Part shown: positions 1 through 64,000 of the stretch, piece after piece
How positions within the stretch are numbered: the first letter of the stretch is position 1
Layout: the number at the start of each line of letters is the position of its first letter
Assembly: GCA_029953675.1 (NCBI GenBank)
Contig: JAMWBK010000009.1
Location: 1,054,001-1,118,000 of the forward strand
DNA: 64,000 nt
Direction of reading: 5' to 3'
Source: Rhodosorus marinus CCMP1338
Taxonomy: Eukaryota; Plantae; Rhodophyta
Notes under the pieces: model-generated
The model's database searches: none
The model's input: the letters and a program-made list of their open reading frames with translations, nothing else
Told to the model about the DNA's origin: nothing
Made by a program: the position numbers and the translations under genes

Positions 1-971
1 CTAGAGTAATGAGCTACGCTGCTCATATAAATGGTTCCTCAACGATAGCAAATCCAAGTGGCTCCAGTCTAGTTCGGGACTGGGCACTCGATACGTACGC
101 GTCTTCCTCTTATCCTGGTAGAGATCCTGCCGTTCAAAAAAAGTCAACGGGTTTGCTCGACTGTAGTGCCAGATACTCCGCTTGATGGATCAATTCTCCC
201 CCTTCCCTTTGCCTTGTGATCGGCTCTTCTCTATGCGTCAACGAATACTTTTCTGGTGGCTCCGTTCACCGCGGTGGACTGCCTTCTACGGAGGGTCGGA
301 CTTCCAGTTCCGTGCGTACGTATTTTCTTATCTACTCGCTCTCAAATGCGCTGAAAGAGCACCCACGCTGCTCATTTGAGTTACTTGCCAAAGCAAGCAA
401 GCGCATCAACGAGTCCTAAGGTTGTTGGTTTGCGGACAAAAAACCCAGCTCTGGTCGTAGACATCGCGGAGGATAGAGTGTCTTGGTTGCTACGATCCTA
501 GCACGATAGGTCTCTCCTATCAATCTGATCCCATCCTAACAAATGCAATTGATGATCGGCCGAAGCAAAGGAGTAGACAAAACCCCGGAAAGCGAATGAA
601 GGAGCATATCTGCTTTTAACGAGACGACAAACGCAGCGAGACGGACTGTCACATCCTATTAGAGGCGATTTTCGCCTATTGAATATCACGTAAACCACGC
701 TGTGGGTAGCGTCCTCTCAGAGTGCTGACGTTGGGGTTTTCGTGTTTGAGCCCATCGCGCGTCAACGTAACACCGCAAATGCGTTCATTCGCTCGTCATG
801 AATGTCCAATGCCCCAGGAAGTCGCTGTAGTAGCCGTTCTTCCTTTCAAAAAGTTGTATAAGTTCTGATATACACCAATTGCAACCGCAATGATTCGCTT
901 TCCGAGGTGTACTAGACCATGTCAATGGCCGTTTAGCACAGTTAACTTTTCGGAAAAACGGAGTAGTGTAG

Positions 972-1100
972 GTTGCGTCCTATCGTGTCAAAAGCTTCAA
1001 AACTCGTGCTTACTGGTTTCACGAGATCCTTGAACAGTTCCCTGAAGTCGGACAGGATCCAATCCCAGAGTTTGGGAGGATAAACCTAGGGGTCAAATAA
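972..1100 (+). CDS. Probable terminal exon of an unidentified gene that begins upstream
   Basis: AG acceptor at 970-971, then an open frame VASYRVKSFKTRAYWFHEILEQFPEVGQDPIPEFGRINLGVK*. No family recognised. Confidence 0.25.
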   Translation, partial: VASYRVKSFKTRAYWFHEILEQFPEVGQDPIPEFGRINLGVK

Positions 1101-1905
1101 CCGATGCAGTTGCTCGGCTTTGGCCACCCCCTACTCCCCCACCCGCCAAGTACTCAGCTGTTGTTTCAATGCACAAACGATAAGAGGGCGCGTTAAGAAG
1201 CAATTCTGAACGTTTCTTCTTTGCGCTTAACAAGGTAGCCGAGGAGTATATGGAACACTTACTGTCATCTATGGCACCAACTTCATGATCTTTTCCATAA
1301 AAGAAAGTGAACGGAGAAACGAAAATCGAGGGGAACCCAGCGATGAGCAGGAAAATATTGGAAATACCGCTCACGCCTCCGCTGAAACCAGCCGTTATGC
1401 AAAGCGTCCCCATGCTAGCAAGCATCAAAACAAAAGACAAAGGGTACTTGAGTACTTGTGCATGTCAAATGTATCCAATCCAGATCGCGCGGACAGATGA
1501 AACACTTACAAGAATTCGAAAATCGCTCTAAGGCGGGGGCCCTTGAGAAATCCAAAGCTATTCAGCAGCTTTTCTGGCCTTCCAATAGTTCCAAAGAAAA
1601 GCAGTACTCCACAGATTCTGTGATGCCGTAAACGAGACGATGATGGGAGACAATGAGCGACAAACCAAGGGGAAAACTGAACTTTCCAAGCCGAGTGTGG
1701 ACGTGCGGGCTCACATGCTGTAGCAAAATATTGCAAACGAAAGTGGATTTGACAGCGCCGCGGTAATCGTGATGAAGAACGCAATGATCGACACAATACC
1801 TGCTACGATCAGCAGAAGCGCCACCAGCAGGTTCGTCCAGTAAACTACCTTCTCCCACTTCCCACCGCCTCCTCCCCCCAAACCACAGCATCCACCATCA
1901 TCCAT
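1093..1905 (-). CDS. Golgi membrane protein, TVP15/COPI-associated-like (multi-exon)
   Basis: Spliced product MDDGGCCGLG...KVVYWTNLLVALLLIVAGIVSIIAFF...FGVLLFFGTIGRPEKLLNSFGFLKGPRLRA...FVLMLASMGTLC... has three hydrophobic segments and the FGFL..x..RA/G pattern of the COPI_assoc family. GT-AG introns are present. Confidence 0.6.
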
Positions 1906-2757
1906 TTCCACCTAAATTAAAATCTAAAAAGAAGCCCACAGTTGTGAAGAATCCACCAACAAACCTCCCCAACTCCTTCACATCAGCCAAAACCCAGACA
2001 AAACACACACAATGCGAAAAGGAAAACTACCAAACCAATCCAACCACTAACACGAACCCACCCCCCCCCAAAAAAAAACCTTTCTCACAGATCCCAAACA
2101 GCTCAATACCTCAAAAACTTCGTACAGTCCCCTAAAACTCACAAAATCCAGACAAAGCTTTATCTCCTACCAATCCTCAACTCTCCCAAAGTTCATGCAT
2201 CCCCCCCGGCACCCTTTTCTTACACCGTTCCCGTCCTTAATTTTTTCACCGTTCCCATCCTCTAAATTCAGCAACAACAACAACAAAAAACAGCAAAATC
2301 ACTATCCAAAACGACCCATCTCAACCCCCAAAAATAAAAAACCGTCAAAACAATACCAAAAACGAATATTCAATCAAACTAGCTGCACAAAATAGATTGA
2401 AAATTCAATCCACGAATATCCTGCTCTTTGAATATCTAAATAATTTAGTTCCACGGCAGAATATCTCTCTTCGTACAAGGAAAAAAGTAAAAAATCGGGT
2501 TGATTGGGATTTCCTCTATATCGTTTTACTTCTTGAGTAAATATATTAACAAAACAATAATATAGATATATTGATGAGCATAGTGTAATATTTGATGTGT
2601 TCGGTGGAAGGTGATAGTACGGATTTAGTACGGATACGAAAAGCTGCTGCCAGTGGCAGCCACAGTGTTTCTAGACGAACCGATAGGCGGATGAGAGACT
2701 AGGCGGTATTGTGTGTGAGCGGACCGCGAGTAGAGGAGAGCTCTTTTTGGGGTCGAG

Positions 2758-2995
2758 ATGCGAATTCAAGGGGAACTTTTACCCCCGCTCTCTCTTGTAC
2801 GTCATTTGTTCCGCGTCTTCTGGCTTTTTGTGGGGGTGGAGGATTATGTATGATCTGTGTTCTTGCCAAAAGACAAAAGAAAACATTGAGCTTCTTCTTG
2901 CTCCGCTCGCTGTCCTAGTTTTTCTTTTTGCCGTCTTGGGGCGTCTCTGTTCTTGGTATTTTCGTCCTCGTGGCTTTGTGCGTTCTCTCATCTGA
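2758..2995 (+). CDS. Hypothetical 53-aa single-pass membrane microprotein (2 exons)
   Basis: ATG at 2758 and a phase-0 intron gtacgt...aaaag (2797-2872) give MRIQGELLPPLSL|TKENIELLLAPLAVLVFLFAVLGRLCSWYFRPRGFVRSLI*. It lies downstream of a G-rich leader. Confidence 0.4.
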
Positions 2996-3545
2996 ATTCG
3001 TTATGCGAGTCTGTTGTTGAGGACCAAGACTCGGGTCTTGCCGCGGCGGCAAAGGGACGAGACTAAAATCCAGAAATCCTTGCGTCCCACGACTCAATTG
3101 AACAGAAACGATCACTAGACCAGCTTCGAAGGTATTCTAGGATCCAACCCTATCATACTACATGTAATTACGAGTGAACTTCGAGGACAACTTCATCAAT
3201 ATAAACTATTCATATATTATAACGATAATTGCATGTAATATTTCATGCAATTACGCTTTCAGTTGGCAATGGAGAAACTCCGTGAGCAATATGTATATGG
3301 AAAGTGAGAGCTGGTTCCTAGTGCCGTCTTGGTGCCTTCGAAGGGGAGTGGATGGTATAGATTTCAGACTGAAAAGTCGATCGTCTCGTTGAATAGTAAA
3401 TAGAGTTTATATCTGCCGAAGAGGATACCCGAGTTGTGCTTTTTCTGGAGGAGAGAAGTGGATAGGGCTGAGTAGGGACAGGTGACTTGGTTTTGGGGAG
3501 AGGGGGAGGGGAGGGAGGGGGTGTTGATATTGTTGATTGACGAAG

Positions 3546-6293
3546 ATGGATACTCTAGCTCATACGATCGAGGTTTCGGAGCCTTCCCTCAATTTTGCTG
3601 CGGAGATGAGGCAGGAAGCGATGGAAAAGTTTCCGCCGTTGGGCCCGCCGGACATTGTCACGGTGAAAAAAGAGCACTCTCCTTCTTATGGCAAGACTGT
3701 TGAGCAGGTATGAATGAGACTTCGTCGAATTTTCTGAACAGATTTTCAGTGGCGCTTTCCAGAATTCCTCGCGTGCATGCATTCTGCGCAATACTAATCA
3801 CACGATTTGCTGTTCCAACGTCTTCAGACGTACTATCACTGTGTGAGAGGATATGACGTGAGCAGCGAAGAGGTGGTCTCCGCGTACATAGCTAGTCTCG
3901 TGAGCTCCGGTTTTAGAATGGGATCCTGGTATCAGGTAAGGTTATCACTGAAATAGTTCATCCCAGCAGCTTTCATTGCAACGCTGATAATTCACTTCCG
4001 GTCCCACAGCAGTCATCAGGAGGTCGTTGGCAAATTCAGAAAGTGTGGTATAGATCATATTGTATTCTCAGCAAACTGGACATTGTTGTGACCGCGGATT
4101 TCCCCGGAAGTGTAGCAGTTTGCGGTCTAGATGCGGACGGGAACGAAGTCGAAGTGACACCAGATACGTGGAAGGACTGCTTTCTCAGTGCTGCGTGTAG
4201 GCATATTCAAAGGATAGGAGAGGCTCCTATATACCCGTGTATGAAGGTAGTGAGAATCGTCAAATTGTCTTTCGGACAAGTGCTTGGCGGTGTCCAAGAA
4301 GGGCCTGTCCCTCCCGCTTTTAAGCCGTTAGGTTGCCTAACAGTCTTTTCTCTTGATAGGTTTATGACTTGTTCGCAGATCCGACTTTGGAGGAACAGAT
4401 GCTCACGTACGCACTTGATCTACAGGAGAAGTGGCATCTTGCGGGTACCAGCCGGGCCTACAAGCACGAAGGAGATCGGTCGGAAGGGGGATGTGCCGAC
4501 TCTCGCATAGCAACGACAATATACGAGCATTTTGTATCGCAGGCCAGATTTCAGCAAGCAGTTGACTTCTTCAAAGAGAGAGCCAGCAAGCGCGATCCTG
4601 AGTGTGCAGTTCACGCGGCTAGAGCCTATCTCGCACAGGTACCCTGGAAATTTTCCCATGCTGAGTTTTGAAACACCCCACGGCCTGCTAATCTTTGGTA
4701 GTTAGCGATTTACAATATGCAGAGCGGCAGGAAAGGCCTCTCACAGATTTGTCCGAACGTTTGCGCAGGGAAACGTCCCAGCCGCGGTGGAATTGCTCGA
4801 GGACGTGTTGAAGCAGCTCCCCAACTCTAAGTTTGCTAGTTGCGTATTGCTTGAAGCTCTTTCTTCGAAGGGTGAATTTGAAGAAGCGGGACGTTACTAT
4901 GAGTCTCACAAACAAACCGTCGAATCGGATTCACTCGCAGTAATCAATGTTGCACAGGCTATGGCGAAGGCGGGGAAATTCGGTACAGCATTGACCATCC
5001 TTAATTTGGCTGAGATGCCGACGCCACCACTGGACCCCCTCTTACGAGAATTGATCCCCGCGAAGAGCAGCAAGACAACGCATGAGTACTCAAAAGAAAA
5101 GCTAACTGACCTTGATGCTGCCAGGATCATGGCCCTTCGCCTAAAGGAGGAGAGGAGACCAGGATTAGACAAGAATTTGAACGAACTTCCCGCAAAGATG
5201 ATGACGGAAACCGACCGCGCTGCCTACAACGTTCTTGTGACTGTCCTTGAAGCCATTGGCTGGGAAAGCGTTCTCGATGTTCGTTCCAAATGTTTTATCA
5301 TGCGTGAGGACGTTGAAAAGCGTTGGAAACAAATTGAGGACGAGGCTAGGGAAGCAGAAAGAGGCACTGATGGTGATGCCGAAGAGGAGGAGCAGCCCAA
5401 CGCCGCTCAGGGGGAGCAGAATGGACACGGCGCAAGTACTGAAGACAGCCCGGAAGCGGGTTCCAGCATGACGGTTGCGGAAGCGGAAGAAGGAAAGGGT
5501 GGTACCATAAGTGAGGAAGAACTGCGGCCGGTAATACTTACGTCAGAAGGTCTTGATGATGAAGAACCCAACGAGTTGTCAATTTCGAATTCTCCCGGTC
5601 CGCAACCTTCAACAGCGAACAAAGTGTCCAGCATCGAGAAGGTGACGAACAAGCGTCTTTGCCAGCTTTGGCTGGATTACTTAGTTATGACCATGTTCGA
5701 AGATCTCAGATGTAAGCGGGAGATGATGGCGGAGCTCCGGGACAAGGAAGAGGAGTCCGTCCCTTTGGATACGATTGTGAAGGAAACAATTCTGACAGGA
5801 GGGGACTGGCTTCGAAGGGCGCAGCTCTCCATAAGGCTACGCATGCGGAACGAGGCCATCAGTTGTCTGGAAATTAGCAGGCAGCTGTATGAGAAGAAGT
5901 CCAAGCTTGCTCTTGCTGTGCACATCGAGTGGATGGACTTCTGTGTCTCGGAGGGTGACGTGCAAGGTAGCTTGGAACAGATTGCATCAGTGGTAAACGG
6001 TCTCTACACGCTCATTCCGCACACTCGTCGAATAGCGTCAGTCAATCAAGTGCGAACAGCTGTGTTCGGTTTGGTATCAAAGGCTGGATTGCGCGATGTT
6101 CGAGCCGCCGTAAACGACATGGACGAAAAATCTTCAACTAGAATTCATCCGGTAGGCTCTACGATATGACCTTATCTAAGCAGGATAGTCGGACAGTCAG
6201 CTGAAAAAGAGCTGTTTCTTGTCCCGCGTTTCTTTCTCTCTGCAGGTGCTTCTGGATGCCGTTAACTGGCATGTCCATCGCTACGATGATTAG
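3546..6293 (+). CDS. ChAPs (Chs5p-Arf1p-binding, Bch1/Bud7-like) exomer cargo-adaptor homologue, TPR-containing, multi-exon
   Basis: N-terminal E..L..A..R.E....F.PLGPPDIV.VKK motif, CGLDADG, helical TPR-like repeats and a central acidic insertion. The last exon is VLLDAVNWHVHRYDD*. Confidence 0.75.
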
Positions 6294-6312
6294 CAGTTCT
6301 ACAACGGATGAA

Positions 6313-6830
6313 TTACTCACTGACTGCTAACACGTTGTCGTACTCTTTGCATGAGGCGGCACCGAGATGGAAAATCTCCATATCGCCGAAAGGAACCTTT
6401 TTGGTTCGCTGGATCTGACTGTGAACATAAGGTGCTTCTAAACAATTAAGTAAATTGAATATTCACAAGAGTTGCGAATAAACATCACCTGAAGCGGAGT
6501 CAGGTACGACGGAGAAGTGATGCTAGACCCTACTCTCAATATGAGGTCGAGCCGTGCGGCTACCAAATCATTTGAAGTAGTGGGAACGAGACAGAGGACC
6601 TCTTGGTTGAGATACTTTCATCCCAGAAGACGATACTGCTGCGCTGCCGGGCTCGACTGTCCAGTAGACGGCCTGAAGGTTGATCCCTTGAACTAACTGT
6701 ATCGCGGTTATGAACTAGTTATCACTTTATCGTTTGAAGTTGGAGCTTCGTTATCAATGCGATGAGGCGCGGATATGGTATTGGCAAGCGAGTCCTTCGC
6801 TTCTCCACCCAGCCCAGGCCTCTGCCATCC
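6313..6830 (-). CDS. Hypothetical multi-exon protein (start not resolved)
   Basis: Exon-like frames KYLNQEVLCLVPTTSNDLVAARLDLILRVGSS... and a terminal APYVHSQIQRTKKVPFGDMEIFHLGAASCKEYDNVLAVSE* with GT/AG boundaries. A C/A-rich leader signature lies at 6940-7100. Confidence 0.25.
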
Positions 6831-7516
6831 AGCAACTCAAACCAGTAAAAACGGTTTTCCGCAGCTAAGTCGATCCCGGTCTTCAGTCCGCGTCCAAGGG
6901 GGGTGCAAAAACAATCACCAGTGCTCAACAAAAAAAATCCCCCTTCCCACAAACAGCTCCAACCCCTAAAACTATATCTAAAACTTACAAAACTTGATAA
7001 ACTCATTACAAAACAAATTCAATTCCTAGGGTGCAAAGGCAGCTTAATATTTTGTATCGGTCAAACTGCCCCCTTAATATATACCTTCGCAACTAGTGTT
7101 GAAAATTTGGAATTTTAACACCCCCAGAATTTAAATGATTGAAATATTGATTGAATACATCGGATCGGCCTCAAGAAGCTCTCGGCATGGATTTTGAGGT
7201 TTCAAGAGTTTTGTGGCTTTTTTGATGGTTTGGGAGGGACGCCTTTAAAAGTATTGGATTGAGGGGATAAAGTGGATCGATTGATAACAAGCTCGATCGT
7301 TTTGGGGGTGCGGGGGGGAGAGGGTTGGGAGGATGCTCTTGGGAGTTGTTAAGGATTGAAGGTAGGCTTGGACGGAGGTGAGGAAAAGGTTCATCCGGGT
7401 GTGTGTATACATACTTTTGGTATTTGGTTTAGGTTGGTAAAAGAGGTGGTGGGGGAGTGGGAGGGGGAGGGTCAGGGGTTGGGTGTTTTTTGGGGGTTTT
7501 TTTTTTTTGAGGAGTG

Positions 7517-8100
7517 ATGGCTTTGAGGAGCTTGGCGCGGCCTGGCTTTATGCCGCGGAGGGGTATGTCTGTGATTGCGACTGTTAAGTCGGCAGCGGAC
7601 ACTACATCGAAATCGTTTCCTGCGCCGGCGATGATTTCTGCGCAGAGGGAAGTTCTCATGGAGATTTATAAGGAGAGGTTGTATTGGTTGAATCCTGGTA
7701 AGCGATGGGGCCACAGCTTCTTTGTTTTCGTTGGTAGTGTCTTTCTCCTCGGTGGTGTTCACTCTGTATCCTCACGAATTTGTGGTATGAAGATTTGAAG
7801 AATAGTTTTCTGAAACACCGCTTTCTCCGCTTGGCCTCAAAAAACTCGTAGAGAGCATAATTTCATATTCTGACGCAGATTTCGAGAAGGCCGATCTTGA
7901 CTACCAGAGATATGTCGACGCAGAGAACCAGAACATCAGCCAGGCTTTTCCCGAAGAAATGCGCGCGGATGCGAAGAAGAATTTGATCCCGACGCATCCG
8001 CACAAGAGGATGGAGAAAATCAATGGCAAAACGCTGAAGTTTGCTTTCCCCTATCTTTTTGATTGAACTAAAAGGACTATGTTATGATGTAATCATGCGC
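7517..8100 (+). CDS. Hypothetical protein with mitochondrial-type presequence (3' end approximate)
   Basis: MALRSLARPGFMPRRGMSVIATVK is Arg-rich with no acidic residues. After an intron (gtaagc) the frame continues SDADFEKADLDYQRYVDAENQNISQAFPEEMRADAKK. Confidence 0.5.
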
Positions 8101-8306
8101 ATCCAAGCTGTCGAGACGCCGAATTTCATAGACTTCATCTAGGCGTTTATTTCATCTTCGTCTCTACGAAAATTCATCAAGCTTTTCATGCGATCCATTT
8201 CTCTATCCAACGCTCTCGAGTCGGGGGATCAATGCAAGGCATTCGAACCATTCCAACTACTTGACATCTCCTAAATTCAAACCCGAACACAAGTGGATAC
8301 GCGAAG

Positions 8307-9587
8307 CTATGCCACAGCGTCCATGAAGGAAGGTGCCTGGACTGGAAGATCCTTCGGACTCGGCAGAACTTTGTCGATAAGACCTAGACGATCGATACCA
8401 CATGTATATCCTCGTTAGAAATGCTCATCCACTATCCCGGAAAGCGTTGCAACTCTCGTTTCCAACTAACCGTATTCCTTAGCTTCAACGGAAGTTAGGT
8501 ACTTTGTCCTGTTCGCATCTGCCTGAACCTGTTCCAAGGTCTGTCCGCAGGAGTCCGCGATGATCTGGAAAGCTTGCTTTCTGTTGAACAAGACTTCGCG
8601 AGCCTTGATTGCGATATCAGCCGCCTTTGCGAAGAGAAGGAAAGTTCAAGTAGATCGATCTTAGCAACAAGAAGAATCCTAGACTTCAGACAGAAACAGT
8701 CCATGTTTATACACGTACCTGTCCCTGAGCCTGTCCCCTCGGCTGGTGGAGCATAATGGTGGAGTTTGGCAGGGCTGCTCTGTGTCCCTTCTCACCGGCG
8801 CCAAGTAGCATAGCAGCCATTCCGAAGGCCTAAAATAAAAGAGAAAGGAGTTAATCATCAGTAGGAGGTTCTTTGTTTTGCGATTGAAGAGCCGATTGCT
8901 CAGCGTAAGCAAGAGAAGATAGGGTGTTGGACAAAACGGAAAACGAATTAAGCCACCGGTCAGCACGTACTTGGCCAATGCAGATCGTATGAATTGGAGG
9001 CTTGACGTAGTTCATGGTGTCCACAATAGCGAATGCCTCGGTTTCAAATCCGACGTTCTGACCCTCAGCGGACGAAGTTCCAGTGGAGTTTATGTACCTG
9101 TCAAAGGGAATCCACGAGTATAAACAGACTTGGCCTTGAGGAATCCGTCTCCATTTAAAATCAAACGCAGAACACGGCAAGCTCGTCCAGAAGTAAAGCA
9201 GTGGCGTTGCAAAAGAATCCAGCAAGTATGGATCAAAAACAAGCCTTGATTCCAGAGACAGCAAGAACGGATCACTCTGGTCGGATAAACTTACATAAAG
9301 ACCGGCTTTTCAGCGTTGTCGTACTGCAAGTACAAAAGCTCTGCAATGATCAACTCCGTCACCGCGGGAACGAGCGGCATCCCGAGATAAATAATCCGAT
9401 TGTGGAGCAGCAGCGACGGCAGATCTGGGGGCGGACCAATCCTCGCACCCTCATAACTCGACGCCCCGCTCTGCATCATCCTCACCGTATTTTTCCTCGC
9501 CGCAACAGCCTCCACTCGTCGCGCCCCCAATCCATTCACACGATGGCCACGCACACCGCCGCCAACAAAACTGCTAACGAAAGCCAT
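8307..9587 (-). CDS. clpR: Plastid-targeted Clp protease proteolytic-subunit homologue, ClpR type
   Basis: Transit peptide [11 protein letters not shown], then [71 protein letters not shown] and [12 protein letters not shown]. It ends [25 protein letters not shown]. Confidence 0.88.
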
Positions 9588-10626
9588 ACCCCTTTCCCCA
9601 AACAAAAACACTCCTTCTCCCCCTCCAAAATCCAAAAAATCTGTCCGGCTTCACCTCCAAATTTCACTCCAAAAGAACCTACTACTTCCTTTCACGCACT
9701 TCAAACCCCCAATTCCCATTCCCATTCCCAATCTCACTCCCTTCCTACCATCTCCCCAAACAAACCCAACCAGACCCAACCGCACCCCATCTCCTCTCCC
9801 CCCCCCCCAAAAAACCTCCCTCTTTGTTCCAAAACCAAAATTTCCTATTAAAAAACCAACCATCAATCCTCGTCCATGAAAACGAAGATCGTGGGTTTCT
9901 CAAGATTTTCCACTGGCAAAGTCATTTGATATGACATATTAATGATTTTCTCGATATCTTATATTCTAAAATATTTCTAAATTACATTTTATAATAGACT
10001 AGATTATATTTATAATGACTGTATTATGTGTTGTAAGATGAATAATTGGATAAAAGAGTGGATAATCAATCTTTATTTTCTTTTGTTGCATTTTATGGTT
10101 AAGTGTCATACTTGGTTTTCTCGTAATTGCACGCGGGAATTTGTTTTTAAGATTTTTTAGATAACGGGTTGGGACAGGCTGCCCGATTTTTCGAGACCAA
10201 TGAGAAGTGAATATGAGGAGGCGAAGACCTACTTTGATGGGAAAAAATGCGATTTGGGAGTTGTTTTTTTTTTCAGTTTTCCAGGATCGCGGCTGGTTTT
10301 CTTCTGTGAGTCGTGGGCGTTGGTTGTGTGAGATCTCTTGGTTGATCTCTGTGTTTTTATACTGTGCCTTTTGTAACTGCTCTAGCTATTTTGTTTATAT
10401 GTTCATCCACTGATGCTATCTACTCCTCATCAATGCTACCCCTCCCCTACCCCCCGGTTCCCCCAAATCGCCCCCTCGTTTTGTTTTTTTTGTGGTTCGT
10501 CAGCGTCTTCTAATCTGGAGATTGGTCGGCCAGGCGCTTCTGTGCGGAAGAAGTACGACAGGAATCCGCTTCTTCCATTGAACAAAGCTATTACTGTTCT
10601 TTGGTTCTTCCTTGTCTGGCTTTGGC

Positions 10627-11542
10627 TCAGGCGGCTTTCTGCTGTTCGAGGTGGTCGAAGACCGACTTGTCCCCAAGATCATCTGTTGCCGGCTGTTCAA
10701 ACTTTCTGTATGCAAAGAACAGAAACATGGCGGCGAAAACTCCAAGACCTCCACGCTCTACTTGAGCAGGCAGCAAATTCAAGAAATGACCACCGGTCAG
10801 AATCGGGGTAAGGACCATAAGACCCCAAGCCTCTTGACGGTTAAAGCAGATTCCCTCCTGCACAAATAGACGTAGGAACAAGAAAACTCAGGATTCGGAA
10901 GCTAATCCCAATACGGCCTGACAAATCTCTGTACCTTAAAGAAGAGACCCGTCATGGCTACGAATGTCCAGCCAGTAGCAAGCATCCACAGCGTTTGGTC
11001 ATAAGTTCCAAGCGCGAGACCCTCCCCTGTGAGGAACAAGGCAGCGATGGCGCCTGCCGTCCCCGCTCCCCACAAAGCTTTCAACAGGTTGTGCATTGGC
11101 TTCATGTAGATGTGAATCTTCCACAACGACAGACCTAATAACCAAGATTGACACGAGTTAGAACCGAAGAGCTTCGTTACAAGTCGGCACTCCTCTGGAA
11201 GATGACCGTACCCAAAAATCCGTTTGCTACGAGGTACAACGCGTCCACCACCGGCAGTGGCGGTTTTTCAACCCCGAGAGTAATCCCAACCGCGATCGCA
11301 GCGGAGACAGCAGCTCCGAGCAGCGCAAATCGATAATCGCGAACTCCAATCACATCACCCTTGGTCAGATACCAATCTCCAAAGTTTCCCTTGAAGGGAC
11401 CTTCGAGGACCTCACTATCTCCAGAAGAAGACATTCGAATCGGCGCCTTCCTCACTGCACGTGACTGGGGTCTGCCGCATGTCAGCCCCTTCCTAGCAAT
11501 TGTCAATCCAGTGGTGCTCACCACAAACCCATAACTGGCCAT
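10627..11542 (-). CDS. DUF2301 integral membrane protein (cyanobacterial/plastid type) with transit peptide
   Basis: G.FG.W.LT..DV.GV..YR, LWKIHIYMKPMHNLLKALW, GLFFKEGICFNRQEA and QP..DDLGDKSVF motifs. Three exons. Confidence 0.85.
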
Positions 11543-12601
11543 CTTGGCTACAAGAAATTAAAAGAGAATACAATTTGTACGTTCGCACTCAAAGCAGAAA
11601 CAGCAGAGTTACACACGGTATCGCCAACACCTCTTCCTCCTCTCCCTCCCTGCCAGTATGTGCTCGACCACCAACACCTTCAAGCCAAGTGGATATTTTC
11701 AACGCAGATCAGAGGAACTGATTGATAGCAAATCTGAAATGTTGAAAGATACAAAAACACGTCTTAAACGGGCTGATTTTGAGGTTGGGGAAGGGATGTA
11801 TTTCCGCGGTGAACAAGGTGAAGGACGAGCACAGACTCTCCCATCTGGGATAATTCTGTCTTTCCAAGTGATGTTGAATCGCTTGCCTTCTCGCCCCGCG
11901 AAGTTTATTGCAGCGGATTCAGGATCGGTGCGTGGAAGACAAACAGATATACGCCTTACAGATTCAAGGCATTTCGTGATACCCAGACTTTTTCAAGCAT
12001 GTTTGAACTCTTCCGTACTACTGCAGCAACAGCGTTGAGAATATTATCAACTACGACTCTTTTCTCCCTCCCAGCTTCCGGTGGAAGATGCCGATTCGCG
12101 GCCGATAAGCAGGGGTGGATAAAGCAGCGGGGCTAAGATCGAACGTATTCTGAGGAAGAACTGAGCCCAGTTTTGATCAATGCATTCCTGTTAGATCAAA
12201 TCGTCGCGATGCACAACGTGACGTGAAAGCCCTGGTGAGCTTTCCACCCGGACCACCGCCAGCACGTCAGACTCTTAACTAGACACCGTGGAATTGTTTA
12301 GGCAAAATATTACCTGATTCTTTTAAAAAAGGTTCTTGATACGTTTAATAGTCACTCCAACCGCAACCACAAAAAATGACTTTTTTCGGCAATGGACTTT
12401 TTCGAATTTTTTCTCTTGTTTCTGAGAGGTTGGTGAGAGTCCATAAACAGCCCAATTTCGGGGGGAGTTCAAAGAGGGCGAGGAGGATGAGAGAGGAGGG
12501 TAAGGAAGCTGTATGTCTTGAGGCGTTATTTGAGCGAACCAGAGATTGGAAATACTTGTATTTTGAAGGCCTTGGAAGATATCGTAAGGGTACATTACAG
12601 G

Positions 12602-12742
12602 ATGGACTACACACTTTTCCAGATCACGTTCTGGGCGTCGGTGATGTTGGTGGTGGCGCTTGGAGTTGCGGTGAGCACGCTTCTAACGATGGACATCGGG
12701 AAGGATACTTTGGTATTTGCGGACAAGCCAAAGGGTCTGTGA
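12602..12742 (+). CDS. 46-aa protein resembling the C-terminal TM/cytosolic part of the V-ATPase accessory protein ATP6AP2 (Renin_r family)
   Basis: MDYTLFQITFWASVMLVVALGVAVSTLLTMDIGKDTLVFADKPKGL* matches the F(Q/N)I.LW...L.....MD.G.D(S/T)L.(Y/F) pattern. No in-frame upstream ATG was found. Confidence 0.6.
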   Translation: MDYTLFQITFWASVMLVVALGVAVSTLLTMDIGKDTLVFADKPKGL

Positions 12743-13905
12743 GGGAAAGTGGTCCCCGTTTTTGTTTTTTTTGGTATTCCAAATGATAGCTGTTCGTGTT
12801 TCCCATTGGAAGGAATCGGTGAGGTGCTCATACGCGACTTGCCGTTTTCGCGACCGGCGGTGAGGGCCATCGTTAGAGGCAGAAACGCCTTTGAATATAT
12901 GAACTCTTTACCTCCAGTTCCTGAGAAAACTAATGCAACAGCCTGCGATTCGCAGCTGCTCGAAGCCTTCACAACCAATGGCCAGTGATCACGCGGACCG
13001 TATTTTGTGTTTGTGCTTTTTTTCGCTTGTATCTAATGAAGATAAAAAAACTCTTTCTTGTTTTCAACCATGGACTTCACCGGGTCTTTACCCTCACTGC
13101 CTCACCCGCGAGCAATCAGCGTCGACCATTCGCTCCATGGCATGTTGTTGGCAGCATCTAAGCACGACCACTTGATCCGCGGGAAACAAACTGTTCTATT
13201 GTCCTACTGACTGGGAACGCTATTAAGGCAAAGCGTCAATAATTATCGGCAAACAAAGCAAGTCGTTCTCATCAGCGCAGCAGCAAGAGAACACAATCCA
13301 AAGCCCTTGCCCCGGAGAAAAGCTCCACAACCAAAACACCAAAACAGAGCCCACGTAACGGCCAGGTCAAGAAGCATTTCCTTTAGTACAATAGTACAAT
13401 ACACCGAGCAAAACGAAAAATCCCAGTCATCCGTAAAACTCCTGAACACCCTCTAATTTCTCAAAACTATAAAATAAACTGCATCTCAAAAGAAAATGCA
13501 AAGGGGGTAAAAGCTAATTTTAGTAAACAAGAATCAACATAGAAAATGGAACGTTCGTTTTGCGCGTTTTCCTTACCCCCCCTTATTGAGGTGTTCAAAT
13601 AGCTAAATAATTGTTGCATATTTCTATAATTACAAATTTTGTGATGATAGTAGAAAGGGGTTTTATTTTGGTTGGGATCGCGGAAAGCGGGATTTTGATG
13701 CATTTTGGAGGGGGGACCTTTTTCGGGCTTGAATTGATGGCATTGGGATCTTGGGAAGAAGAGTGTGAAGTGGAGGAAGGTGTGGATGGAGGGGAGAGAG
13801 TGACTCTCAGAAAATCCTGTTTGAGCGAGAAAACTAGTGTGGAAATTATTATTTATCTATTTCGATCGTTCTGCGGAGGACTGGAAGGTTTTTGTTAGAC
13901 AAATC

Positions 13906-14832
13906 ATGGCGTTGAAGCCGACTAGAGTCTCTCTGAAGATCAAGGAGCGGGCGATGGATGGCACCTCGTACACTTGGAAGCCCGTGGTAAGTGCGCTCTG
14001 CTTGGATTTTATGCTAATGAACAACAGTTGTTTAGAAAGGCGAAGGGTTGATGATCGAGGTTTACTGAAGCTTGAACATATTTGGTCGGTCTCATAATGT
14101 AGACTTACACTGTTACTGGTGCAAGTGGAGAGTTGAAGTCGAGGATGCCTGAAAATCCAGACGAGTTGAGGCTGATGAACCTCAGTTTGTACCACCGAGC
14201 CATAAAGCAGCTTCCAGGTTTGAGGGAAGAATACGCTTTGCCGTTTACGGAAGATGCTTTGGTAAACGCGATCCGATACAAGTTTGAGAAATACAGGGAT
14301 ACGTCGGATCTGAGGATAGCTGCAGTGTTGCACCATAGAGGAAAGCTGGTAAGCGGAGATTCTTATCTATTTTGTTATCCAGCGCATGCTGTACAAGTTA
14401 GCTCACTGCTATTGAATGGACAGGAACTGGAAGAGGTGGAACAAAGCCTGAAAACTAGTACTGAAGTGATTAACACCATTCGGGAAGGCGAGGAGATGAG
14501 CATGGCTCGCAAAAGGCAAGCGCAGATGTCGGAGTTCCCCGGGGACGACAAAAACAAAAAGCTATTACAGCTGAAAAAGTGGCATGAGTCCGGCATCATT
14601 CCTCGCTCTGTTACGACATGGGATCAGGTAACGAATACTTACTCACAAATTATGGTTGTTTGTTGTACGATTGCTGACCAGGTACTACTTCGCAACCAAA
14701 CGGAAGTTTCTTCTGTGGAGGGAAGAAGAAACCAGGAAATTCGAGGTGTTCGCGGCAGAATCTGGATTGTTCAGTGCGCAAGACCTGGAAGAAAACAAGA
14801 AAAGGGCCAGCGCTTCTTGTTCTATTATGTAA
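13906..14832 (+). CDS. LYR-family mitochondrial complex I subunit, NDUFA6/B14-like, with extensions
   Basis: LSLYHRAIKQLPGLREEYALP...AIRYKFEKYRDTSDLRIAAVLHHRGQELEEV aligns with the NDUFA6 pattern LYR.W.R..P.....Y.....KLRE.F......D.R.I..L...G..EL.E. Four exons, and the last exon frame is ambiguous. Confidence 0.6.
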
Positions 14833-14929
14833 TCAAAATTTTAGTAAAACTCAACAACGCAACATTTTGCAACAAGTTAGTTTGGACCTCCTCTCGCGAA
14901 GATGTCTGTGAAGCAAAAGCTGTACGATT

Positions 14930-15411
14930 TCAGCTGAACTCTTGTACCATCCTCAGTGTTAAGATGAGGTAATCCAGGAAAGATGAAACGGACACTCTGA
15001 GCACTTTCGCATCTACCGCTTCGATAACCCTATCACCATAACACAACAAGGAATCTAAAATCAGCCGAGGATTTCGAACCTCGAACGCGAGTGGCTTGAG
15101 AAGGCAGCTCTTACGCTTTCAGAGTTCCTCCTTCGCTCCAAATTCTTCTGGAAACCTAAATCATTCGGCGCCGGCGCGGTTAGCAGCTAGTTGGGTCAAA
15201 GGTAATGGTCTGTGGAAACAACGATTGTACGCACGAGGTCTGGCCGAAGCTCCTCATCGACTTCGAGGACTTTCTTAGGAATCTCAGGGTCCATTCCATT
15301 TGGCATTTCAATCGATAGCTCACTGCTCCAAAAGAACGAGATGCAACTATAAGGAAACGGCGTGGCAAGTGGTGGGCTCAGTTTTCAATCCACTTACTAC
15401 TTAAATTCCAT
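14930..15411 (-). CDS. PCC1: KEOPS/EKC complex subunit Pcc1/LAGE3 (t6A tRNA modification), 4 short exons
   Basis: Spliced product MEFKY|ELSIEMPNGMDPEIPKKVLEVDEELRPDL|VSRRIWSEGGTLKA|VIEAVDAKVLRVSVSSFLDYLILTLRMVQEFS*. Donors are gtaagt/gtgcgt/gtaaga and all are in phase. Confidence 0.85.
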
Positions 15412-15860
15412 CGCAAGCTTAAGAAGCACACAACAAGGTAAGCCAATATCGAGCTACGAGAATCTCAATCAAAAATTGGCTAGAGGGCGTTACCAAGAGA
15501 GAAAAAAACATCTTCTAGACATGCCACAACCTCGTTTGATTCAATCACGTCTACTCCGCTTTCTGCTGATTTCTTTCCTTCTCTGAAATTGCATTCGATT
15601 CGTTGCGCATTAAGAAAGTCGGACTAGCTCGACGAGATAGCGCTTGTAAACAATTGACAAGCGCAAGGGTACAAGATCTGCAAGTAGATGTGTTTGGACT
15701 GGATGATCTCTACGAATCCGGTTTCTACATTGGTTAGAGAGACAATGTGTTGTCGGGACGAGCGAGTAGGTTCTAGGGAGATGATGTCAATAGTCGATCA
15801 TACGTTTCGGGGTGTTGATTTTAGAATAGTTTCTCGATATTGAAATGGTTTGGGGCCAGG

Positions 15861-17190
15861 CTATCGCTTGTTCTTCATCTGATTCCTTCTATCTTTTCCT
15901 GGCCTCTTCTTTGCGCCAAACTTTTTCTTTGGGCCATTTCTTTGTGGCTTCTGTTTCTGAATCCCTCCGTTGAACTTCCGATCTCGGGGCGGCTTGTTGG
16001 AATCAGACTTGCTCCTGAATTTTTGTTTTCCATTGGGTGCGCTTCGATTCTCATTCCGACCTGAGCGCTTCTAAAACACCGGAAGAGAAAATCTGTGTAA
16101 ATAAACTAGGTCGCATCTGGGAATCGACCTTGTTCGACGAGCATACGAGTAGGACGATACCAAGAGCCGCGTACCTTTCTTGGGGGTATTGGAGTTCCAT
16201 CTTGAAAAAGAGCTGTTGACAAGTCGTCATTATCTTCGAGGTCGCCCTCTCCTTTGCCGCCGGACTGTCTCGCCTGCTGCTTGGCCTTAAGCCTTCCTTT
16301 CCTCGCTTGTTCCAAGCCTAAAACTTCATCCTTCTCTCTCCTGTGGTCATGATCCGAAGATTACGTAGTTGGAGAAACGTACAAGTTAGTACACGTCGGG
16401 TACACACGCGCTCAGGACTGTGAAAGAGGGAGCTCACTTCTTTCTCTCCTGCTCCTTTTGTCTTTGTCTCTTTTTCGTGTTCTTGGTGTTGTCTCTCTCG
16501 GCTCTTCTTCTAACAGCAGCATCGATGCGTTCCTTCTCGAAACTCAGTTGAGATCGTACCTGAATATTCGGACAGGGAGTCATGCCTCTTAGAAAACTTG
16601 CTTAGGCTCAACTGCTCTCAGCAAGCGTTCACCCACGTCGTAAATCAGATTCATACCTTCTGCATATGTTCATCCGACTTTATCATTTCGGCCATATAAT
16701 CGTCGGGACGTCGGAATGGTATTTTCTTCTCGATAAGAAGCCTCAATCCTTCTTCAGCGGCTACAGAAACCCAGGCAAACAGTAGCACCCGGAAGCTTTA
16801 GATGAGGACTACGGAAGCTCACAAAAAACGCTCCTAAGAAAACCTTCAGATACGTACCCGTCAATGTGGACTGCAAGAAGCTCTCCTCTCTTTTCAGGTC
16901 ATCATCTTTCAGTTTATCGTCACAAGAATCCTGAGCAATAAAAAGCCACGAGTTAGCGTCCAAGCACATCTATCTCCCACCTCCAGCAGTGAAAAAATCT
17001 ACGCTCTTACCATTCTAAGAGTCAGATAGCGCTCAAAATTCTGGTCGGAGCCATCCCGGAGCTCCTCAGTGAACCTCTCGAGTTCTCCGACGTCGAGAAC
17101 ATGCTCCCGCACTGTCTGCCCAGCCAAGCCGCTAATGGCGTATTCCTCCAACGCCTCCTTTTCCTTAGCTAACGATTCTTCAGAACTCAT
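15861..17190 (-). CDS. EBP2: rRNA-processing protein EBP2 (alternative start at 17304)
   Basis: Signature IPFRRPDDYMAEMIKSDEHMQKV and a basic C-terminus KKFGAKKRPGKDRRNQMKNKR*. Confidence 0.88.
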
Positions 17191-18585
17191 ATTGAAACAG
17201 CGAAGACCCTGAATTTCGCTTAGCAGCTCTGCAATATACCTAGCCTCCTCCCCAAAGCAACTCCCCAAGTAATACAACCGTCGCCCGATCGAGTCAGCTG
17301 ACATTCATTGAACACTGGCCGTGACAAACGAATTGATTATCATAAATCTTTGTTAAATATTGACTAATAAACCAATCATATATCTTAGTATATTTTAACG
17401 TCTCGTATAAACCAATATATATACTTGAATAATATTAAGGATAACCCAGTTCAGCGCGCCTCATCGGGGAGCGCTGGTCATAAAACGTAGCTCTCTTCGC
17501 TACTAGTCGGCTCTTTACCTCTACTGTGGTATTGAGCTTTTTGTAGTTACGAGGCGATTATAACCCACGAGTAGCGCTCTTGCACGACGCAGGTGAGCCG
17601 TGCTGGCCAGCGGGAAGTTCAGTCATCCATATTCCTGGGTATAAAATTAGAGCCAAGCACCGAGATCCGCCGCATGCTAGCCGAAGAAGTTCATACCGTA
17701 GCACGCGAGGTTGCATTGCGTCAACTTGGGTGAACCTGCGGCTTTCGGGGCCGACTTGGCATGGGGAAGCCAAGCCGTGCGCAGACTTGCGCTCGAAACT
17801 TCTTTGGGGAGTTCCGATGATTTTATCATCGTGTAAAATAAAAGCAGAGCTTGGGTTTCCCCGTTACAAGCAACCTCAAAGTCCAGCAGAAGATTTCCCA
17901 AACCTGCCCCTGCTCCACCTGCAACTCGTCGTTGTCGCGAAGCCCAAAGGGGTGAATAATTTTTTAACAAAAAATACTTTCACAGTCGAATCATCAACGC
18001 CATAGTGTCCGTAAGAAAAGAGGGAACTATTATAATTCGATACTTAAGTTACATATTCAAGAAAAATTCAGATTCTATTTAATATTGAAATTGGGAATAC
18101 TTAGACATCCAAAATTCCAATGGGTCTTTTTTTTTTTCTTTGGTCGAGTGTTTCCTGACGATCAAGCGCAAGCGGAGAAAAGCGCTTTTCAGGAAGGGGA
18201 TGAAGTAGTGAGCTGGACGTAACGGTTTGGGAGGGTGGGGGGGGTGAAACAAGGCAGAAGGATCAGAACAAAAGCACGGAATTGATTTTTAAGGTGAGCT
18301 CTTACGTTCAAGGTCTGTTCGGGTTTTCCAGTAATGGAACCCTCAGCAGGACAAGACTGATTGGGGTTGACTCGACGACAGGGTGTATTCGCGTGTACCT
18401 GGTTCCCTCTAGATTGCTCGTTTTGAAGGCATGGGTTTGTCTTAGGTAGATATGACAGCCTTCTTGGGCGTTTTAAGGAGCGTTCTTTTTTTCCTGCGCA
18501 GCACGGACCAGCTGCTGTTGAGGGTGTGCTGAGCAACCTCTTGCCATTTGAAAATGCTGAGGATAAAGGCTATGGGACCTTAGAA

Positions 18586-21500
18586 ATGAAAGTTCCAGAC
18601 GCGGTTCAGCCAGACTGCTCTGCATGGAAATCCACAGAGTTCGTAGTAACCGTTCGAGGCGCGTGGGACAGTAGCAATAGCCCGAGTAAGTCTATGCCTG
18701 ACTTCTCTGCGTCTGGCGAACCAAGGTTTCTCATAGATACCCGCTCTGCCGCTCGACCATATAGGCGTAATGCCCTTGAAAATTATAACGCACGATGAAA
18801 GTCAGCGAAATCATGACTTCGACCTTGATTGGGAAGCGGAGTATTTAAAACTAAAACATATCGTCCCAAGCGATCTACTTCTGGCAGCAGAGGGGCTGGT
18901 ATGAAAATATCGAAATCCACTTCCTATATTCGAAATTGCTGCTATTTAGCGCAAACCGTTGAATGGAGAAGGTCTGTTGCTTTGTTTTACAATCTAAGGT
19001 TTCCTTTATACCGCATCTTTTCAGCAGGACGTGGCCAACCAGGAAGGGACTACATCTCCTACAAAACAGCTGAGGCCAGAGGAAGCAAAGACCCAATGCG
19101 CGGAGGCAGATGCTGATTCTTCCGCGGAAGAAATAGTTACTTCCGATCAAGAAGTCGGAACCACATCATCGAGGATAAAATCCCAGAGCGCCGTATTTGC
19201 CGCAGGAAAATCGGCCATTGGTGTTCCAGAGTCAGAGGTTGGTGCGCACACATCTTGTACCATGGAGCTGGTGGGTATTCTGAGCACATTGTTTGATAAT
19301 CAACACAGGAGTCATTCGAAAATGGACAAGAGAGCGGAAACGAAACTCTACCGGGCGGCGTTGCCTATGCTCTGCCGGTGGGAAACCCATCACAAATCGA
19401 CAGTTTCGGAGGTGCTTCCCTGTCTACTCACCCGGATACAGGACAAGGTATCTGCGCACAGGTTCTTCTTTCAATGAGTATAGTGTGTAGGAGAACGTGT
19501 GCTTGCTGCTAAAACACGGTGAACCCATGCTAAATGCAACTTCGTACTTCTGCAGAGGACCTCATTATAGAGGATACAATCTCTTGGGACAACAGACGTC
19601 CCTCGCTGACTGGAGAACCAGAGAGACCGCCTTCGAAGGAAGAGTTTAGTTCCGAGTATGAAGATCCGAAACTAGAGACTAGCATCTCCGTGCTCGAGGA
19701 TGAGGAAACAATGGTGAGAGCATTTACTTGCGAAATTTTTAGGTGTTGCTGCACTGACGTGCTCTTCGCTCGTACCTACTCAGCTGCAATCGAAAGACGA
19801 GAGATTGGAGAGCAAGACAGTATCGGAAACCGTGGCAAATGTTGACGAAGACGACGACCTGGTTGCAGTAAGTAGGCTGTACGAAGACTCTGTTAGTTGG
19901 CTAACAAACTATGATCTAATCGAACTACGGGTCTAGTTGCGTGAATTGCGGGGTGACGAGCCTCCCATGTTCCGGACTGCTTCAAATCGCAAACTACAAC
20001 TGTCGGACACTGCAGTTGAGAAAGCCGGAAGGTTTCTTGAGACTAATTTGGAGCGGAACGGAGGTGCATGGGTAGGTGCAGCAGTGAATCTCAGGCTCGT
20101 CGAATCTGGACTCAAATTCATGCCACCCACTTCGGGATCGAAAGAAATCAGGGGACCAAGACACGTCAATGGTGGAACCAGTGGAGGATCTTGGGGCAAC
20201 CGGATTCCACACATCTCGGGGCTCAAGGCTATCTCCTTCCTCGGCAGCCCTATCAGCGGCGAAGGGTATCCTCGAGGAAGGCATACAGACGGTAATGAAC
20301 GGAAGCTCATCAGCTCATAGAGAACGAAATCTGACGCCCTTTGTTTGGGTCCGTTTGGAAGGGAATGGCTTCGGGCTTTCAATCATCGAGGGGAATCAAG
20401 CTCATCCCATCAGCAAAGGCGCTATCAGCAGCTGGGCACATCCTTAACGACCCGAACATGGTATGGACTTAAAAGACCGACGTAGTTGGACTAGAAGAGC
20501 TCAACAAACTGATTTGCTTTCCAGGCGCTGGGGACAGCGGAAACGCTGGGTGCTAAAGTTCAACAATCTCGAACAGGTTTCGCAACCGGTAGAGGCTTAA
20601 CACTTGCAGCATCTCCACACGCTCTAAATAAGGCTCAGATGCTCCTCGCGGTTGAGCTTGAGGAGGTGACAGTGAACACTATCCCGCAGGCTGAACCATT
20701 TCCGCCAACTGGGTTGGGCTCGGGGCCTGAAACATCTCCCGATGCGCTTAGAAAAGCTAGGGAACTTCTATCTGAAGAGGTTGAAGATGTTACGATCACC
20801 AATATTCAACAGGCATTCGCTACAGGGAGAGGCTCGAAGCTTGCTGCGTCTCCCGACGCGCTCAGCAAAGCTCAAGCGCTTCTCTCGGACGAGCTGGAAG
20901 AGGTAAGAGGCAGCAAATTGGAGAAGAGGTGCGATTCTGACCCGAAGGAAAATGCTGTTGGCTTTGCAGCGATTACATTGCGAGACTAACTTGCCACGAA
21001 CGGATGCCTTGACAAGAGCTCAACATGTTCTTGAACATACGGAGGTGTGTACATTTCCTAGTCACTTCGCGAGGGCAAAGGGCTTAACGTTCCGTGCTTG
21101 GTCCTTTTCCCTGCAGACTGTGGCGTCCGGGTTTTCAAATCTTCGTGGGAACAGTCTGAAATTTTCTCCGAACGCTCTTAAACGAGCGGTAAGGATTCTA
21201 GATGAGAAAGGGGAGGTAGGTCATGTTGACCTAACCATAACATAGACAGAGATCAAGCGTTCTCAACCATTCTGTCATGTTTTACCAGACGCCGGAGCGT
21301 GCTATTGCCATTGACTTTGGTGAGCGAGAATTCTTCTTCAGAATGGCTTTCTTGAACGAGAGCAGAGTAAATCCTCTGAAGTTGACTTACAACTCATCTC
21401 AGGAATGATGGACGAGAGGAGCAGCATCCCGGAGCAACGGGTGCAACAACCCAGCCCAGCTTTGGCCAGGGTAAGGGAACCATGAGACTCTCTGAATTGC

Positions 21501-24228
21501 CTGAGCTAGTCAGAACTCTGAAGGCATTTTGCGTTCAGCCTGTGCAGGAAGAGCTTGAGGTAACTCCTGCTGTTGGTATTCACAAGCGCAGGCTCGCCGA
21601 TTCAACCTCTAGGCCGTCACATAGAGGCTCGACAAACTCGTCTGCTTTCAAGGCTCCGCGGAAAAGCGCTTATCGACCTAGAGATGTTCCTTCCGCAATC
21701 CCGTTGGAAGGAATAGAAGGACCAGTCTCTATAGGTAGGACATTTGGCACCATGATCGAGAGAAGTAGCGGGGGAACTGACTGTGGTTTTCCTCTTGCAA
21801 TGGAAAAACTCCTTATTCAGGAATACTGACCACTGACAAAGACGGTACAGAGCTTGACGTTGACACGTTCTCACGGACTCGAAAGAGAAAGCGTAATGTG
21901 AGATGCGGTGCATTCAAGGCACGAATTTGTACCGAGGCAGTTGGCAAGGAACATCTGTAGGTTTGCACACAAGTCAGGATGTGATTGCAAATCTGCTGAA
22001 CGTTGTTTTTTTTTAGAGTCACATTTGACTCCTCGACATTAGGGTGGGAGCCCGAAGATTTAGAGTCTGGGATTCGCCGAATATTTTTGAAAGCAGGTGT
22101 AGAGAGCCTTGCCGGGGAATTCAAAGAAACTGGCCGTGTCAGCTGGTCATCGATTGTGCATCTAGTCACGAATTTGTTCCCTACACGAAAGAGTACGCTG
22201 ACCCCCGGAAAGCTCCTCGAAAGAATTCTCTTTTGAAACTGGTTATTCGTTTCTTCAATTGCCGATTAGAAGACTTGCCTAGTGCTGTGGGAAGCGCTTC
22301 ATGGGCCTCCAACTGTTTTGCACAGTTCGTACAGAAGCTTCTATTCATAGAAGCACTTCAGCGTACAGATGGGCGAGATGATGAAAGCAAGCGATTGAGT
22401 CTGAAGTGCGTCTTTTTAGAGTTCGCTCAAAGGATTGAGAGGGAATGGAATCAAGCCTCGGCGCCGCCTCTACTCAAGTAAGCTACCGTGGTTCTTTCTG
22501 CATTCCTCTCCTTGAGTTCCACGAGTCTTACTGGTTTTGGGATCCTCCAGGATTTTGCGACGAGATTCCATTGCGGGTGGACCGGTTGTTCTAGTAGTGC
22601 GTCGCATCCTCGGCGACTGCCGGCGGCTCGAACTCTCTGATGGGTAAGGTGCTAGTCCAATACTATTGAAGCAGATATTGCTTGCTGACCTCGTGTGTTC
22701 CCGCGAATGTCCTGTTCTAGCTGGTATAATGCGATTGCAGAACTGGACGACGATTTGGCTGAGTTGGTTAGATTCAGGAGAGTCAAGGTTGGGCATAAAT
22801 TGTTCATCACGGGGGCCGCAATAGAGCAGATCGATGCCACAGAGGAGGAAGCGTTGAGTGCATCGATTCTTAAGCTTCAGTACAACTGCGTCCGACGAGC
22901 TAAGCCGGAAACGACTTTGGGGTTCAGAAGGTGAGAGGACAACTACTATCCATCAGCATTTCGCATATCATACTGAAGGCCTTTGTTTAGGGCACCAGCA
23001 ATAGCGGATAATCTCCGTTTCGTGAGAGCTACCGGAGGGCCCGTCCCGTTTGTAAGAGTAGTGGTAGTGAGGTTGTTCCCGAACAGATTCATTGAGCAGA
23101 TGCCTGACGGTACCAAAGTTAGCCGCAGTGCAGAGGCAGAGGATCAAGCTCAAAGGATTCACCAGCTGAAATCAAACGGGCAGTCACCTGAAAGGATTGT
23201 AAAGCAGGTAATGACTTCTAGGATCTGACATCTTATTCCTAAGGGCGTTGCTTAAAGAGCTCATCCGTCGCATAGGTCCGGGAAGCTCGAGTTGTAGATT
23301 CTGCAGGGGGGCACACGTTCCTTTTGATGTATCAGATGAGTCAAAATCTGGCTCTGACAGAAGGTTCAGCAATTCTGATCAGCCGAGCAAGCCTCATCTC
23401 TAACAGAGGCCCTCCTCTTCAAGAAGAGGTGCAGACCCTTGAAAATAATGAGTTGTGGTACCCATTCCGCCTCATCGTGGGAAGTCGGTCCCTCATTTAC
23501 CCGTCAGCGCATCGGACGAATGACCCGGGCCCTCTGAAGTCGGTAAGAACTTCTTTTGATTTCGAGAGATCCCAACTCGCTAGCGCCATACTCACCGTTG
23601 CGTTCCACAAATACGTTCCTTCAGATTTTCTACCAGATAGAGGAAGTACCCTCAAGGGTCTCCATTGGCAAAAGCTTTGATATAGCTGCGGAAGTACTAT
23701 ACGTCGGAGACCTCAACGGGAGTACAAGGAATGTCTATCTCGCCGACTGTCCGAACTCGAAGCTGGCAATAGCTGAGGTATTGTTGCGAAGCAAGATCTT
23801 AGCTTGAATCGTATGTACAGCGTTTGATTTTATGATCCTATACTCGTTTCCCCCGAAACCACAGTTCCGTGGTGAAGATGCTCGGGTGCTACCGCGATCG
23901 CTACTCAGGCATGGGCGGGTCGTGATAAACGCGAAAGACTTGGAGCTTAGACAGTATGATAGGCTACTGGATGTTGTTTCATGCCGGTGAGGAGGATCTG
24001 CTTCCGTCTCCGTATAATAGAACCAACCCGCTCATGTAATTGGAGCCTTCAAAACTATTTTGCAGGTTCACCGCGAGAACTTCAATTGTCACGGCCCCCG
24101 AGAGCATCGCCCGTGAAGTCAGAAGTAGATTTGACGATTCAAAGGACGCAGCGGATCGACTACTGAGCTACGCGAGAAGCATCGCCGAGGGTTCCGTAAA
24201 GCTCGGAGATAGAACCGCGGGGAAGTAA
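18586..24228 (+). CDS. BRCA2: BRCA2 homologue: BRC repeats plus helical/OB-fold DNA-binding domain (5' end uncertain)
   Basis: BRC repeats at ~19966-21200 (FRTASNRKLQLSDTAVEKAGRFL and others). OB1 is LELSDGWYNAIAELDDDLAELVRFRRVKVGHKL...KLQYNCVRRAKPETTLGF, and OB2 starts GGPVPFVRVVVVRLFPNRFIE. Confidence 0.88.
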
Positions 24229-24238
24229 TCATATCCCA

Positions 24239-25887
24239 TCATAAGTTATTCTCGTCGGAGGTTTGTGGACTCGGTTTTCTTCCGGCGAGACTGTATCCAA
24301 CCGCGCCACTCGTGACAATAAATGTCACCATTCCCTTTCGTGGTGAGTAGCACTGGGATTCCTGGAAAAAGGGCAATGCACATCTAAAGTTCTAAGGAGC
24401 CCACACCTCACGGACTTTGGAGGGCATCACTTGTGAATAAAGTACTTACTTGAAACTCGCAGAAAAACATAGCCGAGGCAGCGAAAACGCTAACTGATCG
24501 AACAGCACCCATAATCCCTATATACACCGCCCCCAGAGACGAAATCACATCGTAGTAGGCTATTGCATGAAGAAAGCTTGACGCAAAGATGCCAAAGTAT
24601 AAACCTGCAGCGAACGGAGGACGAACCGGGAAGATCAAATCCCGTCTACCTTCAGCAAAGCGTCACTACGGGGGCTCGAGAGCGATCTTCCAGCACGTAC
24701 CCAGAATTCTGTATGAACTGCCATGATGAGTTTCAATCGACTTCGTTACAAGCTGGGTCCAATGGGGTACAGTGTGGATACCAATGTATATGCAGAAGAC
24801 GACGAGGCAAGTGCCATGGGTGTACAATGACAGCTCTGGGCCTGTGGGAAAGACAGGTTCAAATCACAGAATTTCAGAAAGAGGAAAACCAAAAAAAAAA
24901 ACCAAACACAAAAGCAGTCGCTGAAAGACGTTGAGGAACTAGCTCCTGTTTACCGGTGGGAGGTGGGAGAGAAGTGCTCTCTCCCGATGTTTTTGACAAG
25001 AAGTACTCTACAACCACATAATTGAGTGAATAGAACAGACAAGACGTTAACGTGAAGATAACTCCGTTGATGACCGTTGCATAAGAGTCATTAGGAACGT
25101 CCGGGTGTTCTGCAGCGATAACGAGGCCAAGTGTTATTGTCGCAACAAACATCCACTGCATTATGGTAAGACGCTTCTTCAAGCAAATCGTAGTAAGAAT
25201 CGCTGTAGAGACCTATGACAATGGAGGGTAGAAAAAAAACGTTCTCAGGGGTGCATCGTATGGTTCCGAGACAGTATCTGGAGAGCTCACCGTCGACCCA
25301 GAGTGGACGATTTGATAGAGGCCAGAGCCTGCGTATGAGAGACCCAGTAGCCCCAATGCGAAAGCAATGAGCTCGTTGAATGCTGTTACGAACAATTTTC
25401 TTCTCTCCGGGTGAAAGATTGCTTTCATATTCAGCTTGGGCATCAGTGACTTCGGTTTGGTCTCTAGCACGCAGTTGAAAGGGGGGCAGACAGGAAATAA
25501 GAATGATAACTTTCAAACAAGGGGCCCGGTCCCTCTCCTGCGTACCTTCCTTACTGTCCCGAGAGGCGTTCCGAAAGAGCCTAAGAATCGGTTCTCCCAC
25601 GAAGAAAACAAGGACGTTTCCGAGGTAGTTCGGTATTGAAATCAAGAACGTATCACGATCTGCAAAAATACGCAGTACGAAAGCGAGATTCACGCAGGAT
25701 GTAAGCCGATACTCAGATTCGCACTCTACAACAAACCTCCGGAATACTCACCTCCGCCTCCACCCTCGTACATGAGGGCCTGCATACAAATAATCTGAAC
25801 GACACCAGTAGCGACATAAAGCGCCCCGGACATCAAATACCTCGCAACGCTTCGAAACTTCGAATAGTCGAACCCAAGCACTGACAT
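24239..25887 (-). CDS. Drug/metabolite-transporter superfamily (EamA/SLC35-like) multi-pass membrane protein
   Basis: About 10 hydrophobic segments. Motifs LGLLGLSYAGSGLYQIVHS, LKKRLTIMQWMFV, SCLFYSLNYVVVEYFL and GAVYIGIMGAVRSVSVFAASAMFFCEFQESQCYS. Confidence 0.7.
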
Positions 25888-26380
25888 TCTTAGTCAGACC
25901 TCTTCGGCAGAAAACTCTTAAAACTCTCCAAATACCTGTCCTGCAGCTCAGCCGGAACTGAGCCTATGAACAAAAAAAAACAGTCTACGTACAGACCCAA
26001 AGCCGGCTTCAAAGCGCTCAGCCTGGGCAGCCTGTCCTTCAATAGCACGAACCAGCAGGTTTTCCTTACATAAAACTCAAGACCCACACATCCAGACTGT
26101 CGAAAACACCCCAACCCGCTTCAGCGATCCCTTCCCCACGCCTTCTCTTCGGCTGTCCGTCTTTCGGTTCACTGAAAAACAAAAAACCCAGAAAGGAAGA
26201 GAAAACCCAAAAACTGTGTGAGTCTTTCGTGCTCCCCGATTGTGGCTTCTGTTCGGATGTCTTTCCGTTCACTAGAAAACAAAAAAAACACACAAAACAA
26301 GAAATCACCCCCTCCTCCCTACACAAACCTCCAAACAACATCACCTTCCATAAAATTCCACTTTTCCATTCCAAGAAAGA

Positions 26381-26414
<34 letters not shown>

Positions 26415-26683
26415 CAGAGAAAACGTCTTTTGGGACATTTTTGATCTCATTTCGGGACAAAAAAGGTAAAACTCTTCAAAAACACCTAAAAATTCCCCTT
26501 ATCAAAGTTTCCCTCAAAAAATGGGTTTTTTACTGACAGGTTTTCTTCCTATCAGGAAGCTCAAAAATTTCGTTGAATTTCTATTTTTCTATTTTAGTTT
26601 CGGGACGAAAATCTTCGGTGTGGGCTGGTTTGGTGGTTGGCTTCTGGAGTTGATGGGATGGCTTGTTTGTTGGGGGGGGGGGG

Positions 26684-27423
26684 GCAGAGGCTTTGGTGGT
26701 TTCTTAAGGCGATCGAGGTGCAAATGCGCGGATAGGAGATGGTGTGATCGATTTGTTAGCTTCTGAAGCCGATGGTTTTTTGTGGTTTCGCAGGCGAACG
26801 AGGTGCAAATGCGCGGATAGGAGATGGTTAGATATAGTCTTGTTTCTTCTACGTGATCGGTTTGTTAGCTTCTGAAGCCGATGGCTCCTCTTTGTGGGGG
26901 GCAGAGGCTTTGGTTTCGCAGACGAACCAGGTGAAAATGCGTGGATAGGAGATGGTTAGATGTAGCCTTGTTCCTTCTGCGTGATCGATCATGCGCGTAA
27001 GGCCGCTCTTTCCCTGCGAAGCCCGGGTTTGGCTAGCTTCTGAATGCGCGGATTGGGGATGGTAAGATTATAGCCTTGTTTCTTCTGCTGGATCGATTTT
27101 TCGGCTTCTGGATCCAACGGCTTCTTTGTGCGGGCAGAGAGGCTTTGGTTTCGCAGTCGAACGAGGTGCAAATGAGCGGATAAGGGATAGTTAGAAGTAG
27201 CCATGTTTCTTCTTCGCGATCGACCACGCGCGTAAGGCCACTCTTTCACTGGGAAGCCCAGGTTTGGTTAGCTCTGAAACCACCAACGGCTTTCTTGTGG
27301 GGGTCAGAGGATTTGGCTTCGCAAACGAGCGAAGTGCAAACGTGGATAAGGGATGGTTAGAGGAGCCTTTTATATTCTGTGGGATCTACAAAGAGCGTAA
27401 GGCCACTCTTTCGCTGGAAAGCC
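26684..27423. repeat. Degenerate non-coding tandem array, ~6 units of ~75-170 bp
   Basis: The core GTTTCGCAGnCGAACGAGGTGCAAATGCGCGGATAGGAGATGGTTAGA recurs at ~26710, 26786, 26913, 27045 (partial), 27147 and 27315. It has stops in all frames. Confidence 0.9.
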
Positions 27424-28090
27424 ACCTACAGCGTTATTGACGGCTTTCGCTCAGCTCATCCCGTGCCTCTGACGGACCTTCGCGTGGGCGTCCTTGCCAT
27501 GGGGCGGCAAGAAATAGCACCTCTTGTAGCTGGGGAACTGTCTATCTGCTCTCATCGGTGCGGAGAGCGACCCAGGTGTTACTTAATCACATTGTTCGTT
27601 TCTGAGAGGTCAGGGCTCTGTGTTTTGTGCTCAGCTCCAAGTTCGGAAGCCTGGTTATCCTTCTCAAGGCGCTTTTGATTTAGTTGTGAAACTGGGCCTA
27701 ACCTGCCCTGTAGAGGCTTGTGGTTACAGTGGTAGGTCTTCGAAAGCCAGTTAGTCTTCCCTTCTGGTCCGTTTCTGTGAATCAATACGCATCCGAGAGA
27801 ACGGCACTAGGGTACCACAGAAGCACATGCTCACGATTCCCAGCCTTTTATCGAATCTCAGGGGGCACTCTGGTAAACTCAAAGAAAGCTTACAGATACT
27901 GCTGCCTTTTATTCCATGGACTCAGTCCATCATTAACAGTACTGCCTAATACGGGAACAAACTCCAGAGCCGTGCTTCAAAAAAAAAGAATTTTTCCTAC
28001 AACGTACCAGATGAGTACCAACCCCAGAAACAAAAAGAAAAAAAAAGACCATTCCGGCCTCAATTCATCCAGTTCCATTAAGCTAAAAAA

Positions 28091-28278
28091 GACTGAACTT
28101 AGAATTTATTGACTACATCAATCAATATAAGCGAAACAGACTGAACCAGAACTTATTGAGTGGACCATATCAATCAATATTATTGAAATAGACTGAACCT
28201 AGAATTTATGGTTACCTTAATCTCAATATTAGTGAGATAGACTGGGTCTAGAATTTAAGGACTACATCAATCAATATT
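28091..28278. repeat. AT-rich minisatellite, 4 units of ~49 bp
   Basis: Units of the form GACTGAAC(C/T)TAGAATTTA...ATCAATCAATAT start at 28091, 28139, 28191 and 28240. Confidence 0.9.
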
Positions 28279-28487
28279 GGTGCCCCACCTCGCCCTCCAT
28301 TTTGCATTGTTATCTGCAAACGCTCACGGGTCCCCCTTCCCCTTCTTTCCTTCGTCCATTGCACCAGACCTAAAACTGTTAAAAAAACTGAATACTACGC
28401 ACCGTAGAACTTTATACTCCCCCTAGGCTTTTTCGTCATTCGTTTTTTTAATAGGAATAACAAAAAATTTGGGGGGGACCATATATA

Positions 28488-28631
28488 CAGGGTTGTGCCA
28501 AGTGGGTCGCGTTTGTCCCTGTTTACGACCTAGAAGACGTTAAAACCTCGAAAAACAGGGGGGGCTTAGAGGGTAATCAGCGAAAAAACCCACTCACTGA
28601 GCAAAAACCGGACCCCTTAGGCACAACCCTA
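28488..28631. mobile_element. Candidate 144-bp MITE with hAT-like termini
   Basis: Perfect 11-bp inverted repeat AGGGTTGTGCC (28489-28499) / GGCACAACCCT (28620-28630). The ends read CAGGG...CCCTA, and the flanking 8-mers CATATATA / AAAATATA match at 6 of 8 positions. Confidence 0.45.
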
Positions 28632-29818
28632 AAAATATATATATGTATTATGCATATCTTTTCTCCAACATTCACCGACAGAGAACGAACAAGATCGGAA
28701 ATCCTATTTTTGTTTTATTTATCTCATTGCGTAAATGGAGAGGGGGGTGGGTGGGTGGGATCCCAATACGAACCCGTTCTTACCCCGGTTTCTCTTCGAA
28801 AGCTATTAATAATCAAAACTATACTCATGTCTCATTTATATGCCTCCACCCCCTGTCCAACCAAAAACACCCCCAAAATAAATAAATATTAAATATACTC
28901 CTCGTTAACGAATATGATAATTTTTACCGGATTTGTGCTAAAGTATTACATTTATTCATATCTTATATATTGAATATAGATTACATTTTGGACTATATCA
29001 TTTCTTTCGTGCGGTCAAAACTGTTTTCCAAAATGTCTCTGGTTTTCGTCTTCCGATCAGGTGGGGAGAAGCTTTTCTCTTTCCCCCCTCCCTCCCTTTT
29101 TTTCTTTTTTTTTTGAGTTGGGGCTTTGGTTGTGGTTCGGCGGCTAGTTTTCGGACGCGGTGCTTAGTCTTCTTTCTCGGACGAAGAAAGACAGAGAAAG
29201 ACGGAGACTGGGACAGGGATGGGGAGGTGGGAGGGGCCCAAGAGGATGCTTGTTCTGAGTGGCTATGTTCTGTCCAGTTTTCCAATAATCAGATTGTACA
29301 GGGGAGCCAGTTCTCAAAACCCCACCACCCCACCACACCCCCTTACACCCCCCTCTGGCACTGCCCTGAACCAATCCCTTGCGCTTCTTGGAGTGACTAG
29401 GAACCCGGCGCCAGGCTGAGGGCATGGGGCAGGTGCAGTCTTTGCATCCTCTCCTCTAGTTTTTCCGGACTTGATTTGATAGTACAGGATTGAGTCAAGC
29501 AAAAAGAGTTGGAGCCTGGTCTGAATCTCAATTACCACTTCGCTTTCCCATGGATCCATGCAAAACCGGGGATCTCAATCTCCGTGTTGCGTTCGGTAAA
29601 AGGATATAAAGTAGACGGGAACGATGCAGATGCGAATGGGGGTCAGTAAGGAGAAGGGGGAGGGTAGATCCTCTTGAACACTTGTTTGGAGGTAGTACGT
29701 CTAGTTTGGAATATACTGAGTTATTTTGCCCAGCTGAGTGCTGGTGAGAAAGTTGCAAGACGGGTGGGGAAAGCCGAGTTTTAGTTTTGTTTGTTTAGCG
29801 GGCTTTCTGTAGCTCAAG

Positions 29819-32800
29819 ATGCAAGGGGGTGGTGGGGACGGATGGGCCGCGTCTTCTTCAAGTCAGTCTCGAGACGCAGAGTCCATGAAGGCGTTTGACA
29901 TGAAAAAGTTTAGTCTGGGCCTGCCCGGTGCTTCCCGAGGAAATGAAGACTCGCCCCAGACGAAATCCCACGCTGGGTATCTCGTGGATGCCGCAACAGG
30001 GCCAGGTAAGTGCTACAGAAACGGGAACCGTTCGAGTTCAGTAAAACGGGACTGGACTGCACTGGACTGCACTGGACTGCACTGGACTGGAATCCAAACC
30101 ATTTGAAACTTCGGGCTCTGACACGATTCGTTCACATGTCTACCGCGTGCAGGCCTCTCGTCGGAGCAAAAATTTGACACCTACAGCAGGATCAACGATT
30201 TCTGTGCCAGCGGTGGTGGGTCGGCTGTTTCATTCTTAATAGGGGAGAGGTTGCAGACCACTGATTTGAACAAGGCGATGCGTGTACTGGAATGTCTGGA
30301 GGAAATGATGAGGTGGGCTGTGTGTACGGGCTTCACTTGCGAGATTGTATTTGCTCTCGTTTCGATTTTTCTCACAGGCTGACGCGTTTACCAGGACCGT
30401 ACCGTTCTTCTACCGGTATACAGCCAATCAGAAGTTCTTCAAACGGTTGTGGAGATATATCAACCCGTACTATAAGTCAGGAATCATGCAGCCGAAGGCA
30501 GTTGTCTACCCAGTCCCAATAACGAGTAAGTGTAACTTCAAACATCTGTGCGGCCGGGAGCAATCGGCAGTAGGTCGTGTGGACCAGGCGACATTGTACT
30601 TGGTGGAGTATCGCGGAATGTTAAAACCTTTTGTGAACTGCGTTGATAACAGGAAAAGTGCTGACGCTTGTTCGAGCATGGGCGTACGACCTCCACAAGA
30701 TGTACGCTGGAAAATATGAACCCGCAGCGGCTTTTTGGGTGGAAAGATATAACACAAAAAGGGCAAAAGTGAGGATTTATATGCCAATGCCACAGTGTTA
30801 AAGCTGGCCGAATCGAGGATCTTTTGGGGTTTCGTGGCGCTGGCCGCCGGCTGCTTCTAACTGGGTCTGTCCTGTTATCAGGTGAATTTCCCGGAGCCTC
30901 CTAAGGGTGTTGGTCCTTGGGTTTGTCCCGTGAATGAGAAAACCGACAGGAAACTGAGGTCACAATACGACATCAAGGGGATGTCTGTTGATGCAATGGA
31001 GAACCTGGTAACGTTGCTCGAGTCGATTGTTCACAACAGCTACTCCGTGCACGAGTTAGAATCGAACGATGCTCTGCCGAGTCTGATAAAGGATGGGAGG
31101 AGTGCCATTGAGAGTAGGGACTCGATAACCCAGAATTTAGCGCGGGAAGATGACGTGTCGAGATGCATTGAGTTGAGTGAACGTCTGGAGACGGTTATTT
31201 CAAGGTACGATAGGGCGTTGGCCACTGGTGTCGTGCCTGACGACATGGGATTTTCGCGAAAGCACTCAGTACATGCAGAAGGGAGCTATTATAGCACAAT
31301 AAGGTCAGATCAGTATCCGTTGGAAGAGGATCCGGCCGACTATCAAGGTGGCAAATCTAGACCTTACAGCAACAACTCACCTAGGATCGTGCATAATGAC
31401 TACGAGAGGCCTTCAGGTCCAGTCCAGGTGAGTCCGACTGAACCATTGTAGACTGCTGCGTGACATTGGCAAGCTGAGACGTTCTATAGCTACATCAACA
31501 GGAGCATCCGGTTAGAGCTCCAAGTAGAAGTCCAGGAGCGAACTATCCAAGACAACCAACTCGGGTAGTATATACGGCGGCGCCGGTATACGCAGCACCT
31601 CCGCCTTACGAGTACAGGGACTATGACAGTCGGGATTATGACGAAGAGTAAGCTTTCTGAAACGCAACTTCTTTCCTTCTTGGCTTGGGCTAATGGGTCG
31701 TGGTCACCGCATGGCTTAGCTATTCGGACGAAGAAGACGAGGAGGAGGAAGCGCTAAGGAGAAAGGCTTCCGCCAAAAAGAAGAAGAAGAAGGAGAAGAA
31801 GTCCAAAGAGAGCTCCCCAGTCGCTGGGCCGGTATATACCCAACCTCAGGGGCAAGTGCAAACTCCTGTTCTGCCTCAACTGTTTCTGACGAATCAGGAT
31901 GCCTTCCAGCAACCGTACGTGAGCGTGATGGCGTCCTCGTCGGGAAACTCCAGTCCCGCGACAACACCTATGCCTTATCAGGTGTACAGCCCTACTACGT
32001 CATCGGGTCCTGGGACTCCCTCGCAGGTAAGTTTATGGTGAACCCTTTGCGATTAGGCGGAATCGAAGTCTGTTTGTCAGCCTCTCAACTTCTGCTTTTA
32101 CGCCTTGATAGCTTGCAAACGGGGGTTATGTACCGCAGCTTACGACGATTTACACCCCCGTCATGTCCCCACAACCATATGAGTCGGTATCTCCTGCTGC
32201 ATACATCCAGGCCAGTCCCGCAGCTGCACAACAGGTGCAGGATGCTGCCCTTGCTCAACAGCAACAGCTTACACAGCAGCACCTCGTGCAACAACAAGCA
32301 GTGCAGCAGCAACATCAGATGCAGCAGCAAGTGCAGCCCCAAGCAGCTGTGCATCCCAGTGTCCAACAGGTATGAAGTTCTTCGCGATCAGGCTATGAAC
32401 CATAGTTACCTCTCGGTGGAAATTGTGAACAATTGCAAAATGGCAGTCGCTGGATTTTGCTGACACGTCCGTTTTCCCGGTGATGCCTTTGTAGGGCCTG
32501 CAGCAATGAGGTCCTTTGTAAGAATTCGGAGTCAACTTTGCCGTTAGAAGACTTGTTCAGTGCCTGCGTAACTGCTTCTGTACTATCCGTTACGATCACC
32601 TTTACAGCCCCCGCTCGTTCCACTCAGCCTATGGCGAGCTGGTGGGGTAAGTACAGTTCCAAACCCGTTTTAACCTGTTGCAGGAGTGTCTATTCGCACT
32701 GTGGCGCTTATCTGGTATACTTCTTTTCGACAGTGCAGGTGACCGCAAACTGGACATTTGATGAGAATCAAAACAGATGGACTATTCCGCCTCGAGAACT

Positions 32801-32819
32801 GTGGCGAAAGCTTGCATAA
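29819..32819 (+). CDS. TOM1-like VHS-GAT endosomal sorting adaptor with a long Ser/Pro/Gln-rich tail (3' exons uncertain)
   Basis: VHS-like KVLTLVRAWAYDL...KRAKVNFP and GAT-like LLESIV...DDVSRCIELSERLETVISRYDRAL, followed by low-complexity Q/P-rich exons. Confidence 0.7.
30051..30090. repeat. (ACTGGACTGC)4 microsatellite in the first intron of the TOM1-like gene
   Basis: Three exact 10-mers plus one variant. Confidence 0.95.
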
Positions 32820-32935
32820 AAGTAAAGTTTGTAACGAACTTCAATTGGAACCACTAAATGTCGCTTGGTCTCTGTCATCTCTTTTTTGGGTCTTCTGTGC
32901 TGAAATGGACCCCAAAACCTGAGCTGGAGACCAGA

Positions 32936-33312
32936 CGTTCCTATCACGCGATACTTAGGAGTTCTTCGATGGTGTAGTAAGTTATGGGAACCCTTCATGA
33001 ACGGTCCGCCCCCTTCGCAGGTAGATCCGTGCAGGTCGAGACCGCGGCTTTGGGGGTATGACTTCAACAGAGTTGCCCACTGCGAGGCACGTTCTGTGGG
33101 GGTGCTTCCCCCACAGAACGTTGACGAAAAGACACAAGGTGGTAGCTGGGACGAGCAGAGCTCGTAGTCAGCACCGAAAAGCTGCGGGTGGGCCTTTGTT
33201 TATACCTACCGTCCGCTGACTGGTCTGCCTGCTTCAGAGAGTTGGTCGTCGGTGGGCGAACAAAGCAAAGAACAAAATGGGCAGTGTTTGCCCATTTTCT
33301 CGCGTAGGAACG
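32936..33312 (+). ncRNA. Candidate large structured non-coding RNA, family unknown
   Basis: A 13-bp terminal helix (32936-32951 / 33300-33312) encloses perfect 14-bp and 10-bp hairpins, an 18-bp bulged helix and further stems. G-U pairs favour the + strand. Confidence 0.5.
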
Positions 33313-33529
33313 GTGATTCCGTGGATGAGTCTTGCGTACACATGCGGGAGATCGTGAAGGATAGGAGGAATATCAGAGCGCCCGCAAAGGTGTAGCTGAG
33401 AAGTCGGGTGCTGCCGCCTTCAGTACGAGCCTAGAAGAAGGTCGTTGTTCAGGTACGAATTGATAAGCGACTTCGTTTGCTCCGTCCCTTTCTTTGCCGT
33501 CGATCCCCGAAATAGGGGTTGTGCGACGT

Positions 33530-34248
33530 GATGAAAATCATACATTGGTCCGTGTTTCTGACTTGTCAGTGATGGAGAATATGTATTAAACACTGCGTTA
33601 TCTTTCTGATTTCTAAGCAATTATGTTGGCTTCCTTCCTTGAATGAGTCACAGCTTTGGATATGATAGCTTTCGAAGACTTTCGTAGAATCTGCTCTGAG
33701 AATCACGGGTTTTCTGCTCATAACGCTTCTACACTAGAGTAATGCCTGCCGATGGATGTGGAAGCGAAGGAGCCTCCAAACTCCCCGAGTCTGAAAAGAA
33801 AAGCCAACTTAGTTGCTGCGTGAAGCTATGGGCCTACAACGGCCACAGCCACCCTCTGAAGCCTAACAAGAGTCTGATATTCCCCCAAAGCTTAATCCTC
33901 CTCCGTTCGTGCACTCTTTATATAAAAAAGCTCAAAAGCTGTTCGCACGAACTCTCGGGCGATAAATAGGCTATCGAAAGAAGCACAATGGTCAGCTCTC
34001 ACTCTGGGAAAGTCGCGCGCTGCCGTTCACCGGCATTGATTCATCTGTCATTAGAAAAGACACGCAAGAAAATGTAACACCCTCTTGTGAGAACCACTTT
34101 TGATACAAGATCTAGGGTCTTATCCTCGCCCGTATGTTAGCCATTAAGAAACAAGTTTCTCATAGTGATCAGAAAGATAACGCAGTGTTAAATACATATT
34201 CTCCATCACTGACAAGTCAGAAACACGGACCAATGTATGATTTTCATC
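33530..34248. mobile_element. Non-autonomous inverted-repeat (MITE/foldback-like) element, ~719 bp
   Basis: 81-bp inverted repeats at 33530-33610 and 34168-34248 with a single mismatch. No transposase ORF in the 557-bp interior and no clear TSD. Confidence 0.6.
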
Positions 34249-34362
34249 CTATCGCAAGAGCTTGCTCATCGCCCACAAATGCAAATGCAAAGGTGGATAC
34301 TATTTCGGACGTTGCCTCACCTTGTCAAGTAGTGCCTTATGAACCCACCAAGAGTAATAGTT

Positions 34363-36604
34363 TCACGAAGCAACTCGGCGTTGTCTTATGCCGGAGTCCT
34401 CTTTATCCGGTACTATTTCAGATTCCTCCCCAACCTGGTGTCCAATGTTCAACGAGGCATGCTCTTTTCAGTTGCTTGAGGAAAGATTGCGGCAACGAAC
34501 AGATATGCACTAGAAGCAAGACAGACCGGTTCACTGGCCACAGGATCGTCTTTCGTCTCTGCATCGTCCTTCTTGCTCTCTGATGCGTCCGGGTCGGCGG
34601 TGTCTCCCGTTGCGTTCTCCGGAGTGGCTGAGTCGTCCTCGTCCTCCTCCGGCCCTTCCTTGTAGCTCCTGTACAATTGGTAGGCTGCGGAAGCGAAGAT
34701 CGGAGAGAAGCACAGCAGCAAGAGGATGAATGTAAACGCGTGGGGCATGCCCGTGCTCTCCACCGCGCTCACTACGTTTCCATATCCGTTGTTGATTAGC
34801 AAATAAGCAAGGTTGCGATGGATTCTTGACATGTAGTCCTACGCAACACAATACAACGGACGTGAGAATTTGTTGCCCCGCAAGATGATGTTCCGATAGT
34901 CACCATTACATCAATCGTTCTCCCTATGTTTTCCAGCTTCGTTCCCGTTGACGTGGATTGCTGTCGTTCTGCTTCTGCTTCACCGAGCGTTTTCACTTTC
35001 CACGTCCTAAGCGCGATTTCCCCAGCTTCCCCCTCGTCCGTGCAGACCAAAACGTTGTCAAATCGAATGTTTGTATCCATTACCCACAGCTCAATGCCAA
35101 CAGCTGAAAACTTGAGCAAGCGCGGATTCTCCACCTGGAACGAGAGAAAGAGCAGTCAGCATCCTTCTGAATCCGTTCAAAGTATCCTTTGCTCGTCCTC
35201 ACCCTATAGTGCTCTGGGTTTGGTACTTTTCGTGGCTTCCACTCCCCGATGTACTTCGGGTTTTTAATCAGTTGAGGCGTCCACGCTCCCTTGTACTTCG
35301 GGTTCGCAACAAGCGGCGCTGTCCAAGGACCGCATCCCACGTCACATTTTGGATTCTGAATCAGCGGAGGCATCCATGCGCCTTCCTCCTGATCGTCCCA
35401 ATCCTCCGGTCTCACCGCCCTCACATCCGCGATCGTTGGCGGCTCGTCCTCCAGCCAACCCTAACGGACAAAACTAGTTAGCACCATAACTTACATTCGA
35501 TGACCACAGGCTCGTCGTGTTTTTACCTCTGGCATTTTTGCTTCAGGGTCTGCATGCATCCTCGGTTCATTCTCGTCCCAGTCATCCGGCTTCTTATCCT
35601 CCGGATCCGGGATTTCAGATTGATCTTCCCAGTCCTCGGGCTTAACATCTTCCGGATCGTCGACCTCCTCGGGCGGGGTTAACGGCGGTGAAAATTCACT
35701 CGGGTCGCTGTGAACCGAACATCAACGACAGGAGGTAGAGCTTCAACACGTGAACCGCGCAGCAAAACTGGTGCTAGTTTAGAGTTTGGAAACGGTGGAA
35801 AATAGATTTACCTGATTTTGCCGCTTCTGACAACCTCGTTATCAATCTTCATCTTAAATTCCTCCCCTTTAATAACGAGCGTGTACAAGTGAGTTTTTCT
35901 GTCCATTCCCGCGATCTGCGGAGGTCTCAGCATGTGGTGCTCTTCGAGCTTGCCAGTCACTTTGTTCGGGTACTGCCGTAGAAGCATGAGGTCTAGACAA
36001 TCAGTACAAAAGACCCTGCGTATTCCGTACCCTTTCCTGGCCCTAGTGATTGCTTCTTCTTGCTCACCTGAAAGATGAAGTGAACGCGATTGTTTTGCCC
36101 GCATCGATCGGGTCCAAACATAATAGAGTAAGGCAGCCCATCTTTAACCTGGTCCAGATCACTAAACGGGCTTTTGATCAACTTGAGGTACGAACCCGAA
36201 CATGTCAATCCGTGCTCGTACTTGACGTCGTACTGTACGACGAGTTCATCGTGGTCGGCGGGGTTAACCTCAACCTTTTGTGCAATGCCATAATGCTTTG
36301 CATCATTGGGGATCATCATATCACGATCTCCTTCCAGAACCTTCGTATCACACACACACACACATAAACAGGAATAAAACTGCTGTAAGAAAAACCAGAT
36401 CCTCTCGAAAACGTGGTAAGGCCAGATCAAACTTCCACTTACCCCTTGCTCAAGAGCAAACTTTCCTTGGTACTTCTCATCAGATGCATGAGTCCACGCC
36501 AGCTCTCCCTTATCGAACGTATCCAAAAACAGGACCTCCCCTTGAGATCCGCAAACCCAGATCGCCAAAATGGCGATCAACCCAAGCATCCTTATTCTGT
36601 ACAT
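34363..36604 (-). CDS. CANX: Calnexin
   Basis: Signal peptide, then LVVQYDVKYEHGLTCSGSYLKL, YSIMFGPDRCG, P-domain repeats (PEDWDDQEEGAWMPPLIQNPKC) and GIELW. It has a C-terminal TM and a tail ending GIRQRRVAS* (ends at 34449 if the last intron is retained). Confidence 0.93.
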
Positions 36605-38089
36605 CGTCGCTGAACTCATCGCCAAATCGGAATCATCAAGGAACAAAACATTAATCCTCCTCCTCACTTCATCTGGCACCTGTTACATTCCATGCAGCAC
36701 TTTATGCTCACCTGAATCCAAATCAGTTCTCTCAAAGAAAGCCCGAACTGTAGACACCCGACCCCACACGCCCACGCAGTCCTTCCAGCGTTCGGCGCCG
36801 CGTGCTGTTCATATCGCCGGCGTACGATGTCCCACTTTTGACAACATTGGGACACGACCTGTTGGAAATTATTGGGACACCTATGAATTGGCATTAAGAG
36901 GTGAGGTCGCGTGCCTACCGATCTCGATCAAGGCAGAATAATGAAATCACAGGAGTTGTTTGAAGGAGTTGATGATCATTGGGAGCTATCCCCTCTGAAT
37001 TTTTCAGAGGCGATAGCTCCGCGGGATTGTGACCTCACTTGGTGTCTTCAAGTACAGGATGATCTTCTGTTATCGCCGTCAAGATCTGCCTGACTTTGTT
37101 CCCCATCACAGTAGCAAATTGGCGGACGGCGTTGACCCAACAACCCATGAAGAGGCTAAGTGCGAGGGTTCTTGGTTGGCCTGCACTTTCTGAGGAAGGC
37201 GTATACCTCTGACGGCCGACTTCATTCGGGCATCCACCTTCCTTAGGAGATTCTGTGCGCTAATGAGCTACGCCGGTTTCTCCTCACCAAGCGACCTCCA
37301 CAAATCTCCCGTCACATCCGTGACCTTAGGCCAGACAAAAACCCGCCAGGTTCACAAGTCCGAGTGCGTTCGATTCCCACTTTATGCTAGCTCAACCTGC
37401 GTTTGTTCGCAACTGGTCCTCGCCGCTCTGGACTGGGTTTGCTTCCCGAATTGAAGACGAATCCTCAACATGTGACGGAGAAATTTGATGAGATCGGGTG
37501 ACACTAGCTCCGAATTCTGCCCTACTAGGACGTCCCCAATGTACAAGGATCTCCCTGCCTATCGCCGCCCTTGTCTCGGTGTTTTGTCCCAGTTCGCTGT
37601 CCGCGTAAAAACCGGTGAAGCCTGTTTGGGACACGCAAAGAACTGGCCTCGACGTGAAGCTGCGTTGAGATTGATCTCGATTAAAGCAGAATATTGATAT
37701 CATAGGATTGACTTGAACCATCTGGCGATAATGGCTCTCTATTATTGTCGTCAAGCATGGCCCCCTCTTCTCGTATACCCACAGCATACGGCGGTGGCTC
37801 TGGACCAAGAATGAAACAACAAGCCGTGCTGGTTCCTTGATACAGAAATCTATTCTTGGATCTGGTTTTAATCCAAGGCTACGCCATCTTGCGTGCTACC
37901 CGAACACCCAAAAGTATGGGTTTCAATCTTGAGCCTTGATGGGGGCGATGAAGATGCCTCAGTGGTTCGGTTCTAGAGGATCAGGTCACGTCGATGCGGA
38001 TATGCTTGTTCTTTTCTAGCGATGAGAAGTAGAGTATGAGATAAGCAGGGATTGAGGCCTGAATTCGCCTGGCGCATACACGGTTACGA

Positions 38090-39014
<925 letters not shown>

Positions 39015-39060
39015 GTTTAAGGAACCATTCCAAACTGCGTGATAAACTACTCGAAACAAA

Positions 39061-39783
39061 TCAGTCGAAAGAAGGCATCTCAATTGCGTTCACCTTCGCT
39101 ACCGAATCTCGCGTTGAAATCAGATCCTGCCAACGTTTCACATTCTCAAATCCTTCAAACTTGTCCTTAATTTCATCGCTCAGCGCTGGTGAGTAACTCC
39201 ACCAGTAGCATGCGATATCCGCGATTGTGAGCTCGTCTCCACAAATGTACTTATTCTCAGATAACTGCTTGTCAAGAACACCGAACAACCGTAGCGACTC
39301 CTTCATGTACCGCTCTTTACCGATAGGGTCGTCCACCTTGCTATAGAGGTGGAAGAAATTGTTCTGCCCAAGCATAGGACCGAATCCAGCCATCTGCCAG
39401 TACAGCCATTCCTTCACATTGTACCTTTGCTTTAGATCATTTCCACCGGCAAGCTTTGTGTCGTGCTTTTCAGCAAGGTACTCAAGAATGGCCCCGGACT
39501 CGAAGACCGCCATGTCGTCCGTCGTGTGATCAACAATCGCTGGAATTTTCGAGTTCGGATTAACCTTCACGAACTCATCCGAGAACTGCATATTCTTTCC
39601 GATATGAATCCATTTCAGATCATAAGTCTGCCCGAGCTCCTCCAGCATCATCGAAATCTTCTTCCCGTTGGGAGTCGGGAAGTAGTACAACGAATAATCC
39701 GCCATCCTCCTACGAGTGCTCAGCCGCCTACTCACAGAAGCCCCAGATACTCTCGCAATCGGACCCGTCACAAAATTCAACAT
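39061..39783 (-). CDS. Glutathione S-transferase, YfcG/Ure2-like class, intronless, with a putative transit peptide
   Basis: YYFPTPNGKK, NPNSKIPAI, FESGAILEYLAEK, WLYWQMAGFGPMLGQ and TIADIA. A 26-aa Ser/Arg-rich N-terminal extension precedes Met at 39705. Confidence 0.92.
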   Translation of the reverse strand: MLNFVTGPIARVSGASVSRRLSTRRRMADYSLYYFPTPNGKKISMMLEELGQTYDLKWIHIGKNMQFSDEFVKVNPNSKIPAIVDHTTDDMAVFESGAILEYLAEKHDTKLAGGNDLKQRYNVKEWLYWQMAGFGPMLGQNNFFHLYSKVDDPIGKERYMKESLRLFGVLDKQLSENKYICGDELTIADIACYWWSYSPALSDEIKDKFEGFENVKRWQDLISTRDSVAKVNAIEMPSFD

Positions 39784-42598
39784 TCGTCACCACAACACCA
39801 GAAATCCCCTTTCTAAAGCTCTAGATCCTCACAAACACGAACCAAAACCAAACTATTCCTGTCCTTGTCCTGCTGCCGCTTTATCCACCTCAACCCCTCT
39901 CACCCCAATCCCAAATCCTCTTTATAAACCCACTGTTTCCCATCAAAATGCCAACCGTTTTTTCACTTCTACAAAATCCATCCATTTTATTACCATAAAT
40001 CAACAATCCAACGATCAATTCCCCATTAATGCTCAGATTGGTCCTTTCATTCAAAATATATCTAAAAACCAAACATTCATCGAGTTCTACATTCTGATTA
40101 ATTTATTGGGGTTGGATTTCGACGGTTAAATTTGTTGTACTATTCACGATCACGGTAAGTTGATTGAATATCTACAAACCAATTGAATCGGTTTTGATTG
40201 GTTAAGGTATATGTGTGTTTTAGTTATTTTTAGGCAGAGAATGGGTGTGCGAAGCTGTTCGACAGGGCGGGGTGAAATTCTATTGCTGGCGGGGATGGGA
40301 GCACTTGAGGGGTTGGTGGGTACTCTGTGCGTAAGAGCGGGTTAGTTGAGAGCTTTTCGTCATGGTTTTTGGTCTGCACTCTGAATGCGATTCCTCGGAA
40401 ATTTCCGGCTACTCTGGCCTTCCACTCTGAATGCAACTTCTTAGTAATTTCCAGCGCACTGGCCTGCCAACCTGAAGGAAAAAAGTCCTTAGCAATTTTT
40501 GAGAATTGTGTGTTCTTCCATTTGAACTGCAAGCATCGTCCGGTGTGTAGATCAGGACAATGCCATGGACATTCCTACGGTGAACACTTACTTTTTCTGC
40601 TCCGGACGCCACACGCGCGACTACCGTTGTCTCCTGTCAACCCACGCTGTCTGGCAGCAGGGACAAAAAAACTTTTGCGTGCTTTATCCAGACTTCGAGA
40701 AAGGTATCATCCTTTTTGGAACAATCTATTTGTTGATGTGTTTGGTTTCTATGAGATGTTTGGTACGTGCGTCGGATGATAATGAACCCCGCAGTTTCTC
40801 TCACTTCGTTTCCTTGTTAGTCCGCGATGACATGTCAGTAAGTCAGCTCCTTCTCGCTTGTATTTTGATCAAAGTAGAGATATTGTGCTCTCAGATTATC
40901 GGTGGTTGTGGTCGAGGTATTGGCAGTGCTCAACATTGTCAAGCTTTTATTTGCCGTGCGAGGTGTGCACGACATTGGCTTGCGGGCTGGCGGCTTTGCA
41001 AGGTGGCACACGTCCTGGGGTGTTTTTTTATTAGGTTTTCTTGGTTGCAGCCTATCGTTGGGATACGCTCTACGCTGGCTACAGTGTTTATGGGCTGGCT
41101 CTGAATTGTCGGTTTAAGTTAAATGAGAGAAACGCTTGCTTCTTCCACGAGCTTCTCACGTGGGCGCAGAATCGATGCTAAAGAACTCAGGCACGGGACC
41201 GGATTGCACTCCGAATGTATTCCCCAGCAGTTTCCAGAAACAGTCTGCCTTTTGATCTGTAGCATCGTTCAAAGTAGGTCAGCGCGATGTCAAGGTACTC
41301 CTACGGCGTCCCTCTGGCAGAAAGGACGCAAGTACTTTGCATGCCAATCCAGAGCACGACTCTTGGAGAAAGGTATTATCCTTGTCGGAACAAAATATTT
41401 TCTTCTCCGCGGGCCGTAGCGGCCTTGACATCGCTGTTGTTTCGAGAGCGCAAAACCGTCCCCAGAGACTTTTCTTATCACCGAATATTCCCCAACGAGC
41501 GATTGCGCTCTTGTACAGTCATCATCCTGCTTGTGTCAGACAACCCCGCCATCTGACTAGAGACACACGGAGGCAGTTCGCAGGGTGGTCATCAATTATC
41601 CATCGACCTCCTGACATGTCCTATTTGCATCGTTGAGGGGGGGGGGGGGTGTTGCAGAAAGCTCACCCGGCTAATGGGTCATAATCCGCGGAGCGTGCGG
41701 CAAAGTTCATTCTCAACAACAAAATACACTGTCGATCATCAATGGCGATCAAGAAAGATCACCTCTTGCTAGGCTGATTTACATCCTCTCCAAATCCATA
41801 CTGTTCTCACAATCTCACCTATGCAGTCCACCAGACCTCAGCTCTCCAGCCCCTGACCCCGCCAAAACGCCAAAACGCCTCCCCGAAAGGCCAAAACTCC
41901 CGCCAAAATACCCTGGGATTACAATTTTATTTTAAAACAAAATATGTTGCAGCCACTTACAGGCAACTTATGCTCACAATAAAACGAAAATAAACAAAAA
42001 CATCCGAAACACGAATATCCGAATAGCGCGAAATAATTGAATCTAAATAAAAATGTGATATATTGGTTAATTCTCAAATAAATGGATTGTAGTAAATAGA
42101 ATATTTAATATTTCATGGTTTATGAATATAGGAAGATCCAACCTTCCGTGCTGGACAGTTCTTTGTTTGTTCGTAAAGTGTCATGTGGGCTTACCTTTAT
42201 GAGGATGGGAAAGTCGGTCTTCGGAAGAGGTTGGGGATGGAGGATGGGGACGCAGTAGTAAGTGGATGGAGAAAGGCTGGAGTGATATGTTTGTTGTCCT
42301 TTTTTCCGCTTGAACCCTGGTTTTTTGTAGTTTTATTTTGATAGCTACCCGTTTTCTATTTCTTGTTGTGGTTTTTTTTGGTTTTTTCGCCCTGGTTGTA
42401 TGTTAGAACGTAGAGTGTGTGAGTAGAGTGGTGCTTGGTGGGTTGACTTTAAGCGAATCTCTTAGTTCCAGGAGTGGGGTTTTGGAGTTGGTGTGAAGGA
42501 TGTGACTATTTGAAGCAACTTCATAAGTTTTTTGGAGGGCCTTTGGGTGGGTTTTTGGCTTTTTCCGAGGGCGTTTTTTTTGTGGGTTGGAATTTTTG

Positions 42599-45378
42599 AT
42601 GGCGGCGGTGCATGAGCTTGCGATTACAGGGCATGTTTTGGATGTCGTTCCTCCACTGGAGCCGAGTTTGCCGATCACTGCGCCAAATCGTGGGTCGAGG
42701 AGGTTCTTGAGACTGTCGTCGTCGGCTGACGCTCCGAAAGAGAAGCGGAGACGAACAGGTTGGTTGTCCGATGAGTCGGAGTTCAAGAAAATTGTTGAGG
42801 AGCACATTCGGTTGATTATATCCAGCCCGGGTACTGCTTCTGAAGCTACAGAGAACCGGTAAGAGCGTGCTGAGCATACTAGTTGGCCTTTGCAGATGCT
42901 CTGAGAACATGTTCTGAATTCGAAATGAATGCAGGAAGAAATGTGAAGATACGCGACGATTTAGAAGAGGCAACTCTGAGCTGTGGGTAAACTCGCACAG
43001 CCCGAAAAGCTTCTGGAACCTTGTTGGAAACGGGGCGCTGAACAGGGAGCTCTTGCGATGGCTCGTCAGCTGGAGAGACTTTATCTCTCGTGCTGGTGAC
43101 CGACCAGAAAGCAACATCATCGTAGTCCATGGGCCACCAGGTTTGGTTTCATCAAGCGAAACTGCTCTTATCAACTTTAAGCTAAGTCCTCTCTGACGCT
43201 CTATAGGTATCGGTAAAACTACGCTCGCGGATGTTCTTGCCCAGCACTGCGGATTTGACACAGTGACGATTGATGCGTCAGACGTGAGAACCGGAAAATC
43301 CATTGGCACCATAATCCAAGATACAATGTGTGCGAAAAGGTCTATTACCAGCTATCTACCGAATCCGGACACGGACAGCGGTGAGAAGAAACAGCACAGG
43401 AGCTGCCTGATATTGGATGAGATTGATGGCTTATTTCAAGGGAGTGAAAGCACGAGCGCAATCTCGTCCATTTGTAAGCTTGTCTCTACCGGAGGTAAGT
43501 TACAGTTCATCAAACGAGAAACTGTCTAAGAATGCGAACGACTGACTTTGGTTTAAACACTTTTGTGCACGCAGCCGGTCAGGGAGCCGAAAACCAAAAT
43601 GGTGGGGTCCCAATCATTGCTCTCTGCAACGACGTTTATGTTAGAGCTCTGCGCCCTCTCCGGAGTATTGCTCCTTGCTACGCAATGCAACCTGTCGCGA
43701 AGGTTGAGCTTGTAGAAAGGCTCCTAGAGATTCTTACCGTCGAGGGCGTCGCCGTAAATCGAAACCTAGTGGAGGAGGTAGGACGTGTACTCGGCTTTGT
43801 ACGTGAAGTCTATACTGATAAACACACTTTCCACATTCGTTTGCGAAGATCGCGGAACTGTCGAACTACGATGTTCGCTCCTCCTTGAACACACTGCAGT
43901 TCTTGCGGGATTCGCTTTCGCAAAGCCCGGACACTCTCACGAGACAACTCTCCGTTATCGGGCACAAGGACATCGGAAGAAGTGTTTTTGAACTGTGGGA
44001 CAAAGTCTTCCGTGAGACATCAACGGATGCGTGCAGACGATTTAGAGTGCGTTAAATCAAGCTGCTTTTGGTATCCAGCGGATGGAGATGATTTTAACAC
44101 CTTTCCGAATGCTTGTGCGTGGTCTCTTACGACTGCAGGTCAGGAAGAGCCCGGAGGAGGTTGAACGAGCCTGCTTCCAGGACATAAAGCAACTGGCGTA
44201 TCAGGTGGATCTCGACTACGCCCTCTATGGATGCTTTGAGAACGCCGCAAAGGTCATTGCCCATCGCGATCCCACAATGAGGAACTTGGCGTCGGCTCTT
44301 AATCGTCACAGTCAATTGGACACCATGCTGCAGCCCGAGCACTCAGGTGAGTCGGTTTTCCCGAGCCAACTACCTCTGTTAAAGTCTGCGGAGCTTTCGA
44401 GTTGACAGTCAGTTCTACAAATCACCAGGGTCGGTTGCTGATGAGTGCAAGGCGTCGGTCATAGCTGCATACAGACTTGCGTGTGGGAGAGCGTCTGGAG
44501 ATGTTAAATTTGACATGCCTTCGGTCGCCAAACTCGCGTTTGAAAAGCAGCTTATGAACAACATTGACTCAGAGTTTCTCAGCGTATGTCACATCTCCGG
44601 GACCCTGTCTCTCCCTTCCGAGTGCTAAATGCAATTGACTCGATTTCCCCGAAAACAGGATATCACTTCTGGAAGCGTGAGGCGAGGGATGTCAAAGAAA
44701 ACTCTCGCGCTTGACTACGGGCCTGCGATCTCATCCATTCTAGAATGCCAGTATAGCCAAGCTGATAGCAAGGCCCAAGGCGAGGTGCGAACATCATAAG
44801 CAGACATAGTTGCTCATGATATTGTATAGCATGATTTTCTGAATTCCTAGTGCGCTTTCGTCGGCTAGGTAACCCGCTTGATCTGCAGCACCATGATGCA
44901 ATATGGAATATCGATTAGGAGCGATTCAAAGTCCAAACCTGGACTTGGCGATGTCAGTTTCGCTCCTGACTTGGTCAGAAGGACAACTATTCGAGTTGAT
45001 GATGAAGTCAGTGCCTCGCAGAATCAATCCCGACGGACGATGCCGACTGAGGCAAGGCAGGAGATGATGGGTTCCTTGAAACACGCATTCGATATTTTTG
45101 CGATCTGCAACGGTAGGGATTAAGCCAAGGCTCTGACACAAGGTCTTGGTCCTCACCACCGCAAGACTTTCCAACTTTCCGTGTTAGACTATTCAGAGGC
45201 GGTGGACGTCGCGAAGGAATCAGGGCAGCAAGAGGATGCTCTTGAGGGGGCCGAATCCGATTTTGTTGCGGAGGTTCAGTGCGAAGCATTCCAACGCTCA
45301 CTGCGAGGACGACTAATTTACAACGAGGGACACACTAACGCGGTCATCAGAGCAATGCATATTGAGGACTGGCTATAA
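42599..45378 (+). CDS. CTF18: Chromosome transmission fidelity protein 18 (RFC-like AAA+ clamp-loader subunit)
   Basis: LWV..HSPKSF..LVGNGALNRELLRWL, Walker A GPPGIGKTT, DASDVR, CLILDEIDG, PIIALCND.YVRALRPLR and a C-terminal YNEGHTNAVIR.MHIEDWL. Confidence 0.88.
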
Positions 45379-46131
45379 TTTAACATACCATTCGAGTGGA
45401 TCAGCATTTCCGTCCAGGCGCTTTGTAATGAAGCATATGTTTTTTTGTACAATGCGCAAAAGTCCTGGTGTGCTTCACAAGAACCGATATTCAAGTAATT
45501 GCCCCCGTCACCGTCATTCGGGCTAGCTTAAGGGAGTCAACGTCGCGGTAAAAGCCAGCACAAACTGCTCGAACGACAAAGCTAGTCCAGATACTCAGAA
45601 CTACTGATCTACTACAAACACAGAGCTCATATAGATAAAATTTAAAATCCATGACCTAGCCATCAAGCTTGACTCTGAACCCAACAACCCAGTAGTCCGA
45701 CCTGACACTCGCACTCTCCCTAGCTCACCAAATCCATTTTGCCCATCCGACAGTGGAGAGAAACACAAATTATTAGAAAATGTAATATATTTTTATGCAT
45801 TTTCATTAAAACCAGGTATTCTTGGAATTCCCTTATACTAGGGGAATAAATTATTTAAATTTAATAATTTGTTGATATAGATATTAATTAACTTAATTCA
45901 AAATATTTATAGATGAATAGTGCTTCTTTTTTATCCTAAGGAGTATGAAAATGAGCGATGGAAAATTCGGGAAAATCCGTTTTTTCCGTGGAGAGGTTGG
46001 GAAGATACTCTGGTGATTTTCGGGGCGGAGACGGGAAGGGGTTTTGAAAGGCTGGATACGTCTATGGTCTAAAGCAGAATTGATCTGGTTACTGTTGAAA
46101 CTGCTGTTTTCTCTTTTATATTCTCTAGAAG

Positions 46132-48120
46132 ATGGGAGACGAAATGAGAATATTGTCCCTTCTGCCATCCTGCACTCAGATTGTGCTGGGGTTGTCGCTT
46201 CGGGAGTACCTTGTGGGTGTCACTCACGAGTGCGAGATTGATGGGAATTCTGCGGAAATTGAAGGGGTTGAACGAGTCACGAGCTCAGTAATACCGATTG
46301 GAACGACATCACAGAAGGACATTGATCTCGCGGTCAAGACATCGGTCAGCAGCGGGATTTCGTTGTACACGATTGACGAGGACAAGTTTGCGAGAGTGAA
46401 TCCGAGCATCATATTGACGCAAAACCTGTGTTCAGTATGTGCACCGACTAAGAAAGAGGTTCAGCGAGTCTCGGATGTTGCTTACCCAGATTCTTGCGCT
46501 CATCATGGATTGAACATTGTCAGTCTCGAGCCGACTTGCCTGGATGAAGTCGCGGATACTTTCATGACGGTTGCGGATGAGTGTCAAGTGCACGATAGAG
46601 GAATTGGGCTCAAGGCGAAGTTCTATTCTGAACTTTACAAAGTGGAAAATGCCACGAATCGAATCAGAGAAAACTTGGACCTGCGAAAACCAACTCTAAT
46701 GTTGCTGGAGTGGCTAGATCCACCTTTTGACGGAGGACATTGGGTCCCGGACATGGTTGAAATCGCTGGTTGCATCCCTCCCGATAGCTTTGGAGGAAAG
46801 AAACGGCGATCTCTGGAAAGATCCTGGGAGGACATTGTCAGTGCAGACCCTGAAGTAATTTTGGTGGCCTGCTGTGGATTTGACCTGGAGAGGAATTTCA
46901 AAGATGCGACAGAAACACTGTTCGATGCGGACTCTGAGGTTTCGAAGATGTTCCAGTCTCTGCGAGCCACTCGAAATGGACGAGTATTCGCAGTAGATGC
47001 GAATCAGTACTTTGCCCAGCCTGCGCCTCAGCTGAGCATGGGCGCTGCTCTGATGGCTCGATTAGCGTACGATAACGACGATCGCGCTGTCTCATTGTTG
47101 AACGATGCTCTTGGCGATCTCATTCCAGCTGAAGGAGCCGGCTGGAAACGGCTGAAACCGAAAGTCGTGGAGGGATTTAAAGAAACCAAAGTGAAGGACA
47201 TTGAATCTGTGTGGGAATTACATGACGAAGCAGTAAAGAATCAGCAACTTCACTACACTGACCCAGAGACGGGTCTTTTCGTGTTCACCAGTCTCGCCCA
47301 TAAGAGACGAGGACGCTGTTGCGGAAGCGGATGTCGTCATTGCCCATATGGACATGAAAACGTTTCCCTGGAAAAGAGGTCGGAGTTCATCGTGCAGGCC
47401 TCCTTCCTCAACAAGAGGCGGGCAGATGGATTCGCAAAACACCGATACGTGGTGTTTTTCAGCACCGGCAAGGATTCTTTCTTAGCCTTGCGCCAATGGA
47501 TTGCTCTCAAGCGCAGAGAGGACAAAATGGGGTGGGAGGAAGTTCTAGATAGAATCGTCCTGTTGACGTCATTTGACAGTACAACCAAAAGGATCGCGCA
47601 CCAGGATACTACCATCGACGACGCTCGTCGCCAAGCAAAGGCACTGGATCTGAGCCTCTTAGCAGTGCCCCTGCACCCTGGGAAAGATTATGTTAGAAGC
47701 ATTGATGAGGCTCTGGACTTGGTTCGAACGCAACAAGGCGCGGAAACATTCTCGCTCGTGTTCGGTGACCTCCGTCTCGAACTAATCAAAGATTGGCGTG
47801 ATAAGTATCTTGGTCACCTGGGCATACTAGAGTACCCACTCTTCGGAGTCGACTACGACGAGCTTTTCCAGGATCTGCAGCTTAGTGGCGTGCCCTGCAC
47901 AATCACCTCCCGTGAGTTCGGTAAGGACCTTCACGAGAGGTCGTGTCAAGAGGTTTATGTCGGACGGGAGTTCGACGCAGAGCTCCGAAAAGCTTGCGTT
48001 GAATGTGGATGGGACGATTTTGGTGAGGACGGAGAATTTCATACTCTAGCTCGTGTGTGGGAAGTGGACAGCAGAAGAGCCCTGGGCTTGTGCGGTGAAA
48101 CCCGAGCTTTTCAGCAATAG
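46132..48120 (+). CDS. Intronless 662-aa fusion: BtuF/TroA-like (cobalamin/Fe-siderophore class III) binding domain + Cys-rich DUF5522-like domain + DUF71/COG2102 PP-loop ATPase
   Basis: aa5-312: RILSLLPS.T.IV, VGVTHEC, TQNLCSVCA, EWLDPPFDGGHWVPDMVEIAG, ACCGFDL, VDANQYF. aa361-410: YTDPETGLFVFT..AHKRRGRCCGSGCRHCPYGH. aa439-645: FSTGKDS, FGDLRLE.I..WR, GEDGEFHT. Confidence 0.85.
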   Translation: MGDEMRILSLLPSCTQIVLGLSLREYLVGVTHECEIDGNSAEIEGVERVTSSVIPIGTTSQKDIDLAVKTSVSSGISLYTIDEDKFARVNPSIILTQNLCSVCAPTKKEVQRVSDVAYPDSCAHHGLNIVSLEPTCLDEVADTFMTVADECQVHDRGIGLKAKFYSELYKVENATNRIRENLDLRKPTLMLLEWLDPPFDGGHWVPDMVEIAGCIPPDSFGGKKRRSLERSWEDIVSADPEVILVACCGFDLERNFKDATETLFDADSEVSKMFQSLRATRNGRVFAVDANQYFAQPAPQLSMGAALMARLAYDNDDRAVSLLNDALGDLIPAEGAGWKRLKPKVVEGFKETKVKDIESVWELHDEAVKNQQLHYTDPETGLFVFTSLAHKRRGRCCGSGCRHCPYGHENVSLEKRSEFIVQASFLNKRRADGFAKHRYVVFFSTGKDSFLALRQWIALKRREDKMGWEEVLDRIVLLTSFDSTTKRIAHQDTTIDDARRQAKALDLSLLAVPLHPGKDYVRSIDEALDLVRTQQGAETFSLVFGDLRLELIKDWRDKYLGHLGILEYPLFGVDYDELFQDLQLSGVPCTITSREFGKDLHERSCQEVYVGREFDAELRKACVECGWDDFGEDGEFHTLARVWEVDSRRALGLCGETRAFQQ

Positions 48121-48814
48121 CCTCAAAACTGTTGGGAGCACAAACCGCGAGCAAAAATTTCACGCTTTTTGGGTGTTGGGAATCGAAATGAGAAGCAACA
48201 AAAAGGGTACGGATTCAGATCTTGAAATCGTACAAAATACCTTCTGAAGCTGGAACACCAGAGGTGAGGCGACGTACAGCTCAGCCTCTGAGAAAATCAG
48301 TACGTTCGAGGCCTTGTAAGAAAAACAACATACTTCCTTCTAGCAAGCCGTCAAAACAATAAATATGCTCTGTAACACTGCACAAAGGGAAACGAACGTT
48401 CTGTGGTCAGAAAGTACCTCTGCAGCTTCGCTGTCATCAAGCCGAAGACTTCACCAGTCCCACCCAAATCGTTCCATAATAAATGCACTTTTGCAACCTT
48501 TTTGAAGACCAGAAATATTCCAATTTATGAATTCTTCGATCATCGCCGAAAGCCCGAAATTCAATTTACTTTGATATTATATCTAAAAACAATAATAAGT
48601 TAGGCTTTTCGTGGTGGTTAGATTTCAAACTCGAACTAGTGTGCTTTCATTTCGGAACTCGAATACTACTCGTGAGAGGGGTTTGTACATAGTCGATGGG
48701 ATGTGGCTGATAGACCGGGAGGGGTAGCGGACCTGAAGCCAGCTTTGGTCTTAGTTCGTTGGACTTTGTGATTTCTCTCTCTGTCTATCTATCTCTCGCT
48801 TTTAAAGAAGAACA

Positions 48815-49272
48815 ATGGCACTTGCTGCGTTTTTAACTGGAGCGACAATTTCTGGTGCTATGGTGTTTTCCCTGAGGCAGGCGGTTTATCGCGCTGCGGG
48901 GGAGACAGAGAGACAATTGTTGGAGATCGCCGGCAGCTCTTCTGAATCTGTACGTTTCAAGATTTCTACTTCGTTCTTTGATTTGAAGCAATGATGCTTT
49001 GGATTTGGTGGCTATTGGATTTTGGCTTCTGCATCTGATTTTTGGTTTGTGTTTTGGTCCCTCGACTTGGCTCCAAGATCGTGGAGAAGAAGGATGCCCT
49101 CAAGAACTTTTTCAGGACGCGCTTGGCGGTTCAATGGAACAGAGGAATTGATTCACTCTTCACTGGAATCATAGATGCTCCTGAAAATCTGAATAAGCTC
49201 GCTTCTGGGTTGCAGACTAGATTCGAAGCATGGAGGAAACAGCCTGACGACTCGGGCTCTCATACGGATTGA
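48815..49272 (+). CDS. Small mitochondrial inner-membrane protein, MICOS Mic12/Mic13-like
   Basis: N-terminal hydrophobic MALAAFLTGATISGAMVF, a phase-0 intron at 48950-49077, then a QWNRGID motif resembling the WN..(I/V) hallmark of Mic12-type proteins. Confidence 0.45.
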
Positions 49273-49639
49273 TCGAATTCTTGAAAGCAGCCTGCATGGA
49301 TTTTTGATCCGGTTGTCGACATCACGCAAAAGTCTCTACAAATCTGTTCTTATTCCTTGCTGCTTGCACAGTTGGCGAGTCTTGTTATTATATAAACCTG
49401 TCCTGAACATAAGCAACAGGCATAATGGCGAAAACTTTTAGCGATTAGACGGAAGCAATGGATTGTGCACTGGGTTGTAGATCATCCTGTGGCGCCGTAG
49501 GATCACTTTAGGTGGAAGGCCTGTTCCGGCCGGTTGATATTATGATGGTAAGAAGTTTCGTGTTTACCTCTCAGTCCGAGACGTCTTCCACGACTCCTGG
49601 GCATGCTTCTCAGTCTAGGCAGTAAGAAACGATTAACAA

Positions 49640-49812
49640 GGCCAATTTCATGAATTACCTTTTGAAATTCTTGTTGATCGTTCAGCATCATTCCGTAGCG
49701 ACGCTGGGATGGTGGACTCGCTCCTGGTTTCAGGGTCAAGTCGAAATTGACGTCTCTCACTGGTGCTAAGTCGTAAATAGCTTCCGCGAAGACATCCGGA
49801 AACTTGTTGTGC
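49640..49812 (-). mobile_element. Ty3/Gypsy-like pol fragment (protease-RT linker), degenerate
   Basis: KFPDVFAEAIYDLAPVRDVNFDLTLKPGASPPSQRRYGMMLNDQQEFQKVIHE matches the Gypsy pattern FPDVF..L..LPP.R.V.F.I.L.PG..P....PYRM...E..E. No RT core follows. Confidence 0.5.
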
Positions 49813-50864
49813 CTCCCAATAGGACAAGATCTTTTCGTATTTCGTCGCGATTCTCAGGCTCAGTGGTTGCAGGCTTTTCTTCAGGTTCTTCTGCCAAAGG
49901 TTGTAATGTTCTAGGTACCGCGGTGAGGGGGCTCCTTACATTCTCTAAGTGTAGTAGCGTTCTTTAGCGCCACGGGCAACCCCGTGCATTGGGTTGACAC
50001 CTCACGCGGTGAGAGCGCGATGGTCAAAGAAACGATATCTAGCAATGAGGGGTTTCTTATACGACCTTCTTAAAGTCTCCATTGAATCTTTATCCTATTA
50101 CAAACGTCCTCAGCACAGGTCTCCGTTCAGAACCTTTACGGTCATACGCAGCCAACCATCAAAAACTACCCCAAAAATAAACAAAATGTCATGAAGGCTG
50201 AATAGAAAAAACAATTAAAGACATACATCAAAACATCTTCAAAAAACAAGATAAAACAAAAATATCAGTAATACAAAGCTCCCTCGCGAAGAGAAAAAAG
50301 GACAGTCTGTCCAGTCCATACACGAGAAAACGCCAATATTGTTTTTATAATAAACTTATGAAGATTGAACATTTTATCCATAAAAAGAAATCTGCACCAG
50401 AAGACGCCGGCGGCGTCCTTTTCACTTAAAGCTCTTAATCATGACCAGAAAAACATCATTCTGACCCGGATATGTATATATATTTTAACAAAACCCACAT
50501 TTTTGGGTGATATGCTCTTAAAATATACATAAACCTGTTTAGAATTAGAGAGGATCATGTTGGATCGATTTGAGATGAGTTCATTTTGTTGTAGTTCTTG
50601 AATGGATTTAACAGGGGGGCGGTGCCGGCCGTCATTGGGAGGTTTTTTTGAGGGGATTGGGACGATGAAGATGGAAAAGGAGGGCCTTTTCTTTTGTTGG
50701 CGAAAATTTGAGTGTTAGGGCGAGTTTAGGAGGGAGTTGTGGGGAAGGGGAGGGAGGAGGTGAAGAGATTTCTGACGGGGAGGGGGGTGTTTGGGTGGTG
50801 GGGGGGGGGGGAAGAGGTGGATGTGCGAAGGTGTTGTTTAGGTATTACCTAGTAGCGAATCACC

Positions 50865-51714
50865 ATGGGTGCTTATAAGTATGTATCGGAGCTGTGGAGG
50901 AAGAAGCAGAGCGATGTTATGAGATTTCTGCTTCGTGTCAGGGCGTGGGAGTACCGACATCTTCCGGCAATTCACCGGGCGAGCAGGCCGACGAGGCCCG
51001 ATAAGGCGCGCAAGCTTGGATACAGGGCCAAGCAAGGGTTTGTGATTTATCGAGGTGAGATGAGAGGGTTAAAGATCTTCGGCGTGTCCGTGCGGCGTGT
51101 GTGGGAGGGTGCACCCCTAAGTCGGAATTTGGGATGTGTTTGGTGGGTCCTCTGTTGCGCTAGTATGCTTACTTTGCGTGTTTTTTTATCGTGTGCTTTG
51201 TTTTGTAGTGCGTGTGCGACGAGGAGGCCGCAAGCGACCTGTGTCGAAGGGTATCCAGTACGGAAAGCCTAAGCATCAGGGTATCTCGGAACTCAAGTTC
51301 CAGCGTAACAAGCGCAGTGTTGCAGAGGAGAGAGCTGGTCGGAAGTGCGGAAACTTGAGAGTTCTCAACTCGTATTGGGTGAATCAGGTGAGTAGAGTTT
51401 AAGAGGGTGCCAAATCAAAAACGAGTCATTTTGCTCACTTTTTTCTTTTCATGTAATGTTCTGTGCAGGATTCGAGTTACAAGTATTATGAAATTGTTAT
51501 GGTTGATCCGTTCCATAAGGCTATCCGACGGGACCCGAAGGCCAACTGGATCTGCAAACCAGTCATGAAGCACCGTGAGCTGAGGGGTCTCACCGCCGCT
51601 GGACGCAAGGGACGTGGCCTCAACAAGAAGGGCCACACCGTCGCCAAGATGCGTCCTAGCATTCGTGGAATTTGGAAGAAACATAACACAAAGTCTCTGA
51701 GACGCTACCGTTAA
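50865..51714 (+). CDS. RPL15: 60S ribosomal protein eL15 (3 exons)
   Basis: [31 protein letters not shown]...[11 protein letters not shown]...[19 protein letters not shown]...[11 protein letters not shown]. Confidence 0.98.
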
Positions 51715-51810
51715 TTTGTCCCCTGTGCACTCTGTTACTAAAGTGAAGACATAGCATTTATATCTGTCGCATTCTTTTGGTCTTGCCGAACAACCTTTGC
51801 TGCCCTGGGG

Positions 51811-54800
51811 CTACATAGAACGCACTTGTCCCGGTAGACTTCTATCATTTGCCTCTAAACGCTTCTGAGGTTCCAAGGTTGAAGCCGCAAACCCTGTTGT
51901 CGAATGGTGATTGCATTTGCCGAATGAGGCAAGCGCTAGGCTACCAGCTGTGAAGATTAGGGCTTCCTCTTCCTTTTCGCTCAGAGCTGAAGCCGAAGAA
52001 CTGAATGCCGAAAAATAGTTTATTAACAAAAAAACACGGGGCCCTACTTACAACCATTTTGGCCAGTGTTTTCGTAATTGCCTGCCATGTCCGCAATTAG
52101 GAACCACCATATGGTCACTACCCTGCAGAGATAGGATCCTGCTGCCAAACACAACGCGTCCCGCCATGTCAAGCCTCACGCTGGCCTCGGGTTCGTTGAA
52201 GAGCACCGTGTCTACAGCTCCCACGTACTCGCTATCATCGTACCACAGAGTCCGTTGAGCACCTTTCCACTGATAATTCTCTGATACGTTGGCATGAGAA
52301 CGGAATGTTGACTCCTCCACTTCAATAGTCTCTTCCTGAATCTCGATCTCCACTGTGACATCCTCTGCTTCCTCGTCCGAGTCACTCGAAGCCAAGCTTG
52401 AGTCCATATCCGCGCCCTGATTCAGTACGACGTTCCACGGAGGTTGTCCGTCATTGCTCTGCGTAAAGCTACCCCATCGATCCTGCTTCGGGACCACTAC
52501 AGAACTGCCTCTACTCCCTGCTGATGGAGACCTGGGTTCGGCAATCTCTCGAGCACTTGGAACCGCCCCATCTCGTCTGCTAATCGCACCCACAGAACCC
52601 CGGCGATCTCCTTCCACGCGGTCCAAGCCTTCAATAATTCCTAGCTTGTCCAACCTGAGTGACAACTCATCGCCGAACGCGTCCAAGTCCAAGTTCAAAT
52701 CAGCATCCATGCCCTTTGACTCGATGGTAAGCCCGGGCAAAACAGGCTCACCAGAATGCGCAGGAACCAAATCGGGATCGCTCTTGCTCTTCACGGCTTG
52801 AGTTTGCTGAGACTCCTCTACGCGTGCACCGTGGCTGGCGTGTTGTCTGAGGTTCCACGAGCTGCTAGACTGAGTTGTGGACTCACCAACTAACTTCGCT
52901 ACGTTGTTGGCGCCTGCATCCTTCGTGGCTGAGTTCGAAATCCTTTCTCTCTGTCCGGGTGCCGTGGAAGATGCCTCCACTTGCGCTTGTTTGCTGCCTA
53001 CCAGGGGCGCCTTTCCACATTGGTCATTTTGAGTCACGTCTTGAGCTCTTCCATTTGGCTCCAACAACGCCGGCTCAGGCATTCTTCCTCCTTGGTCCAA
53101 CATTCCCAGCTCCGGAGTCTGGGGGTTTGATCGGTTCGATCGGTGGCTGCTGGGATCGGAGGTTTCCCTGGAAGGTCCTAACGATGTCGACTCAGTCCCC
53201 TGATTAGCTCTTGCCCGAGAAATGGCTGCGCTGTTCTTCTGTCGCTGACTTTTCGAGTTGCTTTGCCTGATTGTCGGTGTAATAGGCATCATTGGAGGAC
53301 TCTGCGACAGACTATCATCCTCTCGAAACTTGCCCAATAGGTTGCTGAAAACTCTCGCACGTTCTGACGTTGCAGAACTGGCTGACAATTCGTCCTTGTC
53401 AAACTTGGAAGACGTGGAGCGTTTCACCTGGGTTCCGATCTCCTCCTGATAATCCCGAGACGAGCGTCTACTTCTCCCGGGAGACTTGAGCCCATCGGAC
53501 TTTGACTTTTCCGTAGATTTCTTTGACCACGGCATGAGCTTACGTAATCCCCTCTGGAACGTGGATTCATATCCTTCCTCACTCTTCCGCCCATCCGAAT
53601 CACGTGGCTCGTCGTCCTCCCTCAGACTTCTCTTGGGTGTCAAGGGCGTTTGGGGAGTCCTTGGGGTTTTCGGCGTTCCAATCTCTTCGTCCCTGTCCCT
53701 CGGGGCAATGTCCCCAAGGGATTTTGAGGATCTAGTTCGGCGCAGACCAGTACCTTCTTCTGCTTCAGACGAAGGGTTCGACCTTGGCGCTGACTTAATC
53801 TTGCCTTCTTCATCGATTGACCTATTCTTCCTTCTTTTTCGCCTCCCTGGTCGAGCCTTACCGGGCTCCCCTTCACTGTCTCCCTCGCTTTCCCCGTACC
53901 ACACGTGCCGCTTTACGTCAGAAAAGGAGTACCTGTAAAGGCCAGAACGCACGAGGGGTATTTTTCATAGGCTTAGGGCGATCAGGAAAATCTTCAAGCT
54001 CTCGAAAAAACCGGAAAACTGAATCCCTTGACGGGACATACCTCTTCGAAGGATCCTTTCTAAACATGTTTTCTAACAGGTCAACTAGACCCGGAGAAAA
54101 CTCTGGGGGGCATTCCACGCCCTTATTTACGATGCTATTGTACAAGACTTGGATATCCTCGTCCATGAAAGGGAGACTGCCAGCCACCAAACCGTAGAGT
54201 ATGATTCCCGAAGACCAAACGTCAACCTTGACGCCATCATAACCGTCGGAGGCTCGGGTAATAATCTCCGGGGCTGTGTAGTGAGGGGTGCCAACCTGTG
54301 TATGCAGCAGCTCCGTAGCAGACCCCGCTCCTTTGATAGAGACGAGGCCAAAATCACCGATCTTGATCACACCATCTTTGTCAAGCAGCAGGTTATCAAA
54401 CTTGAGATCTCGATGGAAGACCCCTCGCGCATGGCAATAGAGCATTCCTTCCGTAAGTTGTTTGAAGTAAACTCGAGCTTCGTTCTCATCAAAGGGTCCC
54501 CTGCGCATGAGCTCGTCGTAAAGCTCGCCTCCTTCCACCAGGTCCATGATCATGTAGATGTGTTTAGGGGACATGAGAACCTCATACAAGTTGACTATGT
54601 TCTTGTGGCGCATGGCCTTCATCACCGCGATCTGTGAAGTACAAGTGAAGCATTTCAGCTTTCAGTGTCAGCCCTCCCAGAACCTACCGAAAAATAATAA
54701 TCAAAGCCGAGAGCGACTTTTATGGCCCGAAAAAAGTATTCTGGCTGGTCGAACCTCTCTACGAACTTGGTTGGTCATTTCGTGAGCACGAATTTGACTC

Positions 54801-55184
54801 TTTTGCATCATCTTCACGGCGTAGGTTTTGCCTGTGTCCTCATGGATTCCCAGCTTCACTCTGCAAGTGATTTTTTTTCACAATGGCAAATGACAGAAAT
54901 AAAACACATGAGTTTTTCTGCTCCACGAAAATATAAATTCCTATCTAACGCCGGGCAAATGCAAAGCTCGAACTTTCACTCCCAGCGGAACCTCGATACT
55001 CAGGAGAAAGGCAGGAAAATCCCAGAACTTATTCTCACCAACTACAGGCATATTCAAAAGCAAAAAGAAACGAAGAAATGAGCACTTACTTCCCAAACGC
55101 GCCTTGGCCCAAGGTCTCAAACAAAAGGTATTTCCCAACCTTCGAATGCGACTGAGCAGCCGCTCGAGCGTTGACATCCATCAT
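51811..55184 (-). CDS. SNF1/AMPK-related (SnRK/CIPK-like) Ser/Thr kinase with a >600-aa low-complexity C-terminal tail
   Basis: VGKYLLFETLGQGAFGK|VK, AVKMM, HRDLKFDNLLL, DFG, GTPHYTAPE and DVWSSG. An in-phase last intron gtaagt...cattcag extends the tail to the stop at 51811. Confidence 0.9.
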
Positions 55185-55627
55185 CTTGCCATTCCCAAGA
55201 ACAAAAACGCGACCAAAAAAAAGACAAAAACAAACGTGGAGCAAAAAGAAGCCGTGGCACACGCCTCCAAAACAAAAACCCTCACAGGACAACCCCGCTA
55301 GTCAACAATGTTTTCCTCAATGCCCACTTCCCAACTCGGCAACCCGCTCAAACCTTATCAAAACTTCCCCCCTAAAAACCATGCTCCCACGCCACCACTC
55401 ACAAACAACCAAAGATTCTCAACTCATATTCTTGTCCTAGTTCTAAATATACATCGATATAGAAACCATCTTCACGTTCATTCCATTTAGTCACCCCAGT
55501 CCTTACACAATCTATTCCTCTTACAAACACCAACCTCTTCCCTTCCTACCTCCCCCAAACCCTATTTTTTCCATTCTCCCCCAAACCCTATTTTTTCCAT
55601 TCTCCATCCTTTTTGCACACTCACCCT

Positions 55628-56660
55628 CAACCCAATTTGATGAGGGAACCCTCTGACTGAGGCTTTGGATTGAATAGATTGTGCACTGGAGGACTTAGCG
55701 ACATAGGAGTGCTTGACAATAGGCTAGTTGAGCAACCGTTTCAGCATTCAGAGAACAGGCTAGTTGAGCAGCCATATCGTCATTCACCAACCCAGTTTGA
55801 TGAGGGAGCCCTCTGACTGAGGCTTTGCATTGAATAGATTGTGCACTGGAGGACTTAGCGATATAGGAGTGCTTGACAATAGGCTAGTTGAGCAACCGTG
55901 TCAGCATTCAGAGAATAGGCTAGTTGTGCAGCCATGTCGTCATTCACCAACCCAGTTTGATGAGGGAGCCCTCTGACCGAGGCTTTGCATTGAATAGATT
56001 GTGCACTGAGGACTTAGCGATATAGGAGTGCTTGACAATAGGCTAGTTGTGCAGCCATATCGTCATTCACCAACCCAATTTGATGAGGGAGCCCTCTGAC
56101 TGAGGCTTTGCATTGAATAGACTGTGCACTGGAGGACTTAGACGAACAGACCGTGCGAGTATTGAGCGATATAGGAGTGATTGAGAATAGGCCAGTTGAG
56201 CAACCGTGTCAGCATTCAGAGAATAGGCTAGCTGTGCAGCCGTGTCGCTTCATTCACCAACCAAAATTGATGAGGGAGCAAAAAGCCTCTGACTGAGGCT
56301 TTGCATTGAATAGACTGTGCACTGAAGGACCTAGACGAGCAGAGCGTGCGCGTACCGAGCGACATAGGATTGTTTGAGAATAAGCTAGTTGAGCAGCCAT
56401 GTCACCATTCTCCGTCCTCTATACACCCGCCCAATTTTGGCTGAGGGGACACTCTGATGAGGCTTTGCGTTGAATAAAGCGTGCATTGGAGGATCTAGAC
56501 CAACAGATAATAGGCTAGCCGAGCCCTCACGTCACCATTCCTCACCTCACGTGCTCAGGGACGCATTCTCAATCTCCAGTACACACGCCAGATTACTGAG
56601 AGAATCTAGCAAAGGTTTTGCATTGAATAGACTGTGCATTGGGGGACCTAGACAGACTGC
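55628..56660. repeat. Tandem satellite-like array, ~160-bp unit, ~7 copies diverging left to right
   Basis: Units start at 55628, 55788, 55948, 56071, 56258, ~56428 and ~56590. There is an internal sub-repeat AATAGGCTAGTTG(A/T)GCA, and stops occur in all frames. Confidence 0.95.
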
Positions 56661-58215
56661 ACTGCGAGGTCTGAGGAGGACAATCCCAGTGCTGTTTGGA
56701 ATTGTACCCAGACGAAGTACGAGTTGTTTAAAGGCTAGGTGGGGATGGGAGAGCTTCCAATATACTCGATCCTCCTGTTCACTCGTCCGAGAACCGAGGC
56801 ACCACTGGACTGAGCAGGCTTGCATGAGGAAAAGTACCTCTAGAACGGGAGCAAATGATGCAAGGGGAGGTTTAGATCGCATATGACGATGGTAGTAGCC
56901 CTCTGCGCCCACTTCATTCCGCGATCCTCGTGTTCCCTGTTCACCTATATTGCTCGAAGAACCCGTTTGCATTTCGTGCTGTACAACGAGTACGGAGGCG
57001 AACACTTGTGGCGTTAAAAACCTGAACCAACAGTTGCATGAGTACTTCAGATTGAGAGTTGCGAGCAGATGGAAGAGTAGGATCTCGCCGTCCACATACA
57101 AAGCCAATCCCTGCTCAACCAGCGGCCTCAGACCCAACTTGGAAGTGTACTAAGAGAAAACGGGATGTGGTGGTTGAGGAGCTGCCAGTGGAATCGATCG
57201 AATTCAACGCCGCCGTGATTAAGCGCTTTGGAGGAGAGCAAGCTCAGTCATGTGCAACTCCTCTTAGCGATTGGTTCCAGTGCGGAGAGAGGAGCGAGTT
57301 GAAGTTCCCTTGGTGAGCAACGGCAATTTTGTGTTGTCGAGAAAGATCTGGCTGTGAGGATCTACTCTGTGAAGGCCGTCTTCACGAGCTGGGTGGATGG
57401 AGATGATGGTCCCGACTGGTTCAGATCGGAATCCTTTTTGGAAGATCATCGGCTCGAGGATTTGCAGTTGGGTTTTGAGCTAGCGAAGCGCGTATACCCT
57501 TTGTCAATGAGAAGGGCGCATGGGATGTGAATACTTATTTAACTTTTTGAAAATGGTGAGTGGTTTTTGTCGAGGCGCTATAGCTCTTTACAAGCTGTTC
57601 TTGATTATGTGCAGACTAGTTATTCACCTTTTCCTCCGGTCAAGCTGTGTGAAGATGGTGCTCGAGATCCTACATGTCCTGAGCGCTAGTCTTTCGGAGG
57701 AATTTAGAAACAAACGCAGCAACAGCAACTCAAAAAGCCTCCTTTCTAATGCTAGCTTGTGTTTATGAGGTTCTGAGAAATCAGATCCACTACCGGCAAG
57801 CCTGTTTCGCTTAGGGAGGACATTTTATTACAAGCACTAGATTCAAAGTGCACGCTTCTTGGTTGTTAGTCTATAGACCGCCTCATTACCAGATGACAAA
57901 CTACCTCCAACAAGCGTTGCTGAAGGATCGGTGTGTTTGTGTTTTTATCTATCTTTTGCAGGGTGTACCTCGTACAGTTTTCTGTGTTGGCTGAGCAATG
58001 ATGCCACCAACGACGAAGATCTTCGCATTCAATGAAGCATTCAGTGAAGCAGTGGTCGAAGGAAGCCCTTGACGAAAAGTAACCTCTCCGCCGACGTGGT
58101 AGTCCCAGTCCGAGCTCGGCCGTTTCGATGTATAACATAGTCATTCCGCTTTATAATACTTCATTGTTGGTTGACTCTAGTCCTATGTGCATCTATAGCA
58201 GACGCTGCTATCTGA

Positions 58216-60704
58216 TCAATAGAGTGCAAGTGTGAGCCGTTCCATATCAACAGCATTGTCCTCGCCCAGCAATCGCGCGGGATTCTTCATCAATGCGTTT
58301 CGTAGGTCTATGGACTGTACAACTCGACCACCAGCTCGCGCTCTCCCAAAACCGTAGTTTCCACTCTTTGAGATATGCCTTCCTGAGCTTGCCTCAAGAA
58401 TATTCTTCACATGCATTTCCAGTGCCATGGCCTGTGGTGGGAAGAGAAGTAGTTTCAGTAAGGTGCACAACACCCTCCGAGCGTTCAAGGCAACCTTGTA
58501 TGCAATCCGCATACCATTACTTCAGTAGCTCCATCTGATACATCAGACAATCCCATGGACTCAACCCACTTTCTCAACTTAGCTTTCATCTTCAAGAACA
58601 GCTCCATGTCCATTTTCAGACCAGGAGGTACAGGAGAAAACGAAAGTGAATTGTACGATGGTGCTTGGGATCCACCTCTCGCCAGCGACATCGCTCCCTG
58701 CACAGCAAAATATTGTGTCCTCAGCAACCTTCGCAGGGGAAAGTCTATCAAGGTGTTAAAGTAGCTTAAAGTTGTCATACCGCTCTCGCTGCAGTCGGAG
58801 ATGGTGCAGGTTTCTGGGCGCTCGGAATCGAAACAGGCACAGCGTTCTGGGCTCTGGAGAGTGCTCCTCTACTCGTTTCAGAAGCAGTATCAACTGAACT
58901 TGGTCTCATCGGCTGTGAAGGACTGTCCAACGCTTCAGAAATGACCATGAGTTCATCCCTAAGTTTTTCATTCTCCTTCTGCTGCAGTCGGTATGCTTCT
59001 CCGTTGATAACAATATCTACGAGGCCCACAGACAACACAGGCCAGAGGTTCGATTTTCTTAGTACGTTGCGCAATTGCTGAGTGCTGAACCGTCTGTACT
59101 TGTGGATTCATACCTGGTCTCGCTTTCTTATTCTTATACAGTTCTGCAACCTCTGCGCGTTTTCGCTTAATCGTTGCCTGGCCACGACCCTGAGCAGGTT
59201 TGACGTCTAATCCCTGTCACAATAAGACAAAGACAAATTAGAACAAGTCTACCAATGCTTCCCCCCGCCCCCCGACCGAGGTCCGGCTAATTCCATTCGT
59301 CTCCACGGACTTCGCATTGGTTTTGCTGATTTGGTTTACACAAAACGGACCTGATTCTGTCCCGCCATCCCCCAGCTAGGCATTCCTCCTGGAAGTTCGT
59401 TGGCCTTTGCCTGGGCCATTTGATCCGCGGGTTGCCTCTGTCCAGGTTGACGCTGCATTTCTCGCATGAACTCGTCTTGTTGTCTCTGTCCTGCACCCTT
59501 TCCTCTAAGCATCTGAAGATGCTTCTGCTTTTCGAAAGCCTCCCTCTGTTGCTGCAGCTGTTGCTGCTTGGTCTGGGCCTTTGTAGGCATCTGCCCTTGA
59601 GGCATTTGTTGCCCCTCGAACATACCGGTATGTCTTTGCCCAAATTGGTCCAGTCCCGCTTGACCTCTTCCACGGCCAGCCGGCCCTTGCTGTTGGCCCA
59701 TTCGGATTGGTGCCTGGGGCCCCACCGGGCCCTGATTTGCGCCACCTTGGGGCGGTTGCATTCCCTGCTTCTGAACCCCCCCAGGGCCTTGCTTATTTCT
59801 TGCAAGCTGTGCATTGCGATTCGCTCTCTGCTGCGGGGTTAGCTTTTGGTTTCCTTGTTTGCCAGCAGGCAATCCCTCGGAGTTTTGCAAATTATCAACC
59901 TGAGAGCCGAAGACGACGGCTTAAGAAAGGGAAATCCTCACATCACAGCGCTCCGCTCACCGTCGGACCACCGTCCATTTCTTCTGTTTCTGGAAGATGG
60001 TTGCCTACCTGAGCATTCGCTGCAGCATTTGCCGCTTTCGCCGACGATGTTCTCTGCACCTTTTCTCCCTTCTTCCTGCCTTGGACTGCTTGCTTCTTAC
60101 CATCCGCAGCTGCACAGGCAAAAGAAAATATCGAGGAACCATGTCGTCTGGTCAGATAAATGTCCATCAACAGAACAGTATTGAAAAGAAATTAAACATC
60201 CCATACCTGCTCCTTCCCCAAACGCATCCGACTGCAAGGACACATCGGCCAAGTGATCTTCGATTTTCTTCTGGTTCGCACCAACGACGCGCTTGTTCTG
60301 AACAGGCGTCTTCGGCTTCGGAGTTGCTTTCTCTTTCTTGACCGCGCCCAGATTCGGCAGGTCCGGCACACCTGTACAATCAAGCAAGCAGGCAAGTTCG
60401 ACATCAGCATACACCTGGATCAGCCGGGGGAGTACAGCAGCACATCAAAGGGCTCGCTGCCGAGATGCTCACCGTCCTTCTTAGCGCACGCGCTCCGCAG
60501 AATGTGCCTCACTAGATCATTGTGAACAGAAATTTTGTTTGCGGGCAGAACTTTCCTCAACGAAGCCTCAAACTCAATCTTGGTAGTCTTGGCGGTGAGA
60601 AACTGCTTCAGAACGTAGAGATAACTTTCACAGAGCTCCGGATCCAACCCATTTGCGTTAAGCTGCTTGAGAAGATCAGCTCTTCCTAAAGTTGGCGCGG
60701 TCAT
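58216..60704 (-). CDS. SAGA complex subunit Ada1/TADA1-like with a Gln/Gly-rich insertion
   Basis: N-terminal YLYVLKQFLTAKTTKIEFEASLRKVLPANKISVHNDLVRHILRSA (SAGA-Tad1 pattern) and a C-terminal histone-fold-like MGLSDVSDGATEV...ALEMHVKNILEA. Confidence 0.75.
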
Positions 60705-63149
60705 CTTCGCTGTGTGTTTCAAGTCACTCCACTGACAGCAGCCGATATCTTTACCTCGGCTGCGAGATCAGTTGAGAATTGGGGGCGAAACCCTTCCCTT
60801 CGCCCTTTCCTCGACCTTCTTACAAGCGTAGAAACCCTCCTATTTCTTGTTCCACCCTGGTAACCAAACCGAACATGCAAGCCCCAATACTCGCGCCATG
60901 AAACTCTGACTAAATATTAGAAAAAAAGGTTATTTGTTGGAACTGAATGAAGTCATCGTCGGGGAAGATTTTCGAGCTCTCGAACATGCCAAATTACGCA
61001 CCTTGCAATGTCCTTCGGACATTCAGTTCTTTCGGCCTACACTAAAGTAAGGGAAGAGAACTACAAGAGATTTGACTTTCGGAAGAGTCTAACTTTTCCT
61101 CTTCCACATGCCCAACCAAGGCAAGTCTTGTCCACCCCAAAAGGGGCTCCACTAGGCTGCTTATGCTCGGTCCCAGCACGAGAAGAAGTTAGCGCGGAAA
61201 CGATGGAAAACAGCGCCCTTCCTCCTTCCCCCTCCAGACAAGGCCTGCAAACCCGTGCTTTCGACAAAGTCGCTTCCTCGGGGAGCTCGTGATTCGGCTA
61301 GGCGCCCCCTTCTTCGGCGTTCCAAACCTTCCCTATCCCATTCAAAACCCTCCACTAAATTCCCATCCCTTCCCAACCTCCCACCGCCTCACAAACGACT
61401 TCTAAGTGCACGTCAAAAACATGGCAAAGGAAGAAGAAGAAGGAAAAAAAAAAAAAAAAAAAACCCCAAAAACTCGAGAACAAAAACACCCCCAAAACAA
61501 GGCAAAAATCAACGCTTTCAGTCCCAACCCCTTCAAAACACCACTAAAAACAAGGCTTCCCCAGGGATTCCTCACCAACCTCCCTCACCAACACTGAAAA
61601 CACCAAAAACTACGAAATCACTACCCACACAACCCCTTCGAAAGCTCTCACTTCTCCCACACCCCCCTACCCCTCCCTATCCATTCAAGACAAACCAAAA
61701 GTACCCCTAAAAAAACGCCCCTAATACCGAAATATAATTATTATTCAGGAAAAAATTTAACGGTCATAGTATTAGATACCCTCCGTACAAGATGAACGCG
61801 TATTGAAGTGAATACTACAACCCATCATATGTTTTCGTTCAATTCTTTATGTAGAATGACCAACCTCCCCTACGGTACTATGCAGAACTAAAGAAGCTAC
61901 CCCCTGTTGAGAAAGCGTTTGGAGCTATTGTTAAATATATCTATAATTTTATGAGATTATCACTATAGGTAAGGGGGGTAAGAATTTTTGATTCCTATAT
62001 TAAGTGGATAGCACGTGAGGGGTACGAGAAAACCTTTACAATTGAGAGAAGCAATGTTTTCGTGTTCGTTTTAGGGGTGGGTGGAAATTGCGTTTTTGGG
62101 AGTTGTCCTGACGTGATTTGATTAGTAGTTTAATGCCCTGCAACCGAAAGCTTTGTTTGGCGCCAATTTTTTGAAAAACTGGGAAAGAATAGGCATAAAA
62201 TAGAATTATTTCTTTAAGATATGACTTGTTGCTCCTAGAATATATGAAAATTTTAATTTATGTGATTTGTGTTCTTATTTTTGGACAACGGAAGGTGCCG
62301 ATTTAACCATTTGCGGAATGGAAATCTGCAGTCAGTGTTTATCTAACTGATCATTGTGAAGAGTAGTGGGAGGTTAGCTAGGGCGAGCAGTATTCTGCTA
62401 GTAGAATGAGTTAGACACTGTAGCGACCTTGGATCTGACGAGATCTACAACCAGGATCAGTGAGATTTCGACGGGATTGGCAATATTGTGTTCGCGTTAA
62501 GATGACATGAGAACTGCGAGCATGAACGTGCTCAAAATGCGGTGCCATCCTGCTGCCGAAAGGAAGCTCCACTCACAAGAAAACAAATCACAGAGCATAC
62601 CCTCCTCTGTTGGTCTGGGATTGTTGGAGATTTGAGTGGGTGAGCTCAATCCGCAGGACCTCGACAAGTCTCGGTCGAGGACAGTGAGAAACCCCGAGAT
62701 CCCAGACCGGATCGCTTGCAAACTGGAACAACACAACAAGGTCGGGGGAAGTCAAGCGCTGTTAGAACTATCTACAGAGAACCCGAACACTCCCCTTCTT
62801 CGTCTACAGCAGCAAACACGGGAGGATCGTTGAGGACCAAGCTCGTTCACTTTGGTGCTACAACTCATCTGTTTCGGAAGCAGCTTGCATCGACGCCAGA
62901 TGATCTACTTGAGACCTACTCATCCTTTTTCAGCGGGACGGCCACACGGCTTTCCAGGACGTAACTCGAATGCGGATAGGCTCAACTACTCCGAGAAGCC
63001 TGGCTTCTCAAAATCTTTACGATGTTAGTTTAACTTAGTACTGGTCTGGACGCAACGTCCACGTGCAGGGATCTTCTACGAGATGTTTTTAGGCTACAAA
63101 GTTTTTGCCCGTTCAGTCCAACTGCCATGTCCTCCGCAGCGCCGCGCTC

Positions 63150-63480
63150 AGTCCACCCGCGGTAGTTTTGGTTTTCCTCGGAACGTTTTGTTCAATTTAC
63201 CCGACGAGCAACAACACAACTATGGTCACTGCATTAGCGATTATCAAAGCCGCTGTTATTTTTTCAAAGACACGGAGGAATTCCAAAGACAGTGTGTCAG
63301 CCATTCTGCCTGGGACAATAACGAGACCAAGCACCTAACACCCGACCGCCGCGGTCTGGGGTTTCCCGGGCTGGCACTTGTTAAAGTTGAACTGAGTACA
63401 AGTCTGCATCAACAGAACCATACTTACGCTGAAGGACAAGACGCAAGGCCGCCAGTAACGTGGATACTCGATGTTTCATT
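63150..63480 (-). CDS. Possible exons of an unidentified membrane protein
   Basis: MAGGMKHRVSTLLAALRLVLQ followed by gtaagt, and a hydrophobic exon VLGLVIVPGRMADTLSLEFLRVFEKITAALIIANAVTIVVLLLVG followed by gtaaat. Confidence 0.25.
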
Positions 63481-64000
63481 CCTCCAGCCATTGCAGCTTC
63501 CTGTTCCCCGAGGCCAACTGAGCGATCCACGGAGAAGGCGAACAATCAGAGTACAGAAGCGGAACCAAAAGCTCAGATCTCTACAAAAAGCTCTTACGGA
63601 GTCGACCACTCCGCGGAAACTATTCGCGTAAGTCTTTCTCGTGCAACCACCTACCCTTCGACAGAAATCTTTCCGGGTGTAGCACAGTTAACGCATTGCA
63701 AATCAACAGCAAAGACTGGAAGATCAGTCCCAGGGTCACTGCCATCGTTAGTCAAATCTTGCTTATAATCTCTCCCTCTCAAATCAGCGTACAAGTCCTC
63801 GCACACTCGTTTCTAACCCTAAACGGACTGCTCACCCAACCCTCCTGTCCACATCAAGACGATTGTCTAAACAAGACGCACTGCACTCCAGCAAGACGAC
63901 CAGCACGCAGTTACAATTCGAAATGACCTGCTCTTGTTTTCCTCCTTTCTTTTTTTCTGTAGTTGAAGATCTCTCTCTTAAAGAGACAAACATGATGTTT

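Follow-up and report, generated by a model that had tools for sequence, protein, structure and literature searches.

A core of about 250 nt, located in the gap between two convergent genes of Rhodosorus marinus CCMP1338, is unusually structured and matches no described RNA family. We tentatively regard this fold as a structured module of a plus-strand, snoRNA-hosting non-coding tail that follows the gene NDN08_006786, a reading that we judge somewhat less likely than not. The DNA analyzed (the window) was a stretch of 64,000 nucleotides from contig JAMWBK010000009.1 (assembly GCA_029953675.1), on which a 662-aa open reading frame of the window is encoded; window position 1 corresponds to about base 1,054,001. 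The paper that reported the assembly describes the organism as a unicellular red alga of the class Stylonematophyceae (PMC10250338). A preliminary description of the window had singled out positions 32936 to 33312 (377 nt; here called the element) as a candidate large structured RNA. To our knowledge, the non-coding RNAs of red algae are almost unannotated.

Folding of the element and of its core

The seven helices (a to g) of the preliminary description are all present in the sequence where it placed them. On the plus strand, the element folded with a minimum free energy of -158.5 kcal/mol, compared with a mean of -131.7 kcal/mol (standard deviation, 5.9) for its dinucleotide shuffles (z = -4.55); none of 100 shuffles was as good. 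The comparison with shuffles that had been proposed as a check therefore came out in favor of structure. The minus strand gave -142.3 kcal/mol and a z score of -5.17. The 169 non-overlapping 377-nt plus-strand segments used as background had a mean z score of -0.10 (standard deviation, 1.21) and none reached -4.55; the lowest value among them, -3.44, came from a segment overlapping the element. A GC-regressed scan in 50-nt steps ranked the subwindows of the element second and third of about 1,270 on the plus strand and outside the top 15 on the minus strand. Ranking of the hairpins over all 64 kb revealed the perfect 14-bp hairpin (Table 1) as the best clean one, except for an 18-nt hairpin of 94% complementarity at 36982-37020. 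The shuffle z score, the background segments and the GC-regressed rank show that the region is unusually structured.

Other well-folding loci were observed in the window. The second most extreme 377-nt segment (z = -3.3) lies at 45618-45994 on the plus strand, in AT-rich sequence (GC content of about 0.32 to 0.36) just upstream of the 662-aa gene. The 18-nt hairpin at 36982-37020 precedes the calnexin start codon by about 400 nt, and its segment (36947-37323) has a z score of -2.9 on the plus strand. The adjoining subwindow at 36651 showed the strongest GC-adjusted folding residual of all minus-strand subwindows.

The preliminary description had called the whole segment of about 380 nt extensively base-paired. 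This holds for the 252-nt core but not for the 5' 111 nt (Table 1). The core folded on the plus strand with a minimum free energy of -117.8 kcal/mol and a z score of -5.73, a value that none of 200 shuffles equaled, and its centroid structure was nearly identical to the minimum-energy structure. Helix probabilities in the core ranged from 0.5 to 0.99 and were retained in larger contexts. Sliding windows of 120 nt located the signal mainly at 33060-33209, with a weaker part extending to 33390, and positions 32880-33089 were at or above chance. The local z score of -4.7 in these 120-nt windows was driven by the 14-bp hairpin. Helix g and the lower stem of helix d are missing from the minimum-energy fold because several CUUUG/CAAAG words compete, and alternative pairings of these words appear instead. 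The loops of the element are of neither the GNRA nor the UNCG type.

Table 1. Positions of the features in and around the element, in window coordinates
Feature	Position	Strand	Remarks
Probable true stop codon of NDN08_006786	32507-32509	+	C-termini of MMETSP orthologues
Intron in the 3' UTR of NDN08_006786	32647-32733	+	Best donor (11.8) and best acceptor (9.4) of the region
Closing helix (a), 5' arm	32936-32951	+	Partner 33300-33312; 7+6 bp with a 3-nt bulge
5' third of the element, no excess structure	32936-33046	+	z = -0.58; 58 of 200 shuffles as good
Structured core: interrupted long stem (6+8+6+7+2+3 bp) leading to a three-way junction with side and terminal hairpins	33047-33298	+	
Perfect 14-bp hairpin (b), loop UGCUU	33089-33121	+	100% complementary; pair probability 0.98
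Hairpin e: 4+5+6 bp, loop AGA	33140-33176	+	Pair probabilities 0.84-0.99
Hairpin d: 11-bp stem with three G-U pairs, apical part with CAGAGAG	33210-33258	+	Probability 0.54-0.63
Perfect 10-bp hairpin (c) ending in UUUU, terminator-like in appearance	33274-33298	+	Probability 0.89-0.94
Closing helix (a), 3' arm	33300-33312	+	In larger context, 33298-33305 pairs with 33342-33349 instead
Predicted 201-nt intron with snoRNA copy 1	33453-33653	+	Donor CAG/GTACGA (7.8), acceptor TCACAG (7.9)
U18/SNORD18-like double-guide C/D snoRNA, copy 1	33523-33613	+	RF00093; 37.9 bits against a gathering score of 41; E = 5e-5 (2 kb)
Calnexin 3' UTR intron with snoRNA copy 2	34045-34320	-	L007 compared with L006
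U18/SNORD18-like C/D snoRNA, copy 2	34165-34255	-	Rfam, 35.0 bits

The closing helix that had been proposed to seal the element stood up in part. At fixed geometry its duplex has an energy of -19.7 kcal/mol, which only 4 of 9,086 background pairs matched, a rarity to be read with the fact that the boundaries had been chosen freely, after looking. The helix was not robust when flanking sequence was included: its probability fell to between 0.02 and 0.29 with flanks, and to 0.02 to 0.04 when it was folded within 32734-33452 or 32836-33412. In these two larger contexts, a competing 9-bp closure (32992-33000 with 33352-33360) had a probability of 0.94. The unstable closing helix and the ordinary 5' third indicate that the feature is not a sealed 377-nt molecule but a core of about 250 nt whose outer limits are uncertain.

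The strand comparison revealed 18 G-U pairs in the plus-strand fold and 3 in the minus-strand fold. The three G-U pairs in the 11-bp stem of hairpin d become C-A mismatches on the minus strand, and 70 of the 130 plus-strand pairs are common to the folds of both strands. For the core, the minus-strand z score was -4.14, compared with -5.73 on the plus strand. These z scores and the G-U pairs probably favor the plus strand for the core, the raw energy gap between the strands being partly compositional because the shuffles of the plus strand fold better too. Over all 377 nt, neither strand stands out clearly from the other. A simple terminator scan flagged the 10-bp hairpin on the minus strand; on the plus strand the hairpin ends in T4. 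Three internal T4 runs were seen by eye on the minus strand of the element.

The fold could also be due to chance, an unremarkable piece of UTR having folded well by accident and caught the eye within 64 kb. The boundaries of the element were set with its sequence already in view, segments of this kind are numerous in a genome of 31 Mb, and the loci at 45618-45994 and 36947-37323 reach z scores of -3.3 and -2.9 as well. Nevertheless, such an origin is quite improbable. The z score of the core lies 4.6 background standard deviations below the mean of the window, and old neutral stems of 14 and 10 bp would decay quickly in a neighborhood where UTR sequence is about 75% identical between strains.

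Known RNA families and searches for relatives

Rfam searches identified no family in the element, either at the gathering score in the whole window or at E values of up to 10 in 2 kb and in 501 bases. The element thus matches no described RNA family. Covariance models of nuclear RNase P (RNaseP_nuc) and RNase_MRP were unmatched at the gathering score and at E values of up to 10, and those of SRP RNA, the spliceosomal snRNAs and U3 were unmatched as well. This agrees with the preliminary description, in which no conserved core of RNase P/MRP, SRP, the snRNAs or U3 had been recognized. An HDV-like ribozyme was rejected: only positions 43 to 75 of the model, which form one hairpin, aligned (18.3 bits compared with a gathering score of 50; E = 3.2).

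The layout of RNase P and RNase MRP RNA includes a P4 pseudoknot of CR-I and CR-V, with CR-V just before the 3' strand of P1, and a CR-IV of six or eight nucleotides; MRP RNA in addition carries a P8 GARAR pentaloop next to CR-I (PMC13184271). Like the element, these RNAs are 300 to 400 nt long and multi-branched, with 5' and 3' ends able to pair. Inspection by eye revealed a CR-I-like word, GAACGGUCCGCC, at 32999-33010 and a GAGAG apical loop at 33237-33241. The order is wrong for a P/MRP RNA, since a long distance separates the CR-I-like word from the GARAR-like loop, which lies 3' of it; furthermore, no CR-V was seen between the 10-bp hairpin and 33300, and no room is left for a 3' strand of P4. 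P/MRP topologies were tried by eye on either strand and dropped. The element lacks the CR-I/CR-V P4, the CR-IV of six or eight nucleotides and the P8 GARAR loop next to CR-I by which P/MRP RNAs are built.

Other classes were compared with the element in the same way. C/D boxes (RUGAUGA and CUGA) were absent by eye from the ends of the element, and Rfam placed them only in the neighboring U18-like genes. An H-box-like AGAACA is found at 33270-33275, yet no ACA follows the last hairpin by eye, and Rfam gave no H/ACA match. No Sm site was seen by eye in the element. Neither a CCCUAA-like word nor another C-rich word of 1.5 repeats that could serve as a telomerase template was seen by eye; the telomere repeat of the species is not given in the genome paper or its supplements. 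ARAGORN detected no tRNA in the window, although words partially resembling an A box (32970-32980) and a B box (33035-33044, one T short) were noticed by eye. Neither a protein-like reading frame nor an rRNA-like signal was found in the element.

A highly divergent representative of one of the known large classes (RNase MRP or P RNA, telomerase RNA, SRP RNA or U3) would share the size, the multi-branched fold and a possible terminal helix with the element, and the CR-I-like GAACGGUCCGCC and the apical GAGAG seen by eye would speak for it. The models unmatched in 501 bases even at E values of up to 10, the wrong order of the P/MRP elements with neither a CR-V before the 3' terminal strand nor space for P4, and the fact that by eye neither a CCCUAA-type or other 1.5-repeat template nor C/D boxes were seen make such a membership very improbable.

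Two short-lived candidates were noticed along the way. The octamer GUGUAGUA, by which U2 snRNA binds the branch site, occurs on the plus strand at 32972-32979, where the 5' third of the element is predicted to form a hairpin loop. It was noticed after the fact, with a chance of about 1% per element, and was dropped as probably fortuitous. A weak SCARNA7 match inside the calnexin gene (36298-36488, minus strand; 25.8 bits compared with a gathering score of 65; E = 0.037) is probably due to chance as well.

Relatives of the element were also sought by sequence. Two exact look-ups with its spurious open reading frames returned nothing, a 745-aa concatenate of six-frame pieces had no significant match among at least 8,000 candidates listed, and an exhaustive search with a 123-aa open frame gave a single match, by chance; these negatives weigh little, because a non-coding identity of about 75% between strains makes pseudo-peptides unrecognizable. 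Metagenome scans for the exact 14-bp hairpin and for a two-guide snoRNA pattern found nothing, exact patterns being too strict for strains so diverged. Prokaryote and viral scans were likewise empty.

U18-type snoRNAs and the tails of the flanking genes

The gap is bordered by an annotated plus-strand gene of 677 aa (29819-32819) and by the annotated minus-strand calnexin gene (36589-34363), so that the annotated coding ends lie at 32819 and 34363. The 1.5-kb convergent gap of the preliminary description is therefore real and even understated, the true upstream stop probably ending at 32509. The upstream gene, NDN08_006786, encodes a VHS/GAT-domain protein with three annotated isoforms (673, 677 and 656 aa). 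Its orthologues from two MMETSP strains, which were compared as proteins (the single JGI contig for this gene covers its 5' end), have the C-termini ...VQQGLQQ* and ...VQQGLRQ*. The window sequence past the intron 32370-32494 encodes the same C-terminus, which suggests that the real stop codon is probably the one given in Table 1 and that the annotated C-terminus runs into the 3' UTR. As annotated, the C-terminus of NDN08_006786 (32220-32819, plus strand) is at odds with what the MMETSP orthologues show: within the glutamine-rich exon, the model removes an "intron" (32220-32295) that shifts the frame and carries it past 32507-32509 into the 3' UTR. The UTR intron at 32647-32733 is present in all three annotated isoforms. 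The 3' UTR of NDN08_006786 is therefore spliced and reaches at least 32819, 117 nt short of the element.

Rfam analysis of the gap revealed two snoRNAs that had been overlooked in the preliminary description. Both copies align over the full U18 model with a guide identical to the consensus, and the boxes and guide UGGUCCGUGUUUCUGA of copy 1 correspond to the consensus. The copies form a 94-nt inverted repeat of 94% complementarity, with 98.8% over 81 nt in BLASTN. Beyond these 94 nt, the two introns are unrelated, which suggests gene conversion or selection on the snoRNA alone.

The calnexin gene model was rebuilt exactly from an enumeration of splice sites, and its 90% cluster led to L006 and L007, two transcript contigs of a sister Rhodosorus strain (JGI sample 3300016967). 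Identity between this strain and the window is about 87 to 93% in coding sequence and about 75% in the calnexin 3' UTR. In contig L007, ...CTTGACAAG is followed immediately by sequence found about 215 nt further on in L006 (a distance of about 276 nt in the window), and L006 retains the intron, including the 3' end of snoRNA copy 2. The spliced and the retained form show that snoRNA copy 2 is located inside a genuine spliced intron of the calnexin 3' UTR.

For snoRNA copy 1, an intron of mirrored layout was predicted, with the donor at 33453, the snoRNA 70 nt later and the acceptor at 33653. With a matrix built from 11 local introns, donor and acceptor each ranked among the top three sites of the gap. 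From the mirrored layout and the high-ranking sites we infer that this intron is used, which would imply a plus-strand exon ending at 33452, 141 nt after the element. Two alternative introns were rejected: the splice sites of a 601-nt intron around the element (32823-33423) score poorly, and an intron coinciding with the core (33056-33307) has a weak acceptor (3.9) and no branch site by eye.

The calnexin transcripts of the sister strain end at a point equivalent to 33844 and do not reach the element. Mid-gap, at 33918-33932, the window reads TATATAAAAAAG, and L006 has a T10 run in a roughly equivalent stretch of its calnexin 3' UTR. The TATATAAAAAAG stretch may mark the ends of the two convergent transcripts. 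Elsewhere in the window (38682-39784), the convergent GST and UPRTase genes, 47 nt apart, are joined in the single sister-strain contig L004 (JGI 3300016967), which shows that convergent transcripts overlap in this organism. The nucleotide identity of L004 to the window is 88 to 93%; strains named R. marinus are thus quite diverged.

Possible origins of the fold and known systems

The fold may represent a structured module of the plus-strand tail after NDN08_006786, a reading to which several observations lend tentative weight. The core is favored on the plus strand by its z score, its G-U pairs and its second and third rank on that strand only. No Rfam family, tRNA or protein-like frame accounts for it. 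The UTR intron of snoRNA copy 2 is spliced, and the intron of copy 1 has the same layout and high-ranking sites. Finally, the upstream transcript reaches at least 32819, and convergent transcripts overlap at GST/UPRTase. In the proposed arrangement, the element would be traversed by the VHS/GAT transcript or by a non-coding host transcript that begins in this interval. This tail would be read by RNA polymerase II and would contain at least one spliced UTR intron, with the U18-type snoRNA in another intron beginning 141 nt past the element, an organization that would mirror the calnexin 3' UTR on the opposite strand. The fold would be a cis-acting, autonomously folding domain within an exon, with a stable hairpin at its end. 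It could act on the processing or the stability of a transcript that would, without it, be quickly degraded by nonsense-mediated decay.

Several points count against the host-tail reading. No transcript spanning 32820-33452 was seen among the transcript contigs reached, and the mRNA would not extend to the element if it were polyadenylated near the TGTAA at 32830. The strands of the 377-nt segment are not cleanly separated, and the loops are not of the GNRA or UNCG types. Stems as perfect and wobble-free as those of 14 and 10 bp are equally compatible with selected RNA helices and with palindromes that arose recently at the DNA level. No precedent for a structured exon module in a snoRNA host was found.

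The element could instead be an independent, stable plus-strand ncRNA of an undescribed class, about 250 to 380 nt long, with its own promoter or cut from a host transcript; its 3' end would then be the 10-bp hairpin with U4, or the closing helix. The exceptional, well-defined fold would suit such an RNA, the terminal hairpin with UUUU resembles a Pol III or La-type 3' end, the closing duplex is as rare as described above, and the locus already makes small nucleolar RNAs. We consider this reading, including its 3' end, unlikely. By eye, no promoter-like element was seen upstream, and neither C/D or H/ACA boxes nor an Sm site were recognized; no family matched. A Pol III stop at the T4 of 33295-33298 would lose the 3' arm of the closing helix, which is unstable in context, and the 5' third is unstructured. 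The fragile boundaries, the absence of a visible promoter and the host context leave an independent gene of about 380 nt without positive evidence, and the context points to a Pol II plus-strand transcript running through. More doubtful still is a new class of structured nucleolar or nuclear RNA of about 250 to 380 nt in stylonematophycean red algae, derived from the U18 host transcript and stabilized by its own terminal helices in place of snoRNP boxes.

The element could also be a by-product at the DNA level without RNA function: nested short inverted repeats produced by template switching or local inverted duplication, a fragment of an unclassified repeat, or a nuclear copy (NUMT) of a non-coding region from a mitochondrial minicircle. 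Consistent with this, the 14-bp and 10-bp stems are perfectly Watson-Crick paired, the pairs shared by both strands amount to the 70 of 130 noted above, and a 94-nt inverted duplication is located in the same gap. Similar words (ACGTTC...GAACG) were seen by eye at the ends of the two largest inverted repeats. The GC content of the element (0.53 to 0.57) exceeds that of its surroundings (0.43 to 0.50), and the genome paper describes numerous NUMTs, 4% unclassified repeats and minicircle non-coding regions rich in GC (PMC10250338); coordinates of the NUMTs are given neither there nor in its supplements. However, BLASTN of the whole gap against the 64-kb window detected only the snoRNA inverted repeat and no second copy of the element. 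The element is without tandem repeats of the kind described for minicircle constant regions, and pure DNA palindromes would lead one to expect neither the plus-strand advantage of the core nor three G-U pairs within helix d. RepeatMasker values for the R. marinus genome are 0.03% for DNA transposons and 0 for SINEs (PMC10250338). Regarding target-site duplications, none was seen by eye, the flanks ...GACCAGA and GTGATTC... sharing nothing. The case for the structured mobile element that the preliminary description had considered is weakened: the element has a terminal inverted repeat but lacks a target-site duplication and a second copy in 64 kb, in a genome with few DNA transposons. Overall, a DNA-level origin is not a likely one.

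The locus is tidily arranged: two convergent genes share one U18-type snoRNA, of which each has a copy within an intron of its 3' UTR (a predicted intron for copy 1). Should the fold of some 250 nt prove to be conserved, one would be dealing either with a new stable RNA or with a structural module of a kind new to snoRNA hosts. If it is not conserved, a z score near -6 and a hand-picked closing helix alone do not define an RNA gene. The sister strains, with 75 to 90% identity, lie at a good distance for covariation.

Comparison with known systems revealed likenesses and differences in each case. The 10-bp, GC-containing hairpin followed by UUUU at 33274-33298 resembles the hairpin-plus-U-run 3' ends of bacterial intrinsic terminators and of Pol III/La-type RNAs. 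Unlike bacterial terminators, it is found in a nuclear eukaryotic locus and, unlike in Pol III genes, no Pol III promoter was recognized. With foldback elements and MITEs, the element shares a 13-nt terminal inverted repeat (CGTTCCTA..ACGCGA with TCGCGTAGGAACG) and a highly self-complementary interior. It differs from them in that its internal hairpins are asymmetric and do not form one long foldback, and in being a single copy in 64 kb without a target-site duplication.

In animals, plants and fungi, snoRNA host genes of the GAS5/UHG type carry intronic C/D snoRNAs between non-coding exons or in UTR introns. We know of no 250-nt domain with a z score near -6 that has been noted in the exons of such hosts. 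Each U18-type snoRNA begins here about 66 to 70 nt after the donor, and splicing was seen for the calnexin copy. The present locus resembles snoRNA host transcripts in having a single C/D snoRNA per intron of about 200 to 280 nt, downstream of a stop codon. It departs from GAS5/UHG-type hosts in that the host tails are those of two convergent protein-coding genes and that the two copies of the snoRNA are arranged as an inverted repeat.

What the first reader, a model, noticed from the sequence alone, without database searches (positions are those of the whole stretch)
46132..48120. Bacterial B12-salvage-like gene trio fused into one intronless eukaryotic gene (BtuF-like + DUF5522-like + DUF71 ATPase)
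Seen: a single 1989-bp ORF with no introns, although most neighbouring genes are interrupted every ~100-300 bp. It has three modules: a class III solute-binding (BtuF/TroA-like) domain with no signal peptide, a CCGSGCRHCPY Cys cluster, and a PP-loop domain (STGKDS ... FGDL..E....WR ... GE.GEFHT). Established: the DUF71/COG2102 family includes eukaryotic/archaeal Dph6, while its bacterial members have been linked by comparative genomics to cobalamin salvage clusters with BtuF-like proteins, and many algae depend on bacterial B12. Inference: this is a horizontally acquired, fused cytosolic corrinoid-binding and ATP-dependent (amidating/remodelling) enzyme with a metal-binding linker. That would be an uncharacterised eukaryotic route for B12 capture, repair or remodelling, distinct from the secreted CBA1-type binders.
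Basis: partly seen in the sequence, partly recalled or inferred. Interest (0 to 1): 0.82.

Follow-up and report, generated by a model that had tools for sequence, protein, structure and literature searches.

The report
Cytosolic B12-linked three-domain enzyme gene
This red-alga-like gene encodes one intronless protein that joins a vitamin-B12/heme-type binding domain, a small cysteine-rich domain and an ATP-using enzyme domain; comparative evidence links all three to vitamin B12 handling, the same protein exists in many B12-using protists and some bacteria, and its reaction is still unknown.

Summary
Window 46132..48120 (+) is one complete 662-aa ORF with three domains: a BtuF/heme-type binding domain without a signal peptide, DUF5522 (CCGSGCRHCPY), and a DUF71 PP-loop ATPase.

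- **Not a fusion made in this alga.** The same full-length architecture occurs in bacteria (Polyangiaceae and other MAGs) and in diatoms, dinoflagellates, diplonemids, a pelagophyte and Creolimax. Its origin is unresolved (32% bootstrap with the myxobacterial clade).
- **Not Dph6.** The catalytic Glu188 position is His637, which is the published DUF71-B12 signature.
- **The B12 link is supported.**
  - Cobalamin riboswitches lie directly upstream of bacterial orthologue operons in 4 of 65 loci scanned, and in neighbouring operons in 2 more. Some loci also carry btuF/FecCD/ABC genes.
  - DUF5522's only detected partner domains are the BtuF-like domain, DUF71, an ABC ATPase and the MMAB/PduO-type cobalamin adenosyltransferase. 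All 120 listed hits to a DUF5522–MMAB query carry both domains, including named diatoms and a chlorarachniophyte.

Best reading: a cytosolic corrinoid-processing enzyme whose chemistry is untested, probably ATP-dependent adenylation or amidation of a corrin carboxylate. I rate it a new variant of a known, only-predicted kind. No paper in the searched library mentions DUF5522.

The parts
46132..48120 (+). Complete intronless ORF of 662 aa encoding the three-domain protein
   Evidence: ORF; in-frame stop at 46126; 92% identical to a Rhodosorus marinus protein, and 40-50% identical over 98% of its length to hundreds of homologues.
46132..47166 (+). N-terminal class III solute-binding (BtuF/heme-SBP-like) domain, aa 1-345, without a signal peptide
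   Evidence: Pfam Peripla_BP_2, 45.3 bits. PDB profile hits to 4m7o, Vibrio BtuF 5ysc and ShuT 2r7a. AF2 pLDDT about 91. Foldseek top hits are RhuT, PhuT, ShuT and BtuF, with TM (target) 0.71-0.81.
46225..46233 (+). H32-E33-C34 motif; H32 and C34 are invariant across 102 homologues
   Evidence: In the profile alignment it falls in the loop that aligns with the 'SEYSDYP' loop of Vibrio BtuF. It is absent from the true periplasmic BtuFs of L069 and L072.
46429..46440 (+). C100-x-x-C103 motif, both Cys invariant
   Evidence: It is retained in the split bacterial versions L060, L053 and L070.
46870..46884 (+). C247-C248-G-F-D motif (C248 invariant, C247 in at least 90%), in the C-lobe
   Evidence: Actinomycetota have P-C-G-F-D instead.
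47170..47202 (+). Flexible linker, aa 347-357
   Evidence: pLDDT below 50 for residues 347-357. This region varies in length in the alignment.
47203..47361 (+). DUF5522 domain, aa 358-410
   Evidence: Pfam PF17653, 81.9 bits, aa 363-410. The domain-only AF2 model has pLDDT 79.6 and no PDB fold match, best E = 2.6.
47317..47355 (+). Cys/His cluster C396-C397-G-S-G-C401-R-H403-C404-P-Y-G-H408
   Evidence: C396, C397, C401, C404, H403 and H408 are invariant in 102 homologues and nearly so in 112 further DUF5522 proteins.
47437..48066 (+). DUF71 (COG2102) PP-loop ATP pyrophosphatase domain of the DUF71-B12 type, aa 436-645
   Evidence: Pfam Diphthami_syn_2, 21.7 bits. Family profile against PF0828/3rjz, E = 2e-8. 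It is 39% identical (E = 2e-53) to the riboswitch-controlled DUF5522-DUF71 gene of L051.
47461..47478 (+). PP-loop S444-T-G-K-D-S449
   Evidence: S444, G446, K447, D448 and S449 are invariant. They align with SGGKDS of PF0828.
48019..48045 (+). F-G-E-D-G-E-F-H637-T motif (DUF71-B12 signature)
   Evidence: It aligns with GEGGEFE188T of PF0828, with His637 replacing the Dph6 catalytic Glu188. This matches the ENGE[F/Y]H signature in PMC3541065.

Best explanation
The gene encodes a cytosolic corrinoid (vitamin B12 family) processing enzyme. It belongs to a conserved but uncharacterised family found in many B12-using protists and scattered bacteria.

Proposed mechanism:
1. The N-terminal BtuF-like domain has lost its export signal. 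It holds an imported corrinoid in a cleft lined by four invariant cysteines and a histidine.
2. The Cys4/His DUF5522 module is a corrinoid-associated metal- or thiolate-binding adaptor, possibly redox-active or acting as a hand-off device.
3. The C-terminal DUF71-B12-type PP-loop ATPase uses ATP to adenylate a carboxylate on the corrinoid. The most economical guess is re-amidation or ligation of a corrin side chain during repair or remodelling.

What is shown: the domain identities, the intact ATP-binding motifs, the non-Dph6 active-site signature, the family distribution, and the B12 association of each module.

What is inferred: that the corrinoid is the substrate, what the cysteines do, and which reaction is catalysed.
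For: **Anatomy and fold.** Searches give a high-confidence SBP fold, closest to heme and B12 binders. There is no signal peptide.

**DUF71-B12 signature.** His637 sits at the Glu188 position and the PP-loop is intact. This matches the subgroup that PMC3541065 found adjacent to B12 transporter genes in 75 of 102 cases.

**Cobalamin riboswitches (RF00174) at bacterial orthologue loci.**
- L051, L065 and L069: riboswitch, then TonB-dependent receptor, then DUF5522-DUF71. The L051 gene is 39% identical to window aa 356-662, E = 2e-53.
- L060: riboswitch, then DUF6580 membrane protein, then the Cys-type BP domain (HEC, CxxC, CCG), then DUF71.
- L070 and L071 (Actinomycetota): 2 and 3 riboswitches in neighbouring operons.
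- Overall, 10 riboswitches in 6 of 65 loci (845 kb).

**Transporter genes.** The btuF/FecCD/ABC_tran operons of L072, L068, L053 and L036 include the gene.

**DUF5522 partner domains.** A DUF5522 profile finds 3802 representative proteins. Among 112 top hits that are not full-length, the only partner domains are Diphthami_syn_2, Peripla_BP_2, Cob_adeno_trans and one ABC_tran.

**DUF5522–MMAB fusions.** A query with one such fusion returned 120 of 120 listed hits carrying both domains. They include the annotated MMAB of Fistulifera, Cyclotella cryptica, Nitzschia and Seminavis, proteins of Thalassiosira profunda and Skeletonema dohrnii, and Amorphochlora; the Bigelowiella fusion (P0151) was found separately.

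**Hosts.** The eukaryotes carrying the three-domain gene are diatoms, dinoflagellates, a pelagophyte, diplonemids, an ichthyosporean and a red alga.
Against: - No experiment exists for any family member.
- Most bacterial loci (59 of 65) show no riboswitch. Most neighbourhoods are lineage-specific and unrelated to B12.
- The closest bacterial full-length homologues stand alone, with no B12 genes nearby.
- The SBP fold does not separate B12 from heme or siderophore ligands, and the top Foldseek hits are heme binders.
- Four invariant cysteines in the cleft could hold an Fe-S cluster or zinc and leave no room for a corrinoid.
- The window protein scores just below Pfam's cut-off for DUF71 and has STGKDS rather than SGGKDS.
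- The window itself carries no B12-related neighbour and no Rfam element.
- I could not obtain model coordinates, so the spatial clustering of the cysteines is inferred from topology only.
Confidence: 0.62

Rival explanations
1. Heme-, iron- or other metal-chelate-handling enzyme. The SBP-like domain would bind heme, a siderophore or a metal, and the Cys clusters would bind Fe-S or zinc. The PP-loop domain would act on a non-corrinoid carboxylate.
For: The top structural matches are heme-binding SBPs (RhuT, PhuT, ShuT), ahead of BtuF. JGI labels the family 'iron complex transport system substrate-binding protein'. TonB receptors and FecCD/ABC neighbours are also typical of iron uptake.
Against: The riboswitches upstream are cobalamin riboswitches at 73-87 bits, not iron-responsive elements. 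DUF5522 is fused to cobalamin adenosyltransferase and to no heme or iron enzyme. The DUF71 signature is the B12-linked one.
Confidence: 0.12
2. An Fe-S-dependent PP-loop enzyme with chemistry unrelated to B12, for example thiolation or another adenylation-dependent modification. It would be only secondarily co-located with B12 genes in a few bacteria.
For: PP-loop ATPases with Cys-ligated Fe-S clusters are an established type (my own knowledge of the TtuA/Ncs6 class, not tested here). There are nine invariant or near-invariant Cys in the protein. Most bacterial loci lack B12 context.
Against: Three independent associations point to B12: riboswitch operons in Betaproteobacteria and Terriglobia plus riboswitch-rich neighbourhoods in Actinomycetota, the btuFCD operons, and the MMAB fusions. 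No tRNA- or nucleotide-binding domain is detected.
Confidence: 0.12
3. A divergent diphthine-ammonia ligase (Dph6) that finishes diphthamide on EF-2, as the public names of several diatom orthologues say.
For: Distant homology to Dph6 structures PF0828 and PH1257. UniRef names the Cylindrotheca, Chaetoceros and Seminavis orthologues 'Diphthine--ammonia ligase'.
Against: The catalytic Glu188 is replaced by His637. NCBIfam Dph6_archaeal scores 10.8 bits against a cut-off of 197. There are no RidA/YjgF domains. The same family is present in bacteria, which have no diphthamide (PMC3541065).
Confidence: 0.03
4. Assembly contamination, or a dead relic of a bacterial gene.
For: It is intronless in an intron-rich region, and bacteria carry the same architecture.
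Against: The flanking genes are eukaryotic (calreticulin, kinase, RPL15, GST). Composition and codon use match the neighbours. The ORF is intact and every family-invariant residue is conserved. A 92%-identical protein is recorded for Rhodosorus marinus. Related eukaryotic contigs also carry it without introns.
Confidence: 0.01

Closest known systems
DUF71-B12 subgroup of DUF71/COG2102 PP-loop ATPases (de Crecy-Lagard et al. 2012, PMC3541065)
   Same: PP-loop motif. The E-x-G-E-F-H signature has His in place of Dph6 Glu188. Bacterial relatives sit next to btuFCD genes and behind cobalamin riboswitches. The function is predicted only (B12 salvage, possibly replacing bacterial CbiZ).
   Different: The window domain is only 22% identical to a classical stand-alone DUF71 from a B12 locus. 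It belongs to a distinct sub-branch that always carries DUF5522 in front and is often fused to a cytosolic BtuF-like domain. The 2012 paper's second cluster held only bacterial and a few archaeal sequences, and its text mentions no diatom.
Dph6 (diphthine-ammonia ligase; PF0828, yeast YLR143W)
   Same: Same DUF71 fold family and the same ATP-binding residues. The ancestral chemistry, carboxylate adenylation followed by amidation, is the simplest model for this enzyme too.
   Different: Glu188 is replaced by His. There are no RidA domains. The score against the Dph6 equivalog model is far below its cut-off. The family occurs in bacteria.
BtuF and heme-binding class III periplasmic binding proteins (ShuT, PhuT, RhuT)
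   Same: Two-lobe fold joined by a long helix, with TM (target) 0.71-0.81. Conserved residues lie on the loops at the C-terminal ends of the strands, where these proteins bind tetrapyrroles.
   Different: No signal peptide, so it is cytosolic. It is fused to enzyme domains. It carries an invariant H-E-C ... C-x-x-C ... C-C set that true BtuFs in the same operons lack.
DUF5522-MMAB (PduO-type ATP:cob(I)alamin adenosyltransferase) fusions of diatoms and chlorarachniophytes
   Same: Same DUF5522 module with the CCG-x-GCRHCP-[YF] cluster, attached to a B12-processing enzyme in the same groups of protists.
   Different: The catalytic partner is an adenosyltransferase rather than a PP-loop ATPase. 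DUF5522 is often duplicated. There is no BtuF-like domain.
CbiZ / CbiR cobamide-remodelling amidohydrolases
   Same: Possible functional analogy. PMC3541065 reports strict anti-correlation of DUF71-B12 and CbiZ in bacteria.
   Different: No sequence relationship. A hydrolase needs no ATP, whereas this enzyme keeps an intact PP-loop. Diatoms are reported to carry CbiZ-CbiB fusions, so the two can occur within the same group.
CBA1 (algal cobalamin acquisition protein)
   Same: Involved in B12 supply in algae.
   Different: CBA1 functions in uptake. This protein is cytosolic and enzymatic, and it is unrelated in sequence.

Membership tests
DUF71-B12 subgroup (PMC3541065) | PP-loop ATP-binding motif SGGKDS | tested here: met
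   S444-T-G-K-D-S449. S, G446, K, D and S are invariant in 102 homologues and align to SGGKDS of PF0828. The second residue is Thr in the Rhodosorus clade.
DUF71-B12 subgroup (PMC3541065) | ENGE[F/Y]H motif, with His replacing Dph6 Glu188 | tested here: met
   E632-D-G-E-F-H637. The family consensus GEnGEfHt aligns to GEGGEFET of 3rjz.
DUF71-B12 subgroup (PMC3541065) | Physical clustering with B12 transport or salvage genes in prokaryotes | tested here: met
   Cobalamin riboswitch operons in L051, L065, L069 and L060. btuF/FecCD/ABC operons in L072, L068, L053 and L036. This holds for only a minority of loci.
DUF71-B12 subgroup (PMC3541065) | Passes the Pfam PF01902 gathering score | tested here: inconclusive
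   21.7 bits against a cut-off of 23.2 for the window protein. Some family members pass, and the family profile reaches PF0828 at E = 2e-8.
DUF71-B12 subgroup (PMC3541065) | Close sequence relationship to classical stand-alone DUF71-B12 proteins | tested here: not met
   22% identity, E = 2e-4, to the classical DUF71 of L051. This compares with 39% identity, E = 2e-53, to the DUF5522-DUF71 gene of the same locus. It is therefore a separate sub-branch.
Dph6 (diphthine-ammonia ligase) | EGG[E/D]xE188 catalytic motif | tested here: not met
   His637 sits at the Glu188 position.
Dph6 (diphthine-ammonia ligase) | Reaches the NCBIfam Dph6 equivalog score | tested here: not met
   TIGR03679, 10.8 bits against a cut-off of 197.3.
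Dph6 (diphthine-ammonia ligase) | C-terminal RidA/YjgF domains, typical of eukaryotic Dph6 | tested here: not met
   No such Pfam hit. The protein ends 24 residues after the EDGEFHT motif.
Dph6 (diphthine-ammonia ligase) | It is the only DUF71 gene of the genome | not testable with these tools
   Only a 64-kb window is available, and no organism-restricted search exists.
BtuF-type periplasmic B12-binding protein | Class III SBP fold | tested here: met
BtuF-type periplasmic B12-binding protein | N-terminal export signal and periplasmic location | tested here: not met
   The protein starts at strand 1 of the fold. The true BtuFs of L069 and L072 have hydrophobic N-terminal leaders by my reading of their translations.
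BtuF-type periplasmic B12-binding protein | Binds cobalamin | not testable with these tools
   This needs a binding assay. The fold cannot tell B12 from heme.
DUF5522 (PF17653) | Pfam model match with the CCGxGCRHCP[YF] cluster | tested here: met
   81.9 bits against a cut-off of 25. The Cys and His residues are invariant.

The most novel reading that the evidence does not exclude
DUF5522 is a previously unrecognised corrinoid-handling module, either a thiolate or Fe-S hand-off device or a reduction device. It serves both the MMAB adenosyltransferase and this DUF71 enzyme. The three-domain protein would then be the missing ATP-dependent enzyme by which B12-dependent phytoplankton and other protists repair or remodel scavenged corrinoids in the cytosol. 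Because one diatom orthologue is labelled 'chromosome 1 open reading frame 53', the uncharacterised human protein C1orf53 may carry the same module. That would extend the idea to animal B12 trafficking.
Probability: 0.25. Interest if true: 0.85.

Novelty: new variant of a known kind. Interest (0 to 1): 0.62.

Why it matters
About half of surveyed phytoplankton need external B12 (abstract seen). Much of the corrinoid available in the sea is in forms they cannot use directly. The known algal toolkit comprises CBA1, COBT/COBS/COBC and, in some diatoms, CbiZ-CbiB. It does not explain how imported corrinoids are processed inside the cell.

This family is conserved, intronless and widespread, and all three of its modules are independently tied to B12. 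It is a concrete, testable candidate for that step. It would also give the 2012 DUF71-B12 prediction an experimentally tractable eukaryotic and bacterial handle. The DUF5522-MMAB fusion is a second, independent lead for B12 cofactor maturation. Finally, the public names attached to these proteins ('Diphthine--ammonia ligase', 'iron complex transport substrate-binding protein', 'ABC transporter substrate-binding protein') are domain-transfer labels and are probably wrong.

Tried and rejected
1. **Dph6 identity.** Rejected on the active-site motif, model scores and bacterial distribution.
2. **Contamination.** Rejected on the flanks and composition.
3. **'Fusion arose in this eukaryote'.** Rejected, because the full-length architecture is present in bacteria in genuine bacterial contexts.
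4. **Myxobacterial donor.** A simple NJ tree suggested it, but the bootstrap is only 32%. The nearest clade (68%) consists of other eukaryotic contigs. The origin is left unresolved.
5. **Neighbourhood enrichment by all-vs-all clustering of crude ORF calls in 80 loci**. Most recurrent neighbours were lineage-specific: multicopper oxidase, amidohydrolase, peptidase M3, PBP and Ig-domain proteins. One 'cluster' consisted of antisense shadow ORFs from high-GC genomes. Only the transporter genes were informative.
6. **Fold search for DUF5522 alone.** No meaningful PDB match, best E = 2.6.
7. **CCG/HdrB-like Fe-S domain idea for the CCG + CxxC motifs.** There is no Pfam CCG hit at E of 1 or below, so it remains a resemblance only. 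The weak Pfam hit to the Oxidored-like (OXLD1) domain (E = 0.021, 11 residues) is motif-level only.
8. **Targeting peptides.** N-terminal extensions in some homologues are inconsistent and probably gene-model artefacts.
9. **Literature.** No paper in the searched library mentions DUF5522, PF17653 or DUF6580. The two papers on algal and diatom B12 genes that I term-searched do not mention DUF71, diphthamide or, as an algal gene, BtuF.
10. **Rfam scan of the window.** Nothing found.
Full report
**Observation**

Window 46132..48120 (+) is a single 662-aa ORF starting at ATG. An in-frame stop lies 6 nt upstream. Pfam finds three domains:
- Peripla_BP_2, aa 126-290, 45.3 bits, above the cut-off.
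- DUF5522, aa 363-410, 81.9 bits.
- Diphthami_syn_2, aa 438-639, 21.7 bits, just under the 23.2 cut-off.

The N-terminus aligns with residue 1 of the bacterial and eukaryotic homologues, and the AlphaFold model places the first beta strand at residues 7-9. There is therefore no signal or transit peptide.

The surroundings are eukaryotic and mostly split into exons. Only 10 ORFs of at least 200 aa exist in 64 kb, and this is the longest. The kinase, calreticulin and RPL15 matches are partial exons. A GST-like gene at 39061-39783 (-) is also uninterrupted. The ORF's GC (0.51) and GC3 (0.53) resemble its neighbours'. The best database match is a Rhodosorus marinus protein at 92% identity, so the window is from a Rhodosorus-like red alga.

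**What the protein is**

A 102-sequence alignment gave an AlphaFold model with mean pLDDT 90.9 and pTM 0.59. The only disordered stretch of note is the linker at residues 347-357.

*N-terminal domain.* It is a class III solute-binding fold.
- Foldseek's best PDB matches are the heme binders RhuT, PhuT and ShuT, with BtuF close behind (target TM 0.71-0.81).
- Profile searches also hit 4m7o, Vibrio BtuF and ShuT.
- Unlike real BtuFs, this domain carries an invariant H32-E-C34, C100-x-x-C103 and C247-C248 set. The periplasmic BtuFs encoded in the same bacterial operons lack these residues.
- These residues sit just after beta strands in the model. In this fold, that is where ligand-contacting loops lie. 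This last point is my own structural knowledge, and the coordinates could not be inspected.

*DUF5522.* It carries the invariant C396-C397-G-x-G-C401-R-H-C404-P-[YF]-x-H408 cluster. A domain-only model (pLDDT 79.6) has no structural relative in the PDB.

*C-terminal domain.* It is a DUF71 PP-loop ATPase. A family profile matches the Dph6 structure PF0828 (3rjz) at E = 2e-8. SGGKDS aligns, and the family consensus GEnGEfHt lies over GEGGEFET, so His637 occupies the position of the Dph6 catalytic Glu188. De Crecy-Lagard et al. (PMC3541065) give exactly this replacement, ENGE[F/Y]H, as the signature of the 'DUF71-B12' subgroup. The NCBIfam Dph6 model scores 10.8 bits against a cut-off of 197, and there are no RidA domains. 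It is not a Dph6.

**Distribution: the fusion is not special to this alga**

The same full-length architecture, at 40-50% identity over 98% of the query, occurs widely:
- Bacteria: Polyangiaceae MAGs and other bacterial MAGs, in genuine bacterial gene contexts.
- Diatoms: Cyclotella, Thalassiosira, Stephanocyclus, Skeletonema, Chaetoceros, Fragilaria, Nitzschia, Cylindrotheca, Mayamaea, Seminavis and Detonula.
- Dinoflagellates (Symbiodinium, Gymnodinium), diplonemids (Artemidia, Namystynia), a pelagophyte and the ichthyosporean Creolimax.

Bacteria also carry the pieces in other combinations:
- BP plus DUF5522 alone.
- DUF5522 plus DUF71 alone.
- Adjacent split genes.

Phylogeny is weak at depth. 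Rhodosorus plus an unknown eukaryote (P0002) has 100% bootstrap. Adding two more sequences, of which P0030 is a eukaryotic contig carrying LSM, DENN and SEP genes, has 68%. Union with the myxobacterial clade has only 32%. These eukaryotic relatives are also single uninterrupted ORFs. A bacterial origin is plausible but neither the direction nor the number of transfers is shown. 'Fused into one eukaryotic gene' is not supported.

**The B12 link**

I scanned 65 bacterial loci (845 kb) with Rfam and found 10 cobalamin riboswitches in 6 loci.
- In L051, L065 and L069 (Burkholderiaceae/Polynucleobacter-like) the order is riboswitch, TonB-dependent receptor, then DUF5522-DUF71, with 17-48 bp gaps between the receptor and the DUF5522-DUF71 gene. 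L069 continues with a signal-peptide BtuF.
- The L051 gene is 39% identical to window residues 356-662 (E = 2e-53). A classical stand-alone DUF71 next to it is only 22% identical. The window's C-terminal half therefore belongs to a distinct DUF5522-linked branch.
- In L060 (Terriglobia) a riboswitch precedes a DUF6580 membrane protein. Next comes a 312-aa cytosolic BP protein with the same HEC/CxxC/CCG cysteines, and then a DUF71 gene.
- Two Actinomycetota loci, L070 and L071, have two and three riboswitches in neighbouring operons.
- L072, L068, L053 and L036 place the gene in or beside btuF/FecCD/ABC-ATPase operons.

These are a minority. 59 of 65 loci show no riboswitch, and most neighbours are lineage-specific. 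The closest full-length bacterial homologues stand alone.

**An independent line from DUF5522**

A DUF5522 profile finds 3802 representative proteins at E of 1e-3 or below. Among the 112 top hits that are not the full-length fusion, the only other Pfam domains are:
- Diphthami_syn_2 (21 proteins).
- Peripla_BP_2 (7).
- Cob_adeno_trans (2).
- ABC_tran (1).

The Cob_adeno_trans cases carry two DUF5522 copies in front of a PduO/MMAB-type ATP:cob(I)alamin adenosyltransferase. They come from a marine eukaryotic (MMETSP) transcriptome and from Bigelowiella. Searching with one of them returned 120 of 120 listed hits with both domains. These include the annotated MMAB of Fistulifera, Cyclotella cryptica, Nitzschia and Seminavis, proteins of Thalassiosira profunda and Skeletonema dohrnii, and Amorphochlora. 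DUF5522 is thus attached, in eukaryotes, to an enzyme whose only known substrate is a corrinoid.

**Mechanism (inference)**

The most economical model is a cytosolic corrinoid-processing enzyme.
1. The BtuF-like domain holds an imported corrinoid.
2. DUF5522 acts as a Cys/His metal- or thiolate-based adaptor. Possible roles are electron transfer for cobalt reduction or a Co-S hand-off. Both ideas rest on my general knowledge of B12 trafficking, not on any test here.
3. The PP-loop domain adenylates a corrinoid carboxylate. Since Dph6 converts a carboxylate to an amide, re-amidation or ligation of a corrin side chain (repair or remodelling) needs the least change. The Glu-to-His swap warns that the chemistry may differ.

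The 2012 paper's suggestion of a CbiZ-like role fits poorly with a conserved ATP site, because hydrolysis needs no ATP.

I put 0.62 on 'B12-family substrate and a processing role'. My confidence in the specific amidation reaction is much lower.

Rivals:
- A heme or iron ligand (0.12).
- Fe-S-dependent PP-loop chemistry unrelated to B12 (0.12).
- Dph6 (0.03).
- Contamination or relic (0.01).

**Comparison with what is known, and novelty**

The family is a variant of the DUF71-B12 group, whose function is itself only predicted. Four things appear to be undescribed:
- The DUF5522-linked branch.
- Its fusion to a cytosolic, cysteine-lined BtuF-like domain.
- Its wide presence in B12-using protists.
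- The DUF5522-MMAB fusion.

No paper in the searched library mentions DUF5522 or PF17653. The two papers on algal and diatom B12 genes that I term-searched contain no mention of DUF71 or diphthamide. Public names for the orthologues ('Diphthine--ammonia ligase', 'iron complex transport system substrate-binding protein', 'ABC transporter substrate-binding protein') are domain-transfer labels.

One orthologue is labelled 'chromosome 1 open reading frame 53'. Human C1orf53 is uncharacterised. Whether it carries DUF5522 could not be tested here.

**Verdict**

Eukaryote-specific fusion and horizontal acquisition are not established, and the reaction is unknown. Interest 0.62; novelty: new variant of a known kind.

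Noticed in passing
P0150, P0151 and the hits (no window coordinates): The MMAB/PduO-type cobalamin adenosyltransferases of named diatoms and chlorarachniophytes carry one or two N-terminal DUF5522 domains. All 120 listed hits have PF01923 plus PF17653. No paper in the searched library mentions DUF5522.
   Followed up: yes
L060:7176-7998: A DUF6580 membrane protein lies directly behind a cobalamin riboswitch (87 bits) and ahead of the BP and DUF71 genes. It is a candidate B12 transporter component. No paper in the searched library mentions DUF6580.
   Followed up: partly
L070:9754-11721 (-) and L071:2162-6253 (-): Large proteins with squalene-cyclase/prenyltransferase-toroid-like repeats lie on the same strand as, and just downstream of or near, cobalamin riboswitches in Actinomycetota. 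L071 has three such riboswitches within 17 kb.
   Followed up: partly
L051:754-1434 (-): A classical stand-alone DUF71 (128 bits to PF01902) is divergently placed next to the riboswitch / TonB receptor / DUF5522-DUF71 operon. That makes two distant DUF71 paralogues in one B12 locus.
   Followed up: partly
L072:194-4556: One operon in a Bordetella-like MAG encodes, in order: DUF5522-DUF71; a leaderless BP-like protein without the Cys motifs; a signal-peptide BtuF; a FecCD permease; and an ABC ATPase.
   Followed up: partly
P0455 (Seminavis robusta orthologue): This orthologue is named 'chromosome 1 open reading frame 53'. It suggests that the uncharacterised human protein C1orf53 shares the DUF5522 module. 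I could not test this with the available tools.
   Followed up: partly
L020:419-2117: An array of 19 tRNA genes is packed into about 1.7 kb in a Longimicrobiales MAG.
   Followed up: no
L061:5625-5728, L063:11364-11467, L076:14201-14304: A glycine riboswitch lies a few kb downstream of the DUF5522-DUF71 gene in three Polynucleobacter-like loci. This is probably unrelated synteny.
   Followed up: no
L084:13764-15032: A HupE/UreJ-family (Ni/Co transporter family) gene lies two genes downstream of the full-length bacterial homologue P0033.
   Followed up: no
window:39061-39783 (-): A GST-like gene (240 aa, GST_N plus GST_C) is also uninterrupted, so the target is not the only intronless gene nearby. 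Other neighbours are partial exons: calreticulin 35993-36679 (-), protein kinase 53918-54625 (-), RPL15 from 50865 (+), and a ChAPs-like ORF at 4787-6169 (+).
   Followed up: partly
window:47221-47235: The DUF5522 residue that is Cys in at least 90% of homologues (alignment position 368) is Val in the Rhodosorus clade. It is therefore unlikely to be an essential metal ligand.
   Followed up: partly
P0436: A 980-aa homologue carries spermine-synthase domains in addition to the three domains. This is probably a merged gene model.
   Followed up: no
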